Source of the DNA: a virus
Lineage: Duplodnaviria > Caudoviricetes
DNA: 64,000 bases
Direction: 5' to 3' (one strand)
Virus record (IMG/VR): IMGVR_UViG_2558860244_000005
Span: 15,338 to 79,337 of that record
This document shows positions 1 to 64,000 of the stretch, in pieces. The notes beneath the pieces are model-generated. The model saw only the letters and a program-made list of their open reading frames with translations. It did no database searches and was not told the origin of the DNA. The position numbers were made by a program, and so were the translations under genes. Each line of letters opens with the position of its first letter. Positions within the stretch are counted from its first letter, which is position 1.

Positions 1-428
1 CCGTCTTGATATCGCTTGCAATAAGCATGTTCCACGTCCTCGAACAGCCTAACGGCGGCCGCGCGCGCATCAACCGCTTGGATCGTGGCGGTTACTGCAT
101 CTTTGGCTTCACCGCTTCCTGTCACTGACAAAGAAGATGACGCTCCACGTACTGTCATCGCTCCGGCGAAAGGCTCAGCACATACAACCAATCGAAGCGT
201 CAGTTTCCCTTCGATGTATTCTTGCCGTTCAAGAAAATAAATAGCTCGACGATCACCTGTCTGTGTACGCATTTTGTTGCGATCATGAGGTTTATTCAGA
301 TGATCTGACATTACACCGCGCGATGTAAGTGTCTCAATCGTGGAAGCGCACCCTGACAACCCGACGATGAGCATTAATAGTGTAAAACAGCGAACCATCG
401 CTAGTACTCCCAAACGATCGATCTTCAT
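1..428 (-). CDS. Putative lipoprotein moron (partial, runs off the left edge; not in ORF track)
   Basis: Hand translation from ATG 428: MKIDRLGVLAMVRCFTLLMLIVGLSGCASTIETL...VVCAEPFAG...; lipobox LSGC; open to position 1; AT-richer than flanks. Confidence 0.7.
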   Translation of the reverse strand, partial: MKIDRLGVLAMVRCFTLLMLIVGLSGCASTIETLTSRGVMSDHLNKPHDRNKMRTQTGDRRAIYFLERQEYIEGKLTLRLVVCAEPFAGAMTVRGASSSLSVTGSGEAKDAVTATIQAVDARAAAVRLFEDVEHAYCKRYQD

Positions 429-530
429 GTGTCCAACGGATGCATCCGACTGCACAATTCGGAAAAATCTGCATCTATCCGTTAGCTAAACCCGCTCTTC
501 CGGCGTGACGGAGACTGTGCCTATCCAGGC

Positions 531-564
531 GCTGCACTTGGCCTAACGCCCAGCCAAATGCAGC
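531..564 (+). promoter_or_regulatory. Late-promoter dyad TGG-N12-CCA (candidate Ogr site) upstream of gpJ
   Basis: GCTGCACTTGGC-N10-GCCAAATGCAGC inverted repeat; CGCCCAGCCAAATGCAGCCC recurs at 7466-7485. Confidence 0.6.
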
Positions 565-595
565 CCGGTAGCGCTGCCCCCATGCCTGCCGCGAC

Positions 596-1612
596 ATGGG
601 CGGCATGGCCGATGCAACCTTCACCGCCGTAGACCTGTCGCGCATTCCGCTGCCTGACGCTGTCGAGGAACTCGATTTCGAGACTCTCTTCGCGCGGGCG
701 CTTGCGCGCATGAAAGCGCTGATGGCGGAAGAAGGCGTCGAGTTCGACGGCCGGGAGAGCAACCCTTCCACCCGCGTCCTTCAGGTCTTCGCCTACGAGG
801 TCCAGCTGCTGCTGCAGCGCCTCAACGAAGCCGTGCGCGCCGTCATGGTCGCCTACGCCGTCGAGAATGACCTCGACAATCTCGCCGCCGGTTTCGGCGT
901 GGTCCGCCGGACCATCACCCCCGCCGACGATGTGCTCGGCATTCCGGCCGTGATGGAGAGCGACACCGAATTTCGCCGCCGCATTGTCCTGGCACCGGAA
1001 GGCTATTCGGTTGCCGGTCCCGAGGGCGCCTACATCTACCATGCGCTCTCGGCCCATCCCAATGTACTCGACGCCAGTGCCACCAGCCCCGCGCCTGACG
1101 ACATCCGCGCGATCGTGCTGGGCGTCCTGCAATCCTATGCTGCCAGCAATGCGCTGGTGACGGCGATGACCAACGCGCTCGACGGCGCGATCTGGCCCGG
1201 CGAAGTCATCGTCTCGCTCCTGTCCCGCGTCGATAGCGGCGCCGCCAGCGCGGATCTGATCGAGGACGTCGGCGCGTACCTGTCCAGCGAGGACATCCGC
1301 CCGCTGACCGACCATGTCATCACGCAGTCTGCCGAGATCGTTCCCTACACCGTCGAGGGCACGATCAAGACGTTTTCCGGCCCCGATGGCGGCGTGGTCA
1401 TGGATGCCGCGCTCGCCAGCGCCAAGGCCTATACCGACGAGAGCCACCGGCTCGGCCGCGATATCACCCTGTCGGGCCTGCATGCCGCGCTGCACGTCGA
1501 AGGCGTCCAGAACGTTCAGCTGACTCAGCCACCGGCCGACATTGTCATCTCGCGCACGCAGGCGCCGTACTGCACCAAGATCGACGTCACTTACGCGGGC
1601 ATCGACGAATGA
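596..1612 (+). CDS. J: Baseplate assembly protein, P2 gpJ family
   Basis: VDLSRIPLPDAVEELDFE N-terminus, LAPEGYSVAGPEGAY motif, RPLTDHV. Confidence 0.95.
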   Translation: MGGMADATFTAVDLSRIPLPDAVEELDFETLFARALARMKALMAEEGVEFDGRESNPSTRVLQVFAYEVQLLLQRLNEAVRAVMVAYAVENDLDNLAAGFGVVRRTITPADDVLGIPAVMESDTEFRRRIVLAPEGYSVAGPEGAYIYHALSAHPNVLDASATSPAPDDIRAIVLGVLQSYAASNALVTAMTNALDGAIWPGEVIVSLLSRVDSGAASADLIEDVGAYLSSEDIRPLTDHVITQSAEIVPYTVEGTIKTFSGPDGGVVMDAALASAKAYTDESHRLGRDITLSGLHAALHVEGVQNVQLTQPPADIVISRTQAPYCTKIDVTYAGIDE

Positions 1613-2160
1613 CCTTCGCGTCGCTCCTGCCGCCCGGCTCCACGGCATTGCAGAAGGCCCTCGAACGGGTCGGCTCGGAGATGCTCGACATCCCGATCCT
1701 CGTCCGCGCGGTGAAGTCCGCCGACGACAGCCCGCTGCAGTTCCTGCCGTGGTTGGCGTGGGAGCGCTCGCTCGACAACTGGTCATCCGACTGGCCCGAG
1801 GCGATCCGCCGCGAGCGCGTCCGCCAGGCGATCCCCATCGCGCGGCGCAAGGGCACGGCGGCGTCCGTGCGCGCCGTGGTCCAGAGCTTCGGCGGATCGG
1901 TCGCGCTGCGCGAATGGTGGCAGATGGAGCCGAAGGGCATTCCGCACACCTTCGATCTCGTGCTCAACCTCGAACAGAAGGGCGCGCCCGCCAGCGCCGC
2001 CTTCGTCGATCAGGTCATAGCCGAGGTCAGCCGCGCCAAGCCGGTGCGCAGCCACTTCACCTTCACCCAAGGCATCAACGCCGCCGCAGATGTCGGCTTG
2101 ATCGCGACCGTTCGTCCCACCCTCTTCGCCCGCCTGTCCTGCACGGCCACGGCGGTTTGA
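1609..2160 (+). CDS. I: Phage tail protein I, P2 gpI family
   Basis: SLLPPGST...FLPWLAWERSLDNW...RKGT motif; overlaps the J stop (ATGA). Confidence 0.95.
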   Translation: MTFASLLPPGSTALQKALERVGSEMLDIPILVRAVKSADDSPLQFLPWLAWERSLDNWSSDWPEAIRRERVRQAIPIARRKGTAASVRAVVQSFGGSVALREWWQMEPKGIPHTFDLVLNLEQKGAPASAAFVDQVIAEVSRAKPVRSHFTFTQGINAAADVGLIATVRPTLFARLSCTATAV

Positions 2161-2171
2161 CCGGAGCACCC

Positions 2172-4349
2172 ATGGCCCTCACCATCACCGTCACCAATGC
2201 GGGCCGCGCCGCGCTTGTGAACGCCGCCAACACCGGCACCGCTGCGGTCACGATCGCGCAGGTCGGCGTTTCCGGCGTCGCGGTGGCCCCCAGCCCCACG
2301 GCCACCATCCTGCCCGGCGAAAGCAAGCGCATCGCCACCCTCTCGGGCGACGTGGTCGCGGACGATACGATTCACATGATCGTCCGAGACGAAGGCACGG
2401 CGGTCTACACGGTGCGCAGCTTCGGGCTCTACCTTGCCGACGGCACCCTGTTCGCGATCTACGGCCAGGCCGATCCGATCCTCGAAAAATCCTCGCAGGC
2501 GATCATGCTGCTCGCGATCGACGTCCAGTTCGCCGACGTCGCCGCCGCGCAGCTGACATTCGGCGACACGAACTTTCTCAACCCGCCCGCAACCACCGAG
2601 ACGATGGGCGTGGTCGAACTGGCGACCCTTGCCGAGGCCATCGCCGGTCTCGATTCCTCGCGCGTTCCAGCCGCCAAGATGATGAAGGATGCCGTCGCCG
2701 CGTGGATGGATTCCCGGTTCGGCGCGAACAATGCGGGCATCTGGCATCCGGGTAACGATGGCGCCGGTTCCGGCCTCGACGCCGATTTGCTCGACGGTCA
2801 GCATGGCAGCTACTACGCCAATATTCCCGCGCGCCTCGGTTTCTGGCCGGTGCAACAGGGCACCGGCTACAGCCAGACGACAAATACCGTCAAGATTGGT
2901 TGGAGCAACGCGAGCCGTCTGAAGGCGACCGTTGACACCACCGATCTCGGCAATGTGGTTTTCGACAGCAACATCGCAGATGTCTGGCGTTCGTCGAACG
3001 ATGGCGCCGGTTCCGGCCTTGATGCCGACCTGCTCGATGGGCAGGACGGCAGCTACTACACGAACATCATCGCTCGGCTCGGCTACCAGCCCTCGAACAG
3101 GGCCGGTGACACCTTCACCGGAACGGTCACGGTGCCGAGCCTCCGAATCAACGGCTCCGCCGGGTCAAACGGATTTTCAGCCGGAACGGGTGACGGTGCC
3201 ACTTACAGCGTCTTCAACCTCGCCATGGAGTGTTGGTACGGCCTCGGCATCCGGACCTACGACGGTTCGGTGAACGGATTTTACGATGCTCGCGCCGGTC
3301 GATGGGACGTTAAGTCGGGCTATCGCATCAACGGCGTGGACGTCTGGCACCCGTCGAACGACGGCGCCGGTTCGGGGATGGATGCCGATCTGCTCGATGG
3401 GCAGGACGGTAGCTATTACACCGCGATCCCGGCCCGGCTTGGCTTTACCCCGGTGCAGCAGGGCACAGGGGTCGGGCACCTGTCTAACGTCATCAAAATC
3501 GGTTGGAGCGGATCACGGGTAAAGCTGACTGTCGATTCAACCGATATGGGCGGCCTTGTTACCGATGCCCACCTTAACAGCGCGGGTTTGCCGCACAACG
3601 GATCTGCCATGCGCCGCAATGGCAATGACCTTTGGGGGCCGGATAACGATGGTTCGGGATCGGGCCTCGACGCCGACTTGCTCGACGGGCTGCATGCCGG
3701 GAGCTTTGCGCGCGTCGACCTTGGCTCCGGCGCCGCATTCGCAGGCGGCGTAACCGCACCCTATCTGAAGTCGAGCGGGACGGCAGATGTCTCTCAGCAA
3801 ATGAGCGTGGGCCATCTTGTTGTAACTTACGGCGACCTGGTCATCGCTCGGACGAGCAGCGCGTGGGGTTATGTCGTCCGGCCAAACGTCGCAGGCGCCC
3901 GGAACTTGCAGTTTGCCTGCGAAGGCGCGGTTACGCTCGATAACTGCGAAATCAACGCCTACAATGTGACGACGCTCGGCAATAAGGTTTGGAACGCGGG
4001 CAACGATGGCGCAGGCTCGGGGCTGGATGCCGATATGCTGGACGGCTACCACGCCAGCGCCTTTGTCCCTGTCGGCGACCTGTCGGCAAGAGGATGGACC
4101 CGCCTGACGAATGGCCTGCTATTGCAGTGGGGAACCCAAACGTTTGGGGCAGACTCCTATGGCACAATCAACTTCCCGATCGCGTTTAGCTCGGCCTGTT
4201 TTTACATCGGATCGGGCTGCGCAACCGAAGTGGGCAACGGCAACGCCCAGGCTAATGGCCCGCTCCCCTACTCCGTAACCACCACCTACGCGAGCATGTA
4301 CAACGCCGCCCCCGCTGCAAACGCCTGGTGGCTGGCGATCGGCGTGTAA
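2172..4349 (+). CDS. H: Tail fibre protein (gpH-like) with internal repeats and gp53-like C-terminus
   Basis: True start MALTITVTNAGRAALVNA at 2172; ATTETMGVVELAT collar motif; C-terminal WTRLTNGLLLQWG; position after gpI. Confidence 0.9.
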   Translation: MALTITVTNAGRAALVNAANTGTAAVTIAQVGVSGVAVAPSPTATILPGESKRIATLSGDVVADDTIHMIVRDEGTAVYTVRSFGLYLADGTLFAIYGQADPILEKSSQAIMLLAIDVQFADVAAAQLTFGDTNFLNPPATTETMGVVELATLAEAIAGLDSSRVPAAKMMKDAVAAWMDSRFGANNAGIWHPGNDGAGSGLDADLLDGQHGSYYANIPARLGFWPVQQGTGYSQTTNTVKIGWSNASRLKATVDTTDLGNVVFDSNIADVWRSSNDGAGSGLDADLLDGQDGSYYTNIIARLGYQPSNRAGDTFTGTVTVPSLRINGSAGSNGFSAGTGDGATYSVFNLAMECWYGLGIRTYDGSVNGFYDARAGRWDVKSGYRINGVDVWHPSNDGAGSGMDADLLDGQDGSYYTAIPARLGFTPVQQGTGVGHLSNVIKIGWSGSRVKLTVDSTDMGGLVTDAHLNSAGLPHNGSAMRRNGNDLWGPDNDGSGSGLDADLLDGLHAGSFARVDLGSGAAFAGGVTAPYLKSSGTADVSQQMSVGHLVVTYGDLVIARTSSAWGYVVRPNVAGARNLQFACEGAVTLDNCEINAYNVTTLGNKVWNAGNDGAGSGLDADMLDGYHASAFVPVGDLSARGWTRLTNGLLLQWGTQTFGADSYGTINFPIAFSSACFYIGSGCATEVGNGNAQANGPLPYSVTTTYASMYNAAPAANAWWLAIGV
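2742..4064 (+). repeat. Five copies of W-x3-NDG(A/S)GSG(L/M)DAD(L/M)LDG in the tail fibre
   Basis: Read directly from the translation; two copies of PARLGFxPVQQGTG...KIGWS also present. Confidence 0.9.
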
Positions 4350-4361
4350 GGACTAAAAACC

Positions 4362-4745
4362 ATGGCCCTCTTTTTCAGCGCCGCGACCCTCGGCTTTTAT
4401 GACGACACCGTTCACGCCACCATGCCGCCCGACGTGCGGCCGATCACCCGCGACGCGCATACCGCCATCATGGACGCCGCGAGTTCGGGCATGATGATTG
4501 CGGCAAACGACAACGGCGACCCGATTGCCGTTCCGCCGCCGCCCCCACCTGCGGATCAACTCGCCCGCCAGCTGCGCACCAAGCGCGACAAGCTGCTCGC
4601 CGCGTCGGACTTCACGCAAGTACCCGATAGCCCCTTCACCGCCGCCGAGCGCGAGGAATGGCGGCTCTATCGGCAGGCCCTGCGCGACCTCCCCGAAACC
4701 ACCCTCGATCCGTCCGCCGTCGCTTGGCCGAACGCTCCCGCCTGA
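4362..4745 (+). CDS. Tail fibre assembly chaperone
   Basis: LRTKRDKLLAASDFTQVPDSP...WRLYRQALRDLP...WPNAP motif; follows the fibre gene. Confidence 0.85.
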   Translation: MALFFSAATLGFYDDTVHATMPPDVRPITRDAHTAIMDAASSGMMIAANDNGDPIAVPPPPPPADQLARQLRTKRDKLLAASDFTQVPDSPFTAAEREEWRLYRQALRDLPETTLDPSAVAWPNAPA

Positions 4746-4755
4746 AAGGAACACA

Positions 4756-5019
4756 ATGTCCGACCTGAAGATCAAGATCGGCGCCTACGACGCCACCACC
4801 CGCTCCGTGCCGGTCACGTTCACCAGCGGTGACATCAAGCACATGCGCTCGGTGAACGCCGTCCTGAAGGACGACGGGGCTTACGACAAAGCGGCTACGA
4901 AGGCCCGCGTCGACGAAGTGGCGCGCGGTGTGGCTCACAAGATCATCCTCGGCGTCCTGACCATGCCGGTTGTGGAGGAGGCCGCAACGTCGGTCGCCGA
5001 TTCCGCTGCTGCTAAGTAA
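4756..5019 (+). CDS. Hypothetical phage protein (MSDLKIKIGAYD...)
   Basis: AAGGA RBS before ATG 4756; GC3-rich phage-like codon usage. Confidence 0.75.
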   Translation: MSDLKIKIGAYDATTRSVPVTFTSGDIKHMRSVNAVLKDDGAYDKAATKARVDEVARGVAHKIILGVLTMPVVEEAATSVADSAAAK

Positions 5020-5025
5020 GTGATC

Positions 5026-5185
5026 GGCGGCACTTCACGCCGCCATAATTCCCCTTTACGGAAGGGGGTCTCGGATGTTCCCGCATCTCGAAACCAGCGA
5101 GCCTGCACTCGCACTCTCCGGGCAGCGCGCCTACCCCTTCAAGCACCCTTCCGCGTCTCAGGCGCGGAAGGGACATCGTGCAGGA
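5026..5185 (+). ncRNA. Structured 5' leader of the Dam-like gene (four hairpins; long-range stem overlaps the RBS)
   Basis: Stems 5026-31/5039-44, 5051-56/5062-67, ~5067-77/5084-95, 5146-55/5163-72 and CCTGCAC 5102-08/GTGCAGG 5178-84. Confidence 0.5.
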
Positions 5186-5193
5186 TCAATCAC

Positions 5194-6009
5194 ATGTCTA
5201 CCCCTTTTGTTCTCGTTCGACCTGTTTCTCCCCCGGCCGGTTATATCGGGGGAAAACGGAACCTCTCCAAGCGCATCTGCGCCATTCTCGACCGCACTCC
5301 ACACACCAGCTACGCCGAGCCTTTCGTGGGCATGGGCGGCATCTTCCTGCGCCGTTCGCGGCGCCCGAAGGCCGAGGCGATCAACGATATTTCCGGTGAC
5401 GTAGTGGGCCTGTTCCGCTGCCTCGCCGAGCACTATCCCTATCTCGTCGACATGCTGCGCTTCCGCATTACCAGCAGGGCCGAGTTCGAGCGCCTGCTCG
5501 GACAGGATCCCGAACGGCTGACCGACCTGCAGCGCGCGGTGCGTTTTCTCTACCTCCAGCGCCTGGCCTTCGGCGGCAAGGTCTCGGGCCGCACCTTCGG
5601 CGTCAGTGCCTCGGCACCCGCCCGCTTCGACGTCAGCAAGATCGAGCCGATGCTCGCCGACATCCATGACCGCCTGCAGTCGGTTGTGATCGAGCGCCTG
5701 CCCTACAGCGACTTCATCCGCCGGTATGACCGCGAAGGCGCCCTGTTCTACCTCGATCCGCCCTATTGGGCCTGCGAGAAGGACTATGGCCCCGACGTCT
5801 TCACCCGCGAGGACTTCGCCGCGCTCGCCGACCAGCTGGCGGGCATCAAGGGCAAGTTCCTGATGTCGCTCAACGACAATGAGGGTGTGCGCCAGACCTT
5901 CGGCCGCTTCATCGTGGCGCCGATCAACACGACCTACAGCATCGGGGCAGCCTCGCGCCCGGCGCGCGAGGTGTTGATCAGCAACTACCCACCGGCCGCA
6001 AACGATTGA
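5194..6009 (+). CDS. dam: DNA adenine methyltransferase, D12/Dam-like class
   Basis: YIGGKR, EPFVGMGG (FxGxG) and FYLDPPY motifs; start MSTPF at 5194 after AGGA. Confidence 0.9.
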   Translation: MSTPFVLVRPVSPPAGYIGGKRNLSKRICAILDRTPHTSYAEPFVGMGGIFLRRSRRPKAEAINDISGDVVGLFRCLAEHYPYLVDMLRFRITSRAEFERLLGQDPERLTDLQRAVRFLYLQRLAFGGKVSGRTFGVSASAPARFDVSKIEPMLADIHDRLQSVVIERLPYSDFIRRYDREGALFYLDPPYWACEKDYGPDVFTREDFAALADQLAGIKGKFLMSLNDNEGVRQTFGRFIVAPINTTYSIGAASRPAREVLISNYPPAAND

Positions 6010-6018
6010 AACTAAAAG

Positions 6019-6083
6019 TTAGCTGACCGACAAAATTCCGCTTGCAGTTTTGCTGGCCAGCTAATATTTAGCTGACCAGCAAA
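6019..6083 (+). promoter_or_regulatory. Operator/promoter of the XRE-IrrE cassette
   Basis: 16-bp inverted repeat with 1 mismatch, TTTGCTGGCCAGCTAA-TAT-TTAGCTGACCAGCAAA (6049-6083); extra half-site TTAGCTGACC 6019-28; TTGCAG-N17-TATTTA overlaps it. Confidence 0.7.
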
Positions 6084-6147
6084 CTTTTCCGGCTCGTCGG
6101 CGTTGGGACAATGAGCGGAGGGTTTGTCGGTTCACTAGGAGAAGATC

Positions 6148-6510
6148 ATGAACCAGTTTGGGAAATTGCTTCGGCAGGAGCGCAAGGAACGTCAGATGAC
6201 GCTCGGCGATCTCGCAAAGAAGCTGGGCATGAGTGTTCCTTACCTCAGCCAGATCGAAACTGGAATTAAAGCTGTACAGGAAGATTTGGTCGAAAAAATC
6301 GTCCGAGAATTGGGGTTGATCGGCGATGACGCAAATAAAATTCATCGCGCCGCTGCGCTGACAAGAAGCATGTTTTCGATCCGATTGGCAGGTAATGCCA
6401 AAGCAGAAGACCGAGTGCTTGCGGCTTCGTTAGCCTCCGGCTTTGCTCGCTTGTCGCCGGAACGGAAAGAAGAGCTTCGCCGGATCATGGAGGATGTCAC
6501 TCGTGGATAA
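6148..6510 (+). CDS. XRE-family HTH transcriptional regulator
   Basis: FGKLLRQERKERQMTLGDLAKKLGMSVPYLSQIETG; AGGAG RBS. Confidence 0.9.
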   Translation: MNQFGKLLRQERKERQMTLGDLAKKLGMSVPYLSQIETGIKAVQEDLVEKIVRELGLIGDDANKIHRAAALTRSMFSIRLAGNAKAEDRVLAASLASGFARLSPERKEELRRIMEDVTRG

Positions 6511-7108
6511 TGGTCGTATTGTGGCTCGTCGCACTCGCCGTGAAATCGAACGTATTGCTGCTGAAGCGCGCGCTGACTTGGGCCTTTCGCCCGATGGCAG
6601 AGTGTCGATGCTTCCTATCCTCGAGCAGGTTCTCTACGAAGTTATCGAAGGTTACGATTTTCGCGTCTGCGAGGACCGCGAGATGGGTAACATGGAAGGT
6701 CTTACCGACGACCTTAAGCCGATCATCTATCTCAAAAACAGTACGTACCTTGCGCTCGAACGCGGCGAAAATCGGCCCCGCATGACCGCTGCGCACGAGT
6801 TTGGGCATTTGTTGATGCACTGTCAGATGCCCACTTATCGTGCATTCTCGACCGAGTACGACCCGCTCTACGACCCGGAGCGCCAAGCCAATGTTTTCGC
6901 AGCAGCCTTTTTGATGCCGGAGGATGCGTTTCGACGCTGCACAACGGTCAAGGAAGCGATGAAGGCATTTGGCGTAAGCGCCGACGCAGTTCTGGTCCGC
7001 GCACGCAACCTCGAACACAAGCTTACGCAGGAACGCGCAATTCTGACTGTTAAGCCGGTCCGGAAATTGAACAAGAAAAAGGGGACTAGCAAGCGCAAGT
7101 CCCCCTAG
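6503..7108 (+). CDS. ImmA/IrrE-family Zn metallopeptidase
   Basis: RMTAAHEFGHLLMH (HExxH) and ERQANVFAAAFLMP; GGAGG RBS then GTG 6503. Confidence 0.9.
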   Translation: MDNGRIVARRTRREIERIAAEARADLGLSPDGRVSMLPILEQVLYEVIEGYDFRVCEDREMGNMEGLTDDLKPIIYLKNSTYLALERGENRPRMTAAHEFGHLLMHCQMPTYRAFSTEYDPLYDPERQANVFAAAFLMPEDAFRRCTTVKEAMKAFGVSADAVLVRARNLEHKLTQERAILTVKPVRKLNKKKGTSKRKSP

Positions 7109-7239
7109 GAAAAGCCTGGATCAGAAGCGGCCCCTGAAAAGGGTGAGCTATCCTAAACCGACTCAATGCAAGCGCCGAAATAGGCGCAAACGGTTACGGA
7201 AGCAAGAACGAGCGGCCGCAAAAAAGTAGGAGACCCATT

Positions 7240-7368
7240 GTGGCCACCACTCCTCCCCCTGGGAAGAAGTGGGTGTTCGTGAAGTGGACGACTACCAAGA
7301 GCGGAAAGCGCATCCATGCCAGCTGGTATGGCAAGAAGGCTTTCCCGATCTTGGTGGACGACATCTGA
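7240..7368 (+). CDS. 42-aa basic microprotein (not in ORF track)
   Basis: AGGAG RBS 7228-32, GTG start, MATTPPPGKKWVFVKWTTTKSGKRIHASWYGKKAFPILVDDI, then a strong terminator. Confidence 0.7.
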   Translation: MATTPPPGKKWVFVKWTTTKSGKRIHASWYGKKAFPILVDDI

Positions 7369-7397
7369 CGTACACCTAGTTCGATCCTGACTTTCAA

Positions 7398-7427
7398 ACT
7401 GGCTCTGAGCGCAAGCTCAGAGCCAGT
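7398..7427. terminator. Strong hairpin terminator closing the XRE-IrrE cassette
   Basis: 13-bp perfect stem ACTGGCTCTGAGC / GCTCAGAGCCAGT with a GCAA tetraloop. Confidence 0.8.
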
Positions 7428-7452
7428 GGCTTATTGTCGCTGCAGTACTTGG

Positions 7453-7480
7453 GCATTTGGACAGCCGCCCAGCCAAATGC
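7453..7480 (+). promoter_or_regulatory. Late-promoter dyad TGG-N12-CCA upstream of gpV
   Basis: GCATTTGG-N12-CCAAATGC; same motif as 531-564. Confidence 0.6.
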
Positions 7481-7521
7481 AGCCCCGCGAAAGCTGATGC
7501 TTCTCGCGCCATGGTCGCACG

Positions 7522-8076
7522 ATGGCACAATCCAACGACCATGAGCAGCTGACCGGCGAGGTCATTCAGGTGGGCACTGTTGCGTCCATCGACCACGCCG
7601 CGCGGACCTGCACCGTCCAGCTGGGCGATCTCGAAACCAGCGATTTGCCATGGGTCGCCCTGCTCGCCGGGCGCGTGAAACTCTGGTGCCCGCCCTGCGC
7701 AGGCGAACAGTGCGCCGTCCTGTGCCCCGAGGGCGATCTCGACAACGGCCTTGTCCTGCCTGGCATCTACTCGGACGCCAATTCGCCAAGCACGTCGGAC
7801 CCCGACGTCTTCGAACTCGAATTCCCTGATAGCGCCGTCATTTCCTACAACCACGCGACGCACGCGCTCACCGTCACCCTGCCCGCAGGCGGCACCGCCG
7901 CGCTGACCGCGCCCGGCGGCGTCACGATCGAGGGCGACGTCGCGATCAAGGGCAATGTCTCGATCGAGGGCAAGGCCGAAGCGTCCGAGGACGTCATCGG
8001 CGGCGGAATCAGCCTCAAGAGCCACAAGCACACCGGCGTTGCCGCTGGCTCCGCCCAGAGTGGAACCGCCGTCTGA
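7522..8076 (+). CDS. V: Baseplate spike, P2 gpV family
   Basis: IQVGTVASID, WCPPCAGEQ, C-terminal SHKH iron-binding motif. Confidence 0.95.
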   Translation: MAQSNDHEQLTGEVIQVGTVASIDHAARTCTVQLGDLETSDLPWVALLAGRVKLWCPPCAGEQCAVLCPEGDLDNGLVLPGIYSDANSPSTSDPDVFELEFPDSAVISYNHATHALTVTLPAGGTAALTAPGGVTIEGDVAIKGNVSIEGKAEASEDVIGGGISLKSHKHTGVAAGSAQSGTAV

Positions 8077-8423
8077 TGGCCGCCATGGACGAGACCACCG
8101 GCGAACTGATCGAGGGCGACGACGATATCCGCCAGTCGGCAGGAATCATCCTGCGCACCCGCATCGGCTCGTGCGTCGGCCGCCGCGAGTTCGGCTCGCT
8201 GGTGCCGGACCTGATCGACCAGCCCATGACCCGCGCGAACATCCTGCGGATCTACGCGGCCACCGTTATCGCCCTCACCCGCTGGGAAGACCGCATCCGC
8301 CTAGATCAGGTCGGCCTCATGGCCGGTGCCACGCGCGGCTCTGCCGTCGTCGTTCTCGACACCCGGCACACCGGCACCGCGTCGAACGCCCGCTCCCGCC
8401 TTCTCGTGCCCGTCTCTCTCTAA
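8076..8423 (+). CDS. W: Baseplate wedge, P2 gpW / gp25-like
   Basis: IRQSAGIILRTRIGSCVGRREFGS...ALTRWEDRI. Confidence 0.9.
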   Translation: MAAMDETTGELIEGDDDIRQSAGIILRTRIGSCVGRREFGSLVPDLIDQPMTRANILRIYAATVIALTRWEDRIRLDQVGLMAGATRGSAVVVLDTRHTGTASNARSRLLVPVSL

Positions 8424-8438
8424 CCAAGGATCCTGTTC

Positions 8439-9611
8439 ATGGCCTTCAAGCACGGCATTACCCTCACCGAGATCAGCGACGGCGCCCGAACGCTCACCGC
8501 AGTCTCCACTTCCATCATCGGCCTGGTCGCCACCGGCGCCGACGCCGATGCCACCACGTTCCCGCTCGACACCCCCGCGCTCGTCACCGACATCGAGACG
8601 GCGATCGGCAAGGCGGGCACGGACGGCACGCTGGCCAAGTCCCTGCGCGCTATCGCCGACCAGACCCGTGCGGTTGTTGTTGTCGTGCGCGTCGAGGAAG
8701 GCGTGGACGCGGCCGAAACCGCCAGCAATGTCATCGGCACCACGACGCCCGAGGGCAAGAAGACGGGCATGCAGGCCCTGCTCGATGCGAAGTCGCATGT
8801 GGGCGTGAAGCCCAAGATCCTGGGCACCCCCGGCCTCGAAACGCAGGCGGTGACCAGCGCCCTCGTCGTTATCGCCAAGAAGCTGCGCGGCTTTGCCTAC
8901 GCCCGCGTCGTCGCCGATACCGTGGCCGAAGCGTCGCTCTACCGCGCCAACTTCTCCGCGCGCGAACTGATGCTGCTGATGCCGGACTTCCTGCTGTTCG
9001 ACACCGCAACCAGCACCAACGTCACCGGCTACGCCGCCGCCTATGCCATGGGCCTGCGGGCGCTGATCGACACCCAGACCGGCCCACACAAGACGCTCTC
9101 GAACATCGCCGTCAGCGGCGTCGTCGGCGTCAGCCAGCCCATCCGCTGGGATATCGAGGATGACACCAGCGAGGCCAACCTCCTCAACGCTTCCGAGGTC
9201 ACTGCGCTGGTCCGCACCGATGACGGCTTCCGGTTCTGGGGCAACCGCACCTGCTCGGACGATCCGCTGTTCGCGTTCGAAAGCACGGTGCGCGTCGCCC
9301 AGCTGCTCGCCGACACGGTGGTCGCGGGCATGCTCTGGGCCATCGACAAGCCGCTGAACCCGGCGCTCGCCAAGGATATCGTCGAGACCGTCAACGGCTT
9401 CGGCCGCCAGCTGAAGACGCAGGGCATCGTGCTCGGCTTCAACGCCAAGTACGACGAGGCGAACAACAGCACCGCCAGCCTCAAGGCGGGCAAGCTGCGC
9501 ATCGACTATGACTACACGGTGCCGCCGCCGCTCGAAGACCTCGGCTTCAACCAGCGCATCACCGACAGCTACTTCGCGGACTTCGCGAACCAGCTGGCCG
9601 AAGCGGCCTGA
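8439..9611 (+). CDS. FI: Tail sheath protein
   Basis: FKHGITLTEI N-terminus, GFRFWGNRTC, PPLEDL. Confidence 0.95.
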   Translation: MAFKHGITLTEISDGARTLTAVSTSIIGLVATGADADATTFPLDTPALVTDIETAIGKAGTDGTLAKSLRAIADQTRAVVVVVRVEEGVDAAETASNVIGTTTPEGKKTGMQALLDAKSHVGVKPKILGTPGLETQAVTSALVVIAKKLRGFAYARVVADTVAEASLYRANFSARELMLLMPDFLLFDTATSTNVTGYAAAYAMGLRALIDTQTGPHKTLSNIAVSGVVGVSQPIRWDIEDDTSEANLLNASEVTALVRTDDGFRFWGNRTCSDDPLFAFESTVRVAQLLADTVVAGMLWAIDKPLNPALAKDIVETVNGFGRQLKTQGIVLGFNAKYDEANNSTASLKAGKLRIDYDYTVPPPLEDLGFNQRITDSYFADFANQLAEAA

Positions 9612-9650
9612 TCCGGCCGCCCTTCCCCAAATCGATCATAGGAGCCAGCC

Positions 9651-10163
9651 ATGGGATTCCCCCGCGTCCTCAAGGATCAGATGCTGTTCAACGAAGGCAA
9701 TGACTACCAGGGCGATGCCAAGACGGTCGGCCTGCCCAACCTCACCCGCAAGATGGAGGAGTATCGCGGCGCCGGTATGAGCGGCGCCGTTTCTCTCGAT
9801 ATGGGCCAGGAGGCCATGGAGGCTTCCATGACCTTCGCCGGGCCGATGCGCGACATCATCCGCCAGTACGGCACGCCCACGGTGGACGGCGTCTACATGC
9901 GCTTCGCCGGGAACTACCAGCGCGACGACACCGCTGAAATCGACACCGTCGAAGTGATCCTGCGCGGCCGGTTCTCGGAGATTGAGTTCGGCGATCAGGA
10001 AACCGGCGAGGTCGGCGACTTCAAGGCCACCATGGCCGTCGCTTACTACAAGCTGGTCTGGAATGGCCGCACCGAGATCGAGATCGACCCGATCAACATG
10101 GTCGAAGTCGTCAACGGCATCGACCTGCTCGCCGCGCGCCGCAACGCCCTCGGCATGTTCTGA
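9651..10163 (+). CDS. FII: Major tail tube protein
   Basis: LPNLTRKMEEYRGAGM...YYKL...EIDPINM. Confidence 0.95.
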   Translation: MGFPRVLKDQMLFNEGNDYQGDAKTVGLPNLTRKMEEYRGAGMSGAVSLDMGQEAMEASMTFAGPMRDIIRQYGTPTVDGVYMRFAGNYQRDDTAEIDTVEVILRGRFSEIEFGDQETGEVGDFKATMAVAYYKLVWNGRTEIEIDPINMVEVVNGIDLLAARRNALGMF

Positions 10164-10234
10164 TCCCTTGGCCCGGCCACACGCCGGGCCGCCTCCCCTT
10201 CCCCGCCGAACTATTCTGACATCGGAGATCCACA

Positions 10235-10585
10235 ATGACCCGTACCAAGGCAAATCTGGCCGCATCGACCGCGATCGCCACCGCCGCTACCCCGGAAGTT
10301 CGCACCGTCACGCTCGACGCACCGTTCACGCGCGGCGAAACCAAGATTGAGACCGTGCTTGTCCGCAAGCCCAAGTCCGGCTCGCTGCGCGGCCTCTCGC
10401 TGTCGGGCCTCCTCAACCTCGAATACGGCGCGCTGGAAACGCTGCTGCCGCGCATCACCGATCCAATGCTGTCGAAGCAGGATATCGCCAACCTCGATCC
10501 CGCCGACCTCACCCAGCTGGGCAGCGAGGTCATGGATTTTTTGCTGCCGAAGGGCGCGAAGCAGGATCTCTCCCAGCGGACGTAA
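10235..10585 (+). CDS. E: Tail assembly chaperone gpE
   Basis: VRKPKSGSLRGLSL...LLPRIT...LDPADL; slippery TTTTTTG near the 3' end. Confidence 0.9.
   Translation: MTRTKANLAASTAIATAATPEVRTVTLDAPFTRGETKIETVLVRKPKSGSLRGLSLSGLLNLEYGALETLLPRITDPMLSKQDIANLDPADLTQLGSEVMDFLLPKGAKQDLSQRT
10537..10543 (+). other. Programmed -1 frameshift site TTTTTTG (gpE to gpE+E')
   Basis: Same heptamer as P2 E; the -1 frame is open into E'. Confidence 0.85.
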
Positions 10586-10593
10586 CCGACGCC

Positions 10594-10734
10594 ATGGCTG
10601 ACATCGCCAGCGTCTTCAGCTGGCCGCCGTCCGAGATGGACGGGTGGCCGATTGCCGAACTGATGATCTGGCGCGCGAAAGCCGAAAAGCGCGCCGGGTC
10701 TGCCGGCACCTCACCGAAGCACGGGAAACGATAA
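10594..10734 (+). CDS. gpE' (C-terminal part of the E+E' fusion; not in ORF track)
   Basis: MADIASVFSWPPSEMDGWPIAELMIWRAKA matches the P2 GpE' pattern. Confidence 0.85.
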   Translation: MADIASVFSWPPSEMDGWPIAELMIWRAKAEKRAGSAGTSPKHGKR

Positions 10735-13257
10735 GTGTCTGACAGGAATCTGCGCATCCGGGTGCTCATGGAAGGCGCCGACCGGCTCACCCGGCCGATG
10801 CGGGACGCTGCCTCCGGTTCGTCCCGGCTTGCGCAGACCCTGAAGGCCACCCGCGACCAGCTGAAAGGCCTGCAGCGCGCGCAGGCCGACGTCGGCGAGT
10901 TCCGCCAGCTGAAACAGGGCATGCGCGAAAGCGAACGGGCCATGCAGCAGGCCCGCGCCCGTGCCACCGAACTCGGCCGCGCCATGGCGGCAACGACCAA
11001 TCCCACCCGCGCCATGCGCAGCGAGTTCGACCGCGCGCGCCGCGAAGCCGAGCGCCTGACCGCGCAGCATCGCCAGCACGAATCCCGTCTCAGCGAGGTC
11101 CGCAGCCGTCTCGCGGCTGCCGGAGTCTCGATCCGCAATCTTGCTTCGGAAGAGCGCCGCCTGCGCAGTGAGATCGAGCGGTCGAACGATAGCCTGCGCA
11201 ATCAGGACCGCCGCCTTCAGGAGGTATCGGACCGCGAACGCCGTTTCTCCGCTGCCCGCTCGCGCTTTGCGCAGGTGCAGGGTTCGGCGGCCGGTCTCGC
11301 TGCTGGCGGCGCCGCCGCGATCGGCACCGGCATGGTCATTGCGCGGCCGCTGGAAGGCGCCGCGCAGGACGCCATGGAATTCGAGTCGGTGATGACCGAC
11401 ATCAACCAGAAGGTGAACCAGAGCCGCGAGGCCGGACGGCTAATGGGTCTCGACCTGCGCCGGGCAGCGCTGGCGGTCAACCAGCTGCCCTCCGATCTGC
11501 AGAAGGGCGTGGACACGCTCACCGGCTTTGGCCTCGGCGCGCAGCAGGCCGTGGACATGATGACGCCGATCGGCCGCGCGGCCACCGCGTACAAGGCGGA
11601 AATCGACGACCTCGGCCGCGCGACCTTCGCCTCCTACGACAACCTCAAGGTGCCGATCGCGCAGACCGGCAAGGCGCTCGACGTGATGGCCCAGGCGGGC
11701 AAGAGCGGCGCCTTCGAGGTCAAGGACATGGCGCAGTACTTCCCCGAACTGACCGCCAGCATGCAGAGCCTCGGCTCCAAGGGTATCCCGGCCGTCGCGG
11801 ACCTCGCCGCCGCGCTCCAGATCACGCGTAAGGGCGCGGGCGATTCCGCCGGTGCCGCGACCAACCTTCAGAACCTGCTCTCCAAGATCAACGCCGGGGA
11901 CACGATCAAGAACTTCAAGAAGTTCGGCATCGACATCCCCGCCGCGATGAAGAAGGCCGCCAAGGAAGGGCGCAGCCCGATCGAGGAGATCGTGCGGCTG
12001 ACCCAGAAGGCTACCGGCGGCGACCAGGCCAAGCTATCCAGCCTGTTCGGCGACATGCAAGTGCAGCAGGCCCTGCGTCCGCTCATGTCGGCGTTTCAGG
12101 AGTACCAGAGCATCCGCGCCGAGGCGCTCGGCGCGGACGGCACGGTGAACACCGACTTCGCCGACCGCATGCTCGACAGCGCGGAGAAGGTGAAGCGGCT
12201 GCGAATTCAGGCGAAGGATCTCTCAACCACCGTGGGCGATCAGCTGCTGCCCATGATCGCCTCGGCATCGGACTACATGTCGTCATGGGCGGGCCGCATC
12301 GCCGACTTCGCGAAACGGCACCCTCAGCTGACCCGCGCCCTTGCCTTCGCCACTGCGCTGTTCGCCGGGCTGTTCCTGATCATGGGCGGCGGCGCCATCA
12401 TCCTCGCCGGGCTTGTCGCCCCGTTCGCTGTCCTGTCGGCCGCCGCCACGGCGCTTGGCATCGGCATGCTGCCGCTGATCGGCATCGTCGCCGGTATCGT
12501 GCTGGGCATCGGCCTGCTCGCGGCGGCGGGATACCTGATCTACGAGAACTGGGGCGCGATCACGACGTGGTTCAGCGGTATCTGGACCGAGATCCAAGGC
12601 TATTTCAACGGCGGCATCGCGGGGATTTCCGCCATGCTGGTCAATTTCTCACCGATGGGCCTGCTCTATGCTGGCTTCGCGGCGCTGATGAACTGGCTGG
12701 GTATTTCCATGCCGTCGCGGCTGTCGCAGGCGGGCAGCGACCTGATGCAAGGTCTCATCAACGGCATCACCGGCCGACTTTCCGCGCTAAAATCGACTAT
12801 CGTCGGCGCCGCCAACTCTGCGGTCAGCTGGTTCAAGCAGGTGCTTGGCATCCACTCTCCGTCGCGCGTCTTCGCCAGTCTCGGCGGCTTCGTCATGGCT
12901 GGCCTAGACGAAGGGCTGGCCAATAGCACGGCAGGCCCACTGCAACGCGTCGGGGATCTTGGAAGCCGAATGGCAAGCGCCTTCTCGGCCGATGGGCTGG
13001 TACCGCGCCTCAACGCCATGCCCGGACAGATGGCGGGCGCGCTTGCTGCGGGCGCCGCCGGAACCGCCTTAGCCGCGACCCCGACAGCGGCGCAGACCGG
13101 CGCAGCTGGCACAGCGCCGACGCCCGTCTCCATCACCTACAGTATCAAGATCGAAGTCACCGGCGGCGCGCAGGGCGGGGACATTGCCGACGAGGTCCGC
13201 AAGGCGATCGAGCAGATCGAGCGCGACCGGCGCGGACGCGGCTTCGGCGACGACTGA
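10735..13257 (+). CDS. T: Tape measure protein
   Basis: N-terminal coiled coil, TP901-type core, hydrophobic C-terminal part, IHSPSRVF motif. Confidence 0.95.
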   Translation: MSDRNLRIRVLMEGADRLTRPMRDAASGSSRLAQTLKATRDQLKGLQRAQADVGEFRQLKQGMRESERAMQQARARATELGRAMAATTNPTRAMRSEFDRARREAERLTAQHRQHESRLSEVRSRLAAAGVSIRNLASEERRLRSEIERSNDSLRNQDRRLQEVSDRERRFSAARSRFAQVQGSAAGLAAGGAAAIGTGMVIARPLEGAAQDAMEFESVMTDINQKVNQSREAGRLMGLDLRRAALAVNQLPSDLQKGVDTLTGFGLGAQQAVDMMTPIGRAATAYKAEIDDLGRATFASYDNLKVPIAQTGKALDVMAQAGKSGAFEVKDMAQYFPELTASMQSLGSKGIPAVADLAAALQITRKGAGDSAGAATNLQNLLSKINAGDTIKNFKKFGIDIPAAMKKAAKEGRSPIEEIVRLTQKATGGDQAKLSSLFGDMQVQQALRPLMSAFQEYQSIRAEALGADGTVNTDFADRMLDSAEKVKRLRIQAKDLSTTVGDQLLPMIASASDYMSSWAGRIADFAKRHPQLTRALAFATALFAGLFLIMGGGAIILAGLVAPFAVLSAAATALGIGMLPLIGIVAGIVLGIGLLAAAGYLIYENWGAITTWFSGIWTEIQGYFNGGIAGISAMLVNFSPMGLLYAGFAALMNWLGISMPSRLSQAGSDLMQGLINGITGRLSALKSTIVGAANSAVSWFKQVLGIHSPSRVFASLGGFVMAGLDEGLANSTAGPLQRVGDLGSRMASAFSADGLVPRLNAMPGQMAGALAAGAAGTALAATPTAAQTGAAGTAPTPVSITYSIKIEVTGGAQGGDIADEVRKAIEQIERDRRGRGFGDD

Positions 13258-13268
13258 GGAATCACACC

Positions 13269-13682
13269 ATGCATCTGCTCGCCCTTGGCATGTTTCTGTT
13301 CGAGATCGGTACGCTCGGCCCCGACGAATTGCAGCGCAAGACCGACTGGCGCCACGCCCGCTCGGGCCGCGTCGGCGCGCGCGACGCCACGCAGTTCGTC
13401 GGCCCCGGCGATGAAACGATCAGCCTTTCCGGGGCGGTCTACACCGAGATCGCGGACGGCCGTGTGTCGCTCGACGAACTGCGCGAAATGGCGGACGCAG
13501 GCGAAGCGCTGCCGCTCATTAGCGGCAACGGCACCGTGTTCGGCAACTACGTCATCACCGCGATCGACGAGCGCCATGCGGTACTGATGGCGGACGGCAC
13601 CCCCCGCCGAATTGACTTCGGCATCGACCTTCTCCGCGTAGATGATCCCGCGCCAACCAATTCCACGGAAGCCGCGGCATGA
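13269..13682 (+). CDS. U: Tail protein gpU
   Basis: LALGMFLF...LQRKTDWRH...QFVGPGDETISLSG. Confidence 0.9.
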   Translation: MHLLALGMFLFEIGTLGPDELQRKTDWRHARSGRVGARDATQFVGPGDETISLSGAVYTEIADGRVSLDELREMADAGEALPLISGNGTVFGNYVITAIDERHAVLMADGTPRRIDFGIDLLRVDDPAPTNSTEAAA

Positions 13683-14689
13683 GCAAAGCCATCAACAACA
13701 TGGCCGACTGGCGCGTGACGCTGGACGGCAAGGACCTCTCCAACCGGATCAATCCGCGCCTGGTCTCGCTCACCCTGTCGGAGAAGCGCGGCGACGAGGC
13801 CGACCAGCTGGACATCGTGCTCAGCGACACGGACGGCATGCTCGCCATCCCCAAGGAAGGCGCCGTGCTCAAGCTGCAGCTGGGTTGGAAGCAGGGCCGC
13901 GACGTGACAGTGGGCCTGATCGACAAGGGCAGTTTCAAGGTGGACGACGTCCGGCACAGCGGCCCGCCCGATCAGATCACGATCCGGGCGCGCGCGGCCG
14001 ACTTCACCAGCGCCATTCGCAACCGCCGGTCGCAGTCGTGGAAGAAGACGACGCTCGGCGCTGTACTGCGCGATGTCGCTGGACGGAATGGCTTGGCCGC
14101 GCGCATCACCGCCTCGCTCGCCTCGATCGCGCTACCGTCGATCAGCCAGAGCCGCGAGAGCGATATCGCCTTCCTTCGCCGCCTCGGCCGCGAGCACGAT
14201 GCGGTCGCGACCATTAAAGACAAGAACCTGATCTTCGCGCCGAAGGGCGCCGGGCAGACCAGCACCGGCAAGGCCCTGCCCACCCTCTCGATCACCAAGG
14301 CCAGTGGCGATGGCCACAACTGGCAGCGCCAGAAGCGCGACGGTCAGGCGGGCGTTACCGCCTCTTGGCACGACAAGAAGGCCGCGAAGCGCAAGACCTT
14401 CACCGTGGGCAAGGAAGATGGCGCGAAGAAAATTCGGAAGGTCTACCCGGACGAGGCGTCGGCCAAGCGCGCCGCCGTCGCCGAGCGCGACCGCCTGAAG
14501 CGCGCACCAGCCACTTTCGATATTCGCCTCGCGCTGGGGCGGCCCGACGCGTTCCCCGAAGCCCGCGTCAGCGCATCAGGCTTCAAGGAGGAAATCGATG
14601 CTACGACGTGGCTGATTTCAGAAGTGACCCACCGCCTGGATAATCGGGGTGGGTTCACGAGCGATCTCAGGATGGAAACTGCGCCCTAG
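13679..14689 (+). CDS. D: Late control / baseplate hub protein gpD
   Basis: RLVSLTLSEKRGDEADQLDI, QSRESDIAFLRRL. Confidence 0.92.
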   Translation: MSKAINNMADWRVTLDGKDLSNRINPRLVSLTLSEKRGDEADQLDIVLSDTDGMLAIPKEGAVLKLQLGWKQGRDVTVGLIDKGSFKVDDVRHSGPPDQITIRARAADFTSAIRNRRSQSWKKTTLGAVLRDVAGRNGLAARITASLASIALPSISQSRESDIAFLRRLGREHDAVATIKDKNLIFAPKGAGQTSTGKALPTLSITKASGDGHNWQRQKRDGQAGVTASWHDKKAAKRKTFTVGKEDGAKKIRKVYPDEASAKRAAVAERDRLKRAPATFDIRLALGRPDAFPEARVSASGFKEEIDATTWLISEVTHRLDNRGGFTSDLRMETAP

Positions 14690-15399
14690 TCGGCGTCGAG
14701 ATCCTCAGATTTTGCGCCTAGGGCCATTATTTCTCCGACTAGACCGGTCGCGCAGACAATTGTACCAGTTTGCACTAGGCTTGCCGCCTCTTTCAGTTCT
14801 GCAAGCGCGCTGATTTTGCCGTCGCTATCCAGCGCGGCCTTCATCTTTTTTGCGGCAGACCATTTTTGCACATAGGCGTTCTCGCATACTTCACGGGTCT
14901 TAGTGAGTTTGTCGAACGAGGCTTTTCCAACACTCACAGGAACCTTAACTTCCCTGATGCCAGAAGGCGTCTTCAAGCAAGCTGTCTCCATTTCATTCGC
15001 TGCACTGAACAGGTTGACCAGATCTCCGGCCTTGCTTGCCTCAGCTACGCCCGCCCCCGCACGATCGCAGGGGCCAATCACCTGCATGATCCCGCGATAG
15101 AAGGCGATCGCATCGGCCTTTGCTGATGCCGTAGGCCTATCGGGTACTTCTGGAGCAGGCTCTCCCTTCCCCGCGATGTACGTGCATGTGCCAAGTGCGA
15201 GGACGAGGAGCAGGCACCCAATCCCTCCATACTTGGCGCCCTTCTTCGCATCTGCTTTCGCGAGCGAGATTTCTTCAGGCGTAAACTCCGTTCCGCAATG
15301 CTTGCAGAGAGACGCGTCCACTTTGATCGTCTCTTTACACTTAGGACAGATCCGTTGCCCTAGTTTCGTACCCTTTGCCAATGTAATCCCCCTGCTCAT
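14686..15399 (-). CDS. Zinc-ribbon + single-TM + exported-domain protein (moron)
   Basis: CPKC...CKHC, hydrophobic GGIGCLLLVLALGTCTYIAG, Cys-containing C-terminal domain; AT-richer. Confidence 0.75.
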   Translation of the reverse strand: MSRGITLAKGTKLGQRICPKCKETIKVDASLCKHCGTEFTPEEISLAKADAKKGAKYGGIGCLLLVLALGTCTYIAGKGEPAPEVPDRPTASAKADAIAFYRGIMQVIGPCDRAGAGVAEASKAGDLVNLFSAANEMETACLKTPSGIREVKVPVSVGKASFDKLTKTREVCENAYVQKWSAAKKMKAALDSDGKISALAELKEAASLVQTGTIVCATGLVGEIMALGAKSEDLDAD

Positions 15400-15473
15400 A
15401 AATACTTGCGCTCGCCGTATCTAATGCCCGAAACAGCAGCGCTTAACCGGATTGTCGGTTAGAACTTCGATCT

Positions 15474-15890
15474 TCAGTCGTCCGGCCAGATTTCATCCGG
15501 ATAGAACGGCTGATCTTCATCTATAGGCGCGTCAGTCTGCTCGACAGCCTCTGCGAGCATTGCGCTTGTGAGATGCGGCTCTCGACCCTCGAACCCAATG
15601 CGGATCCACGCGCCGAAGTTCGCGCGACGTTGGAACACTGCACGGATCATTTCACCACCTAACTGCGGTGAAAATTGGCGCGCCCTCTCTGCGCTGATGT
15701 ACCCGATCTGGACCTCGCGACACGAAAAAACCGCGACCGCATTACGATCGTGTACGTTCGTGGGTTCGGGAACCAACGTCACCGGCTCGCCAGGATGGCA
15801 CAACAGAATTTCGAATTGGCGGTTAGAGCCATCAGCGTTCGGATGAGCGGCCCCTACAACCGCGAGCGACATCTCAGGAATCGAAGTCAT
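15474..15890 (-). CDS. Stand-alone HIRAN-domain protein
   Basis: VTLVPEPTNVHDRNAVAV...QIGYISA fits the HIRAN consensus. Confidence 0.8.
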   Translation of the reverse strand: MTSIPEMSLAVVGAAHPNADGSNRQFEILLCHPGEPVTLVPEPTNVHDRNAVAVFSCREVQIGYISAERARQFSPQLGGEMIRAVFQRRANFGAWIRIGFEGREPHLTSAMLAEAVEQTDAPIDEDQPFYPDEIWPDD

Positions 15891-15899
15891 GGTCGGCGG

Positions 15900-16562
15900 T
15901 CAGGTGCGGCGGAATACGCCAGCTACGCGGCCGATCACGGACACTTCGCCATCTGCAGCGACCTCCGGTGGAACCTGCGGATTATCGGCCATCAGCTTGT
16001 ACTTCCCATCCGGCAACACCCGGACGCGCTTGATCGTGCCAAGCCCGCCATAGTTCAGCGCCCAGATCCCTTCCTGCCGGTCGATGATCTGCTGAGACCG
16101 GTCAATCATAACGATGTCCCGGTCGTTGATGGTCGGGTACATGCTGTCCCCTTGGGGCTTCACGATCGATAGATGGGCCACGGCCGAATGGGTGAAGTTC
16201 CGTACCCAGTCTTCGGGAATCCACCGATCCACCCGCTCCATCACATTCTCATCGAGAAACCCCAGGCCCATGCCAATCGAGAGGTCAATCTCTTCGACCT
16301 TAACGAGCCCCATCTGCGCCGCGATCTCAGCTGGCGTCGGCGGTATAAACGCGTCTTCGCGGGGATCATCGATCTCGCCTGTCAAATAGGCAGGGGAGGT
16401 TTGCAGTACGCGAGCAATCTTGTGCAGATGTGAAGAATTTGCGGACTGCCCGGTAACGACCTTGCCGATCGTCTGCTGTGTCACACCAACCTCACGCGCT
16501 AAGGCAGACTGAGACATACCCAGTTCACGCATTCGTTCGGCAACACGGTCGCTTTTGATCAT
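15900..16562 (-). CDS. cI: CI-like repressor (HTH + S24 peptidase)
   Basis: MSQSALAREVGVTQQTIGK HTH; QGDSMYP and TIKRV catalytic Ser/Lys motifs. Confidence 0.95.
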   Translation of the reverse strand: MIKSDRVAERMRELGMSQSALAREVGVTQQTIGKVVTGQSANSSHLHKIARVLQTSPAYLTGEIDDPREDAFIPPTPAEIAAQMGLVKVEEIDLSIGMGLGFLDENVMERVDRWIPEDWVRNFTHSAVAHLSIVKPQGDSMYPTINDRDIVMIDRSQQIIDRQEGIWALNYGGLGTIKRVRVLPDGKYKLMADNPQVPPEVAADGEVSVIGRVAGVFRRT

Positions 16563-16570
16563 CCTGCGTA

Positions 16571-16638
16571 CCTACAACTTTGGTTATCGGCGAAAAGGTA
16601 ATTTGATGCGTTGACATGCCCACAACTCGGGTTGTAGG
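16571..16638. promoter_or_regulatory. cI/cro operators and Cro promoter of prophage 1
   Basis: CCTACAAC-TTTG-GTTATCGG and CCCACAAC-TCGG-GTTGTAGG flanking TTGACA (16611-16). Confidence 0.75.
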
Positions 16639-16646
16639 TAACCCGC

Positions 16647-16976
16647 ATGAAGCAGGATCTGACACCATTCGAAGCATTGGAGTTGGCAGTTGCCATTGCA
16701 GGCGGCCAGTCGGCAACCGCGCGCCTTTGCAAGGTATCTCAGGCTGCTGTGTGGAAATGGCTTCAGAGCGGCAAGCGTCTGCCCGCCGAGCAAGTGCTTG
16801 CGGTTTCATCGGCAACCGGCGTTTCGCCTCACTTACTTAGACCTGACATCTATCCGCTTTCGCTTGTCATTGAAGAACCAGACTACACTGAAGAGTGTGG
16901 GCCGGTTCTACCGACGCGAGTGGATCCTGTCGTTTGCGATCACCCGACGAAAACGCAACGGAAGGGCATCGCATGA
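16647..16976 (+). CDS. cro: Cro-like protein (YdaS type)
   Basis: GGQSATARLCKVSQAAVWKW...LRPDIYP; divergent from cI. Confidence 0.9.
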   Translation: MKQDLTPFEALELAVAIAGGQSATARLCKVSQAAVWKWLQSGKRLPAEQVLAVSSATGVSPHLLRPDIYPLSLVIEEPDYTEECGPVLPTRVDPVVCDHPTKTQRKGIA

Positions 16977-17461
16977 CGAAGCTGCGCGCCCCTCTGTCGT
17001 TCTCCCTCGCCATCACCACTGTCTGCGGCAAGATCGGTTGGGAAGCCGCTGCCAAGGTGACCGGGCGCTCTATTCGGACGGTTCGCCATTGGAGCGAAAG
17101 CGATCGGCACGGAACGCCGACGCTCGACCAAGCTATGGCCCTCGATCGCGCTTTCATCGAAGCGGGCGGCGATCATGGACCGATCCTTTCCTGCTACGCG
17201 CTGCAGCTGGACGTCGCGATGGTTGATGCCGTCGCCTGCCGCACCGCGCTGGCAGATGACGTCGCCCTATTTTCCCGCGAAGCTGGCGATGCCGTCGGCC
17301 GCTGCATTCAGGCCCTCGCGCCGGGCGCTTCGCCCGCGATGATACAGGCCGCCATTCTCGAAACCGAAGAAGCTGACGCGATCGTTCCGCGCCTTCTCGG
17401 TCGGTTGAAAGCACTTCTGCCCGGCAATGGCGCCGGGGCCGAAGCTAGGGGGCAAATCTAG
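16973..17461 (+). CDS. CII-like phage regulatory protein
   Basis: Follows cro via an ATGA overlap; helical HTH-like N-terminus. Confidence 0.55.
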   Translation: MTKLRAPLSFSLAITTVCGKIGWEAAAKVTGRSIRTVRHWSESDRHGTPTLDQAMALDRAFIEAGGDHGPILSCYALQLDVAMVDAVACRTALADDVALFSREAGDAVGRCIQALAPGASPAMIQAAILETEEADAIVPRLLGRLKALLPGNGAGAEARGQI

Positions 17462-17462
17462 C

Positions 17463-17759
17463 ATGTCACGTCACGCGAAACTTCCACACGTAACCTGCCC
17501 GGCTTGCGGCGGTCGCGCTTTTGCACGGTCTTCCGGCAAGTCGAGCGCGACCTTCCGGGAGGTCTATTACGACTGCCGGAATCCGGATGCCTGCGGGCTC
17601 CGGTTCGTCGTCGAGATGCAGGCCGTCCGCACGGTTCGGCCCAGCAGCTACCCGAACCCCCTGCACACCCTGCCGATGACGCAGTGGCGCCCGGCCGCGA
17701 ACGATCGCGCCGACAATGACAACGGCTCAGAGCCGGAAACCACCGCCGCCGGCACCTGA
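17463..17759 (+). CDS. ogr: Ogr/Delta-like zinc-finger late activator
   Basis: CPAC-GG-A--RSS...YYDCRNPDAC-G-RF. Confidence 0.9.
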   Translation: MSRHAKLPHVTCPACGGRAFARSSGKSSATFREVYYDCRNPDACGLRFVVEMQAVRTVRPSSYPNPLHTLPMTQWRPAANDRADNDNGSEPETTAAGT

Positions 17760-17868
17760 CCTAAAGGCCGCGCTGGCCTGACCTGACACTTCCGAATGCC
17801 TTCAGCCCGGCTCGCTTCCGGGAACGCCCCCGCTTTGCCTTTTTCCTGCACTCCACCGGAGCCATCCC

Positions 17869-18075
17869 ATGCTGCACATCCCGTCCAGCCAGTTCCGCAC
17901 CGTTCACGCTCCACAGCCCGCCCGACCGGACGTGAGGCGCTCCACTCTCGCCACCTGTCGCGATTTCTGGCGCACCGCGCCGCGCGGGGTTCGGAACGAC
18001 GTTCTGATCCTCACCGCCGTCACGCCGGTCCTGCTCGCCGCCTTCGCCCTCCTCTGGATCATGGTGCCAGCATGA
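17869..18075 (+). CDS. Small C-tail-anchored membrane protein
   Basis: GGAG RBS; C-terminal hydrophobic helix; similar to 56087-56281. Confidence 0.7.
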   Translation: MLHIPSSQFRTVHAPQPARPDVRRSTLATCRDFWRTAPRGVRNDVLILTAVTPVLLAAFALLWIMVPA

Positions 18076-18287
18076 GCGCGCGCGCCCCGTTCTTCATCGG
18101 TCAGTCGGTGATCATCTCGTCGCAGCGGTGGACCCCGAATGGCTGGGTGCCCGCCACCGAGTTCGGTCTCGTCCTCACCCCCAACGTCAGGCGTCACCAG
18201 CGCCGGGGCTTCGTCGAAGTCTGGCGCGGCAGCGGCAGGCTTCCCGAAGTCGAAGTTTACCCGCGCGACGCCGTGTCGCCCGCCTGA
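18072..18287 (+). CDS. Hypothetical protein (MSARAPFFIGQSV...)
   Basis: ATGA coupling to the previous ORF. Confidence 0.6.
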   Translation: MSARAPFFIGQSVIISSQRWTPNGWVPATEFGLVLTPNVRRHQRRGFVEVWRGSGRLPEVEVYPRDAVSPA

Positions 18288-18313
18288 TCCCTGCTGAAAG
18301 TCCAGAATTCCCC

Positions 18314-21040
18314 ATGCAAATGCGAGACGATATTCGCCGCGAGCTAATGCCGCTCCTGAAAACCGACTTCCAGTGGAAGAAGGATCAGGGCGAATGGCTT
18401 CAGGGCGGCAAGTGCCCCGAGTGCGACGGGCGCGAGGTCTACACCCGCTCCGAAAGCCCATGGGTGCTCAAATGCGGCCGGGCCAACCGCTGCGGTTGGG
18501 AATCCTCCATCCGCGACCTCTATCCCGAGATCTTCGATACGTGGTCCAAGCGTTTCAAGAAGACGGCGCAGAACCCGAACGCAGCGGCCGATGCCTATCT
18601 GACTGATGCCCGCGGCCTCAACCTCATGGGCATGCGTGACGCCTACTCGCAGGAGTACTTCCGCGACGAGGCCCGCAATGTCGGTTCCGCCACCGTGCGC
18701 TTCCCGCTGCCGGGCGGCAGCTGGTGGGAGCGCCTGATCGACCAGCCCGGCCGGTTCGACCGCAAGGCGCACTTCGCGCCGCGCAGGCCGTACAAGGGGC
18801 AGGCATGGTCGCGGCCGGACGTCACCATGGAAGACTTCGCCAACGCGCCCAGCATCTGGTTCGCGGAAGGCATCTTCAACGCCTGGGCGCTTGAGCAGGC
18901 TGGCCAGCGCGCCGCCTCCACCATGTCGAGCAACAACTACCCCAGCGAGTTCCTGAAGCAGCTGCGGACGCACATCGCATCCTCGGATCGGCCGCACCGC
19001 AGCCCGCGCATCGTGTTCGCCTTCGACGTCGGCCCCGCAGGGACCAAGGGCAACCGCGATTACGTCAAGCAGGCGCGAAAGGATCGCTGGGACGCATCCG
19101 CCGCGCTGCCGATGGGCGAGGACGAGACCGGCAAGGAACTCGACTGGAACGACCTGCTCCAGCTGGAGCGGCTGACCGAGAAGCACCGCGCCGAATACCT
19201 CTGGCACGGGCAGGTGCTGCTCGCCGAGACCGCACAGGAAAAGGCTTACCTGATCTGGGAGAAGCACCGCTGGAACAGCTTCCACTTCAACTTCGGCAAC
19301 CGGACGTACTGGTGCGGCATCGACATCTCGATCGTGCAGGAGAAGATCGACGAGTATCGGCGCGGACGTACCCGTGAACTGAAGGAAATCGACAGCGAGG
19401 AAGAAGCCAAGATCCGCATGGAGGCTTCCCGGGAAGCGCTGGCCGTCGAGGAAATCGCCAACTGCGCCTTCCGCGTCCTGTATCGCCAGCGTGACGAGGC
19501 GACGGACGAGACCAAGTTCTTCCTGAACATCCGCTACCCCAGCGGCAAGCGCCCGGCCGTGAAAGGTGACTTCACCGCCGCCCAGCTGCGTAAGGCCTCG
19601 AACTTCGAAGATCGCCTCTTCGCCTTCGGCGGTGTCTGGACCGGCAACGCCCAGCAGCTGACCCGCATGCTCCAGCACCAGACGCCGGACCTGCCGGACG
19701 TGCGCCCGCTTGGCTTCACCGGCTACTGCCGGGACGCGAAGGCCTATGTCTTCGGCCAACTGGCCGTCGCGAACGGCCGCGTGTTCAAGCCGAACGACGA
19801 CGATTTCTTCCAGATCGGCAAGCAGGCCCTGAAGCTGGGCACGTCCGAGCGCCTGCTCGACATCGACTATGACGCGGACAATCTCGACACCAGCTGGCTG
19901 GCCGACCTCTGGACGGCCTACGGCGCCAAGGGCCTCGTCTGCCTGACGTTCTTCTTCGGCTCGCTCTTCGCCGAGCAGGTCCGCGCCGAGATGAAGAGTT
20001 TCCCATTCCTCGAAATGCATGGCTTGCCCGGCACCGGCAAGACCACGCTGGTCGAGTTCCTCTGGAAGCTGCTCGGCCGCGAGAACTACGAGGGCTTCGA
20101 CCCGGCCAAGGCTACGCCCGCCGCCATGGCGCGCAACCTCGGCAAGGTTGGCAACCTGCCCGTCGTTCTGATCGAGGGCGACCGGCGCGAGGAAGCCAGC
20201 CACGCCCGCAAGTTCGAGTGGGAGGAACTCAAGACGGCTTACAACGGGCGCACCGTGCGCTCACGCGGCGTGAAGAACGGCGGCATGGAGACGTTCGAAC
20301 CGCCGTTCCGGGGCGCGATCGTCATCGAGCAGAACGAGCCGGTCAACGCGAGCCGGGCCGTGCTCGAGCGTATCATGTCGCTGGGCTTCGACATGGCGGG
20401 CTGGTCGGCGGACACGAAGACCTCGGCAGAGCGGCTTGAGCAATGGCCGATCGAGAGGGTCTCGGGCTTCATAGTCCATGCCGCCAAACGCGAAAACGAG
20501 GTCATGGCCCGCTTCCGGCAGGCCTTCGCGCAATACGAAAGCGAACTGCTCGCTATGCCGGGCATCCGCACCAACCGGTTGGCGAAGACGCATGGCCAGC
20601 TGCTCGCCTTCCTCGACGCCATGCGCGCGCTCCTGCCGCTGACCGACGAGCAACAGGCGGCCACCGCCAAGTTCATCGTCGAGATGGCGACCGAACGGCA
20701 GCTTGCGGTCAACAGCGAAGACCCGATCGTCAGCCTGTTCTGGGAGCGGTTCGATTACCTTGAAGAGAACGAGGATCCTGCGGCCCTCTCCGGCCACATC
20801 AACCATCACCGCCGCCATGCCGAAGGCATGATCGCGGTCCGCCTCAACGAAATGGAGGCTCGCTGCGCCGAGAAGCGCCTGGCGCTGCCTACCCATGCCG
20901 AACTGATCCGCGCGCTGAAGACCTCGAAGTCGCGTCGCTTCATCGAACAGACCGCCGTCAATTCTCGGAACGACGGCGTTCCGCCGGTCCGCTGCTGGGT
21001 CTTCCACGACCGCTCGCGCGCGACCTCCACCAATTCCTGA
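18314..21040 (+). CDS. Bifunctional primase-helicase (Zn-binding + Toprim + P-loop)
   Basis: CPEC...CGRANRC zinc site, WFAEGIFNA and FAFDVG Toprim motifs, GLPGTGKT Walker A. Confidence 0.85.
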   Translation: MQMRDDIRRELMPLLKTDFQWKKDQGEWLQGGKCPECDGREVYTRSESPWVLKCGRANRCGWESSIRDLYPEIFDTWSKRFKKTAQNPNAAADAYLTDARGLNLMGMRDAYSQEYFRDEARNVGSATVRFPLPGGSWWERLIDQPGRFDRKAHFAPRRPYKGQAWSRPDVTMEDFANAPSIWFAEGIFNAWALEQAGQRAASTMSSNNYPSEFLKQLRTHIASSDRPHRSPRIVFAFDVGPAGTKGNRDYVKQARKDRWDASAALPMGEDETGKELDWNDLLQLERLTEKHRAEYLWHGQVLLAETAQEKAYLIWEKHRWNSFHFNFGNRTYWCGIDISIVQEKIDEYRRGRTRELKEIDSEEEAKIRMEASREALAVEEIANCAFRVLYRQRDEATDETKFFLNIRYPSGKRPAVKGDFTAAQLRKASNFEDRLFAFGGVWTGNAQQLTRMLQHQTPDLPDVRPLGFTGYCRDAKAYVFGQLAVANGRVFKPNDDDFFQIGKQALKLGTSERLLDIDYDADNLDTSWLADLWTAYGAKGLVCLTFFFGSLFAEQVRAEMKSFPFLEMHGLPGTGKTTLVEFLWKLLGRENYEGFDPAKATPAAMARNLGKVGNLPVVLIEGDRREEASHARKFEWEELKTAYNGRTVRSRGVKNGGMETFEPPFRGAIVIEQNEPVNASRAVLERIMSLGFDMAGWSADTKTSAERLEQWPIERVSGFIVHAAKRENEVMARFRQAFAQYESELLAMPGIRTNRLAKTHGQLLAFLDAMRALLPLTDEQQAATAKFIVEMATERQLAVNSEDPIVSLFWERFDYLEENEDPAALSGHINHHRRHAEGMIAVRLNEMEARCAEKRLALPTHAELIRALKTSKSRRFIEQTAVNSRNDGVPPVRCWVFHDRSRATSTNS

Positions 21041-21056
21041 AATCGAAAGGACGAAC

Positions 21057-21554
21057 ATGCGTAGCGTTCCCTCCCTTCTGTCCATGATCGACGAACCCAA
21101 GGCCCCGGCGCCGACGGTCCTGCCCTGGGACTACATCCGGATGCGCCGCGAGGCCGCTGGCCTCTCAATCGAGCAGGCCGCGCGACCATACTGGCACCGC
21201 CCCGAGCACCGCGAAGACGTGGAGCGCAATTTTAGAACCCTCGAACAGCCCGGTTATCGTGCCGCGCGCAATCGGTTCGGCGGCGATAAGTCCCGCTCAT
21301 ACCGTGTCAGCGAGGCGATCTATCGCCAGCTATGCGACGGGCCGCCGGAGCAACACCCCCGCCTCTGCCTGGCATGCGGATGGGACGAATGGTCCGCGCA
21401 GCTCGATATCGAAGGGTTCGACTGCACATGGTCCGACGCGGATCCGCAGATCTGCACCCTCTGCGAACAACTGCGCCGCCCCCTGTTCAAGCCCCGCCTG
21501 CCGAAATTCCACCCGACCCACACGACCCACGGCGGGCACCAGATCGCCGCCTGA
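21057..21554 (+). CDS. XRE-like HTH + Cys4 zinc-finger protein
   Basis: YIRMRREAAGLSIEQAA; CLAC...CTLC. Confidence 0.65.
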   Translation: MRSVPSLLSMIDEPKAPAPTVLPWDYIRMRREAAGLSIEQAARPYWHRPEHREDVERNFRTLEQPGYRAARNRFGGDKSRSYRVSEAIYRQLCDGPPEQHPRLCLACGWDEWSAQLDIEGFDCTWSDADPQICTLCEQLRRPLFKPRLPKFHPTHTTHGGHQIAA

Positions 21555-21571
21555 GTACCAAGGAGCATCCA

Positions 21572-21811
21572 ATGTCCAGCAGCACAGCCGCAGACAGCCT
21601 GCGCAACCACATCGAAGCCATCGAGAAAATGGAAGAAGAAATCCGCGATATGCGCAGCGACGTCAGCGAGCGATACAAGTGGGCGAAAGCCGAGGGCTAC
21701 GACGTCAAGTGCATGAAGCAGATCGTCGCGATCCGCCGCATGCGCCCGGACGATCGCCACGAGATGGAAAACATCGTCGATACCTACAAAGCCGCGCTGG
21801 GGATCGACTGA
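21572..21811 (+). CDS. gapR: GapR / DUF2312-family DNA-binding protein
   Basis: LRNHIEAIEKMEEE...AKAEGYDVK-MKQIVAIRRM...DTYKAALG. Confidence 0.85.
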   Translation: MSSSTAADSLRNHIEAIEKMEEEIRDMRSDVSERYKWAKAEGYDVKCMKQIVAIRRMRPDDRHEMENIVDTYKAALGID

Positions 21812-21813
21812 AC

Positions 21814-22014
21814 ATGGCTCCTAGCAGCTCGAACAACTTTCACCCGATAGGCTGTTCATGCCGGGCCTGCTCGCCCGTCGCGGAACGCCACCGCCGCGCC
21901 AGACTCGCGATCAAAGGCGCGTCGCGCGCCTTGTTTCTGATCGCCGCGCTGATCGCGATACCGTTCATCATTGTTCACGCGCTCTCCAGCGCAAAGGATG
22001 TCGCCAACAAGTGA
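21814..22014 (+). CDS. Small membrane protein with HPxGCxCxxC motif
   Basis: MAPSSSNNFHPIGCSCRAC...ALFLIAALIAIPFIIVHAL. Confidence 0.6.
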   Translation: MAPSSSNNFHPIGCSCRACSPVAERHRRARLAIKGASRALFLIAALIAIPFIIVHALSSAKDVANK

Positions 22015-22116
22015 ACTTTTCTGAGGCCTTTGATGCGATTGCCATCGCCATTGCGCACTCTCTAGCGCGGCAGCACCATGCCGAATCGATGGCTAATTGC
22101 ACCAAGGAAGTTTCGA

Positions 22117-23739
22117 ATGCGCACGGCGATCTACGCCCGTTTCAGCAGCCAACTGCAAAAGGACTCCTCGATCGAGGATCAGGTCCGCGTTTGCACCGAG
22201 CGCGCTGAGCGGGAAGGATGGACGGTTACGGCCGTCTTTTCGGACTATGCGATGTCCGGCGCCGTGCGCGATCGCCCCGGTCTGAATTCCCTCATCGAAC
22301 ATATCAGGGCCGGTGGCGCCGACCAGATATTGGCCGAAGCCATCGACCGCCTCTCTCGCGACCAAGAGGATCTCGCTGGCATCCATAAGCGAGTTCGCTT
22401 CTTGGGCGCACGCATATTCACGCTATCGGAAGGCCCGATCGACGAACTGCAGATTGGCTTCAAGGGCACGATGGCCAGCCTGTTCCGGAAAGATTTGGCC
22501 GATAAGATCAAACGCGGTCAGGGCGGAAGGGTCGCCGCTGGCCGTACCCCCGGCAACATTGTCTACGGCTATCGGAAAGTTCATCGCCTGGATTCTCGTG
22601 GCGAAGCCGAGCGCGGACTGCGCGAGATCGATCCCGAACAAGCGGAGATCGTGCGCCGGGTATACGCCGAATACATCGCTGGCGAATCACCCCTCGCAAT
22701 TGCCCGGCGGCTTAATGCGGAAGGCATCCCCTCCCCTTCCGGCGGCACTTGGAACGTCAGCGCCATCAACGGCGACGCTGTGCGCGGCAACGGCCTGCTC
22801 TGCAACGAGATCTACATCGGCCAGCTCGTTTACAATCGCACCACGATGGTTCGCGACCCCGACACGCGTAAGCGCGTGCCCCGCGTGAACCCGGCCGAGC
22901 AATGGCAGCGCCAGGACGTTCCTCACCTCCGCATCGTCGATGATGAAAGCTGGGAGGCTGTTCGTCGGCGAAAGTCGCTGAGAGAGAACTGGGACTTCAA
23001 CAAACAGCGCAGACCGAAGCGCCTGCTTTCGGGTCTCGTAAAGTGCGGCCAGTGCGGCGGTGCCATAGTCGTGATCGGCAGCGAGAAGTGGGGCTGCGCC
23101 AACACACGCCGCGCCGGGACATGCACGAACCGCCGCACGATCGACAGCACCGTGCTGGAATCTCGCGTGCTCGCAGGTCTGCGGAAAGAGCTACTCAGCC
23201 CGGAGCGGGTTAGCCTGGTCGTGAAGGCGTATCACCAGCATCGAGCGCGGCTTGACCGGGAAGCGTTCGAGGCCGCTGCGACCAACCGGAAGCGGATCGA
23301 CGAACTGGAGAAGCAAATCTCAAACCTCGTCAGCGCGATCGCCGCCGGTGCCGCCGACGTCCCCGAAATCGTGGAAGCGCTTCAACGCGCCAAGGCCGAG
23401 CGCGAGCAACTGACTGAAGCGATCGGATCAGCGAACGCCGCCCAAGTGATCAGCCTGCACCCGGCCATTGCCGAAGCATACCGGAACGCTGTCGAGGACA
23501 TCACCCGGCACCTGAATGGCGAAGAGGAAAGCGCCCGAACCGCCCGGTCTGCGCTGCGTACTCTGATAGATGCGGTCATCCTCACTCCGAAGGAAAACGG
23601 TCGCGGACTGCACATCGATCTGCAAGGAAGGCTCGAAAACGTCGTGAGCCTCGCTACCGGCGAGGCTCCGATGGAGCGTGAAGGTATGTTGCAGGTGGTA
23701 GCGGAGGAGGGACTCGAACCCCCGACACGCGGATTATGA
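22117..23739 (+). CDS. int: Large serine recombinase (integrase of prophage 1)
   Basis: MRTAIYARFSS, DRLSR, recombinase domain, CGQCGG...GC...C zinc ribbon, coiled coil; C-terminus encoded by the tRNA 3' half. Confidence 0.95.
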   Translation: MRTAIYARFSSQLQKDSSIEDQVRVCTERAEREGWTVTAVFSDYAMSGAVRDRPGLNSLIEHIRAGGADQILAEAIDRLSRDQEDLAGIHKRVRFLGARIFTLSEGPIDELQIGFKGTMASLFRKDLADKIKRGQGGRVAAGRTPGNIVYGYRKVHRLDSRGEAERGLREIDPEQAEIVRRVYAEYIAGESPLAIARRLNAEGIPSPSGGTWNVSAINGDAVRGNGLLCNEIYIGQLVYNRTTMVRDPDTRKRVPRVNPAEQWQRQDVPHLRIVDDESWEAVRRRKSLRENWDFNKQRRPKRLLSGLVKCGQCGGAIVVIGSEKWGCANTRRAGTCTNRRTIDSTVLESRVLAGLRKELLSPERVSLVVKAYHQHRARLDREAFEAAATNRKRIDELEKQISNLVSAIAAGAADVPEIVEALQRAKAEREQLTEAIGSANAAQVISLHPAIAEAYRNAVEDITRHLNGEEESARTARSALRTLIDAVILTPKENGRGLHIDLQGRLENVVSLATGEAPMEREGMLQVVAEEGLEPPTRGL

Positions 23740-23740
23740 T
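23696..23740 (-). tRNA. 3' half of tRNA-Met(CAU): att duplication, not a complete gene
   Basis: Minus strand ATCATAATCCGCGTGTCGGGGGTTCGAGTCCCTCCTCCGCTACCA (anticodon loop, T-arm, CCA); no D-arm or 5' half follows. Confidence 0.9.
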
Positions 23741-23771
23741 TTCTTGATTGGTACTGATTTATAAGGGTTTT

Positions 23772-23832
23772 TCTGTAAACACAACCCCATAGAAACCGCA
23801 GATTTCCGTGACCTCTCCGGGCGTCTGTAAAC
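23772..23832 (+). promoter_or_regulatory. Candidate integrase arm-type sites (TCTGTAAAC x2)
   Basis: Direct repeat at 23772-80 and 23824-32 in AT-rich DNA next to the att core. Confidence 0.45.
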
Positions 23833-24018
23833 TCGAAAAGCGCCCTCCCCGGCATCGTTTTTCCGCGACGGACATCGGCCGCGGCTACTTGGGGACCTCG
23901 CACCCTAAGCCTGCCATTGTTGGTTGCCGTTGGTTGAGCGGATCAATCTGGACGGCAGCAATCCGGAATTTTAACCCTCGCCTGATTACGAATGCCCAGC
24001 CAACTGCGAGGACGCGGA

Positions 24019-24222
24019 ATGTATCAAATCATCGGCCTGCAACGCGATCAAAAGCGTGTCCTAGTCGCCACCCCGAAGAACGCCGAAATGGCCCTCAACA
24101 GTTTCCGTGCTGCGCAGAATCTGTTTCCCCGCGTTGTCGTGCTGACACCCGAGGGAGTGGAAATTAGCGGCTTCGAGCTAAGTCGGCGCTACCACGAAGA
24201 GGAAAGAGATCGCTACGACTAG
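24019..24222 (+). CDS. Small hypothetical protein (MYQIIGLQRD...)
   Basis: GAGG RBS upstream; plausible globular sequence. Confidence 0.6.
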   Translation: MYQIIGLQRDQKRVLVATPKNAEMALNSFRAAQNLFPRVVVLTPEGVEISGFELSRRYHEEERDRYD

Positions 24223-24324
24223 CGGCCGGGAAGCCCCATTTGCGAAAGTCTCCCCTGCCTCCCGAAGAGAGTGGCTAAGCCTGTAAGGCGCAGATTTCGG
24301 GGCTTTGGGCTTATTACAGAGTCG

Positions 24325-24339
24325 GAACAGCCCTAGAAC
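24325..24339. promoter_or_regulatory. Alphaproteobacterial LexA box GAAC-N7-GAAC
   Basis: GAAC-AGCCCTA-GAAC in intergenic DNA. Confidence 0.5.
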
Positions 24340-24448
24340 AAACCGGTTTTTCCGGTGCGCTTCACCGGAAACGCACCGGACAGAAGTCTGGGGTAATTCG
24401 CCTACGTCTTGCTCCCAGCGTCAACCGCCCCGAAAAAAATGCCGCAGC

Positions 24449-25162
24449 TTAGTTGAAGTCGACGGAAGGGCCGTTTGGACCATTGCTGATCACAACGCCT
24501 CCTCCTACGTGCGTGACTCCGGTCGCCCCGCCGCCCGAACGATCATTGAAAGTTGTTTGCCCGCCGTTGAGACGAACATTGCTTCCTGTCTTCACAGAGG
24601 TTTCCACCGAGGAATCAGCACGGCCGAAAAAGGCATTATTGAGGGTCTGCTTCGCCCCCCGCCCGGTTGTGAATTGCGCTTCCGCGCCAGTGTGTCGGAG
24701 GCCGCTAAAATCAGCCAAGCCGCCGTCTTCCGCTTGTGAGTGAAGCGGTCGCCCCTCGATCGTCACATCACGCGCAACCGTTTCGCCCCCGACCGTCAAG
24801 ATGCGTACGATCTGTGAATCATGCTCCAAACGCGTCGTGAGCTCTGACAACGCTGAAACGTCTGCGATCTTGGTTTGAGCCGCCTCCAAGATCTCAACAC
24901 GTTCCCGCAGCGAATTTGCGGAGACAACATCTGGCACCAAAGCTTGAACCTGGACGGCGACCCCCTTCATCAGCCCGAGGAGATCAGGCTCTAACACTCC
25001 GTTCTTGAAGCGATCAAGAATGACAGCACACAACGGGCCAATGGCTGGAATGCTAGAAATGTAGGCAGCAGCAAGCGAGGTTGCTATTGACGGTGCTGCC
25101 GATTGGCTGTCCGCCTTTGTGAGTTCCTCTACCAGGACATCGATTTCATTTGCATCTACCAT
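24449..25162 (-). CDS. Hypothetical moron: helical N-terminal domain + Gly/Asn/Thr-rich beta-type C-terminus
   Basis: AGGAGG RBS before ATG 25162; AT-richer codon usage. Confidence 0.75.
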   Translation of the reverse strand: MVDANEIDVLVEELTKADSQSAAPSIATSLAAAYISSIPAIGPLCAVILDRFKNGVLEPDLLGLMKGVAVQVQALVPDVVSANSLRERVEILEAAQTKIADVSALSELTTRLEHDSQIVRILTVGGETVARDVTIEGRPLHSQAEDGGLADFSGLRHTGAEAQFTTGRGAKQTLNNAFFGRADSSVETSVKTGSNVRLNGGQTTFNDRSGGGATGVTHVGGGVVISNGPNGPSVDFN

Positions 25163-25503
25163 TGGCACCTCCTCGGATTTGTTCCTCGAAGTTGGGAGTT
25201 TGCTGAAAAAAAAGGAAGCTCCACCTTTATCGATGATCCTGAACTTTTAGAATTCTCCCAATATGGAACAGTTTTAAACGCACCCGTATATTTCTCCTGC
25301 GACTCCGAGCCGGGCTTCGCAAACTGAGGATTTCCGCCCTTCTCGGGCGTCTAACCTACCCCGAACCGCCTACGCATTCCTGCCGCGTCCCGTGGGCAAT
25401 GTCTAACCTTCTACCAAGCGCATCCATATCGGTAGCAACCCAAATTGCTGCCCTCATTTCGACCGGCAAACATGGGCGATGGCCGGACGAATCGAGCACT
25501 TCC

Positions 25504-26157
25504 TCATAGCAGCGTTGATGGCGCTGGGCTTTGTGGCGCAGGCAGTGAGCTGGCTTTCTTGAACCAGGGCTCGTCTGTGCGATCGACAAGCAGCGGGCCG
25601 GTCCAGATCTGACACAAAGCGAAAGCCTCGTCCGGACTGCCGGCGACCCACTGCTCCCAATCGTTCGCCGCCAGGATAGTTGGCATTCTGTCGTGAACGT
25701 CGGCCATCTGTTCGCAGCCATCGACCATGACCATGGAATAGGCGTTGCCCCACTCGTCAGTGGGGCGCCAGATCCCGGCGACGGCGAATAGCTCCTGATC
25801 AGGGAGGGAGTACCAGGTGCGCGTCATGCGCCCGGCGGCGCCTTCTGCCTCCGCCCAAGCCGTGACCGGGATCAGGCAGCGACGATCACGGAAGCTATCC
25901 CGCCACATCGGATTGCCGCGCAGCTTATCGTCTCGCGCATTGTTCGTGGCGGTGGGCTTCAGAGGCTTGCCGGTCTTCTTGCTGACGGCATGGCGGGGAA
26001 AGCCCCAGGTCATCGCGCGGACCTCGCCCTCGGCGACTACGAGGCCGGTGTATTTCGGATAGACCTCGGCCGCAAAGTTCGGAGAACCGGCTGCCTTGGC
26101 CCGGAACAGCTTCGCCACGGCATCGGCCGGCGCGGTCATTCGGTAGAGATTGCACAT
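25504..26157 (-). CDS. SOS response-associated peptidase (SRAP/HMCES family)
   Basis: Starts MCNLY (catalytic Cys2), NAR motif, RCLIP, HDRMP. Confidence 0.92.
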   Translation of the reverse strand: MCNLYRMTAPADAVAKLFRAKAAGSPNFAAEVYPKYTGLVVAEGEVRAMTWGFPRHAVSKKTGKPLKPTATNNARDDKLRGNPMWRDSFRDRRCLIPVTAWAEAEGAAGRMTRTWYSLPDQELFAVAGIWRPTDEWGNAYSMVMVDGCEQMADVHDRMPTILAANDWEQWVAGSPDEAFALCQIWTGPLLVDRTDEPWFKKASSLPAPQSPAPSTLL

Positions 26158-26272
26158 CCCGCGAGTGTCGCCGAGCGGCCGGGTAACTCCCAGCAAAATC
26201 TTGCGAGCGATGTGAACGCGTTATCGCGGAATCCGTCCGCTCGCATCCATCTTCGCGCCTTCGGCTGTATGA

Positions 26273-26287
26273 GAACAAACTTAGAAC
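26273..26287. promoter_or_regulatory. LexA box GAAC-N7-GAAC between divergent SRAP and small-ORF cluster
   Basis: GAAC-AAACTTA-GAAC. Confidence 0.8.
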
Positions 26288-26329
26288 ATGCTATGAGCGA
26301 TGGCTCGATGAGTCGCGAAAGGAACTCCC

Positions 26330-26581
26330 ATGGCAGATGATCAACTCACCCTTCCATTGTCCGACGATGACCTGATCCGCTTGGCGCGGCATCGGTACGA
26401 CCAGGCAGACCGGGACGGCGCGACGGAAGAGGACTTTCGTCAGCTCTGTGACATCTTTCCGGCCGTGCTCCAGCGATTGCAGGACAAGGGAGAGGCCACG
26501 CGCGATATCGTTGAAATCCAGCACATCGACCTCAGGCGCCCCGAGTCGTGGCGGCATCTGATGTCCGAGCCGGCGGAATAG
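26330..26581 (+). CDS. Small hypothetical protein
   Basis: AAGGA RBS; first ORF after the LexA box. Confidence 0.7.
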   Translation: MADDQLTLPLSDDDLIRLARHRYDQADRDGATEEDFRQLCDIFPAVLQRLQDKGEATRDIVEIQHIDLRRPESWRHLMSEPAE

Positions 26582-26592
26582 GCAGCGCACCG

Positions 26593-26958
26593 ATGACAGA
26601 TATCCAGAAGAGCACTCCCGACGATCTGCGACGGGAAATCACGCGCATTCTCGGTAGCAAGGGAGTGTTCGCGGGCGCGGACTATGGCGCGTTCACACCG
26701 GCCGCGCCCGACGAGCGCCTTCGAGAGACCGGCCGCACGCTGTCGCCGGCAGAGCGCGGCGCCTTCGGTCGATGGCTGGTCCGGCAGACGGATGCGAAGG
26801 GCCTGCTCGGCAACCTGGTGAAAGCTGCGAAAGCCGATCCTCGCTTCCCGCTGGACGGAGACCCCGAGGCCGTTCGAAAGCGCCTGGGCGAGTGCGGCGC
26901 CGATGGCGACATGTTCGAGGCTGTGGATGAGGCCGAGATCGATTGGCTCAGCTACTGA
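26593..26958 (+). CDS. YozE-like SAM-fold protein
   Basis: FGRWLVRQ...LGNLVKAAKADPRFP...FEAVDEAEIDW resembles the YozE pattern. Confidence 0.6.
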   Translation: MTDIQKSTPDDLRREITRILGSKGVFAGADYGAFTPAAPDERLRETGRTLSPAERGAFGRWLVRQTDAKGLLGNLVKAAKADPRFPLDGDPEAVRKRLGECGADGDMFEAVDEAEIDWLSY

Positions 26959-26983
26959 GCCTGGACCAGCGGCATGATCGACC

Positions 26984-27325
26984 ATGCGCTTTAACAAGGG
27001 CGGATTTCATGAGCCCACATCGATCACGGAAGCCGCGTTGCTCAGCTATGCGATCGTGCCGGTGTGCCGCTGTGGGCATCGGTGTTCGTTCGATCCCTGG
27101 GGGCTCTGGTATCATTTCGAGCGCCGGCGGTGGGATGGCGAGTTTTCGGCGGCGAAGGTGCGCTTCTGGTGCCGGGTCTGCGCATCCAGGCAAAAGGCGC
27201 CAGGCAGAAAAGACCGGGTAAGGCCGATTCGCTTCGACTTGGAGCATCCCCCGAAGGTGGATGTTCGGCTTCCCCGGCCGCCTGAGCATGAGTGGAAACG
27301 CGTGGTGAACCGGACGCGCTGCTGA
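26984..27325 (+). CDS. Cys-rich putative Zn-binding hypothetical protein
   Basis: CRCGH...WCRVC. Confidence 0.6.
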   Translation: MRFNKGGFHEPTSITEAALLSYAIVPVCRCGHRCSFDPWGLWYHFERRRWDGEFSAAKVRFWCRVCASRQKAPGRKDRVRPIRFDLEHPPKVDVRLPRPPEHEWKRVVNRTRC

Positions 27326-27337
27326 CCGCGCTCTTAC

Positions 27338-27625
27338 CTATTCAGAGACGCGGCCGCTCCCGGCTCGAGCCTCCGCGTCGTGCTCGCGGATCGCGTCGAC
27401 CTTCGCTGCGCACTTGTTGAACGCCTTGATGTAGATGCCGCGGCTATCGATGATAGAGGCGACCGTCTCCTGGGGCACATCCTGCACGGTGCAACGTTCC
27501 AGCAGACCGGCCGGGATTCCCTTGTAGGCAGGCGGCGGCGCCGAGGCGATCTCACCTTTGCTGTTCGAGCAGGCGGCGCAGGTCAGGAGGGAGGCGGCGA
27601 GCCATAAGTTCGCGAACTTCCGCAT
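27338..27625 (-). CDS. Outer-membrane spanin (Rz1-like lipoprotein)
   Basis: MRKFANLWLAASLLTCAAC signal + lipobox, Pro-rich segment; overlaps the i-spanin 3' end. Confidence 0.75.
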   Translation of the reverse strand: MRKFANLWLAASLLTCAACSNSKGEIASAPPPAYKGIPAGLLERCTVQDVPQETVASIIDSRGIYIKAFNKCAAKVDAIREHDAEARAGSGRVSE

Positions 27626-27944
27626 TGCTTTTCTCCAGTTCCTTGATTTGGGCGGACGAGGCGACGCCCTGCTGTTCGATGAGCGCGAGCTTGTCCTGGA
27701 GCAGCAGGACGTTCTTCTGCTCCAGCGCGCGCAGGCGGTCCTGCTCCGCGTACCGGTCGGCCCAGCCTCGGTTCGCGCTGACCAGATCGCCGACGCGGGT
27801 GTCGAGCGTGGCGATCTGGTCGTTTTGCCGTTGGATATGCAGGTATGCGGCAACGGTCGCACCGATGCCGCAGATCGCCAGCACGCCGATCATGGCGAGC
27901 AGCTCGGACTTGAAAGGCGTGATCAGGTTCGAAAGCCATTTCAC
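27552..27944 (-). CDS. Inner-membrane spanin (Rz-like)
   Basis: N-terminal TM followed by a coiled coil; follows the holin. Confidence 0.75.
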   Translation of the reverse strand: MKWLSNLITPFKSELLAMIGVLAICGIGATVAAYLHIQRQNDQIATLDTRVGDLVSANRGWADRYAEQDRLRALEQKNVLLLQDKLALIEQQGVASSAQIKELEKSNAEVRELMARRLPPDLRRLLEQQR

Positions 27945-28306
27945 AGCTGTTCCTCCTCTTGAGCCTTGGCGGCCTCGACGCGCTTGTCGGTATTCGCGCG
28001 CAGCTTGATCCCAAGGCGTTCGTAGACGATGCGCTCCAGGAGCCGGATCGAGACATTCGCCCCGAGCCAACCGAAGATGCCAACGATGAACCCGCTATAA
28101 AGTGGATCGACCTCCATCGCGCGGCACAGGAGCATGACCAGAAAGCCCACGAGACCGGACGCAGCGACCTCCGTGAGCGCCCGCCACCCGTTCAGCTTGT
28201 TGCCCTTGTCGTTCTCACGCATGACGTAGCCCAGGCCGCCGGCAACGGCGGACAACAGGACATAGCCGAGTGACGTGAGCCAGTCGGATAGCGAGAAGTG
28301 TTCCAT
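27941..28306 (-). CDS. Holin
   Basis: Three hydrophobic segments, charged C-terminus, position between endolysin and spanins. Confidence 0.8.
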   Translation of the reverse strand: MEHFSLSDWLTSLGYVLLSAVAGGLGYVMRENDKGNKLNGWRALTEVAASGLVGFLVMLLCRAMEVDPLYSGFIVGIFGWLGANVSIRLLERIVYERLGIKLRANTDKRVEAAKAQEEEQL

Positions 28307-28322
28307 TGCGCCCCCAAACTCC

Positions 28323-28916
28323 TTAGCGCGCCCAGGCGCCGGTTTTGCCGTGCAGCCAGGTGAGGAACTGGCCCACGGTCTTGCCCTTCAGTATCGAAGG
28401 ATTTGCTTTCGTCGCGGCCTCGCCGGCGATCGCGTCGGCGCGATCGTCCACGTCGGCAGCGATGACCTTTGCCGCGGTTCCGGCGCCGAAGAAGTGCGCC
28501 GCATAGAGCGACGCCTTGTTGATGGGGATGCCCTTGGCGCGCAGGGCCGCTGCGTTCTTCTCCGTGAAGGTTTTCGCGCGAGCAAGCTGCTCCGAGACGG
28601 GAGGCTTCAAGCCGCCGAAAGCGAGGTTCATGTTCGAGCCCCAAGAGCCGCCTTCGCCAATCCAGGTCGCGCGAATGAACTGGTAGAGGCCCGAGGCGCT
28701 GGAGGTGCTGGCCTTGATGTAGGGGCGGTCGCCGCTCTCGATCTTGGAGAGCATGGGCCAATAATCGTCGGGGATGCTGCTCGTTTCAGACATGCGCGGG
28801 GCTCCAAAAGCGTCGAGAAGATTGTCGAGGGCGTGGACGTTGCCGGGATCGTCGAAGAGGCCAGGCCGCGCGATGGCCCGGACGGCGTCGAAGGCGGCTT
28901 TACGGGGATCGGTCAT
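28323..28916 (-). CDS. Endolysin (lysozyme-like / lytic transglycosylase fold)
   Basis: KIESG catalytic Glu, SSASGLYQF motif, LYAAHFFG. Confidence 0.85.
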   Translation of the reverse strand: MTDPRKAAFDAVRAIARPGLFDDPGNVHALDNLLDAFGAPRMSETSSIPDDYWPMLSKIESGDRPYIKASTSSASGLYQFIRATWIGEGGSWGSNMNLAFGGLKPPVSEQLARAKTFTEKNAAALRAKGIPINKASLYAAHFFGAGTAAKVIAADVDDRADAIAGEAATKANPSILKGKTVGQFLTWLHGKTGAWAR

Positions 28917-28926
28917 GACACGAGGT

Positions 28927-29229
28927 CTACTCGGCCGCCGGGCCGGTCTGAGCGTCCGCGAGCGCCTGGACTCGCTCGACCTCGCGATCGAACATGTCGG
29001 TTACGCCGCGCACGACGCTGATCAGCGCTGTCGCCTGCTGGAACGGCGTGCCCATCGTGTTGTCGGAAGCGAGCTGCGGCAGCAAAGCGGCGAGATCATC
29101 GGCGAGGGTCGCCACCTTGCCGCTCGCCAACGCGGCCTTGAACGCCTTCAGGCCGGGAAGGTTGGAGACGGCAATCTGCTTGTCGAGTTCTGCCCGCTGG
29201 GCGAGCAGCTGGTCTGGCGTGAGGGCCAT
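28927..29229 (-). CDS. Hypothetical helical protein
   Basis: GGAG RBS, MALTPDQLL start. Confidence 0.7.
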   Translation of the reverse strand: MALTPDQLLAQRAELDKQIAVSNLPGLKAFKAALASGKVATLADDLAALLPQLASDNTMGTPFQQATALISVVRGVTDMFDREVERVQALADAQTGPAAE

Positions 29230-29282
29230 GGTCATTCTCCTGTGGGGTGGTATAGTCGCGGCCGAAGCAGCGGAGTGAAACG

Positions 29283-29570
29283 GTGTCGGAAGAAAAGAGC
29301 AGCCCGGTCGATCAGATGAAGGACTGGGCACGGCGCGCGCCGACGCCTGACGGTCCGGTTCCTGACACGGACAATCTGGGCGATTACCTGGGCGCCAAGC
29401 GAATGGTCGTGGTGTTGATGGATGATCGGGGGCAGGCCTTCGCGATCAACCATGTCGATCTGAAGGGCGCCCAGCTGACCCGCTTGGAGCAGCCTCGCAG
29501 CGCGATGAATGAGCTGATGGACCAGCTCGGCGTCCATGACGGTCCGAACTGGAGCCAGATCAGCGACTGA
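29283..29570 (+). CDS. Antisense-oriented hypothetical moron
   Basis: GGAG RBS + GTG; TATAGT -10-like element at 29251-56. Confidence 0.6.
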   Translation: MSEEKSSPVDQMKDWARRAPTPDGPVPDTDNLGDYLGAKRMVVVLMDDRGQAFAINHVDLKGAQLTRLEQPRSAMNELMDQLGVHDGPNWSQISD

Positions 29571-29572
29571 GA

Positions 29573-30163
29573 CTACCTGGTGCGGCGGCCCCGCGGCTTC
29601 GAGGCGGCGGGCACCTCGGCCGGGATCAGGTTGCCGTCGTCGTCATATTCCTCGCTACCGTCGTCTTCGGACACCTCGACGGTGAACCGGTCCAGCAGGT
29701 CGGCGGCGCTGTCCTTCACGAAGAAGTCCACAGAGCCGGCCGCGCTGCGCAGCGTTGTCTTGAGCACCGTAGCGTCAGAGCGCACCAGTTCCTCACCGCG
29801 CTTTTCCTTCAGAGCGGCGGTTTCGGCCGACACCAGCTTGCCCCGGCCGTCCGTGATTCGCTCGCTCTCGATCGCGTAGGAGAAGGCGGAGCGCGGCATC
29901 GAGATCCGCTCGCCATCCGCGCCCTCGATCACTTCGCGCTCCGACGAGCTGCCGCCCGCCTTGTTGAGGATGAAGCCCATCCGCTCCCGCACGAGCGCGC
30001 TCTGCGCCTGGCCGTCGAGCACCAGCCAGACGAACGCGGCGCCGTTCGGATTGGCTTCTTTCTCCCTGTCCGAGAGCGAACGGACGATGCCGCCCGAGAT
30101 GGCACTTGCGGGCACGACGAGGGCTTTGCCGCTGGCCTGGACCAGCTTCACGAGGTTGTGCAT
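29573..30163 (-). CDS. Hypothetical protein with two tandem small beta-rich (FlbD-like?) domains
   Basis: AAGGA RBS before MHNLVKL; internal duplication visible. Confidence 0.6.
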   Translation of the reverse strand: MHNLVKLVQASGKALVVPASAISGGIVRSLSDREKEANPNGAAFVWLVLDGQAQSALVRERMGFILNKAGGSSSEREVIEGADGERISMPRSAFSYAIESERITDGRGKLVSAETAALKEKRGEELVRSDATVLKTTLRSAAGSVDFFVKDSAADLLDRFTVEVSEDDGSEEYDDDGNLIPAEVPAASKPRGRRTR

Positions 30164-30246
30164 GCGTTTTCCTTTGGAGGTAGGATGGTAGGGAATTGGG
30201 GGCCGGTATGCCCAGTCAGCTAGGCAGAACCGGCCGATTACCGCAG

Positions 30247-30978
30247 TTATGGAAAAGCGGAGTTGTCGATCATGGTGATCGGAGCTGAGACGTTCCCGCC
30301 AACATATCGTCGGACGTTCATGTTGCCGCTGCCGGGGCCAGTCCGGGTAGCAAAAGCGGTCCAGCTGTTGACCAAAGTGGCGCCGTTGATCCGCCATGAC
30401 GGCTTTTGGAACATAGTACTGGCTGTCGATTGGCCGCCCCCGATCGAAACAGAGTTGTAGCTCCACTTGATGAGGTTCGGCTGCCAGTTGATGCTTCGGC
30501 CGTTCGGGTCGAGCGGAGGGGTGACGGGAAGAAGGTTCTCCGGGTCGCTCGGGTCCATCACCAACTCAAGGTTCGTGTAAGCTGTCCATCCCGCGAGCTT
30601 CAACATTCGCAGGCCGCTATCGAAAGTCACCTTCTTGTCCGACACGCGGCGGAGTCGCACCGCCCAATTCGCGGATGTACCTTCAGGCCAATTGAGGTCT
30701 ACGCGGCCGAAGATCCGGATAGGATTGGAGCCCAGAGCCAGAACTCGCCACGTATTCGGCGAAACTTCATCCAATCGGTGAATACCCATCGCCGCGCTTG
30801 CGTTCAGCTCGTAATAAAGCAGCGGCCGACCGACACAGGCAAAGGTTGCCTGCGGATTTCCTATGCCGGAACCTGGGACGAACGCGGGCGTAACCTTGCC
30901 GACATATGCATAGGCCGATTTTTCGCTGTCGACCACGCGGCGCGACCCGCTATTCAATGCTGAAAAGCCCCAAGGCAT
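30247..30978 (-). CDS. Tail-tip / fibre-associated protein
   Basis: MPWGF start and repeated tFDS-type motifs; directly after the tip gene. Confidence 0.65.
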   Translation of the reverse strand: MPWGFSALNSGSRRVVDSEKSAYAYVGKVTPAFVPGSGIGNPQATFACVGRPLLYYELNASAAMGIHRLDEVSPNTWRVLALGSNPIRIFGRVDLNWPEGTSANWAVRLRRVSDKKVTFDSGLRMLKLAGWTAYTNLELVMDPSDPENLLPVTPPLDPNGRSINWQPNLIKWSYNSVSIGGGQSTASTMFQKPSWRINGATLVNSWTAFATRTGPGSGNMNVRRYVGGNVSAPITMIDNSAFP

Positions 30979-31313
30979 CAGCTTCCTCCGACCGTGAGTA
31001 TTTCGATCTCCGCCGCAACCGACTGGGTGACGCCTGCGGGGTGGGTGGCGGTGATCGTGGGCACACCGCCAGGGAAGGATAAGGCGATTTCCTTCCCCAC
31101 GATGGTAGGCGGAGTGCTGTTTGCACCGCCCGACGGATCAGCAACGTCCGAACGGACGATGGCGACCTTCTGATTGACAAGAGCCGGGTAGCTCCAGGAG
31201 CCTGTCGCATTGGCCGGGATCAACAAGGTGTCGTAATAGAACAGCGTCTCGTCGGTCCAACTATCGTATGTCACTTCGCCAGCGGGAGTGCGGCAGCGGA
31301 AAACCCACGGCAT
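30978..31313 (-). CDS. Tail-tip associated small protein (MPWVFRCRTPAGEVTYDS...)
   Basis: TGATG coupling on both sides. Confidence 0.7.
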   Translation of the reverse strand: MPWVFRCRTPAGEVTYDSWTDETLFYYDTLLIPANATGSWSYPALVNQKVAIVRSDVADPSGGANSTPPTIVGKEIALSFPGGVPTITATHPAGVTQSVAAEIEILTVGGS

Positions 31314-34300
31314 CAGTCGCGCCAGCCCATTTCGACCACCCGGACGCCTTGGTAGAGAATATAGTCCGTGGTTCGGCCATTCCCGTCGACGACGATGTAC
31401 TTTCCGTCGGAACCATTCCCGCCAGGTGGGACCATCTTGAACCGGTCGGCGCGAATCGCGAAGTCGGCCCGCGCGCCGTTGTTGTTCAACGCAATGCCGC
31501 TGACATAGCCACTTGCGTCGATCTCCACGCCCCAGCGGCCCATGATCGAGGTGATGTTGTTGTTGATCGTCGTGATCGCGGTGGAGTGCTGAGACACCGT
31601 CACGCCCTGGGTGCTGACGGTGGTAGAGAGGGAGGCGTATTGGGTGGTTAGGGTGGAGAGGGCTTGGAACGATTGTGTGATACTGGCTTCGGCCGAATAG
31701 GGTGTCCACGACGCGTAATTTTCCAGCTTCACCAACCTGGCGCCTGTGAGGGACAGTCCCGAAATGCCATACCAGCTGATTTGTACGATTATTGCGGTCG
31801 TCCCATTCGGGGCCTGTCCCGTTGCGGCATTCAGCGCCCGACCCTGATTGGCGTTGTCGAAGCTGTGTCCGCCACGCTCCGCGCCAAGGACTCGCCCAAT
31901 CTCCGAACCAGAGGAGTTGATAAACACCAGCGACATCCGCATGGCACCGGCCGACGCACTTAGAAGGGTGTCCACCGCAGCAGTGTAATAACCTCCCGCA
32001 TCTGCAGGGACGCTCGCGCTATTAAGGAAGAAGCTCGATGCCGACGAAACGACGCGCAAGTATCGCCCAAAACTCGATGAAAAATCGCTAGTCAGCGCAC
32101 CGTCGCTGTACCAGCCTGTGGTGCCGTTATCGGGTCCGCCATTAGCCAACAGGTTCTGCGATCCGGACGCGACGCGCGTGGTCAGCGTCGCGGTCTGCGC
32201 TTGCAATGTTGAGATTGCGGACTGAGCCGAGGTTATCGACGACCCTTGCGCTGAAACTGTGCTGCTGAGGTTGGAATAATTGCCCTGCAGCGTGGAGATC
32301 GCAGTGGCTTGGCTGGCGATGGTCGAGCCCTGCGTGCTCACCGTACTGGAGAGCGACGCGTACTGCCCGTTCAAACTGGACAGGGATGTTGCGTGGATCT
32401 CGATAACCGAACGCGCGCTGCCGGGCGAGTACGGCAGCGGCGAGGCTGACACTTCGCGGGTGTCTGCAAACTGCGGGCGACAGAACCATGCCCAGCTGTC
32501 TGCTCCAACATTGGTGGCAAGTTTGCGAAGATAGAAAACCGCACGGACGGCCTCTGCGGGTGCCTGCGCCTTGACCGACAACAGTTGATAACGGTCGACG
32601 TACATGCCGCCGCCGCCTGCTGCAGTCGTCGGAGTTTGGGGGACTCCAATGGAGTTGCCGCTTACGTTTAGCCATTGGACAATAAGTTGGACGAGGCAAC
32701 GATTCGTCGCCGCGAGTACCGATGCATCGTACCAATTTCCGCCTTTGACCGAGACGGCTTGCGTCCAGTCGCAGTAACCGCTGGAGGACGATGTGCCCTG
32801 ATAGCTCGTCAGGTTGTTTTCGCCGATGATCTGCCAGTTACTGTCCGGCGCATTTCGCGAGCCGGTTGCTATTTGGTCCACGGCATAGAAATTCCAGGCA
32901 GATGTCCCAGCTGCAAGGTCTGTATTCACTAGCAAATTGCCGCCACCAGCCACTATCTGCGTGCGCAGCGTGGCGATGTCGCCGCCCTGGGCGCTAGTGG
33001 TCGACTGCAGGCTGCTGATCGACGCCCCTTGCGCCGACACCGTACTCTCCAGCGTCGCCGTCCGACCCGAAACGCCGCTGATCGCCGTCGCGTTTTGGCT
33101 GATCGAGCTTTCCGCCGTGCCCACACGCGTCGTCAGGCTGGCGATGTTCTGGTTCGCCGTCGTGATGGCCTGGGCGTTCTGCGAGATCGAGGCGCCCTGA
33201 GTAGACACCGTGCTCGACAGCGAGGCGAGATCGCCCTGCACGGCGCTGATGGCCTGGGCGTTCTGATTGATGGAAGCGCCATTCGCCGTGAGCGTGGTAT
33301 CGATCGACGCAAGCCGCCCCGTGTGGTTGCTGACCGTCTGCGCCAGGCTGGTGATCGACGCGTTCTGATCGCCCAGCGTGGTCTCGATCGTGTCGATCCG
33401 GCCGCCCGCAGCAATGATGTCGGCCTGCGCGGTGGCGAGGCTGGCTCGGGTCACTGCGGCATCGGCCTGGATTTGATCGGCCGTCGCATTGATCGAGGCG
33501 ATATCGGCTTCCAGCTCGGCCTTCGTCTCGGCCGCGACGGTCTGCATCTGGACGATCGTCGCCTGAGCCGCCGCGATGTTGATCGTGGCCTGCGCAACAT
33601 CGATGTCGAGCTGGTCGAGCTGCTGCTCCTGCTCCTCAAGCTGGCCGACCACTTCCTCGGCAGGCTTTCCGGCAACGTCCGTTCCGGCCGGGGCGCCGAC
33701 CGTCGCGTTGTCCTCCGGCTTCGTGCCCGCCGGGTCGCCTACGTCCGGCCAGTCCACGCTCGCAGCGAGCGGCTCAACCTTGCCCGCGGTGCTCAGGCCC
33801 TCGATCGACAGGGATAGCGTGCAGATCGTCGAATCGACGGCAATCGAGAAGTCCTTGAAGAACCCGTAGACGGTGAGGGTTTCCATCCCCTCCTTGCCGA
33901 TCCACAGCGAGGGCTTCGCGCGCACCGCGGCGATGCGCCCGGCGACGAGATCGATGGCATCGCGGCGCAGCTTGGCGGGCAGCGTCATGCGCTTCGCCCA
34001 GGCGCGCTCCACGATCTGGATGTCACCGAACTCGTCCGCTTCCTTCCGGCTAAAATCCGTGATCCCGGCCTTGGCGTCGTCGGTGGTGGAGCCGAGCCCG
34101 ACCAGCTTGCCGACCAGCAGGGTGCCGACTTCGACAGTCCCCGGCCCGGTAACCGTCACCGTGACCTGTCCGGCCGTTCCCGGAAGATCGAGGAAGGTGA
34201 CAGTGCCGGCCGCATTCGGCGCGACGGTGCGGTCATAGCCGGCGGCCTGGACGCGCACCGTGGCTGCCTTCACGTCGAGCAGCGCCGCCGCGTCGATCGC

Positions 34301-35005
34301 GCCCGCTGCCAGCGTCACCGCGATCTGGCCGGGGGCTTCGGTGGTCGAGCCCAGCGCCTGGTCGAACATCGCCCACCGGTTCGTCGGGCCGATGTCGCGC
34401 CACTTGCCCGACACCCCGGCCGGGTCATTGCCCTTGTTGCCGATCGCGCCGCTTTCGTAGATCCGGTGCGTCGCCGCCTTGATGACGCGGGCGCCGAGCG
34501 GATAGGTCGTGCCCGCCGCCCATTCCGGATAGTCGTTCTCCGGCACGGACGCCGCAACCAGCGCGCCGCCCTCGATGGCGGCAGGCTGGAGCAACTGCAA
34601 CGTGGAGGCATGGCCGAGCGGCGCGGGATCGCCGCCGGGATCCGCGAAAGCCTCCGTTGCCGTCAGGGCCTCGACGGTCAGGGTGCAGTAGGCCTTCGGC
34701 GGCACCGGCAGGTCAATCTCAAAGTCCTTGAAGAACCCCCGGAAGTCTAGCCAGTCCACGCCCTCGTCAGCGATCCAGCGCGCCGGCTTTGCGCGGATGG
34801 CGGCAAGGCTCGCCTGGAGCGCGTCAGTCTGGTCGAACGGCACAACCAGGCGCACGGACATGCGCCGCGCAAAGCCGCGCTCGACGACGGTCGTCACGCC
34901 ATAGTCGTCGGTCACCCGGCGGCTATAGTCGACAATGCCGATCGTCGGCGTGGCTTCGGTCTCGCCCAGGTCCAGCGTTTCGCCGCTGTCGAGAACTACC
35001 CTCAC
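31313..35005 (-). CDS. Fused tail tip / host-specificity protein (1230 aa)
   Basis: Duplicated N-terminal Dit-like units, ChiC/CBM5-12-like WAAGTTY module, coiled coils, two GxNLL-started CBM-like domains, DUF1983-like C-terminus. Confidence 0.8.
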   Translation of the reverse strand: MRVVLDSGETLDLGETEATPTIGIVDYSRRVTDDYGVTTVVERGFARRMSVRLVVPFDQTDALQASLAAIRAKPARWIADEGVDWLDFRGFFKDFEIDLPVPPKAYCTLTVEALTATEAFADPGGDPAPLGHASTLQLLQPAAIEGGALVAASVPENDYPEWAAGTTYPLGARVIKAATHRIYESGAIGNKGNDPAGVSGKWRDIGPTNRWAMFDQALGSTTEAPGQIAVTLAAGAIDAAALLDVKAATVRVQAAGYDRTVAPNAAGTVTFLDLPGTAGQVTVTVTGPGTVEVGTLLVGKLVGLGSTTDDAKAGITDFSRKEADEFGDIQIVERAWAKRMTLPAKLRRDAIDLVAGRIAAVRAKPSLWIGKEGMETLTVYGFFKDFSIAVDSTICTLSLSIEGLSTAGKVEPLAASVDWPDVGDPAGTKPEDNATVGAPAGTDVAGKPAEEVVGQLEEQEQQLDQLDIDVAQATINIAAAQATIVQMQTVAAETKAELEADIASINATADQIQADAAVTRASLATAQADIIAAGGRIDTIETTLGDQNASITSLAQTVSNHTGRLASIDTTLTANGASINQNAQAISAVQGDLASLSSTVSTQGASISQNAQAITTANQNIASLTTRVGTAESSISQNATAISGVSGRTATLESTVSAQGASISSLQSTTSAQGGDIATLRTQIVAGGGNLLVNTDLAAGTSAWNFYAVDQIATGSRNAPDSNWQIIGENNLTSYQGTSSSSGYCDWTQAVSVKGGNWYDASVLAATNRCLVQLIVQWLNVSGNSIGVPQTPTTAAGGGGMYVDRYQLLSVKAQAPAEAVRAVFYLRKLATNVGADSWAWFCRPQFADTREVSASPLPYSPGSARSVIEIHATSLSSLNGQYASLSSTVSTQGSTIASQATAISTLQGNYSNLSSTVSAQGSSITSAQSAISTLQAQTATLTTRVASGSQNLLANGGPDNGTTGWYSDGALTSDFSSSFGRYLRVVSSASSFFLNSASVPADAGGYYTAAVDTLLSASAGAMRMSLVFINSSGSEIGRVLGAERGGHSFDNANQGRALNAATGQAPNGTTAIIVQISWYGISGLSLTGARLVKLENYASWTPYSAEASITQSFQALSTLTTQYASLSTTVSTQGVTVSQHSTAITTINNNITSIMGRWGVEIDASGYVSGIALNNNGARADFAIRADRFKMVPPGGNGSDGKYIVVDGNGRTTDYILYQGVRVVEMGWRD

Positions 35006-38000
35006 TTCGCAACTCCCGAAACAGCGAACGCCCGGCCGCCCGAATCCGCGCTCGTATCTTCCAGCACCCGCGCGGAGCGGTTGACGCCGTTGACGATCGC
35101 CGCCTGACCGTTGTTCAGATCGGCGCGCAGCTGAGCCACTTCCGTGCGGAGCGCCCGCAGCTCAGAGACATTGTCGTTGCTGCCGCTGGTCGATGACGTT
35201 CCCGCCGTGGCGCTGGTGGCCGCGTCGATGGCGGAGGCCGCCGTGGCCGAGGCGGACGACGTGGAGGAACCACCCGCGTAACCCTTGGTCGCGTCGATGA
35301 CGCCTTCCAGGCTGGCCGCCGTCTCCGCCTTGATCCGCTCCAGCTCCTGCCGGCTCGTGGCGACGTTGCCGGCGACTTCGAGCAGCGACTGGCTGAGGTC
35401 GGCCAGCTTGGCAGCCGCCTCCTGATCGCCGCCCCGCGCCGCGAGCACGGCGGCATTGAACTGCCCCTGCAAGGTGGCGAAGCTGGCGGCATCGCTGCCG
35501 CCGGTGAGGCCGCGAATGCGGTTCACTTCGTCCACCAGGCTATCGCTGACCGATTCCCACGCCTGGCGCAGCTGCTCGGCCGCCGTGGCCGCCGCTTCCT
35601 GCGCCTGGGTGAGCTTCTCCTGCGCGGCGTTGGCGTCTTCGATCGCGTAGAGCTGCTGGAGCAAGGCGCGCTGCGCGTCGCTGGTGGCGTCCCGCAGTTC
35701 CTTGGCGCGGGCGATGGCCGTCGCGGTGCCTTCGTCGCCCTGGGCCTCGGCGATCCGCGAACGGATGTCGTTGAGGGCATCCGCCTCCTTGTTCATCGCC
35801 TCCTGCCGCTTGATCGACAGAAGCTGTTCGAGCTGGGCGTATTCCGCCGCCGTGGCGCCCGCCTCGGCGAAGATCGAGCGCAGGTTGGCGAATTCCTTGT
35901 CGATCGTGTCGAGCTCGGCGCCGACCGGATCGAGGTACGTCTTCAGCTCGGTGAACACGTTCTCGAAGCTGAGCGCCTTGTTGATCTGCGCGGACAGATC
36001 GTCGCCCGCCTTCAGCAGGTTGTTCGTGGAGGCGCGGATGCCGTTGATCGCGCCGCGCTCGATCGCCAGTTTCATCGCGTAGGCCACGGCGGCCTCGGCG
36101 TCGTCGTTGAAGTCGACGGCGCCCTTCTTGACCTTGAGCGAGGTGCCCCCGGCGTTGACACGGTAGTCACCGTGCCGAACGCCGACGCTGATGTTGCCGA
36201 AGTTGCCGATGGAGCCACCGAACTGCGAGGCGAGATCGGCCAGGCCGCCATAGATGCTGTTGCCGGCGGCCAGCGCCGCCTTCTGCGACGATCCGCTGTT
36301 TCCGGACGTGCCGGAGACGCCCGCTGCCGACAGGTCGACCCGGCCCCACTTCACCTTCGTGAAGGCGCTGCCCAGAGCGCTGCCGAGCACACCGCCGAGC
36401 ACCGAACCGAGCGGACCGGCGAACTGGCCAAGGCCCTTGGACAAGCTCTCCAGCCCCTTCGACAGCGTCTTCTCCACGACCTTGCTGCCGCCAAGCGCGC
36501 CACCGATCGCGGAGCCGGTCTGCTCGGAAGCGGACTGTCGACCAAATAGTGCGCTGCCGGCAACAAGGCCCATGCCTGCACTTTGAACGAGGGAAGTCAT
36601 CAACTTCCCGAATTCACCGCTCTTTTTGAAGACCTTGGAGAGTTCCGACCCGATGGTCTTCGAAAGGACGTTGCCCTGGCTATCCTTTTCCGTTCCCAAA
36701 CCAATGTTGAGCAGATTGCCGAACTTCCCGCCAACCGCAGACGTATTGCCAGTCAGCAACCCGAACAACGTACCGAGCCCTTTGCCAGCGCCGCCGAGGT
36801 TGCCCAAGGTGTTCACAAGATCGCGGTATTGGTCGTCGAGCAATGCGACGGCCTCTTTCTCTCTTGCGAGATCCTGCATTCGTTCATCCCAGCGCGCCTG
36901 GGACATGTTGCCGACCTCCTTCTGGAAGTCGGCCCAGTCTTGTTCCTGCCGCTTGGCAAGCTGCTCCGCCACATCCAGCACCATCCGGCCGGTCGCGTCC
37001 TGCAAGAACTTGTCCAGGTCGAATGCGTCCTTGGCAGCCTTTGCTGCCGCAGAACCGGCCTCTTTGCCGGCCTTTTTCGCGTCCCTTTTCATACGGGCGA
37101 TGGCGCGGGCCTGCGCGAAGGGGCTGATCTTGTCTGCCAGTTCGCCGATAAAGTCGCGCTGGATTGTATCGCCCAGCGTCTTGGCGACCCCCTTGCCCAG
37201 CTTTGCCGCCGCGCCGGTGTAGCTGTTGGCCACCTTCGCGATCTGGGGGGCTGTGAGCGTTGGCAGGGTGAGGCCCGCCTTCGCCAGGATGCGGTTTGCC
37301 TCGGACACGAAGCCGTTGACGCCGTTGACGGCAGAGGACAGCAGCTTGTTGATGGCGTCGATTGCCATGTTCACTGCGCTCAGGAAGATGTCAGCGACAC
37401 CCGCGGGGATCAGCTTGAAGTTCTCGAGAATTGTGCGGGGCACAAGTGTCATAAGGCCGATAAGCCTATTCGCAGCCCACTTCGCCCAATCTACAACGGT
37501 CGCCCATACGTTCCCCGTTTTGATGCCGAAGGCGTCGAAGGCGGAAGATAGCTCGCCCTTGAGCGCTGCGGCCACCGCATCCCATGCACCCAGCAAGGTG
37601 TCAGACCATGTGACGGTCACCTTGGCGTTTTCGTTGATTGAAGAAGTCAGCAGTGCCACGCCGGCCGCTGCTGCGGCCAACACCGCAAGAAAGGGAACGA
37701 ACGGAGCGATCAGGCCCGCTGTGGCAGCAATCAAGCCTTTGATGCCGATACCAGCTTGCGACATGATTCCGTTGATTTGGGTGCCCTGTTGAACAAGAGC
37801 GGTGAATGCCATTTTCAACGGCGCCGAACTCTGCGCCGCCGCCAACAGCTGGACGCCCAGATCTTGGAACTGAAATGCCAGGTTCTGAACGTGATGACCT
37901 GCAAGTTTGGAGGTGTTGCCCGCTTTAGCGATGCCGGAACCTACTGCCGCGAGGTTGTCGTTTGCCGCCTTCGCCGACTTGGCGATATCGTTGGACGCGT

Positions 38001-38100
38001 CCTTCACGGCCCGCTTCACCTTGTCCATGTCGGCCTGAAGGCGCGCGACTTCCGCCACGATTTCAATGGAAAGGCGCCCCGCCGGTATACCTCCTGCCAC
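35002..38100 (-). CDS. Tape measure protein
   Basis: Long Ala/Gly-rich helical protein; likely start GTG 38100 (VAGGIPAGRLSIEI); NLAFQFQD motif. Confidence 0.9.
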   Translation of the reverse strand: MAGGIPAGRLSIEIVAEVARLQADMDKVKRAVKDASNDIAKSAKAANDNLAAVGSGIAKAGNTSKLAGHHVQNLAFQFQDLGVQLLAAAQSSAPLKMAFTALVQQGTQINGIMSQAGIGIKGLIAATAGLIAPFVPFLAVLAAAAAGVALLTSSINENAKVTVTWSDTLLGAWDAVAAALKGELSSAFDAFGIKTGNVWATVVDWAKWAANRLIGLMTLVPRTILENFKLIPAGVADIFLSAVNMAIDAINKLLSSAVNGVNGFVSEANRILAKAGLTLPTLTAPQIAKVANSYTGAAAKLGKGVAKTLGDTIQRDFIGELADKISPFAQARAIARMKRDAKKAGKEAGSAAAKAAKDAFDLDKFLQDATGRMVLDVAEQLAKRQEQDWADFQKEVGNMSQARWDERMQDLAREKEAVALLDDQYRDLVNTLGNLGGAGKGLGTLFGLLTGNTSAVGGKFGNLLNIGLGTEKDSQGNVLSKTIGSELSKVFKKSGEFGKLMTSLVQSAGMGLVAGSALFGRQSASEQTGSAIGGALGGSKVVEKTLSKGLESLSKGLGQFAGPLGSVLGGVLGSALGSAFTKVKWGRVDLSAAGVSGTSGNSGSSQKAALAAGNSIYGGLADLASQFGGSIGNFGNISVGVRHGDYRVNAGGTSLKVKKGAVDFNDDAEAAVAYAMKLAIERGAINGIRASTNNLLKAGDDLSAQINKALSFENVFTELKTYLDPVGAELDTIDKEFANLRSIFAEAGATAAEYAQLEQLLSIKRQEAMNKEADALNDIRSRIAEAQGDEGTATAIARAKELRDATSDAQRALLQQLYAIEDANAAQEKLTQAQEAAATAAEQLRQAWESVSDSLVDEVNRIRGLTGGSDAASFATLQGQFNAAVLAARGGDQEAAAKLADLSQSLLEVAGNVATSRQELERIKAETAASLEGVIDATKGYAGGSSTSSASATAASAIDAATSATAGTSSTSGSNDNVSELRALRTEVAQLRADLNNGQAAIVNGVNRSARVLEDTSADSGGRAFAVSGVAK

Positions 38101-38170
38101 GAAACGACTCCTGTTATTGAATACGTAAGGGTTCCCGCGTACGGGTGCCCGCACACGAGGGGGACGACCA

Positions 38171-38482
38171 ATGGCGGAACTGACTACCGGCGAATTGATG
38201 CTGATCGAGCAGAGAGTGACCAACGCCAGCAAGAGCGCTGGCGTGGCCTATCTGCTTTGGATTTTCACTTGGCCGGTGAGCGGCCATCGGTTCTATCTTG
38301 GACGCCCTGGGACCGCGATTTTGCAGATCCTGAGCTATTTCGTTCTCATCGGTTTCGTCTGGCTCCTCATCGACGGCTTCCTCATTTCCGGAATGATCCG
38401 AGATGGTCAGAACCGCGAACGGACCCGCTTGATGGATTACCTGCGAGCGGAAAAGGATGAGAAGGCGGTCGCGGCCGCTTAG
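38171..38482 (+). CDS. TM2-domain membrane protein (moron)
   Basis: KSAGVAYLLWIF...GHRFYLG...AILQIL TM2 signature; antisense to the tail operon. Confidence 0.85.
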   Translation: MAELTTGELMLIEQRVTNASKSAGVAYLLWIFTWPVSGHRFYLGRPGTAILQILSYFVLIGFVWLLIDGFLISGMIRDGQNRERTRLMDYLRAEKDEKAVAAA

Positions 38483-38933
38483 CGCTTCAATGTCGCTACC
38501 ATGGCCGCGAATTGGGCCTCGACCCGGCTGCGAGCAAGTTCCTGATCGACCTGCACCATAGGCTCAATGCAGGTAGGCTTGCGCGCGTCGTCACGCTGGT
38601 TGACGAAGGCCCGCGACAGCCGTCGCAGTGTCCTCGCCTCCCAAGGGGACAGATCGACCCCCATCAGCCGCGACCACTCCGCCATTTCGGAGAACCCGAT
38701 GGGGACAGAGGTTTCGCCAGCGGGCGCGGTCGGCCCGATCTCCAGCAGCCAGTTGGTAAGGTAGGGCGCGGGATTGTGGGGCAGGACCGGCTCTTGACCC
38801 CGCGCCTTCAGTGATTCCGCGCGCGTTACCGGCTCGGGCGGCTTGCCCGCGCCGGTGTGTTCGACGCGCGGAGCCGTATTCAGCCAGGCGAGCTGACGAA
38901 CCCAGAGTTCGAGAGCGACTGCGACGCCTTCAT
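38479..38933 (-). CDS. Tail chaperone gpT (-1 frame extension of gpG)
   Basis: The -1 frame is open from the slippery site to TAA 38479: YEGVAVALELWVRQLAWL...MAEWSRLMGVDLSPWEARTLRRLSRAF. Confidence 0.75.
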
Positions 38934-39329
38934 AAAATTTTCCCAGCTCTTGGTATCGACGCCCATGTGGTCGCGGATGTAGCCGAGATGGTGGTCATTG
39001 TAGACGGCGGCGACAGTCTCCTTGTCACCGTTCGCGCCCGGATACTCCAGGCCGTTGAACCGCTTGGTGATGGCGCAGAGGAACTCGATCTCGTCTTCGG
39101 TCTCGTTGTCGAGCGCCGCCTCGAACTTGCCGTTGGCTTCGCGGGACCGCTTGATCGCCTTTCGGCGACGCGCAGCATCGGCGACCTGCCAGATTTTGGA
39201 GCCAGGGCCGAACACCGTAGCAGTGATCGGCGCCTTGGTCTCGGGGTCCAGGAAGGGCGAGCCGTCGGCATTCTTGACGGGAAGATCGGAAACGTCCGCA
39301 ACGCGGTGGTTGGTGATGATGAGAGCCAT
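38880..39329 (-). CDS. Tail assembly chaperone gpG
   Basis: Between major tail and tape measure; in-frame slippery A_AAT_TTT at 38940-38934. Confidence 0.8.
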   Translation of the reverse strand: MALIITNHRVADVSDLPVKNADGSPFLDPETKAPITATVFGPGSKIWQVADAARRRKAIKRSREANGKFEAALDNETEDEIEFLCAITKRFNGLEYPGANGDKETVAAVYNDHHLGYIRDHMGVDTKSWENFMKASQSLSNSGFVSSPG

Positions 39330-39385
39330 GCGGCTGTCCTTTCAGGGAAGGGTGTCGGCCGGTCACCCTGATGACCGGCCGACAT

Positions 39386-39407
39386 GAAAAACCCCGCAGA
39401 AGCGGGG
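39386..39407 (-). terminator. Terminator after the major tail gene
   Basis: CCCCGC-TTCT-GCGGGG followed by TTTTT on the minus strand. Confidence 0.7.
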
Positions 39408-39434
39408 CGGAAGCTCAGGGACAGTTGGGTAGCA

Positions 39435-39902
39435 TCAGTTAGCGGGCTCGTAGACGATGCCGTCTTCGTCCTGGCTCACGATCGTCCATTCCAGAGTAAT
39501 CTGCCGGGTGGCAATGGTGTTCACGTCGCCGTAGTTACGCGTGCCGCCCATCACGAGCGCCCGGCCATAAATGGTTCCGAGTTTCGGATGTTCGAACGAA
39601 ATGGAGGCTGGGTCATCGGAACGGCTCAGGGTGTCCAGAAGATCCTGCCCGGCGTCGTCCGGGTCGATGCCGACAGTGATCGTCTGGCTGCCAAGCGTGT
39701 AACCGCCCTTGGCCTTGCTCTCGCCTCGATTGGTGATGTTGCGCCACGACACTACCTCGTAGACGCGTTCGGGCAGATCGCCCAAGTCGCTCACTTCACC
39801 AACGTCGGTAAAGGCGAGCGCGGAATAGCCTGCCTCGTTGTAAGTCGCCGGGGCAGCGGCGGATACCGAGAACTTTGTCCCGGCGCTCGTGTAGACGCTC
39901 AT
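39435..39902 (-). CDS. Major tail tube protein
   Basis: TSAGTKFSVSAAAPATY...VGEVSDLGDL...DDAGQ. Confidence 0.85.
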   Translation of the reverse strand: MSVYTSAGTKFSVSAAAPATYNEAGYSALAFTDVGEVSDLGDLPERVYEVVSWRNITNRGESKAKGGYTLGSQTITVGIDPDDAGQDLLDTLSRSDDPASISFEHPKLGTIYGRALVMGGTRNYGDVNTIATRQITLEWTIVSQDEDGIVYEPAN

Positions 39903-39964
39903 CGTAGTCTCCTTAGAAAAGCCCCGCTGGCGCGGGGTGGCGCATCGCCGGGATCGGCAATCTT

Positions 39965-40141
39965 TCAGTCAGCCCCGTCAGCGGCCTTGGGTTCGGATTT
40001 CGCCTTCGCGGGCGCGCGCTCAAAGCGTCCAGTCACTTCGAGGTCGGTGAATTGCTGCAAGGGCATCGAGACGGTCGCGCCCTTTTCGTAGGTGGTCCCG
40101 TTCAAGGTCGTGCGGCGCGTCGCTTTTGCGCTGATCATCAT
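39965..40141 (-). CDS. Small tail-region protein
   Basis: GGAG RBS; overlaps the DUF3168 stop. Confidence 0.65.
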   Translation of the reverse strand: MMISAKATRRTTLNGTTYEKGATVSMPLQQFTDLEVTGRFERAPAKAKSEPKAADGAD

Positions 40142-40545
40142 CGTGTCTCCAGATAGCTGACGAGGAAATCCTGGCTCCGGCACCAGATCGAAGGATCCTC
40201 GATCATGAAGTCAGGCCCGGCCGAATCGGTGTGGATGGTCACGGCGTCGATACCATCGACAACGACATTAACCCGATCCGCCGCCGCACGGCGGACAGCC
40301 CGCATCACGGCGGCCCGCTCGGGGTAATCGCTCGCCATGACGGTCACCTGCACGCGCTCGCGGACGTGGCGGCGGGCACCGGGGGCCGGGATGTTGCGGT
40401 CGTTCTTGCTCACGCTCTCCAGCATGATCCAAGGCAGAGCGAACCCGAGAGGACTAGGACCGGCTGCAACCCGCTCCGCCGGCACCAGCGACGCAACGCC
40501 GGCATCAGCGACAAGCACCTGCACTAGGGCGGCGACGCCATCCAT
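40138..40545 (-). CDS. Tail terminator (DUF3168 family)
   Basis: ALVQVLVADAGVASLV...RVQVTVMA; position. Confidence 0.8.
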   Translation of the reverse strand: MDGVAALVQVLVADAGVASLVPAERVAAGPSPLGFALPWIMLESVSKNDRNIPAPGARRHVRERVQVTVMASDYPERAAVMRAVRRAAADRVNVVVDGIDAVTIHTDSAGPDFMIEDPSIWCRSQDFLVSYLETR

Positions 40546-40664
40546 TACAGCATACCCCAGAGCCAAGCCGACTGGGGCTCGCCTAGCCGCGCGAGCAAAT
40601 AGCTCGCGGCGACCGCTCCAGCCAAGATCACGCCTACCCGGACGATTAGAGGTCCATTCGACAT
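40545..40664 (-). CDS. 39-aa hydrophobic microprotein (not in ORF track)
   Basis: MSNGPLIVRVGVILAGAVAASYLLARLGEPQSAWLWGML; TGATG and TAATG coupling on both ends. Confidence 0.65.
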   Translation of the reverse strand: MSNGPLIVRVGVILAGAVAASYLLARLGEPQSAWLWGML

Positions 40665-41218
40665 CAGACTGCCTCGTCAACCGGAGCGATGAAGCCCGTC
40701 TTGCCCTCCAAGAAGGCGCGGATCTTGCTGGCGTAAGCCTGGACGGCTTCATCAGCCTTCGCATCAAGGGCCGGCCGCATAAACGGGTGAGCCGCGAAAC
40801 CGGGATGATGGATGATGCCAGAGACATAGCGATCGCCGATTTTCATGGGCCGGGTCGTTACCTTGCCCTTGCCCTCGGCGGCATTGCGCACAGCAACCTT
40901 GCCCTGACCCGCCCCGGTGCGCGCAATAAGGTGGGCAGCAACGCCGAACTCGAAGAACGCGCCGAGGTAGGCGTGATCGCCGACCAGGCGGATGCTGACC
41001 GAGAACGTGCCGTCCTGATTCTGCCGGGGCGAGCCCGTCTTGATCGCCTTGGCCATCTTGCCACTCTGCTTCGGCGCCCGGGCGCGAGCCTCATCGCGGA
41101 CCGGCGCCGCGGCGGCGGTGAGCCCTTGGCGGATTGCCTGCTTCTGCATGCGCTGCGGCAGGGCCGAGAGAAAGGCGTCGAGATCGGCCAGCCCCTTGAC
41201 CGGAAAATTGCGGCTCAT
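40664..41218 (-). CDS. HK97 gp10-family tail completion protein
   Basis: VKGLADLDAFL...FFEFG...HPFMRPALD. Confidence 0.9.
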   Translation of the reverse strand: MSRNFPVKGLADLDAFLSALPQRMQKQAIRQGLTAAAAPVRDEARARAPKQSGKMAKAIKTGSPRQNQDGTFSVSIRLVGDHAYLGAFFEFGVAAHLIARTGAGQGKVAVRNAAEGKGKVTTRPMKIGDRYVSGIIHHPGFAAHPFMRPALDAKADEAVQAYASKIRAFLEGKTGFIAPVDEAV

Positions 41219-41568
41219 GGCTTCTCACCCCGTGTCGAGAGTTCCTGGACGATCAGTTCCAAGCCTTCACGGCGGCCCAGCTCGGCGGGCCCCGATACGA
41301 TCTCCATGACGCGGCCCCGGTAAACCACCCGCATGTCGGCGGTGATGTCCTCGCGGTAGCGCATCCGAATGCGAGCCGGCCGTTGCTGCATGGACGCGTT
41401 CTCGTCCACGCTCTCCGCGCGGCTCGGCAGCACGTCGCGCACCTGCGCCCAGACCTTCACATGCGGCTGCCAGGTCGTCTTCGACGTGTTGTACGTCGGA
41501 TCGCGCGTGGTCACCGGCTTCTCGAACTGGATGCGCCGGTCCAATGAGCCCGCTGCGATCATGCCCAT
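41215..41568 (-). CDS. Head closure / head-tail adaptor (SPP1 gp16-like)
   Basis: AGSLDRRIQFEK...VWAQV...IRMRYREDITADMRVVY. Confidence 0.9.
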   Translation of the reverse strand: MGMIAAGSLDRRIQFEKPVTTRDPTYNTSKTTWQPHVKVWAQVRDVLPSRAESVDENASMQQRPARIRMRYREDITADMRVVYRGRVMEIVSGPAELGRREGLELIVQELSTRGEKP

Positions 41569-42146
41569 CAGATCAACACCCGGCGAAATTGCCCGCAAAG
41601 TTGTTGAACCCCGAAGGGCACTTCCGCCTCGGTGCCGCGATCAGTCACAGCTTCGCGGTTTTTGTAGAGGTGGCCGAGGAACAGCCGAACCGCCGCCAAG
41701 AGCGAAGGCGGCGCCTTCCCCTCGGGGTAACCGGCAGAAAAGACTATGCGGACATCTCCGCCAATGTCTCCCGGCCAGCGTGCGCCCATCCTGGGCAGTA
41801 CATCACCGCGGGCATTGATGCGGTAGTCGGCAGGGCTCCCTTGCACGGGAAGGCCAGCGCGGTTGACCCACGCCACCGATGTGATGGCGGTTACGGGCCC
41901 CATGCTGAGGGTCAGAACCTCGGCGCCGCGGGGAAAGCCAGCGGCGGACCACTCGATGCCGGCGGCCGGCCCCAGTTTGAGGGAGCAATACCGCTCCACG
42001 AAATCGATCGAAGCGTCGCGCAGCGCCTGGATCAGAAAATCCTCATCGTCGCTGTCGGCCCGCAGATGCTCTTTGCACGCCTCCAGCGACAGGATCGCGT
42101 CGCCGTAGCCTTCCGGAAACGGCGCGTGGAGCAGCTCAAAGATCAT
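41568..42146 (-). CDS. Head-tail connector (gp6-like)
   Basis: LSLEACKEHLR...LGHLYKNRE. Confidence 0.9.
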   Translation of the reverse strand: MIFELLHAPFPEGYGDAILSLEACKEHLRADSDDEDFLIQALRDASIDFVERYCSLKLGPAAGIEWSAAGFPRGAEVLTLSMGPVTAITSVAWVNRAGLPVQGSPADYRINARGDVLPRMGARWPGDIGGDVRIVFSAGYPEGKAPPSLLAAVRLFLGHLYKNREAVTDRGTEAEVPFGVQQLCGQFRRVLI

Positions 42147-42161
42147 CTGCGGGTCCGGCGA

Positions 42162-42458
42162 TCAGTCGGCCTGGGAGGCCTGAAGGTTGGCTGCCACAGC
42201 GGCGTCGGGCGACAAGGTAGGATCGTTGAAGTCGATCTGATTGGCCGACACCGTCTGCCCCTTGCGGGGCGTGTTATCGACGGCCGGGTGATCGGTATCG
42301 ATGCCGCTGACGATCTCGGGTTCGATCAAGGCTCCCGATGCCGCAACGTCGGTGGCGGGGGTCAGGTCTGCCAGCGGGGACAGGGCGGTGTCGGGCACGC
42401 CGGGCACGTCGGATAGCTTCACATCGCTGGTATCCACGGTCTTTTTCGCAGCAGTCAT
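42162..42458 (-). CDS. Acidic hypothetical protein after the capsid gene
   Basis: AAGGAG RBS before MTAAKK. Confidence 0.7.
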   Translation of the reverse strand: MTAAKKTVDTSDVKLSDVPGVPDTALSPLADLTPATDVAASGALIEPEIVSGIDTDHPAVDNTPRKGQTVSANQIDFNDPTLSPDAAVAANLQASQAD

Positions 42459-42517
42459 GTCGATCTCCTTCGATAGTTCGACTAGGGAAACCGGCGGGCT
42501 TTCACCCGCCGATCGGA

Positions 42518-43798
42518 TCAGGCGCCGATGATCAGCGCCTTCATGGCGTCCGGGTTCTTGACGCCGCCGCCCACACGCTTGGTGGTGTAGAAGTGGACGA
42601 ACGGCTTGTTGGTGTAGGGATCGCGCAGCACACGGATTCCGATGCGGTCGATGACGAGGTAGGTTTCCCGCATGTCGCCGTAGAGCGCGGCGATATTGCC
42701 AGCGGCCACGGACGGCATGCCCGGAAGGTGCGCTACCGGCTGCCCCCCGATGGTGGCAGGCTGGCCAGCCTCGAAGGCCGGCTGCCACAGGTAGTTGCCC
42801 TGCCCATCCTTAAGCTTGCGAGCGGAACCGGCCGTCGTCCTGTTGAGGAAGAGACGTGCGTTAGCCTCATACTCCTCCGGAAGCTCATAGATGAGCGTCA
42901 TCAGACCATCGCCCGTGAGCGCGGCCGCCGCACCGGAATTCACGGCTTTGATGTCGCCCCAGGGGTGACGTGCAGCATTTGCGCCGCCGGTGACGTAGGT
43001 CAGGATGCCGTGAGGCTTGTTGTTGCCATCGCCCGAAAGGTTGGCGATGCCCTCCTGACGGGCAAACTCGGTTTCGACTTCGTCGGCCAGCCAAGCTTCG
43101 ACGTCGAATTCCGCGTCGTCGATCAGGCCCTGCGATGCAGCAGGATTGGCGTAGAGCTCACCAAGGCCCCAACCGAGCGAGGTAAGCCCCGGCGTGGTGG
43201 TTGCAGGTCGAGCGGCAGTTTCACCGACCCAGCCCGAACCGACATTGCGATCCGAAAACACCTTGCTGAAGCCAGCGCCGCTGATCGAGATGACAGTCGC
43301 GTACTGACGGATGGACGACACCTGCTTGAGCCGACTTGCCAGGGTGCGATCCCACTCCACAGGCGCCAGGTAACCGCCTTCGCCATCCGTCTTCGTCGCG
43401 GCAGCCTTCACCGTTTCGAGCCGATCCGAGCTGACGCCGCGGCGGAAGTAGGAATTGAACTGCTCGGTATATTCGGGGTCCCGCGGATCTTCCTTGCCCC
43501 CGATCTTGGCTGCCGCGATCTTGGCCAGGGCGGCGTCCATCGCCTCTTCGATATTGCCGATCGAAGTGTTGATGCGCTCGACGTGCTCCTGAAGCACCGC
43601 GTCGTCGACCTTGGACTTGAGCGATTCTTCATGCTTCGCGCGCATTTCCACGACAGCCTTGTTCAGCTGTTCGAAGAGGGCTTTGGGATCGTTTCCATCG
43701 GCGCGGATGGTGGCGCCGAGCAGTGCTCGGGGCGCGGCGGCCGCGGTGAGAAGGGCGCACGGCGACGACGCCCCAAGGATGAGGTGATTAGGCTTCAT
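42518..43798 (-). CDS. Major capsid protein, HK97 family
   Basis: Delta-domain coiled coil, GGYLAP, GDGNNKPHG, FYTTKRVGGGV. Confidence 0.97.
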   Translation of the reverse strand: MKPNHLILGASSPCALLTAAAAPRALLGATIRADGNDPKALFEQLNKAVVEMRAKHEESLKSKVDDAVLQEHVERINTSIGNIEEAMDAALAKIAAAKIGGKEDPRDPEYTEQFNSYFRRGVSSDRLETVKAAATKTDGEGGYLAPVEWDRTLASRLKQVSSIRQYATVISISGAGFSKVFSDRNVGSGWVGETAARPATTTPGLTSLGWGLGELYANPAASQGLIDDAEFDVEAWLADEVETEFARQEGIANLSGDGNNKPHGILTYVTGGANAARHPWGDIKAVNSGAAAALTGDGLMTLIYELPEEYEANARLFLNRTTAGSARKLKDGQGNYLWQPAFEAGQPATIGGQPVAHLPGMPSVAAGNIAALYGDMRETYLVIDRIGIRVLRDPYTNKPFVHFYTTKRVGGGVKNPDAMKALIIGA

Positions 43799-43812
43799 GA
43801 TATCCTCAGTGG

Positions 43813-44697
43813 TTAAGCCCGGAGGCTGTCCAGAACAGCGGCGGCCGAAGCCATCCAGTCGGTGGAGCCAGCGCCAGGCGTGGCTTTGTCATCGGCAGCG
43901 TCCGGCTTGCCTTTGATGCTTTTGATCCGGGCGCGCGCTTGTGCGCGGGTCATGCCCGAATTTACGAGGGTCAGCTCCATGGCGCGAACCTCATTGGCTT
44001 CGCGGTCAGACGCCTTCGCGGTCTCATCGACCTTCATCTGATCGGCTGCCAGAAGCGCGTTGGCGAAGCCCCGTTCGATAGCCATGGAGCCCGACATCCA
44101 TGTTTCGTCGTCCATCCATCGGGCACAGGTCTTGGCCTCCTGACCGGATCGAGCGGCATAAACGTCTGCCATTGCCTGGTCGAAGGGGGCCAGAAACGCG
44201 GCGACCTCTTCGAAGTCATTGCGGTTGCCCGCCGCCACGACCCAGCAATTGTGGATCATGAGGAACGACGCCGCGCCAATTTCGATGGTATCAGCGGCCA
44301 TGGTGATCACTGACGCTGCGGACGCGGCCATGCCCATTACCTTCACGGTGATGGGCTGCGGGTGCTCGCGCAGCACGTTGTAGATGGCGAGGCCTTCGAA
44401 CATGTCGCCGCCACCGGAGTTGATCTGAACCTCAATCGGCCGATCACCGATGGCGCGCAGCTGAGCAGCGACCCTCTTTGCGGTAACGCCGCCACCCGTC
44501 CACCAATCCTCGCCGATCACATCGAACATGGTGATGACGTTGTCCCCCTGCTCAAGGGCCGATGGGCGAATGCCGGCTGCATCCTCGCCCCAACGGTCCA
44601 TTACGGGCAGAGGGGAGAAAGCAGACACGCGGCGATCGGCAGGAACAGGTAGCGCGGCAGGCCGCGCCATCGCCATCACTCGGGGCATTTTACGCAT
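43813..44697 (-). CDS. Head maturation protease, ClpP-like
   Basis: INSGGGDMFEG, AASAAS, LMIHN, ETWM motifs. Confidence 0.93.
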   Translation of the reverse strand: MRKMPRVMAMARPAALPVPADRRVSAFSPLPVMDRWGEDAAGIRPSALEQGDNVITMFDVIGEDWWTGGGVTAKRVAAQLRAIGDRPIEVQINSGGGDMFEGLAIYNVLREHPQPITVKVMGMAASAASVITMAADTIEIGAASFLMIHNCWVVAAGNRNDFEEVAAFLAPFDQAMADVYAARSGQEAKTCARWMDDETWMSGSMAIERGFANALLAADQMKVDETAKASDREANEVRAMELTLVNSGMTRAQARARIKSIKGKPDAADDKATPGAGSTDWMASAAAVLDSLRA

Positions 44698-45922
44698 CGG
44701 GCTGTCCTTGCATCCAGGCGGGGGTGTTGCCCCATTCCTCAGGGTTCATGTCCATTTTGTCGCGGGCCTCATTCGGCACCATGAAGCCGCCGGCGCCGGG
44801 CCCACCGAGCGCCTTGGCGAAGAATTCTGCCTGATCCTTCAGGGAGCCGCGCAGCAACGCGGCCTCGTTGAACTTGGCATAATGGTTCGCCCGGTCACGG
44901 TCGTTCAGGAGGGACGACGCAATGGTCTCTTCCCAGGCGTTGAACCAGGGGAGCAGGCAGTAGGTCACAAGAAAGAGGCCGAGCTGTTCGATACCGCTGC
45001 CCCAACTGGTCTCATCGAACATCAGCAGGGGGCGTGGGACGCCTGTGTATCGGCTGACTTCCTCCGCCTGGTGCTTGCGCTGCGCCAGACCTTCAGCGTC
45101 TTTGCCGGTAGCTCCGAACGGCTTTGCCTCCATCCCCTCTTCGGCAACGACCCAGCGGCCCGCGTTTTCCGATCCGACGAAGCGCTCTTCCCATTGAGCT
45201 CGCAGGTTCAAAATGGCTTGTTCGGACAGGGATTTCGGATGCTGCAGGACTCCGCCTACGTAAGCCCCGTTCTTGAGCATCCGCGAGGCGGCTTCGTCGG
45301 CAACATTGGCCAAGCCCAGTGCTTCGGCCGCCACCTTCAACAGGCCATCGCCTGAAATCCCATCGCTCGACCAGGGCGCGCGGAGGTGAAACACTTCGTC
45401 AGCCTCGAACCTACGCGTAGTTCCGTCTTTCGCCTGGTAATCGTACGCCAGCGCAAAATCCTCGCTGAGAACCGGCTTCACGCGCACAGGATCGAGCGGC
45501 GCGAGCGCCTTGATTCCCAACAGGCCCGGCACCTTGTAAGCGTAGGCATTCCCTCGCAGCAGCGCCCGGCCTTGCATGTAGCTCTTGAATTGGTACGGCG
45601 TCTGCCAGCTGTTTGGCTTCAGGCGGAGCAGCTTCCACACCGCGTGATTGTCGGCCTTCTCGATGTTATCGCCTACACGGCGGTGAAGGTTCAGCGGCAA
45701 CATACCGATGGTGGACGCGATCAGGTTGACTGCGCGAAAGAACGTCGCGTTGGATAGCGCCGACCGTTCCGTAACTGGGCGACCGGCGCCTCTCGCAAAC
45801 CCCTCGCCGAAGAAGCCCTCGGGCAGGCTCCCGCGGTCGAGGAAGCCATTTGCCTTCACGGCGGACGACGCACTGTCCGTGCCGGCGCCTGCCCAACCGA
45901 AGAAGCGTTCAGCCCAGCCCAT
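44690..45922 (-). CDS. Portal protein, HK97 family
   Basis: PNSWQT...ALLRGNAY, VFHLR, SWGSGIEQ. Confidence 0.95.
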   Translation of the reverse strand: MGWAERFFGWAGAGTDSASSAVKANGFLDRGSLPEGFFGEGFARGAGRPVTERSALSNATFFRAVNLIASTIGMLPLNLHRRVGDNIEKADNHAVWKLLRLKPNSWQTPYQFKSYMQGRALLRGNAYAYKVPGLLGIKALAPLDPVRVKPVLSEDFALAYDYQAKDGTTRRFEADEVFHLRAPWSSDGISGDGLLKVAAEALGLANVADEAASRMLKNGAYVGGVLQHPKSLSEQAILNLRAQWEERFVGSENAGRWVVAEEGMEAKPFGATGKDAEGLAQRKHQAEEVSRYTGVPRPLLMFDETSWGSGIEQLGLFLVTYCLLPWFNAWEETIASSLLNDRDRANHYAKFNEAALLRGSLKDQAEFFAKALGGPGAGGFMVPNEARDKMDMNPEEWGNTPAWMQGQPDA

Positions 45923-47694
45923 CAGAAGACCACCAGTCCGCGATCTTCATAGACCGAGACGCCGTTGTCGTTCGCAGCAACGGGGTTCAGCTCAAGCAGC
46001 TTGGTGGCGTTCAGCCCAGCCATGAACGGATCGATTTTACCCGTCCCTTGGGTGTTCTTCACGATCATCACCGTCTGCCGTCCTAACTCTTCCTTCGCGT
46101 TGCTTACGCACCACGCCATCATGCGCGACCCGTCATGGACCGCGCCGTTGAATTTCAGTTTCCGGGCAAGGCCCACGATCGCCGACATGAGACGGAACCC
46201 TTGCCCGACCGACACCACCTGCGGATCTTCCAGGCCGATCTCTGCCAGCGCATCGACCAAGTCACTTACGCCTTGGGGGTCGAGGCCAACCGCCCCGCGT
46301 TCTGGTAGAAGGCCGCTAGCCTTGACCTCTTCGATGACGGCGACAATTTCGCGAATGTCCTGGGGACGCTCGTAGGCGGTATCATCTGCGTCCAAGCCGA
46401 GCGTTTCCGACACGACCTCCGAACAAATCACCAGATCGCCGTCGCTTTCGTAGTCGTGCAGCTGAGCCGCGATCTCCTTGCGCCGAGTGAGCACGTCAGG
46501 CCAGCACCAAGCCTTGAACCAATACAGCCAGCGCCCGGTCCCGCGTTCGCGGCCGGCAACGCAAAGGCCGTACAGGTCATCGAGGCCGCCGCCGTCAACG
46601 CCCACCACCGCTACTTCCGAACGAGCGAGAAGGCTGGCCAACGTCAGCGACTTATCGGCGCAGGCTTCCCAGTAATCTGTCCCGCGCCAGCGATCGCGCC
46701 GCAAACGAAGCCCGATCTCGACGTTCAGGTGCTTCGCCAGAAACACCTGGAGCCCTTCGCCTTCGCCGATCTGCTCTTTGCCCAGCTCGGCCTGGAGCCA
46801 TTCGACTGTGACCGATCGGCCGATATGAGGGTTCGTAACGTAGAAGAATGCCGGGTCCAGATACGCTTCGGCATCCAGCATTTCGACCGGCCACTCGTAG
46901 AGCATAGCCATGGTCTTTGGGTCATCAATAACGCCGTCGCGCACGTCCCGCATGTACGCCAACTTGGTCTTGTAGACACCGCTCGGAGGTTCGTCCGAAT
47001 GGGTCGTAATGTAGAGTGTGAAGGCTTCAGGGCGGGCGGATCCGCCACCGAGCGCCTCTCGCAACATCGCTGCCGCCTTCGGCTTCTTTCCGAACAGCCA
47101 CAGCTCTTCGATAAGCGTAATCGAGGCCTTGCCGCCAGCGACGGTGTCGCTGTCAGCCGCGATCACCTTGAGCACGGCACCCGTGTCCAGATGCTTGATC
47201 TGGCGTTGGTGCTCGATCACCTTCAAGACAACCGACAACTCCGGGTCGGCTCGGACCATGCCCATAGCCGGCTCGAAGCTGTTGTTGGCAACTTCCAGCG
47301 TCGGCGCCAAGATCTGGAGAATGGCGTTCGGCCGCCAGTTAAGAATCAGCGCCGTCACCATGATGCCGGCGGCGATCATGGACTTGCCATTCTTCTTACT
47401 GATCAGGAGCATAAACTCCGAAATCAGCCGCTTTCCCGTTTCCGGATCCTCGGCGCCAAAGATCGCGGCAACCAGATCGAATACGAAGTCGTCGCAGACC
47501 TCGCCTAACGTCGGGTGTCGTTCGACCTCACCGACAACGACCTTCGGCAGATCGACGACCTGTAAGGACTTGAAAACCCCAAGTGCATCCTCGGCCTTAC
47601 CGGGAAACAGAGGCGGGCACGGCACCAGGCTCTTTCGCGCAACGATCCGTTCCTGCCAATCTAGGCAGGCAGTGGACCACTTCGGCGCAGCCAT
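45922..47694 (-). CDS. terL: Terminase large subunit
   Basis: ISKKNGKS Walker A, LIEELW Walker B, GVDGGGLDD and KIDP nuclease motifs. Confidence 0.95.
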   Translation of the reverse strand: MAAPKWSTACLDWQERIVARKSLVPCPPLFPGKAEDALGVFKSLQVVDLPKVVVGEVERHPTLGEVCDDFVFDLVAAIFGAEDPETGKRLISEFMLLISKKNGKSMIAAGIMVTALILNWRPNAILQILAPTLEVANNSFEPAMGMVRADPELSVVLKVIEHQRQIKHLDTGAVLKVIAADSDTVAGGKASITLIEELWLFGKKPKAAAMLREALGGGSARPEAFTLYITTHSDEPPSGVYKTKLAYMRDVRDGVIDDPKTMAMLYEWPVEMLDAEAYLDPAFFYVTNPHIGRSVTVEWLQAELGKEQIGEGEGLQVFLAKHLNVEIGLRLRRDRWRGTDYWEACADKSLTLASLLARSEVAVVGVDGGGLDDLYGLCVAGRERGTGRWLYWFKAWCWPDVLTRRKEIAAQLHDYESDGDLVICSEVVSETLGLDADDTAYERPQDIREIVAVIEEVKASGLLPERGAVGLDPQGVSDLVDALAEIGLEDPQVVSVGQGFRLMSAIVGLARKLKFNGAVHDGSRMMAWCVSNAKEELGRQTVMIVKNTQGTGKIDPFMAGLNATKLLELNPVAANDNGVSVYEDRGLVVF

Positions 47695-47698
47695 CGCT

Positions 47699-48187
47699 TC
47701 AATTCAGCAGGAGCGGCGGCGGAGTGCGGGCGGCGAATTTGCCGCTGGCATTTGCAGCCGCTTCCTTCGCGGCTTCCTTTTTCCCCAGACGGGGCGATGG
47801 CGCCGCATCGGACCGTCCGCGATCCTTGATCTTCTCGCCCAACGTTCGGACCTGTTCGGCTTGGATCATGCCGGCCAGTGCCTTCTCTGCCGCGACGTTG
47901 CCATCCTCGGCAGCTTGGTTGAGCCGTTCGAGCTGCCGCGCTTTCATCATCAAGGGCGCATGCCCAGCCCGAGCGATCTCGTTAAAATAATGCTTGTAAA
48001 ACGTGGGCTTAGTGATGCCGAGCACCTTGGCGATGTCAGCAGGCTTGTGCCCACAAGCGAATAAGAGACTGACTTTGTTGGAGTTTTCGGCGGTCCAGAC
48101 ATGTGCAGGCCGACCACGCCCCTTTTCAGGCAGCAGCGGCAGGCCGAACATGTCGGTCTGACCATCCGAAATTCCATCGTGCGACAA
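47699..48187 (-). CDS. terS: Terminase small subunit
   Basis: GRGRP + HTH (ADIAKVLGITKPTFYKHY); directly upstream of terL. Confidence 0.8.
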   Translation of the reverse strand: MSHDGISDGQTDMFGLPLLPEKGRGRPAHVWTAENSNKVSLLFACGHKPADIAKVLGITKPTFYKHYFNEIARAGHAPLMMKARQLERLNQAAEDGNVAAEKALAGMIQAEQVRTLGEKIKDRGRSDAAPSPRLGKKEAAKEAAANASGKFAARTPPPLLLN

Positions 48188-48256
48188 AAAAAATCTCCGA
48201 ATGGGACGAGATGCGGTGCAGAGGGGCCGCCCCCTCCGAACTTTCGACCACCCCCC

Positions 48257-48586
48257 CTACCCGCGACCGCCGCGCGCCCGCCGCGCCCGCGCCGCGGCCG
48301 TCTTGGCATTGTGATGCCCGGCGCAGTACCAATCCATCTGGTCGAACGGAGGCAGGTCCGCCCCGCCGTCCTTCCGCTCCTCTCGGTGATCGAGGATTAG
48401 GCGATGTGTGGAGCCGCAGATGAGGCACCACACGCCGCCCTGGCGCTGGATCGTCCAAGCCCGGTGCCGAGCCCGATAGTCCTTCCACTCGGCCGACTGG
48501 TAGAAGCTGTCGGCCACCTTCGGCATCGCCGCCACCCGAGGTGGCAGTGCGCCGAGACGCGACGGCATCGACTTCAACCGGCCCAT
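48257..48586 (-). CDS. HNH endonuclease (packaging-associated)
   Basis: FYQSAEW, CLIC, LDH, C..HHNAKT. Confidence 0.85.
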   Translation of the reverse strand: MGRLKSMPSRLGALPPRVAAMPKVADSFYQSAEWKDYRARHRAWTIQRQGGVWCLICGSTHRLILDHREERKDGGADLPPFDQMDWYCAGHHNAKTAAARARRARGGRG

Positions 48587-48799
48587 GATGGCTCCGAAAC
48601 GACAACGGGCGACAGAGACCGAAGTCACTGCCGCCCGCGTCTCAGGGGGAGAGGGTTACGCTTGCGGCCCAGTTGGGCGGAAGACCGTCAGCGTGCCCAT
48701 GGCATACCCCCAATTCGTGGTGAAACGGACACCCTATATTTGCATGGTGAATGGGGAATGGGGTTGACACATTCCCCAGCAGAAACCCGCCAATCTTGA

Positions 48800-49369
48800 T
48801 CAGGCGGCCTTGTCGAGGGCGAGGACGAGGCGGTGAATGGCCCGCTCATACGCCTTGCGCATCCCGTCGCTGGTGGTCTCCAGCTCTTCCCGACGCGCCA
48901 GGTTGAACAGCTTGCCGCCCATCAGGCGATAGACGCGGTCCCATCCGAAGCCCTCAGGGCCGGGCCAGCGCTTCATCGTGAGCACCCGGCCCACCAGCGC
49001 GCGATGTCCTTCGGGAATGGCATCGGCCAGCGGCTTCTCGCCAGTGAGCATCCGCTCCACGAGGTTGGCGCAGCGGCGGGTGAGCTGGGGCGAGGGGCCG
49101 GCCTCTACGTCGGCGTAGTCGCCGAACGCCTCACGCACGATCGCAGGCCATGCCGTTCGCGTTCCGGCTGCGAGGTAGGCCCGTTCGCGGTCTGGCATCG
49201 CACCGAGATACTCGAACGCGGCCATAAGCGTGTCTTCGGCATCCTGCCACGACACCGTGTTTCGCGGATTTCCGCCATTCCCCAACGCCACTGCCTTCCA
49301 TCCATCCGGCTGTTGGACGTCGCTTGGAAGGCTTCCTTCCACTACCTCGCCACCCCCTGAAACCCGCAT
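48800..49369 (-). CDS. Putative late-gene regulator (Q-position protein)
   Basis: Position between replication genes and the late operon; C-terminal HTH-like segment. Confidence 0.5.
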   Translation of the reverse strand: MRVSGGGEVVEGSLPSDVQQPDGWKAVALGNGGNPRNTVSWQDAEDTLMAAFEYLGAMPDRERAYLAAGTRTAWPAIVREAFGDYADVEAGPSPQLTRRCANLVERMLTGEKPLADAIPEGHRALVGRVLTMKRWPGPEGFGWDRVYRLMGGKLFNLARREELETTSDGMRKAYERAIHRLVLALDKAA

Positions 49370-49415
49370 AAAACCGCCGTTTTCCATTATCCTACCCTTC
49401 CTCACTCTCTCGAAA

Positions 49416-49558
49416 ATGGAAGGATGGAAGGGAAAACCGAGTAGGTTGCTTATGAAGCTCAAACGATAGTCTCACATGAAGACCTATGCGGATTTGCCTT
49501 CCATCCTTCCATGGACGCACTTTTCCCGCAGAAACGCTTGAGTTTTTCCCTTCCATCC
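49416..49558. repeat. GGAAGGATGGAAGG iteron-like inverted repeats (candidate ori)
   Basis: 16-bp perfect IR 49416-31/49497-512 and 15-bp IR 49422-36/49544-58. Confidence 0.6.
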
Positions 49559-49642
49559 CCTGAAAACCTGTCCATCCCGCAAACTTCCACGCGGAAGGGA
49601 CGAAGGGGGCGCGGGACCACGCAACCCCTAGGATTGCGCCGG

Positions 49643-51550
49643 TTATGGGCCGTCGTCACGCCACTCAGGCGGCACGTCGTTTTCGTCGAGATCGCCGCCC
49701 TGATTGTCCCCGGCAAAGGCCAAGGCATCATCACTTCCGGGCCACTCGCCGCGCTCGACGCCCTCCAGCGTCACACCCGCGCGCACCTGGACCCCGAGCC
49801 ACTTGACCCCATTGGAGACGATGGTCTTGAAACCCTTGTCCTCCATGGCGGCCTTGAAGCCCTTGGGTCCCCAGCCCGATCCACCGCCCACGTCGCTCCA
49901 CGCCTTGTAGAGCTTGTGCAACTCGCCAGAGGCGGCGCGCACGTTGGCAGTGTCTTTGCTGATCTCGCATATCTGCGAGAGGAAGCGGCCCAGCTCGTCG
50001 CTGGCGTCTCGATAGGCCTGGGTAGCCATCTTGACCTGCTCCGGGATGATAAGACCGTTCTCGCGCCAGTCCAGCAGGCCGTCCAGCAACCTGTTGAGAA
50101 TTCCGCTTGCCTCCGCCTTCAACTTGTCAGGCAGGCTCCGGTCGATCTCGTCTTCCGGGATGATCGTGTCCCACGGCACCAGCTGCATGCGGGCCCACAT
50201 GCCATGGCTCACGTCCTTCACGATCGGCCTGGTGTTCCCGCTGATCGTCAGCTTGAAATCGGGAAAGAACTCGAAGAACCCCTTGTTGAGGTGACGCGCC
50301 TTCACCGGATCGCCGCCGGTGAGCTGCTTGATAAGGCCGTCGTTGAACTTCATGCCCTTTTGCGGCTCGGACACGCGCAGCAGGCGAACACCGGGCAGTT
50401 CGGCAAGATCTGGTGTCGCCTGATCGCCGCGCCGCTGGCCGCCGCTGTCGAGCAGCGATTCAATGCCGATCGAACCGGCGATGTCGCCAGCCATGAAAGC
50501 GACCGCCTCCACCCACGTCCCCTTGCCGTTACGCCCTGCCCCGTAGAAGAACGCCAGCTTGTGCTCGGTAGTGTCACCGGTCATCGAGTAGCCGCCCCAC
50601 TGGTGCAGGAACCGCCGCATAGCCTCATCTGGCTGAACCCGCAGTACGAACGCATCGTATGCCGGGCATTGCGCGCTGGGCTGATACTTCACAGGCGCCA
50701 GCTTCGTGATCAGGTCGTCGCGGTTGTGGGGGAATTTCTTGAGCTTCCACCCTCCCGTGCGCCACTCGCTCTTGCCGGCAGCGACTTCCGCGTTCGATCT
50801 CTTCTCTGGCCCGCGCACCAGGCGCAACGTGCCGTTCAGCACGTTGATCGCCATCTTGTCCTGATCGAATGCCTCCGGCCGCACGACGACCGACCGAAAG
50901 CCCTTGATCCAGCGCAGCATGCGGGTCGGCATAGCGCCAGCCTCGCTGGACTTTGCCCAGGCCGCCACCTTATGGCTCCACAGGGTCTTGCCCATCACGA
51001 CGTCCATGGGCTCAAGGCCTTCAAGCCATTCGGCCCGTTCCCCGCTTTCGTCGTCCCGCAAATAGAACTCGCGCGATGTCGTGCCGTGCGCGTCGGCCCA
51101 GCTCTCCAGCTCCCGCATCTCTTTTTCGGTGAGATAGGGCGCAGGGTAACCGCTCGCGGCCACCAGCGCCGCCTCATTTCGGATCGCGCGGACCGTGATG
51201 GCCATGCTTTCCATCAACTCCGCCGGCACCGTGTCCTTCTCTTCGGACAGGAGCTTCCACCGGCGGGTATCCCACCAGAACCATCCCAGCTCTGGGCAGA
51301 AGCGGAAATCGCCGCCGAAGCGCACAAGCCATCGCTCAGCATTGCCCAGGTCCGTGAGCGCCATGCGCGCACAGGCGAGATCGGACTTGGGATCTATCGT
51401 GGCACGGATCCGCCCGCCCAGGATCGTCGAAACCGCACCCCCCGCACCCCCGCTCGATGACAGGCCCGAACCGCCCGGTCCGGAACCATCTTCGCGATCA
51501 GGGGGCGTGGGACCGTCGTCATCACCCGCGAACGGGTTACGAGTAGTCAC
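49643..51550 (-). CDS. P4-family primase / D5-like SF3 helicase
   Basis: LTDLGNAERW D5_N, YGAGRNGKG Walker A, KQLTGGD, GNTRP. Confidence 0.9.
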   Translation of the reverse strand: MTTRNPFAGDDDGPTPPDREDGSGPGGSGLSSSGGAGGAVSTILGGRIRATIDPKSDLACARMALTDLGNAERWLVRFGGDFRFCPELGWFWWDTRRWKLLSEEKDTVPAELMESMAITVRAIRNEAALVAASGYPAPYLTEKEMRELESWADAHGTTSREFYLRDDESGERAEWLEGLEPMDVVMGKTLWSHKVAAWAKSSEAGAMPTRMLRWIKGFRSVVVRPEAFDQDKMAINVLNGTLRLVRGPEKRSNAEVAAGKSEWRTGGWKLKKFPHNRDDLITKLAPVKYQPSAQCPAYDAFVLRVQPDEAMRRFLHQWGGYSMTGDTTEHKLAFFYGAGRNGKGTWVEAVAFMAGDIAGSIGIESLLDSGGQRRGDQATPDLAELPGVRLLRVSEPQKGMKFNDGLIKQLTGGDPVKARHLNKGFFEFFPDFKLTISGNTRPIVKDVSHGMWARMQLVPWDTIIPEDEIDRSLPDKLKAEASGILNRLLDGLLDWRENGLIIPEQVKMATQAYRDASDELGRFLSQICEISKDTANVRAASGELHKLYKAWSDVGGGSGWGPKGFKAAMEDKGFKTIVSNGVKWLGVQVRAGVTLEGVERGEWPGSDDALAFAGDNQGGDLDENDVPPEWRDDGP

Positions 51551-52140
51551 GCCGCAATTCTCCCCATGAAACCATCGGCCCCGTCGCTCACGCGCGGAAG
51601 GCCGCCGTAGGCCAACAGGCCCTTGATCCGTTCCGCGCCGCCCGGCGGAACCTGCAATGTCACCCGCTCGCCAAGGCCTCGCAGCTCCGCGAGCGAGGCC
51701 GCGCACCAGTCGAGCACGCACAAGCCTTCGCCGCCGGCTGCCAGCCAGTCGAACGGTGTCGCGTGCAGCCGAAGCCGAACACGCTTCTTCTTTTCGCCCA
51801 TGTCCGAGGCGAGAACCTTGTGAACTTCGTCGATCGCATCGGCGCCCAGCGCCCAGCCAAGGCCGGTTCGCAGCGACCACTCATCCCGGCAGGTGCTGGA
51901 TACGGCCACCACGTCTACCAGTTCGCCACCGTCGCAAACGCCGATGAGCAGGCGCTGGTCCGGGCCCTCCGGTTCCCACCGCGCCCCACCGAGAGTGACT
52001 TTCCCGACCCCGAGCAGACCCGCGCCATGAAGGCGAACGACGAACCGCCGATTCGCCCCCATCGCCACCAGTTTGCGCAGGTTCGGCATGCCCAGGCGAC
52101 CGGCAGCTACGAGCAGCTCGCGCTCCAGGTCACTCAGCAT
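51547..52140 (-). CDS. Primase-associated hypothetical protein
   Basis: LHATPFDWLAAGGEGLCVLDW motif; adjacent to the helicase. Confidence 0.65.
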   Translation of the reverse strand: MLSDLERELLVAAGRLGMPNLRKLVAMGANRRFVVRLHGAGLLGVGKVTLGGARWEPEGPDQRLLIGVCDGGELVDVVAVSSTCRDEWSLRTGLGWALGADAIDEVHKVLASDMGEKKKRVRLRLHATPFDWLAAGGEGLCVLDWCAASLAELRGLGERVTLQVPPGGAERIKGLLAYGGLPRVSDGADGFMGRIAA

Positions 52141-52894
52141 CGCGCCCACCGGATCGACCGGCTCGAACCTGAATTTCCATCTCCTCAAAGGTCTCGGCCG
52201 ATGCCACGCCGGAGGGGGCCAGGGACCGCCAGGCCGAAAGCAGATCCGGCTCACGGATCCATTTATCGAAGAACTGGCGCGCGCCATGCATTGCGCTTGC
52301 GTGGGTCCGGTCGCCGAGCATCGCGGCAACCCGTGCCCACGTGTTGCCGCGCCCGCGCAGCACCGCATAGGCCAAGCTCCGACCGCGCATGATGCGCGCC
52401 GCTTTTCCGCTGCCACATAGGTCGGACGCTGGCACACCGATTACCATTCCAATCGCGGCCAGCAATTTCGGAGTGCTGACGTGCCGCGTTGTCCGCACGA
52501 AGGTTGCAGCTGCCTCGCGTGCCCTTGCCTCTCGCTGAGCAGGGTCGCCGTGCTTGGCAAGAGCTTCGTCCTGCCAGCGAAACGGACGAGCAGACACCCG
52601 GAAATCGTACTCGTCCGAGTCCTCGGGCTCGCCCACCCGCACGACGTGTTCACGTCTCGCGCGCGACAACTCAGCCTCAAGCCGCAATGCCGCAATCTCG
52701 GCAATCGACAACCGTGCTCCGTACCGATCGGCAACACGCGCCCGAACGGTTGAATCGTCGCGAAGGTAGCTGATGAGATGCTGCGCATAGGCACGAGGGT
52801 CGGCAAGACTGTCGACTTCCGTCGAATAGCCGCTGGCACCGAACCAGCCCGCCCGCGACGGCACGCCCCGCCCTCTGAGCGCAGGCGCGTTCAT
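52130..52894 (-). CDS. Protein with DnaA domain-IV-like C-terminal HTH
   Basis: DLCGSGKAARIMRGRSLAY...VAAMLGDRTHASAMHG parallels DnaA_C R-[DT]-H-x-[ST]. Confidence 0.65.
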   Translation of the reverse strand: MNAPALRGRGVPSRAGWFGASGYSTEVDSLADPRAYAQHLISYLRDDSTVRARVADRYGARLSIAEIAALRLEAELSRARREHVVRVGEPEDSDEYDFRVSARPFRWQDEALAKHGDPAQREARAREAAATFVRTTRHVSTPKLLAAIGMVIGVPASDLCGSGKAARIMRGRSLAYAVLRGRGNTWARVAAMLGDRTHASAMHGARQFFDKWIREPDLLSAWRSLAPSGVASAETFEEMEIQVRAGRSGGRDAE

Positions 52895-52989
52895 CCCGCT
52901 ACGCCGCCGAGGACCAGGACGACAATGACGCCCATGGCCGCACCCATCAGGCTGGCGAGCAAACCGGCAAAGGCGGACTGGCCAGCCAT
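52891..52989 (-). CDS. 32-aa membrane microprotein (not in ORF track)
   Basis: MAGQSAFAGLLASLMGAAMGVIVVLVLGGVAG; coupled by TAATG and ATGA overlaps. Confidence 0.6.
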   Translation of the reverse strand: MAGQSAFAGLLASLMGAAMGVIVVLVLGGVAG

Positions 52990-53522
52990 TACGCTTTGCC
53001 CCCGGCCGTTCGCTGGCCCGTCGCAACGATCTGCACGACACGGCGCCCCGCGCCCGCCTCGACCCGTACGAAACCGGCAGCAACAAGCAGGCTCAAGCGG
53101 TACCGGGCGGCGTGCCGATCCGGCAGCCCTGCGCGTTCGGCGAGCACCTCATTGCTGGGAAGCGGCAGCCCGTCGTCGGCCACCTGGCAAAGCACTTCGT
53201 ACAGCGCCCGCTCGGTCGACGCGGGGGCAGCGATCCGACCACAGGCCGATATGGCCGACGCCGCTGGCGCGCGCTTGCGGATCATGTAGTGCAGACCGCC
53301 GCCAACCCGGCGCAGAAATAGCGTGGCGAGTCCATCACCGGCGAGGCGGCGCGCAAGCTTCGGCGCTGCGGCCTTATCGCCAAGCGCGGGGCCGATCGCG
53401 TACCAGGTTTCATCGCCGGGCTCTGCGCGGCGCATCCACACTTCCAGTTCGCTGGGATCAGCATAGGTCGTCAGCGGTCCGATGCGATAACGCGCGGCTT
53501 CGCGCTCAATCCCCCCGATCAC
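52989..53522 (-). CDS. Hypothetical protein with C-terminal winged HTH
   Basis: LPSNEVLAERAGL...RYRLSLLVAAGFVRV. Confidence 0.65.
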   Translation of the reverse strand: MIGGIEREAARYRIGPLTTYADPSELEVWMRRAEPGDETWYAIGPALGDKAAAPKLARRLAGDGLATLFLRRVGGGLHYMIRKRAPAASAISACGRIAAPASTERALYEVLCQVADDGLPLPSNEVLAERAGLPDRHAARYRLSLLVAAGFVRVEAGAGRRVVQIVATGQRTAGGKA

Positions 53523-53524
53523 AG

Positions 53525-53995
53525 CTACTCTCCTTTTGCGATCGCGTTGACGACAAGGCGCAGGCGCGCCAGCGATGCCATCGCCTCGTCAATCTGGACG
53601 GCGATGCGGTCGCGATCCCGCGCACACACCTTGTGGTCGCGGGTTGCCTCACGGATTTCCGTAGCGATGTCGCCGAACTCGGCGCTCGCATCGATCAGCG
53701 CTGCATTGATGTCGCTGTCTTGCGGACGCTCTTCTGGAACCGGGATAACAACATGCCCCAATTCGGCGGCGTACGCGGAAAGGATCGGAGGGCGATGGCC
53801 CAATACTACGGCTACCTGATCCAAAGCGAACGCGTCATCGACGCGAGGCACAGCGGTATCGTTGGGATTGCGCCACGAACCTGTGAGCGATGGGCTTTTC
53901 TCGACGGTCGCGGCTGCGCCCTCCTTACCCCCGCTCGTTTTCACAGCGCTGATGACGGCTGCTTTGAGGCGGCCGAATACGTCTGGCGCAATCAT
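53525..53995 (-). CDS. CII-like phage regulatory protein
   Basis: LKAAVISAVKTSGG-E-AA; follows cro. Confidence 0.65.
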   Translation of the reverse strand: MIAPDVFGRLKAAVISAVKTSGGKEGAAATVEKSPSLTGSWRNPNDTAVPRVDDAFALDQVAVVLGHRPPILSAYAAELGHVVIPVPEERPQDSDINAALIDASAEFGDIATEIREATRDHKVCARDRDRIAVQIDEAMASLARLRLVVNAIAKGE

Positions 53996-54264
53996 GCCGC
54001 TACCTCGCTGGACTTTTTGGAGAAATCGCCAGTGGACCCCTGCCGCGAGGGCGCGGCATCATCCAAGCCATGTTGAAGCTCGCTCACGTCAGCCGGAAGC
54101 TCGAGACCCGCGTCCTTCGCGGCGAGGCGCAGATGCGCCATCCGGGATTGAGGGATGCCGTTCTTACGCCAACTATGGACGGTCGAGAGCGGGGCTTCGA
54201 TCATCTTGGCCACAGCTGTACTGCCGCCCAGATGGTCTATCACGGTGTTAGCGAGAGCGTTCAT
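53992..54264 (-). CDS. cro: Cro-like protein
   Basis: IDHLGGSTAVAKMIEAPLSTVHSWRKNGIP. Confidence 0.85.
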   Translation of the reverse strand: MNALANTVIDHLGGSTAVAKMIEAPLSTVHSWRKNGIPQSRMAHLRLAAKDAGLELPADVSELQHGLDDAAPSRQGSTGDFSKKSSEVAA

Positions 54265-54274
54265 GCTCGTGATA

Positions 54275-54337
54275 TGCGATATTCGCAGACTTCAATCAAG
54301 CATAAAGTCTGCGATAATAGTAGTTGCGATAATCGCA
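54275..54337. promoter_or_regulatory. OR operators: three TGCGA-N3-TCGCA palindromes
   Basis: 54275-87, 54310-22 (degenerate), 54325-37. Confidence 0.85.
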
Positions 54338-54357
54338 GACGGCGGCACGGAACAGCT

Positions 54358-54945
54358 ATGACCCCGACCCAAATCCGCGCCGAGCTTGATGCCCGCAATA
54401 TGTCTATTCGTGACCTCGCGGAGGCTACCGGCATCGCCGAGAACAAGCTGACGAAATCACTCGGAAAGGTTGGCCGAAGGATCACTTACGATGAGATGCA
54501 GGCGATCCAAGGGGTGCTGGACCCGGCCGACCTTGAGCCCCGTATAAGAACCGTTCCCGTTTTGGGATCGGTGCCTGCGGGCAAGTTCACTGCCGCACTC
54601 CAAACGGGCGGTCGTAGAATGGCCGTGTCTGATCCTGAAACCCCCCATAACGCATATGCGCTAACAGTCGTTGGGAACTCGATGGATCTGATTGTTCCCA
54701 ACGGGACAATGCTCGTAATCGACCCAGACGATAAAGCGTTATGGCCCGGACGTAGATATGTAATTGAAAATGCAGACGGCGAAACCACGTTCAAGGAGTT
54801 TCAAGCAGACCCGGCACGCCTCGTGCCTTGTTCCAGCGATGATTCGCACCGGGAAATTCTGCTAGGGGACGAGCCAATTAAGGTCGTCGGCCGCGTTTAC
54901 TCTTACAGTTTGCGAGACAGTGATTTGCCTATGCGCCGCACGTGA
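54358..54945 (+). CDS. cI: CI-like repressor (HTH + S24)
   Basis: MSIRDLAEATGI HTH; VVGNSM and TTFKE catalytic motifs. Confidence 0.92.
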   Translation: MTPTQIRAELDARNMSIRDLAEATGIAENKLTKSLGKVGRRITYDEMQAIQGVLDPADLEPRIRTVPVLGSVPAGKFTAALQTGGRRMAVSDPETPHNAYALTVVGNSMDLIVPNGTMLVIDPDDKALWPGRRYVIENADGETTFKEFQADPARLVPCSSDDSHREILLGDEPIKVVGRVYSYSLRDSDLPMRRT

Positions 54946-55117
54946 CAAAGCGCTGATGAAGTTCCTCAATTTCGCCAGGGACGTTCACAAAAAAGGTCCC
55001 CCACTCATCGTATTCGCCTAGCCCCAACTCTAACGCGTCACGCTCTGCTTGGCGCTTCACTGGGCGCCACGGACCCTTTGGCTTTCCATACAGACGTACG
55101 CGGTAAAACAGCATCAT
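54929..55117 (-). CDS. Small hypothetical protein
   Basis: GGAGG RBS; MMLFYRVRLYGKPKGPWRP. Confidence 0.6.
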   Translation of the reverse strand: MMLFYRVRLYGKPKGPWRPVKRQAERDALELGLGEYDEWGTFFVNVPGEIEELHQRFVTCGA

Positions 55118-55208
55118 TACCTCCAATCTCTATCGAAGTACGGCGAGATCGCCGATGGGAACAAAAATAGAACAACAAAGGACGGTTTTGTAGCCCAAAT
55201 TCACATTC

Positions 55209-55256
55209 TGCGATAATCGCATTTTTACCGTTGACAGCATGTCTGCGACAATCGCA
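55209..55256 (+). promoter_or_regulatory. OL operators flanking a TTGACA -35
   Basis: TGCGATAATCGCA 55209-21, TTGACA 55231-36, TGCGACAATCGCA 55244-56. Confidence 0.85.
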
Positions 55257-55284
55257 TATCGACCTCCAACAGGCATCCGGCCTG

Positions 55285-55548
55285 ATGGAGTTGGAGATGC
55301 TTTCCGTTCCCACTGAATTCCCCCGAGTTGGCTCACATTGCTTTCTCGACGACGGCACGAAAGTTGAGCCCGTCCGCATCTTGCGGGACAACGGCGACGG
55401 CAACGTGCTGGTATCCCTGACTAGTCACCGATTTCCGCGAGAAATCGCGAGCGGGAACCGCACCGTTCCACTCGCTGATCTCCGCGAAACCGAGCAGCCC
55501 ACGTCCCCCACCAAGCCCTCGGGTCGCGCCAAGGGCCGGCGCCGGTGA
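55285..55548 (+). CDS. Early hypothetical protein
   Basis: First ORF after the pL-like promoter. Confidence 0.65.
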   Translation: MELEMLSVPTEFPRVGSHCFLDDGTKVEPVRILRDNGDGNVLVSLTSHRFPREIASGNRTVPLADLRETEQPTSPTKPSGRAKGRRR

Positions 55549-56090
55549 GCGCGCAAAGCGCCACCGGCGCCGTCAGAGCGGGAGACCGCATCGTCGCATG
55601 GTCCATAGGCCAGGCGATCAGCGCGGATGAACTGCGCACGATCGCCACCCGCATTCTGTCACACCGCGAACGTGTGGCTAAGGGGCTGGTCAACACGGGC
55701 CGCTGGACGCAAGCCGAAGCCGAACAGCGCACCGCCCCATGGAAGGCCATCGCTGTTCTCTGCGGCGTGAATACGTTGCAGATCGAAGCCGTTCTGGCGT
55801 CGTACCGCCGACCGCTGATCCACATACCGCACGCCGGGGCACGCCCGCAGTACGATCATGTCTTCTCCGACGATGTCGCGCGCAGCCTGCTGGCAACGGA
55901 TCTGTGCAGCGCGCTCGAATGGTGCGCCGCACTGCGCGACGCCACCGAGCGCGCGGTCAGGGCGATGCACCAGAACCGCACCGAAACGACTGTCCAGGCC
56001 GCCCGCGAACTGGTGGCGATTTCCCGCGCTCTCGACGTGTCGCTGCGCCCTGTCGTGATGCCCTCTCACGAAGAGAGGCGCGCGGCATGA
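55545..56090 (+). CDS. Early hypothetical protein
   Basis: GTGA coupling to the previous ORF. Confidence 0.65.
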   Translation: MSAQSATGAVRAGDRIVAWSIGQAISADELRTIATRILSHRERVAKGLVNTGRWTQAEAEQRTAPWKAIAVLCGVNTLQIEAVLASYRRPLIHIPHAGARPQYDHVFSDDVARSLLATDLCSALEWCAALRDATERAVRAMHQNRTETTVQAARELVAISRALDVSLRPVVMPSHEERRAA

Positions 56091-56281
56091 TGCACTCGAT
56101 ATTTCACATCCCGCCCGCAGCAACCACGACCGAGCGCGATGCCGGTGGAAGCCTGGACGCCTGGGCGGAACTCTGGCGCGAAGCTCCCGCCGAGGTGCGC
56201 GGCGACGTGATCTACCTGGCGTGCCTGTTTCCCGTCCTCGCCCTCATCTTCCTCACCCTCTGGATCGTGGCCCCGGCCTGA
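56087..56281 (+). CDS. Small C-tail-anchored membrane protein
   Basis: ATGA coupling; 18/35 identity with the C-terminus of 17869-18075. Confidence 0.7.
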   Translation: MMHSIFHIPPAATTTERDAGGSLDAWAELWREAPAEVRGDVIYLACLFPVLALIFLTLWIVAPA

Positions 56282-56303
56282 TCCGCAATCGGAGTGCCTG
56301 CAC

Positions 56304-56723
56304 ATGGCCGAAGAGAATGCCGCGTCAATCCTGATCGACGAAACAAAAGCCGCCGACGGCTCGTCCCGCTATCCGGTGGTCACCCAGCTCACCGACCTGA
56401 TCTTCATGCTCAACGACGGCCAGTTCAACGCGGATTGCGCGGACAAACTGAAGACGTTCGCCGCCGATCTGGAAGAGCGCGGGATCGAGGACGGCAAGAA
56501 GGTCAAGGGCAAGATCACCCTGACCATCGAAGTCGATCGCGAGCACGACGGCGTCTATTTCTTCACCCCCGATATCAAGCTGGCGACCCCGCGCGAGAAG
56601 CACGGCCGCACCATCGGTTGGGTCACCCCCGAGAACCGCTTCACCCCCAACAAGCCCAACCAGGGCAATCTTTTCGGCACGGTCCGCGACGTCACCCCGA
56701 CCCGCACCGTCCGCGACGTCTGA
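56304..56723 (+). CDS. Hypothetical protein upstream of DUF2303
   Basis: KGKITLTIEV...TPENRFTPNKPNQGNLF. Confidence 0.75.
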   Translation: MAEENAASILIDETKAADGSSRYPVVTQLTDLIFMLNDGQFNADCADKLKTFAADLEERGIEDGKKVKGKITLTIEVDREHDGVYFFTPDIKLATPREKHGRTIGWVTPENRFTPNKPNQGNLFGTVRDVTPTRTVRDV

Positions 56724-56740
56724 GCAAAGGAGACGAGTAG

Positions 56741-57670
56741 ATGTCTGAGATCAACCCGAAGGACGCGGGCGGTCTGATCCGCGAAGCCGTCGAGGCCGCT
56801 GGCGAGCTGACGCACGTCACCACACAGGAGATCCATGATCCCCGCGATGGCACGACCGCAATTGTCGTAGTCAGCCCGAACGGCGTGCACGCCCTCGATC
56901 CGGCCGCTTTCGACAAGTATCGCCTCGCGCCGATGGAGCGCGTGGGCACGGCGAAGTGGACCACGCTCGAAAGCTTCATCGAGCACACCAACCGCTTCAA
57001 GGTGGATACTGCGAGCGCGGTGTTCGCGCGCGACGACATGGCGACCGCCAAGCTGACGACGATCTTCGACTATCACCAGAGCGTGGCCGATGGCGGCGAC
57101 CGGGCGAATCTGCGCCACCGCGCCGAATACGCCTTCCCGTTCTCCGATCAGTGGAAGGCCTGGCACGGCAAGGACAAAGAGCCGATGGCCATGTCGGACT
57201 TCGCGCAGTTTCTCGAAGACCGCATCGTTGACATCGACGCGGATGGCGTGCCGTCCAGCGATGAAGCGAAGGCGTTCGTGGCGGCCATCAACGGCAAGAT
57301 GGCGAGCCCCTCGAAGCTGATCGAGCTGGCCCGCGGGTTGCAGGTCTACGAGAATTCGGTGCTCAAGGAAGCGCGCAACCTTTCCACCGGCGAAGGCCAG
57401 CTCACGTTCGAGAGCACCCACGTCGATGCAGATGGCAAGCCGCTCAACATCCCGAACCTGTTCATGATCACGATCCCGGTCTTCGCCCGCTCGCCGGACT
57501 ATTTCCGCCTGCTGGCGCGTCTTCGCTACCGCAAGGCGCCCGGCGGCGTCGTGTTCTGGTACGAACTCTGGCGCGCCGACCTGGCCTTCGAGCAGGCCTT
57601 TGCCGCCGCATGTGAGCAGGTCAAGGAACAGACCGGCCTGCCGCTGTTCGTCGGCGCCGCCGAGGCCTGA
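56741..57670 (+). CDS. DUF2303 (YfdQ)-family protein
   Basis: TLESFIEHTNRF, AIFDYH-like TIFDYH, HRAEY, LRYR. Confidence 0.8.
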   Translation: MSEINPKDAGGLIREAVEAAGELTHVTTQEIHDPRDGTTAIVVVSPNGVHALDPAAFDKYRLAPMERVGTAKWTTLESFIEHTNRFKVDTASAVFARDDMATAKLTTIFDYHQSVADGGDRANLRHRAEYAFPFSDQWKAWHGKDKEPMAMSDFAQFLEDRIVDIDADGVPSSDEAKAFVAAINGKMASPSKLIELARGLQVYENSVLKEARNLSTGEGQLTFESTHVDADGKPLNIPNLFMITIPVFARSPDYFRLLARLRYRKAPGGVVFWYELWRADLAFEQAFAAACEQVKEQTGLPLFVGAAEA

Positions 57671-57870
57671 CGCCGATCCGACTTCGCAGGGAATGTGAAA
57701 CGGAAAGGAATTCTGGTCCCCCGCATTCCCTCCCCAACCGCAATCCCGCGGAATTCAGGACGCGCAGAGGGCCGCGTGGGGAAGCCCTCCCATTCACAAA
57801 CCTGTCCTTACCGGACCCCTGCCGCCTGCGGCGGGGGCGAGGATAAGCGCAGCTTCCTGGAGCAACCCAC

Positions 57871-59628
57871 ATGGGTCTTATCGTAGACAATTTCGCCGGC
57901 GGCGGCGGAGCATCGACCGGCATTGAGGCCGCGCTCGGCCGCGCCGTGGATATCGCCATCAACCACGACGAAGAGGCGATCCGCATGCACGAGGCCAATC
58001 ACCCTGGCACACGGCACATCAGGAACAACATTTGGCAGATCGACCCGAAGGAAGTGACCGGCGGGCAGCCCGTCGACCTCGCGTGGTTCTCGCCGGACTG
58101 CAAACATTTCAGCAAGGCGAAGGGCGGCAAGCCCCGGGAGAAGTCGATCCGTGACCTCGCATGGGTAGTGGTGCTCTGGGCGCAGCGCGTCCGGCCCTCG
58201 CTGATCCTGCTGGAGAACGTCGAAGAGTTCCGCACCTGGGGCCCGCTCTGCGATAAGGGCTTCCCGATCAAGGAACGCGCGGGCGAGACCTTCGACAAGT
58301 GGCAGCGCGAGCTGCGCAAGGCGGGCTACAAAATCCAGTGGAAGGAGCTGCGCGCCTGCGACTACGGCGCGCCGACGATCCGAAAGCGTTTCTTCATGAT
58401 CGCCCGCTGCGATGGCAAGCCGATCGTCTGGCCGGAGCCGACGCACGGCAAGCCCGGCTCGCCCGAGGTTCTGAGCGGCAAGCGCAAGCCATGGCGCACA
58501 GCGGCAGAGATCATCGACTGGTCGATACCGTGCCCGTCGATCTTCGAACGCAAGAAGCCGCTGGCCGAAAAGACCCTGCGTCGCATCGCGCACGGAATCA
58601 TGAAGTTCGTGGTCAACAACCCGGCACCGTTCATTGTGCCTATTTGCAACACGAATTGGGCGGGCGACCGCTTCTATCCGGGCAATGAACCCCTGCGGAC
58701 AATCACGACGGCCAAGGGTGGCGAAATGGCTGTCGTCATGCCGCACGTGACGAAGTTTCGTTCCGGCGCGATCGGCCATGCCGTCGACGAACCGCTGCAC
58801 ACCGTCACCGCGAACAGCTTCGTGAAGCGGCCGGGCGGCAGCGCACCGCTCGGCGTGGTGGCCGCCGTCCTTGAGCGGCAATTCGGTAAGAGCGCGGGGG
58901 CCGACCCGCAAGAGCCCCTTCCGACAGTCACGGCCGGCGGTGGAGGCAAGACGGCCGCCGTGTGCGCCTTCATGCAGAAGTTCGCGCAGAACGGTCAGGG
59001 CGTAGATCCCTCCGAGCCGCTGCATACAGTCATGGCGGGCGCCCCGCGGCACGCTGTGGTCTGCGCGCATCTGGAGCAGGCGAACGGCGGACCGAACAAC
59101 GAGAACCTTGCCGGGCGGGCTGCCGATGCGCCGCTGTCCACTGTCGCGACCAGCGGCAGCCAACAGCGCCTCGTGACCTCCAACCTCGTCAAGCTGCGCG
59201 GAACCTGCCGCGACGGTTCAAGCGTCGAGGAGCCGTTGCACACGGTCAGCGCCGGCGGCACCCACATGGGCGAGGTCCGCGCCTTCCTGATAAAGTACTA
59301 CGGCAACGAGCAAGACGGCCATGGCCTCGGTAGCCCGCTTGGCACTGTGACGGTTCAGGACCGCTTTGGCCTCGTCACGGTGATGATCGAGGGCGAAGAA
59401 TACGTCATCGTCGATATCGGCATGCGCATGCTCTCGCCGCGCGAGCTGTTCAACGCGCAGGGCTTCCCCGCCGACTACCAAATCGAGACGGACGCGCACG
59501 GTAAGCCGATCACGAAGACGGCCCAAGTCGCCAAGTGCGGGAACAGCGTGCCCCCGCCGATGTCTGATGCGCTGGTGCGCGCCAACATGGCGGACGAGAT
59601 CGCCGAGCGGGAGGCCCGAGCGGCATGA
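57871..59628 (+). CDS. C5-cytosine DNA methyltransferase with repeat-expanded variable region
   Basis: DNFAGGGG, SPDC, ENVEEF, RKRFF, RELFNAQGF, GNSV motifs. Confidence 0.93.
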   Translation: MGLIVDNFAGGGGASTGIEAALGRAVDIAINHDEEAIRMHEANHPGTRHIRNNIWQIDPKEVTGGQPVDLAWFSPDCKHFSKAKGGKPREKSIRDLAWVVVLWAQRVRPSLILLENVEEFRTWGPLCDKGFPIKERAGETFDKWQRELRKAGYKIQWKELRACDYGAPTIRKRFFMIARCDGKPIVWPEPTHGKPGSPEVLSGKRKPWRTAAEIIDWSIPCPSIFERKKPLAEKTLRRIAHGIMKFVVNNPAPFIVPICNTNWAGDRFYPGNEPLRTITTAKGGEMAVVMPHVTKFRSGAIGHAVDEPLHTVTANSFVKRPGGSAPLGVVAAVLERQFGKSAGADPQEPLPTVTAGGGGKTAAVCAFMQKFAQNGQGVDPSEPLHTVMAGAPRHAVVCAHLEQANGGPNNENLAGRAADAPLSTVATSGSQQRLVTSNLVKLRGTCRDGSSVEEPLHTVSAGGTHMGEVRAFLIKYYGNEQDGHGLGSPLGTVTVQDRFGLVTVMIEGEEYVIVDIGMRMLSPRELFNAQGFPADYQIETDAHGKPITKTAQVAKCGNSVPPPMSDALVRANMADEIAEREARAA

Positions 59629-60368
59629 GCCACATCGTTAAGATCGGAGCCGCCACCCTCTACCTCGGCGACGCTTACGAGATCCGCCCCACGCTTGGCT
59701 TCCACGACGCCGACGTCATGGACCCACCCTACCTGTTCAACAACTCCGGCGGCGGAGCCTATCGTGCTGCCAGGGGCGCGAGCGACCAGATCGTTACCGA
59801 GGGGCTCGATCGCGGGTTCGATCATGCCATCGTGAGCCCGGAGCTTTGCGGCGCAGTCGTCATCTTCTGCCACAATGACCAGCTCGGCGACCTGATCCCG
59901 GCTATCGTCGAAGACGAGCTGAACGACTTTGACGCGCTGCTTGTCGCCGACATGTTCGCCGCTCTCCGGCCGAAATTCCGGCGGGCAGCGCTGCTGGCGT
60001 GGATCAAGCCGAACCCGGCGCCACACCGGAACAAGCACTACCTGGCCGACATCGAGCCCTACATTCACGCCTGGAACCAAGGGTTCGCCCCGGTTGGCGA
60101 CCACCACGATATGCATCGCTGGATCAACGCCGGGTCCATGCCGTCGAAGGTCTACGGACATCCGACCGTCAAGCCCGACGCCGTTATGGACAAGATCATC
60201 CGGAACGTCGCCGGGGAATCGGTCTGCGATCCCTTCATGGGCACTGGCTCGACAGGCGTGGCGGCCATACGCGCCGGCAAGAGGTTCGTCGGCATCGAGC
60301 GCAATCCCGCGCATTTCGAAACCGCCTGCCGCCGCATCGAGGACGCTGTCTCGATGGGGGCAGCATGA
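59625..60368 (+). CDS. N4/N6 DNA methyltransferase (beta order)
   Basis: DPPY, HPTVKP, DPFMGTGSTG. Confidence 0.9.
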   Translation: MSHIVKIGAATLYLGDAYEIRPTLGFHDADVMDPPYLFNNSGGGAYRAARGASDQIVTEGLDRGFDHAIVSPELCGAVVIFCHNDQLGDLIPAIVEDELNDFDALLVADMFAALRPKFRRAALLAWIKPNPAPHRNKHYLADIEPYIHAWNQGFAPVGDHHDMHRWINAGSMPSKVYGHPTVKPDAVMDKIIRNVAGESVCDPFMGTGSTGVAAIRAGKRFVGIERNPAHFETACRRIEDAVSMGAA

Positions 60369-60553
60369 ACCTTCTCGATCCGGCAACCGACTGGACGAAC
60401 CAAACGGTGGAGGAGCGCGCTGAGGCATGCGCCACCTTCCTCTTCACCTTTCGATTCATCGGCCACGCCGACCACTACCGCACCCAAAATCAGATCCGCG
60501 CGCGTGCCGACACCCAGCGCGAACAAAGAGCGAAAGGAAATCTCCATGGATAG
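60365..60553 (+). CDS. Small hypothetical protein
   Basis: ATGA coupling. Confidence 0.55.
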   Translation: MNLLDPATDWTNQTVEERAEACATFLFTFRFIGHADHYRTQNQIRARADTQREQRAKGNLHG

Positions 60554-60986
60554 GGCGAAAGCACTGCTATCGCTGGCGCGAGTATGTGAAGGCTCGCACC
60601 CGTGGGCCATCAACATCGACTGCGCAGTCTTCGCGACGCTGTATCCAGACAAGTTCAGCAATGAAGATTCAGCCGCTCAATACGCCCGTCTGAATTGGAC
60701 CCGCAACCTGGCAGATCGGCAGTGGCTTGGCGCCATCGGCATGCTTCAATACTCCGCGTCCCTCGACGCGGCGATGACTCTTGTTCCTGCGGGCTGCCTT
60801 CACATGACCCGAACCATCTGGGACGCGGCCGGCAAACCAGTGGGCCTCGCGCGCATCGATAAGTATGAGGGCAGCGGCGCCGCGATGATGTGGGCCGATG
60901 GCTTCGATGCTGTGGCTGCCACCCCGGCACTTGCGCTCTGTGCCGCTGTCCTACGAGCGCGCGCTGCGGAGGTCGCCAATGGCTGA
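60546..60986 (+). CDS. Hypothetical phage protein
   Basis: YSASLDAAMTLVP...ATPALALCAA motif pair. Confidence 0.65.
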   Translation: MDRAKALLSLARVCEGSHPWAINIDCAVFATLYPDKFSNEDSAAQYARLNWTRNLADRQWLGAIGMLQYSASLDAAMTLVPAGCLHMTRTIWDAAGKPVGLARIDKYEGSGAAMMWADGFDAVAATPALALCAAVLRARAAEVANG

Positions 60987-61794
60987 AAAAGGCATCATCT
61001 TCAGCGCAGCAATGGTCGTCGCGCTGCTCGCCGGTCGCAAGACGCAAACGCGGCGGTTGATCAAGCTCCCTAAGGAGTTCAGCCGCCCCGACATGGGGGG
61101 CTGGGAAGCAACCGCTACTGGCGGCGAGGGCGTCTTCACAATAGCCAAGGGCAAGCGGTTACCGGTTCCCGAGCGTGCTGCTATCTGGAACCAAACCACT
61201 GGCACGACGATCGGCATGCCCTACGCCGTCGGCGATAAGCTTTATGTACGCGAGACATGCCGCGCAATCGAACGGAAATCCGGTCAGGATCAGTTTCAGT
61301 ATCGCGCGACCATCGATAGGGAAGACGAAGACGCCGAAAACGTGCCCAACGAGCCGGACGCCGGTGGCTGGGGCGACCTGTCGATCTATGGAAGAGGCAA
61401 GCGCGATCGGAAGAATTTCGCAACTTGCGATGATGATCTGACCTTCGCAGGCCCATGGGTGCCCGCTATCCACGCGCCTCGCTCGACTTCGCGGCTCTGG
61501 CTGGCAGTCACCGACGTTCGAGTGCAGCGCCTCCAGGAGTGCAGCGAGGCTGATGCAAAGGCCGAGGGTATCGAAGGATTTGCCTGCATCGGTGGGCAGG
61601 CTTGGCGCGACTACAGCGGCGGCCCCGGATTCAACATGACCGATCCCCGGACCCCAGCACGGCGCAGCTATTCCACTCTTTGGGACAGCCTCCACACCGC
61701 CGAGGGCGCCCGCTGGCAGGACAACCCCTGGATCGTGGCCGTCAGCTTCGACGTGCATCGCGGCAACATCGATGCGGAGACCGCAAATGGCTGA
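60979..61794 (+). CDS. ASCH/PUA-like phage protein
   Basis: IIFSAAMVVALLAGRKTQTRR, GDKLYVRE, SRLWLAVTDVRVQRLQ, WQDNPW. Confidence 0.7.
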   Translation: MAEKGIIFSAAMVVALLAGRKTQTRRLIKLPKEFSRPDMGGWEATATGGEGVFTIAKGKRLPVPERAAIWNQTTGTTIGMPYAVGDKLYVRETCRAIERKSGQDQFQYRATIDREDEDAENVPNEPDAGGWGDLSIYGRGKRDRKNFATCDDDLTFAGPWVPAIHAPRSTSRLWLAVTDVRVQRLQECSEADAKAEGIEGFACIGGQAWRDYSGGPGFNMTDPRTPARRSYSTLWDSLHTAEGARWQDNPWIVAVSFDVHRGNIDAETANG

Positions 61795-62812
61795 GAACAG
61801 CGCAATCGAGTGGACCCACCACACCTTCAACCCGTGGATCGGCTGCACCAAGGTCGGCCCCGGCTGCGATAACTGCTACGCTGCCGACCTCGCAACCGTC
61901 CGCATGGGCGTTAAGTGGGGCGCGGGTGAAGATCGCCGCCATACCGCTGAGTCGACGTGGAAGCAGCCGCGCGCTTGGAACCGAAAGGCCGAAGCGGCCG
62001 GAATCCGGTACCGCGTGTTCTGCGCCTCGCTCGCCGACGTGTTCGACAACGAGGTGCCTGCCGAGTGGCGCGCCGAGCTGTTCCAGCTGATCCGTGAGAC
62101 GCCACACCTCGATTGGCTGCTGGTGACCAAGCGCATCGGCAATGCCGCTAAGATGGCCGAGGCTGCTGGAGGATGGCCCGGCAACATCTGGCTGGGAGCC
62201 ACGATCGTGAACCAGGTCGAAGCCGACCGCGACATTCCGAAGCTGCTGCAGACGAATGGCCCGCGCTACCGGTTCCTGTCCATGGAGCCGCTGCTGGGCG
62301 AGGTGAACATCGAGCCATGGCTAAACCCTGATAAGACCTGCCAAGGCTGTGATGACGGCGAAGGCTACGGCAACCGTTGCAGCAGAACCGATATACCGCG
62401 CCGGGAGGAGTGCCCGTGGAATCAGGCTGTTCAGATCGTGACGGATCATGGCCCGTATGCTGACGACGGCGAACCTGCATCGGTTTCGTGCGACGTGCGA
62501 ACACTGGATTGGGTCATTGTTGGAGGTGAAAGCGGGTCGCATGCGCGACCGATGCACCCGGGCTGGGCGCGCAGCCTGCGCGATCAGTGTGAGGAGGCAG
62601 GCGTCCCGTTCCTGTTCAAGCAGTGGGGCGAGTACGTGCCCGCAGGCGATCATCTGGAAGAAGATACCCCCGCCAACCTTCGGCTGAGGAGAGGCGATCG
62701 CTGCCATGTCTTCCCCGACCATCATCTGATGGCCCGTGTCGGGAAGAAAGCCGCTGGCCGCCTGCTCGATGGCGTCCAGCACGACGGATACCCGGAGGCA
62801 CACCACCCATGA
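61787..62812 (+). CDS. Phage Gp37/Gp68 (DUF5131) protein, radical-SAM-like Cys motif
   Basis: IEWTHHTFNPWIGCTKVGPGCDNCYA, LLVTKR, FLSMEPLL, WVIVGGESG, FLFKQWG. Confidence 0.88.
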   Translation: MAENSAIEWTHHTFNPWIGCTKVGPGCDNCYAADLATVRMGVKWGAGEDRRHTAESTWKQPRAWNRKAEAAGIRYRVFCASLADVFDNEVPAEWRAELFQLIRETPHLDWLLVTKRIGNAAKMAEAAGGWPGNIWLGATIVNQVEADRDIPKLLQTNGPRYRFLSMEPLLGEVNIEPWLNPDKTCQGCDDGEGYGNRCSRTDIPRREECPWNQAVQIVTDHGPYADDGEPASVSCDVRTLDWVIVGGESGSHARPMHPGWARSLRDQCEEAGVPFLFKQWGEYVPAGDHLEEDTPANLRLRRGDRCHVFPDHHLMARVGKKAAGRLLDGVQHDGYPEAHHP

Positions 62813-63009
62813 CGACAAAACGCCGCCTAGTGCCGGAAAGCGAGGTCCGGCGCGTGCTGGACCTGTTCCGGGACTATGGCCTGCCGATCGGCTCCGTTGA
62901 CATCCGGGGCGACGGCGTGACTATCCACCCCCCTGCGGCAACGGCAGGGAATGCATATGACGCCTGGAAGGCGAAGGACCAGAATCGTGAGCGGACTGCA
63001 CGTCGTTAG
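62809..63009 (+). CDS. Small protein, possible excisionase / RDF
   Basis: Directly upstream of and overlapping the integrase; AYDAWKAK motif. Confidence 0.5.
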   Translation: MTTKRRLVPESEVRRVLDLFRDYGLPIGSVDIRGDGVTIHPPAATAGNAYDAWKAKDQNRERTARR

Positions 63010-64000
63010 CAAAACCCGGAAGGCGGGCCAGCGCTGGTACGTCTACGCCTGGCGCGGCGGCCCCTGCATCTACCAGCAGGACGGTGCGCGGCCAGTCATC
63101 ACGCCCGATATCCTCGGCGCTCAGCAACGCGCCTTGCAGGACAGCTTCGGCGGACAATCCGAGGACGATATCGACGCGATCATCGCAGGCTATGAGGCCA
63201 GCCCTGACTTCACGACCAAGAAGGACAGCACGAAGCGGGACTACCGCCGCTGGCTGACCCGCATATCCGAGCGATTCGGCAACACCCCTCTCTCCGCTTT
63301 CGAGGATCGGCGCATGCGCGGCGACATCATCGAATGGCGTGATCTGTGGCAGGACCAGCCCCGGACGGCCGACAAGGCGTCCGTCATGATGGCGACACTG
63401 CTGGGCTGGGCTGTCGAGAACGGCAAGATCGAGATCAACGTTGCTGCCGGCATCAAGCAGCTGCACCACGTAAACAAGGCAGATCAAGTCTGGGAGGACC
63501 GGCACTGGCAGGCTGTTCGCGCGGAAAAAGACTTCCCGGCGCACATCATGGATGCGCTGGAGCTGGCCCAGCTGACGGGCCTCCGACTCGGCGACCTGAT
63601 TCGACTTGATTGGAAGTGCGTAGGCGAAAAGGCCATCATCGTCGAAAAGACCGGCAAGCGCGGCGGCCGTGCAGTTATCCCGATCTATGACGATCTACGC
63701 AAATGGCTGGACGGTCGCAAAGACGAGCGAAGCGGCACGGTCCTGAAGAACAGCCGGAAGACCGCCTGGACGGAAAGTGGGCTCGAAACAGTCTGGCAGC
63801 GCCGCAAGCCGGAAGGCTTTGATCGCGTGATCCACGACCTGCGCGGCACGTTCGTGACCAAGCTCGCGATCAAGGGACTTACTGACGAGGAGATCGCCAA
63901 GATCATCGGTTGGACCGCTAAGCGGATCGCCGAAATTCGTGCGCGCTATGTCGACGAAGCTCGGGTCATCATCAGCCTTGCCGAGCGCCTGTCCGCCTGA
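62987..64000 (+). CDS. int: Tyrosine integrase of prophage 2
   Basis: TGLRLGD (R), KTGKR (K), HDLR (HxxR), IGW, RY; arm-binding WYVYAWRGGP N-terminus. Confidence 0.93.
   Translation: MSGLHVVSKTRKAGQRWYVYAWRGGPCIYQQDGARPVITPDILGAQQRALQDSFGGQSEDDIDAIIAGYEASPDFTTKKDSTKRDYRRWLTRISERFGNTPLSAFEDRRMRGDIIEWRDLWQDQPRTADKASVMMATLLGWAVENGKIEINVAAGIKQLHHVNKADQVWEDRHWQAVRAEKDFPAHIMDALELAQLTGLRLGDLIRLDWKCVGEKAIIVEKTGKRGGRAVIPIYDDLRKWLDGRKDERSGTVLKNSRKTAWTESGLETVWQRRKPEGFDRVIHDLRGTFVTKLAIKGLTDEEIAKIIGWTAKRIAEIRARYVDEARVIISLAERLSA

Follow-up and report, generated by a model that had tools for sequence, protein, structure and literature searches.

A phage-borne XRE repressor and M78 peptidase cassette linked to a conserved microprotein family, with a predicted structured leader and a candidate antisense RNA

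A subfamily of XRE-M78 repressor-peptidase pairs was found to be tied almost one-to-one to an unnamed family of microproteins, a member of which is encoded by a 42-aa ORF in a P2-like prophage of Sphingomonas. We proposed that a cleavable repressor, an antisense RNA and the folding of the mRNA silence a harmful basic microprotein until a signal of stress or infection is received, and a probability of about 0.5 was assigned to this reading.

The cassette occupied positions 6019-7432 of the window (the whole stretch of DNA that was analysed, 64,000 nt), where it was inserted between a DNA methylase (D12) gene and baseplate genes (gpV), and no CBASS or other known defence operon adjoined it. It consisted of three 16-bp palindromes, the genes of an XRE repressor and an ImmA-like HExxH peptidase, a 42-aa ORF with a GTG start, and a hairpin terminator directly 3' of that ORF (Table 1). 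The first-pass annotation had described the cassette as AT-richer, and the GC content indeed dipped to 0.48-0.58 over 6000-7500 compared with 0.63-0.70 on both flanks. The cassette had also been called self-contained, which agreed with an operator triplet found once in the 4.86-Mb genome, solely at the cassette's own promoter, and with downstream genes that varied among relatives. Since the phage carried its own S24-type repressor (15900-16562, minus strand), the pair was not the immunity switch of the prophage, in agreement with the first-pass annotation.

Table 1. Features of the cassette, in positions of the window.
Feature	Position	Strand	Description
Operator O1	6019-6034		16-bp palindrome TTWGCTGRYCRRCWAA
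Operator O2	6049-6064		Copy of the 16-bp palindrome TTWGCTGRYCRRCWAA
Operator O3	6068-6083		Copy of the 16-bp palindrome TTWGCTGRYCRRCWAA
Promoter-like element	6042-6047, 6065-6070		TTGCAG, 17 nt, TATTTA; overlaps the operators; weak match by eye
XRE-family repressor, 120 aa	6148-6510	+	HTH at residues 3-60; C-terminal extension of ~60 residues
ImmA-like M78 zinc metallopeptidase, 204 aa	6494-7108	+	Alternative GTG start at 6503; basic C-terminal tail
Candidate intrinsic antisense terminator	7075-7104	-	Hairpin GGGGACT/AGTCCCC (7081-7087/7098-7104), then TTTTTCTT; seen in sequence and folds
Structured leader of the microprotein mRNA	7109-7239	+	Long stem GCGGCC (7127-7132)/GGCCGC (7214-7219); includes AGGAG 7228-7232
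Candidate antisense promoter	7177-7205	-	-35 TTGCTT (7200-7205 complement), 17 nt, -10 TATTTC (7177-7182 complement)
Microprotein gene, 42 aa	7240-7368	+	GTG start; net charge of the product ~+6
ACTTTC	7390-7395	+	Predicted pairing with the Shine-Dalgarno or purine-rich leader
Terminator hairpin	7398-7427	+	13 bp, GCAA loop; terminator-like by scan
Conserved GGCTT	7428-7432	+	Predicted pairing with AAGCC at 7112-7116

The window contained seven strand-matches to the operator palindrome, where 0.75 would be expected, and none of 100 shuffles reached this number. The same three-site layout was present in two relatives (L017 and L016), with differing half-site sequences. The inverted-repeat operator reported earlier was real (arms of 16 nt, 94%, 3-nt gap), and it was refined to two of the three palindrome copies, O2 and O3. 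The sigma70-like promoter reported with it fared less well, as the consensus scan of 5900-7600 returned no sites and a weak match was recognized by eye; the promoter was judged against the E. coli consensus, from which the promoters of the host organism may differ.

The repressor matched the Pfam families HTH_31 (8.6e-12) and HTH_3 (1.2e-11), as well as the PADLOC profile capH (3.6e-7, residues 2-116). Its gene was adjacent to and co-directional with that of the peptidase, the two overlapping at 6494-6510. The peptidase matched Pfam Peptidase_M78 (7.7e-13) with an intact HEFGH, so that the original calls of an XRE protein and an HExxH peptidase were retained. Residues H101, E102, H105, H109, E129, Q131 and A132 were invariant in 16 relatives, and the downstream Glu ligand motif (E-x-Q/E-A-N-x-F-A) was present and aligned to CapP. 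The resemblance of the pair to ImmR/ImmA and CapH/CapP was borne out by the Pfam families, by the capH and capP profiles (1.3e-15 for capP) and by a match of the peptidase to the CapP structure 7t5t (4.4e-5, covering residues 89-190 of 291). The RmrA fusion models of PADLOC scored about as well as the capH and capP profiles. In a Pfam search of the 204-aa peptidase the M78 domain alone was detected, and a C-terminal GAF domain was not found.

The 42-aa ORF was concluded to be a real gene because of its large family, a low pN/pS and conserved ribosome sites. The AGGAG Shine-Dalgarno sequence noticed in the first reading was located 7 nt 5' of the GTG start, and the Shine-Dalgarno sites and starts were conserved among the homologues. 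The peptide was under purifying selection, the pN/pS being 0.21 in frame versus 1.3 and 1.7 in the shifted frames. The core of the microprotein was IFxxxITTKDGxxIYAxxYGKKAFxIxV. Five close homologues had 40-45 aa, and the family comprised 866 cluster representatives (clusters at 50% identity) at E<=1e-3; among the best 150 of the 866 the lengths were 36-120 aa, mostly 36-60 aa. As a protein motif it was shared, with differing codons, by alphaproteobacterial and low-GC phage sequences, of which some lay near a Lachnospiraceae genome hit. The family occurs in phages of many bacteria and is conserved across bacterial phyla.

An AlphaFold2 model of the microprotein (pLDDT 86.5) had three strands and a short helix. 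The sequence was basic and hydrophilic with predicted beta strands, unlike the hydrophobic membrane peptide that is usual for type I toxins. Pfam, NCBIfam and PADLOC held no family for the peptide, and no PADLOC system included it. Its sole family-level match was a weak one to phrog_4533 (function unassigned), and the ESM Atlas matches were exclusively 'hypothetical protein' clusters. Searches with the model by Foldseek against the Protein Data Bank and by VIA-align wide gave no usable fold match; such searches were uninformative because the microprotein was too small. A likeness to the ribosomal protein bL34 (FRAxxxTKNGxxVLA; E 0.32 in a Protein Data Bank profile search) was not supported, as the hhalign probability was 13%. 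When two variants of the peptide were compared by tblastn with 50,697 GenBank phages, there was no match at E<=0.01, and the phage examples of the triad were obtained by a search with the M78 protein. A literature search with the peptide motif strings returned nothing relevant. Coliphage LLS (PQ299149) lacks an annotation for the peptide gene, whose product is a 'hypothetical protein' in RefSeq E. coli genomes.

Further, the linkage of the three genes was determined from both ends. An M78 gene was located just upstream in 29-30 of the 40 dereplicated peptide loci, with XRE and M78 together in about three quarters. Starting from the peptidase, the peptide was found downstream on the same strand in 66 of 78 M78 relatives, which were those with room downstream and were fetched irrespective of the peptide. 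The gene order XRE, M78, peptide was retained at ~30% protein identity, and the triad was carried by coliphage LLS and about 47 complete E. coli genomes. Conservation of the peptide and its co-occurrence with XRE-peptidase pairs, put forward in the first-pass annotation as a check, were thus both observed, and the link to the M78 subfamily was tight. Other contexts were also recorded: in L039 the same leader and peptide stood behind an HTH+PIN pair that replaced XRE and M78, in L070 the peptide followed a HicB-like antitoxin, in L026 it occurred without M78 and with an intact leader, and elsewhere it adjoined a serine recombinase. The peptide appears to behave as an independent cargo, because it was found behind HTH+PIN and HicB-like genes and without M78.

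The spacer between the protease and peptide genes was conserved, with a length of 130-170 nt. Over the aligned leader, peptide and tail (7060-7440) of three Sphingomonas loci the mean nucleotide column identity was 83%, and the M78 proteins of the same loci were merely 36-64% identical. The predicted fold of positions 7074-7432 had an energy of -157.2 kcal/mol (z = -7.63), and the leader-peptide region was very strongly structured on both strands. RNAalifold run on five sequences gave 20 pairs with compensatory change, and on the clade of the window it paired the Shine-Dalgarno sequence with the 3' tail. In the low-GC leaders, 85.5% of cells in the helices were paired versus ~40% when the helices were slid, a value equalled by none of 500 shuffles, and 17 pairs were changed on both sides. 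One of these helices pairs the Shine-Dalgarno sequence, and its U-G pairs work on the sense strand only. It is therefore predicted from folding with covariation that the leader pairs away the ribosome site of the microprotein.

No Rfam family matched the leader, and RNAalifold predicted no structure from a mixed MAFFT alignment of 17 leaders, a homogeneous subset being needed. Since the covariance model R1, built from the low-GC leaders, did not detect the leader of the window, the homology of the two rests on shared layout and not on sequence.

Pairing between the leader and the 3' end of the message was assessed within each GC class by the longest complementary run, which replaced RNA duplex energies that were confounded by GC content. 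The run was 7.96 nt for cognate and 6.29 nt for non-cognate combinations, and none of 10000 permutations was as high. In the high-GC group the complementarity was marginal (260 of 10000 permutations), and the run in the window itself was 5 nt. The 13-bp GNRA terminator noticed earlier was recovered as the hairpin of 13 pairs that closes the cassette. Terminator stems varied in sequence among relatives with the pairing retained, and a GTGGCT motif after the hairpin was conserved.

On the opposite strand, an antisense RNA of ~95 nt was predicted in the window, ending at the 7081-7104 hairpin. This candidate terminator sits within the last codons of the M78 gene, and its A-run and covarying hairpin were retained in relatives. 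The corresponding promoter was a weak match seen by eye and was missed by the consensus scan; most high-GC relatives retained, at the same spacing, the plus-strand block GGA(A/C)GCAA(A/G)A. The low-GC and E. coli relatives had canonical minus-strand promoters at the equivalent place. A sigma70-type promoter was present on the minus strand in 37 of 64 distinct leaders, versus 13 on the plus strand; the minus-strand promoters clustered 52-61 nt 5' of the start codon, and most of them had a 17-nt spacer and an extended -10. Both an antisense promoter and an antisense terminator were called by the scan in L028, and in coliphage LLS an 11/12 antisense promoter was called and no antisense terminator. 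To judge by these signals, the promoter and terminator appear clear in the low-GC relatives, and in the window only the terminator does. The structured leader, the antisense unit and the occurrence of the peptide behind HTH+PIN or HicB-like genes had been missed in the first-pass annotation.

Repressor cleavage, its trigger, and the toxicity, target and biological role of the microprotein were inferred by us as follows. The cassette would be a mobile, self-contained phage 'moron' in which a single small cargo gene is enclosed by two layers of control. In the first layer, the XRE protein would bind the three palindromic operators over its own promoter and would be co-transcribed with the ImmA-like zinc peptidase. 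Once stress is sensed, whether as DNA damage, single-stranded DNA or infection, the peptidase would cleave XRE, by analogy with its counterparts in ImmR/ImmA, DdrO/IrrE and CapH/CapP, and transcription of the operon would be released. In the second layer, the basic, beta-rich microprotein (core of ~30 residues) would be encoded behind a folded leader hiding the ribosome-binding site, the leader would interact with the 3' end of the message, and a short antisense RNA would start inside the leader and stop at the hairpin ending the protease gene. The microprotein would be the guarded output, made only when both layers are lifted. It would most likely be a growth-inhibiting effector against a conserved cellular nucleic acid or nucleic-acid machine, and its release would serve abortive defence or host shut-down. 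The leader and antisense unit, and the peptide behind other regulators, favour a silenced harmful effector over a protease modulator. Silencing does not prove toxicity, because antirepressors, P22 ant among them, are typically under tight silencing as well.

It was considered unlikely that the microprotein is a regulator of the switch (an antirepressor, or an activator or inhibitor of XRE or M78) without a target outside the cassette. Such a role would suit the near-obligate partnership of the peptide with the M78 subfamily, and antirepressor genes are also silenced by antisense, as P22 ant is by the RNA sar. Modulation of ImmA by another protein, RapI, is stated in the CapH/CapP preprint. However, the peptide also occurs without M78 or XRE, in the four contexts given above, and its core was more conserved (~50% identity) than its would-be partners XRE and M78 (~30%).

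A three-component protein toxin-antitoxin, in which the microprotein is neutralised by direct binding of XRE and set free when the peptidase cuts XRE, and in which the RNA features are secondary, was judged improbable. Xre-COG2856 systems of this kind were predicted by Makarova et al. 2009 (PMC2701414), and the defence system PD-lambda-2 has an Xre-peptidase component (Vassallo 2022, PMC9519451). The C-terminal extension of XRE could bind a partner, and the HicB-like antitoxin that precedes the peptide in L070 would be in keeping with such an arrangement. Nevertheless, a conserved leader of 130-170 nt, a ribosome site that is sequestered and an antisense promoter argue for largely RNA-level control, and the usual toxin partners RelE, PIN and HigB were absent from the cassette of the window.

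The triad was also considered as an ImmR/ImmA-type lysogeny or induction switch of the carrier phage, with the microprotein as a small DNA-binding helper (an excision or early-gene factor), and this appeared very improbable. The triad adjoins attP or the integrase in coliphage LLS and in the prophages of E. coli, and the gene order in ICEBs1 is immR-immA-int. The best Protein Data Bank sequence match of the peptide lay in the MarR-family regulator SlyA (E 0.013), a weak match that was too short to build on. On the other hand, the cassette of the window was placed among tail genes of a phage with its own S24 repressor, and its operators occurred nowhere else in the genome. In other phages the cassette followed the lysis genes or preceded the terminase, and such varied positions fit an accessory gene rather than a core switch. 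Finally, a reading of the 42-aa ORF as an open frame that arose by chance, with conservation confined to an RNA element, can hardly be true, although strong structure on both strands would suit it, as it is contradicted by the pN/pS (0.21 in frame versus >1.3 out of frame), by a protein motif shared by alphaproteobacterial and low-GC phage sequences despite different codons, and by the conserved Shine-Dalgarno sites and starts.

Protease-cleavable XRE repressors are already known as switches of mobile elements and immune operons; new are the microprotein family and an undescribed leader and candidate antisense RNA, linked to an XRE-M78 switch. The peptide gene shows what standard annotation misses. 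If the microprotein is an effector, the cassette would turn stress into an output by means of a very small, self-contained module, in which protein-level and RNA-level silencing are stacked on one gene, and the product of that gene would represent a novel kind of toxin or regulator, small and soluble, whose target is conserved. More tentatively, the microprotein may be the founding member of a class of type-I-like toxins or abortive-infection effectors that are soluble rather than membrane-bound and act on a deeply conserved cellular target. It would be gated by three stacked locks, namely the cleavable repressor, the antisense RNA and the self-closing mRNA, and the triad may be a widespread unrecognised phage-borne system of defence or competition; we regard this wider proposal as possible rather than probable. 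The model is testable by routine genetics, because a phage of E. coli K-12 carries the triad.

Among known systems, ImmR/ImmA (ICEBs1 and phage phi105, Bacillus subtilis) likewise consists of an XRE gene followed by a co-directional gene of a short single-domain HExxH (M78/COG2856) peptidase, and the pair is autoregulated, as its counterpart would be, and located on a mobile element, as in the cassette. ImmR controls the excision and transfer genes of its element, whereas the operator triplet of the cassette lies at its own promoter alone, and the prophage has a separate S24 repressor. The third gene is a microprotein in the cassette and an integrase with ImmR/ImmA, and the RNA layer belongs to the cassette.

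CapH/CapP provided the best profile and structure matches, and the concept of a protease-cleavable repressor that switches on a harmful cargo would be common to both. CapP has a C-terminal GAF domain (CapH/CapP preprint), whereas the peptidase of the cassette shows the M78 domain alone. In addition, CapH/CapP regulate CBASS and other immune operons, none of which adjoins the cassette. In DdrO/IrrE (PprI) of Deinococcus an M78 peptidase is likewise paired with an XRE repressor, which is cleaved there after DNA damage. IrrE is a larger, chromosomal, global regulator that has additional domains and governs a repair-gene regulon, and it is accompanied by neither a microprotein nor a mobile cassette.

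The SOS-controlled type I toxin loci tisB/istR-1, dinQ/agrB and symE/symR, and also hok/sok, were compared with the RNA layer. Their layout, which that of the peptide, leader and antisense unit may be said to resemble, includes a small protein gene under a damage-responsive repressor, a folded leader hiding the ribosome site, pairing between the distant 5' and 3' ends, and a cis-encoded antisense RNA that is short and has its own promoter and terminator. The size of the microprotein also fits the type I limit (under about 60 aa). LexA is the repressor there, and most of those toxins, SymE being an exception, are hydrophobic membrane peptides. The protein of the cassette is instead basic, hydrophilic and beta-rich, its repressor has its own dedicated protease, and its toxicity is putative.

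The Xre-COG2856 toxin-antitoxins (Makarova 2009) and PD-lambda-2 (Vassallo 2022) combine an XRE protein and an M78 peptidase with a third component, harmful there, on mobile elements, and PD-lambda-2 protects against phage. In these systems XRE and the peptidase usually form one fused protein, partnered by a RelE, PIN or HigB toxin, whereas in the cassette the genes are separate and the partner belongs to a new microprotein family.

In the immI region of P22, ant is held off by the repressors Mnt and Arc and by the antisense sar RNA. P22 Ant is a large antirepressor specific for the repressor of its own phage, acts without a protease and lacks the cross-phylum conservation seen for the cassette microprotein. 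What the two loci would share is a phage gene placed under both a repressor and a small antisense RNA.

From the sequence comparisons, the cassette was concluded to be a predicted self-contained operon: three operators are followed by genes for a repressor and for a protease whose active site is intact, then by a conserved folded leader, the microprotein coding gene and a terminator (Table). The first-pass annotation had described it as AT-richer, and the GC content was indeed 0.48-0.58 between about 6000 and 7500 against 0.63-0.70 in the flanks. The XRE gene, the HExxH peptidase gene and the peptide ORF with its AGGAG ribosome-binding site were all recovered as ORFs and motifs, the first two also with Pfam matches; the 13-bp GNRA-loop terminator hairpin and the separate S24 repressor of the phage, both claimed earlier, were also present. 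The proposed 16-bp inverted-repeat operator existed and was refined to two of three copies of one palindrome, which was far above chance expectation within the window; the triplet occurred once in the 4.86-Mb genome. As to the sigma70-like promoter, no site in 5900-7600 passed the consensus scan, and a weak TTGCAG-17-TATTTA upstream of XRE was read by eye only.

Features of the cassette and its surroundings, in window coordinates
Feature	Position	Strand	Basis or remark
D12-class N6-adenine methylase gene, directly upstream of the cassette	5185-6009		Pfam
16-bp palindrome, three copies (predicted operators)	6019-6034, 6049-6064, 6068-6083		sequence
16-nt inverted repeat (two of the three palindrome copies)	6049-6064 / 6068-6083		repeat detection
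XRE helix-turn-helix protein, 120 aa	6148-6510	+	ORF and Pfam
M78/IrrE-type peptidase, 204 aa, HEFGH, overlapping the XRE ORF	6494-7108	+	ORF and Pfam
Candidate antisense promoter, TTGCTT, 17 nt, TATTTC	complements of 7200-7205 and 7177-7182	-	weak
Microprotein ORF, 42 aa, GTG start, AGGAG 7 nt upstream	7240-7368	+	ORF
Hairpin, 13 bp, GCAA loop	7398-7427	+	hairpin detection
gpV-type baseplate spike gene, downstream of the cassette	7522-8076		Pfam
S24-type repressor of the prophage	15900-16562	-	identified in the window

A P2-like tail module surrounds the cassette, and upstream of it lie the tail fibre genes. Downstream, ORF size and order suggest genes for sheath, tube and tape measure; Pfam assignments cover gpV and the methylase, and the other names are guesses from those two properties. 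Within 596-10585, (J, I, H, G)-like genes appeared to come first, followed by the methylase with the cassette and then by gpV, gpW, sheath and tube, so the baseplate V/W genes seem to follow the fibre genes, the reverse of P2. Accessory genes were located at this tail-fibre/baseplate junction. Far from the late genes of the prophage, a 291-aa ORF (54070-54945) encodes a second Peptidase_S24 protein, which may be a LexA/UmuD-like protein of the host or part of another element.

The host is probably Sphingomonas, because Sphingomonas sp. Leaf10 and S. pollutisoli carried the cassette's closest genomic relatives. In the S. pollutisoli locus (L017), a methylase 58% identical to that of the window adjoined the cassette copy on the opposite strand. 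The cassette is rare in its lineage: a leader-peptide DNA query matched 2 of 400 other genomes of the family, one (G413) with the whole triad and the other with a 25-base match only. The peptide was found in 1 of 400 other Alphaproteobacteria and as a single copy in the window's own genome.

The searches indicated that a genuine gene, and a widespread one, encodes the microprotein. A word-indexed search of 5.8 billion proteins retrieved five homologues (40-45 aa, 57-95% identity), and pattern scans yielded 3 genomic loci and 20, later 60, viral loci. Among 1.84 billion cluster representatives, a profile search matched 866 at E<=1e-3, 113 of them at E<=1e-10; among the best 150 of the 866, lengths were 36-120 aa, mostly 36-60 aa, and the longer members look like over-called starts or run-on ends. 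The members shared the core IFxxxITTKDGxxIYAxxYGKKAFxIxV, every locus had a good Shine-Dalgarno sequence 6-10 nt ahead of the inferred start, and the GTG start was kept across the Sphingomonas loci. Across 67 distinct sequences, an 18-codon block free of gaps had a pN/pS of 0.21 in frame and of 1.30 and 1.70 in the two shifted frames. AlphaFold2 with the family alignment returned a confident model (pLDDT 86.5) of three strands and one short helix. The peptide belonged to no Pfam, NCBIfam or PADLOC family, and its only match was a weak one to phrog_4533, of unknown function. A likeness of 7240-7368 to ribosomal protein bL34 (core FxxxxTTK(D/N)GxxIxA against GFRARMATKNGRxVLA) was set aside as probably chance or convergence, since the profile-profile probability was only 13%.

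The first-pass annotation had linked the peptide to the XRE-IrrE pair, and this association was checked from both sides. Searches from the peptide by tblastn and iterated HMMs recovered the order XRE, M78, peptide on one strand, with XRE and M78 proteins only about 30% identical to those of the window. M78 was directly upstream in 29-30 of the 40 dereplicated loci with enough upstream sequence, and in three loci seemingly without XRE a divergent HTH_3 protein occupied its place. An M78 alignment, with the peptide disregarded in selection, retrieved 80 viral loci; of the 78 with room, 66 carried a same-strand peptide downstream, mostly within about 100-300 nt. Because viral contigs are interrelated, the locus counts from either side do not represent independent events. 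Beyond the peptide no gene was conserved, the neighbor being terminase, SocA/Panacea, DUF6037 or nothing recognisable.

Other partners were also observed. At L039:3747-5114, a window-type leader and microprotein followed an HTH_17 + PIN_3 pair, which replaced XRE and M78, while in the L070 group of loci a HicB-like antitoxin gene preceded the peptide. The peptide adjoined a serine recombinase in the L019 group and lay after lysis genes in loci L020 and L026. It therefore behaved as cargo that can join various partners, either regulators or antitoxin-like proteins. Ahead of the peptide gene in the L070 group lay a sense promoter of its own (TTGATA-17-TATAAT, a consensus match). Tandem microprotein copies on one viral contig (L044:4235-4291 and 4751-4807, the second with an ambiguous base) may reflect a true duplication or an error of assembly. 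On two viral contigs, tRNA genes were recorded shortly after the microprotein gene, at L028:5857-5930 and L066:6029-6086 (Rfam tRNA, 68 and 51 bits).

The repressor-protease pair is of a well-known kind. XRE matched the PADLOC capH model (3.6e-7) and M78 the capP model (1.3e-15); the only solved structure reached by sequence search with M78 was CapP (7t5t, 4.4e-5), in an alignment running through HExxH and the E-x-Q-A-x-x-F-A motif. Residues H101, E102, H105, H109, E129, Q131 and A132 were invariant among 16 diverse relatives. The peptidase was 204 aa long in the window and about 170 aa in relatives, with M78 as the only domain shown, and was therefore ImmA-like in architecture.

An RNA layer that the first-pass annotation did not mention was also recognised. 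Between the M78 stop codon and the YA..YGKKAF motif the spacing hardly varied, at about 190-240 nt in the majority of loci across different phyla. Among three Sphingomonas loci, the leader-peptide-tail stretch (7060-7440) kept a mean nucleotide column identity of 83%, whereas their M78 proteins were only 36-64% identical to that of the window. No Rfam family matched the leader. In ten low-GC relatives a four-helix leader was supported by covariation: 85.5% of cells were paired against 36-49% with slid partners, both sides had changed in 17 pairs, and 0 of 500 shuffles were as good. The start-proximal helix was predicted to pair the Shine-Dalgarno AAAGGAG with an upstream CUUUUU...GCAAG arm, relying on U-G pairs possible on the sense strand alone. 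A leader segment of 8-16 nt was complementary to the loop or flank of the post-stop hairpin, and the partners changed together (CAACTGGT with ACCAGTTG, GGCTGGTTAAA with TTTAACCAGCC, CAACTGACA with TGTCAGTTG, TGGAATCGCA with TGCGATTCCA). Across 24 low-GC loci, the longest Watson-Crick run was 7.96 nt for cognate and 6.29 nt for non-cognate pairs, and 0 of 10000 permutations reached the cognate figure.

On the sense strand, the most invariant leader bases were TAnCAC ... TTTTGCAAG; their reverse complement has the form of a canonical promoter, TTGC(A/G)A, 17 nt, TGnTA(T/C)AAT. Promoters scoring at least 9/12 numbered 37 on the minus and 13 on the plus strand of 64 dereplicated leaders, the former clustering 52-61 nt ahead of the peptide start codon. 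Because an A-run precedes the first leader hairpin, the minus strand reads hairpin then T-run; in L028, a low-GC relative, the consensus scan independently placed the antisense promoter at 5458 to 5430 and the terminator at 5371 to 5347. By these consensus matches, relatives carry a putative antisense unit, and an RNA of about 80-95 nt is predicted that would overlap the leader's upstream half and with it the 3'-end-pairing segment.

In the window, the 7074-7432 fold reached -157.2 kcal/mol against -112.6 +/- 5.9 for shuffles (z = -7.6). RNAalifold on the window and four related loci (L016, L017, L039, L100) gave 89 pairs, 20 with compensatory change, including a hairpin at the M78 gene end and a long GCGGCC(C)/(G)GGCCGC stem with one G-C to A-U switch. 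The same model paired the Shine-Dalgarno GGAGA with TCTCC/TTTC, a motif immediately ahead of the terminator, whose stem sequence differed in every locus. AAAAA precedes the sense-strand hairpin 7081-7104, so the minus strand reads hairpin then TTTTTCTT, resembling the antisense terminator of the low-GC relatives. By inspection, most of the more distant high-GC relatives kept the sense-strand block GGA(A/C)GCAA(A/G)A and, spaced 17 nt from it, a TAT/TGCTAT element, as well as the A-run with hairpin. The consensus scan missed the window's candidate antisense promoter, the low-GC covariance model did not detect its leader, and leader-to-tail complementarity in the high-GC group was marginal only. 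It is therefore well supported that the window RNA layer is strongly structured and conserved, and only moderately supported that it is antisense-controlled.

The whole triad was carried by coliphage LLS (PQ299149), an isolated phage of E. coli K-12, where XRE (gp28) and M78 (gp27) were both annotated 'hypothetical'. A 49-aa family member (L182:3119-3268) lay unannotated 115 nt after gp27, in a 625-nt 'empty' gap, and an 11/12 sigma70 antisense promoter was called at 3102 to 3075 by consensus scan. Relatives occurred in 34 + 13 of 5426 complete E. coli genomes, where RefSeq named the first two genes correctly and the peptide 'hypothetical protein'. In E. coli KSC1031 a second 49-aa 'hypothetical protein' (L184:4389-4538), overlapping the M78 stop in the leader/antisense-RNA region, may be a spurious call over an RNA element. 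LLS on K-12 thus offers a testable model for the triad.

It was proposed, by analogy with ImmR/ImmA, DdrO/IrrE and CapH/CapP, that XRE would repress its own promoter and that the peptidase would cleave XRE on a stress signal. One small gene would be kept silent by three locks, namely repression, an antisense RNA and sequestration of its ribosome site, a layout suggesting that untimely synthesis of its product is harmful. A conserved cellular target, not one internal to the cassette, is suggested by the microprotein's conservation, high relative to its partners, and by its occurrence behind pairs of PIN and HicB type; its basic, aromatic and beta-rich composition is suggestive of nucleic-acid binding. 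This "guarded effector" model was given, as a whole, a probability of about 0.5. A microprotein regulating the cassette from within was considered unlikely. A protein-level three-component toxin-antitoxin system was judged less probable again, a role as phage lysogeny helper came lower still, and other readings took the remaining weight.

A literature search found neither the triad nor the peptide family or leader described; the published ideas nearest to them were PD-lambda-2 (PMC9519451) and the three-component systems predicted for Xre-COG2856 (PMC2701414). In sequence, the pair was closest to CapH/CapP, but it had no immune operon and its peptidase lacked the GAF domain common to CapP and IrrE (CapH/CapP preprint). 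In architecture it was closest to ImmR/ImmA; however, ImmR controls its element, whereas the window XRE does not. The RNA layout works like that of SOS-controlled type I toxin loci and hok/sok, but the window's microprotein is not a membrane peptide.
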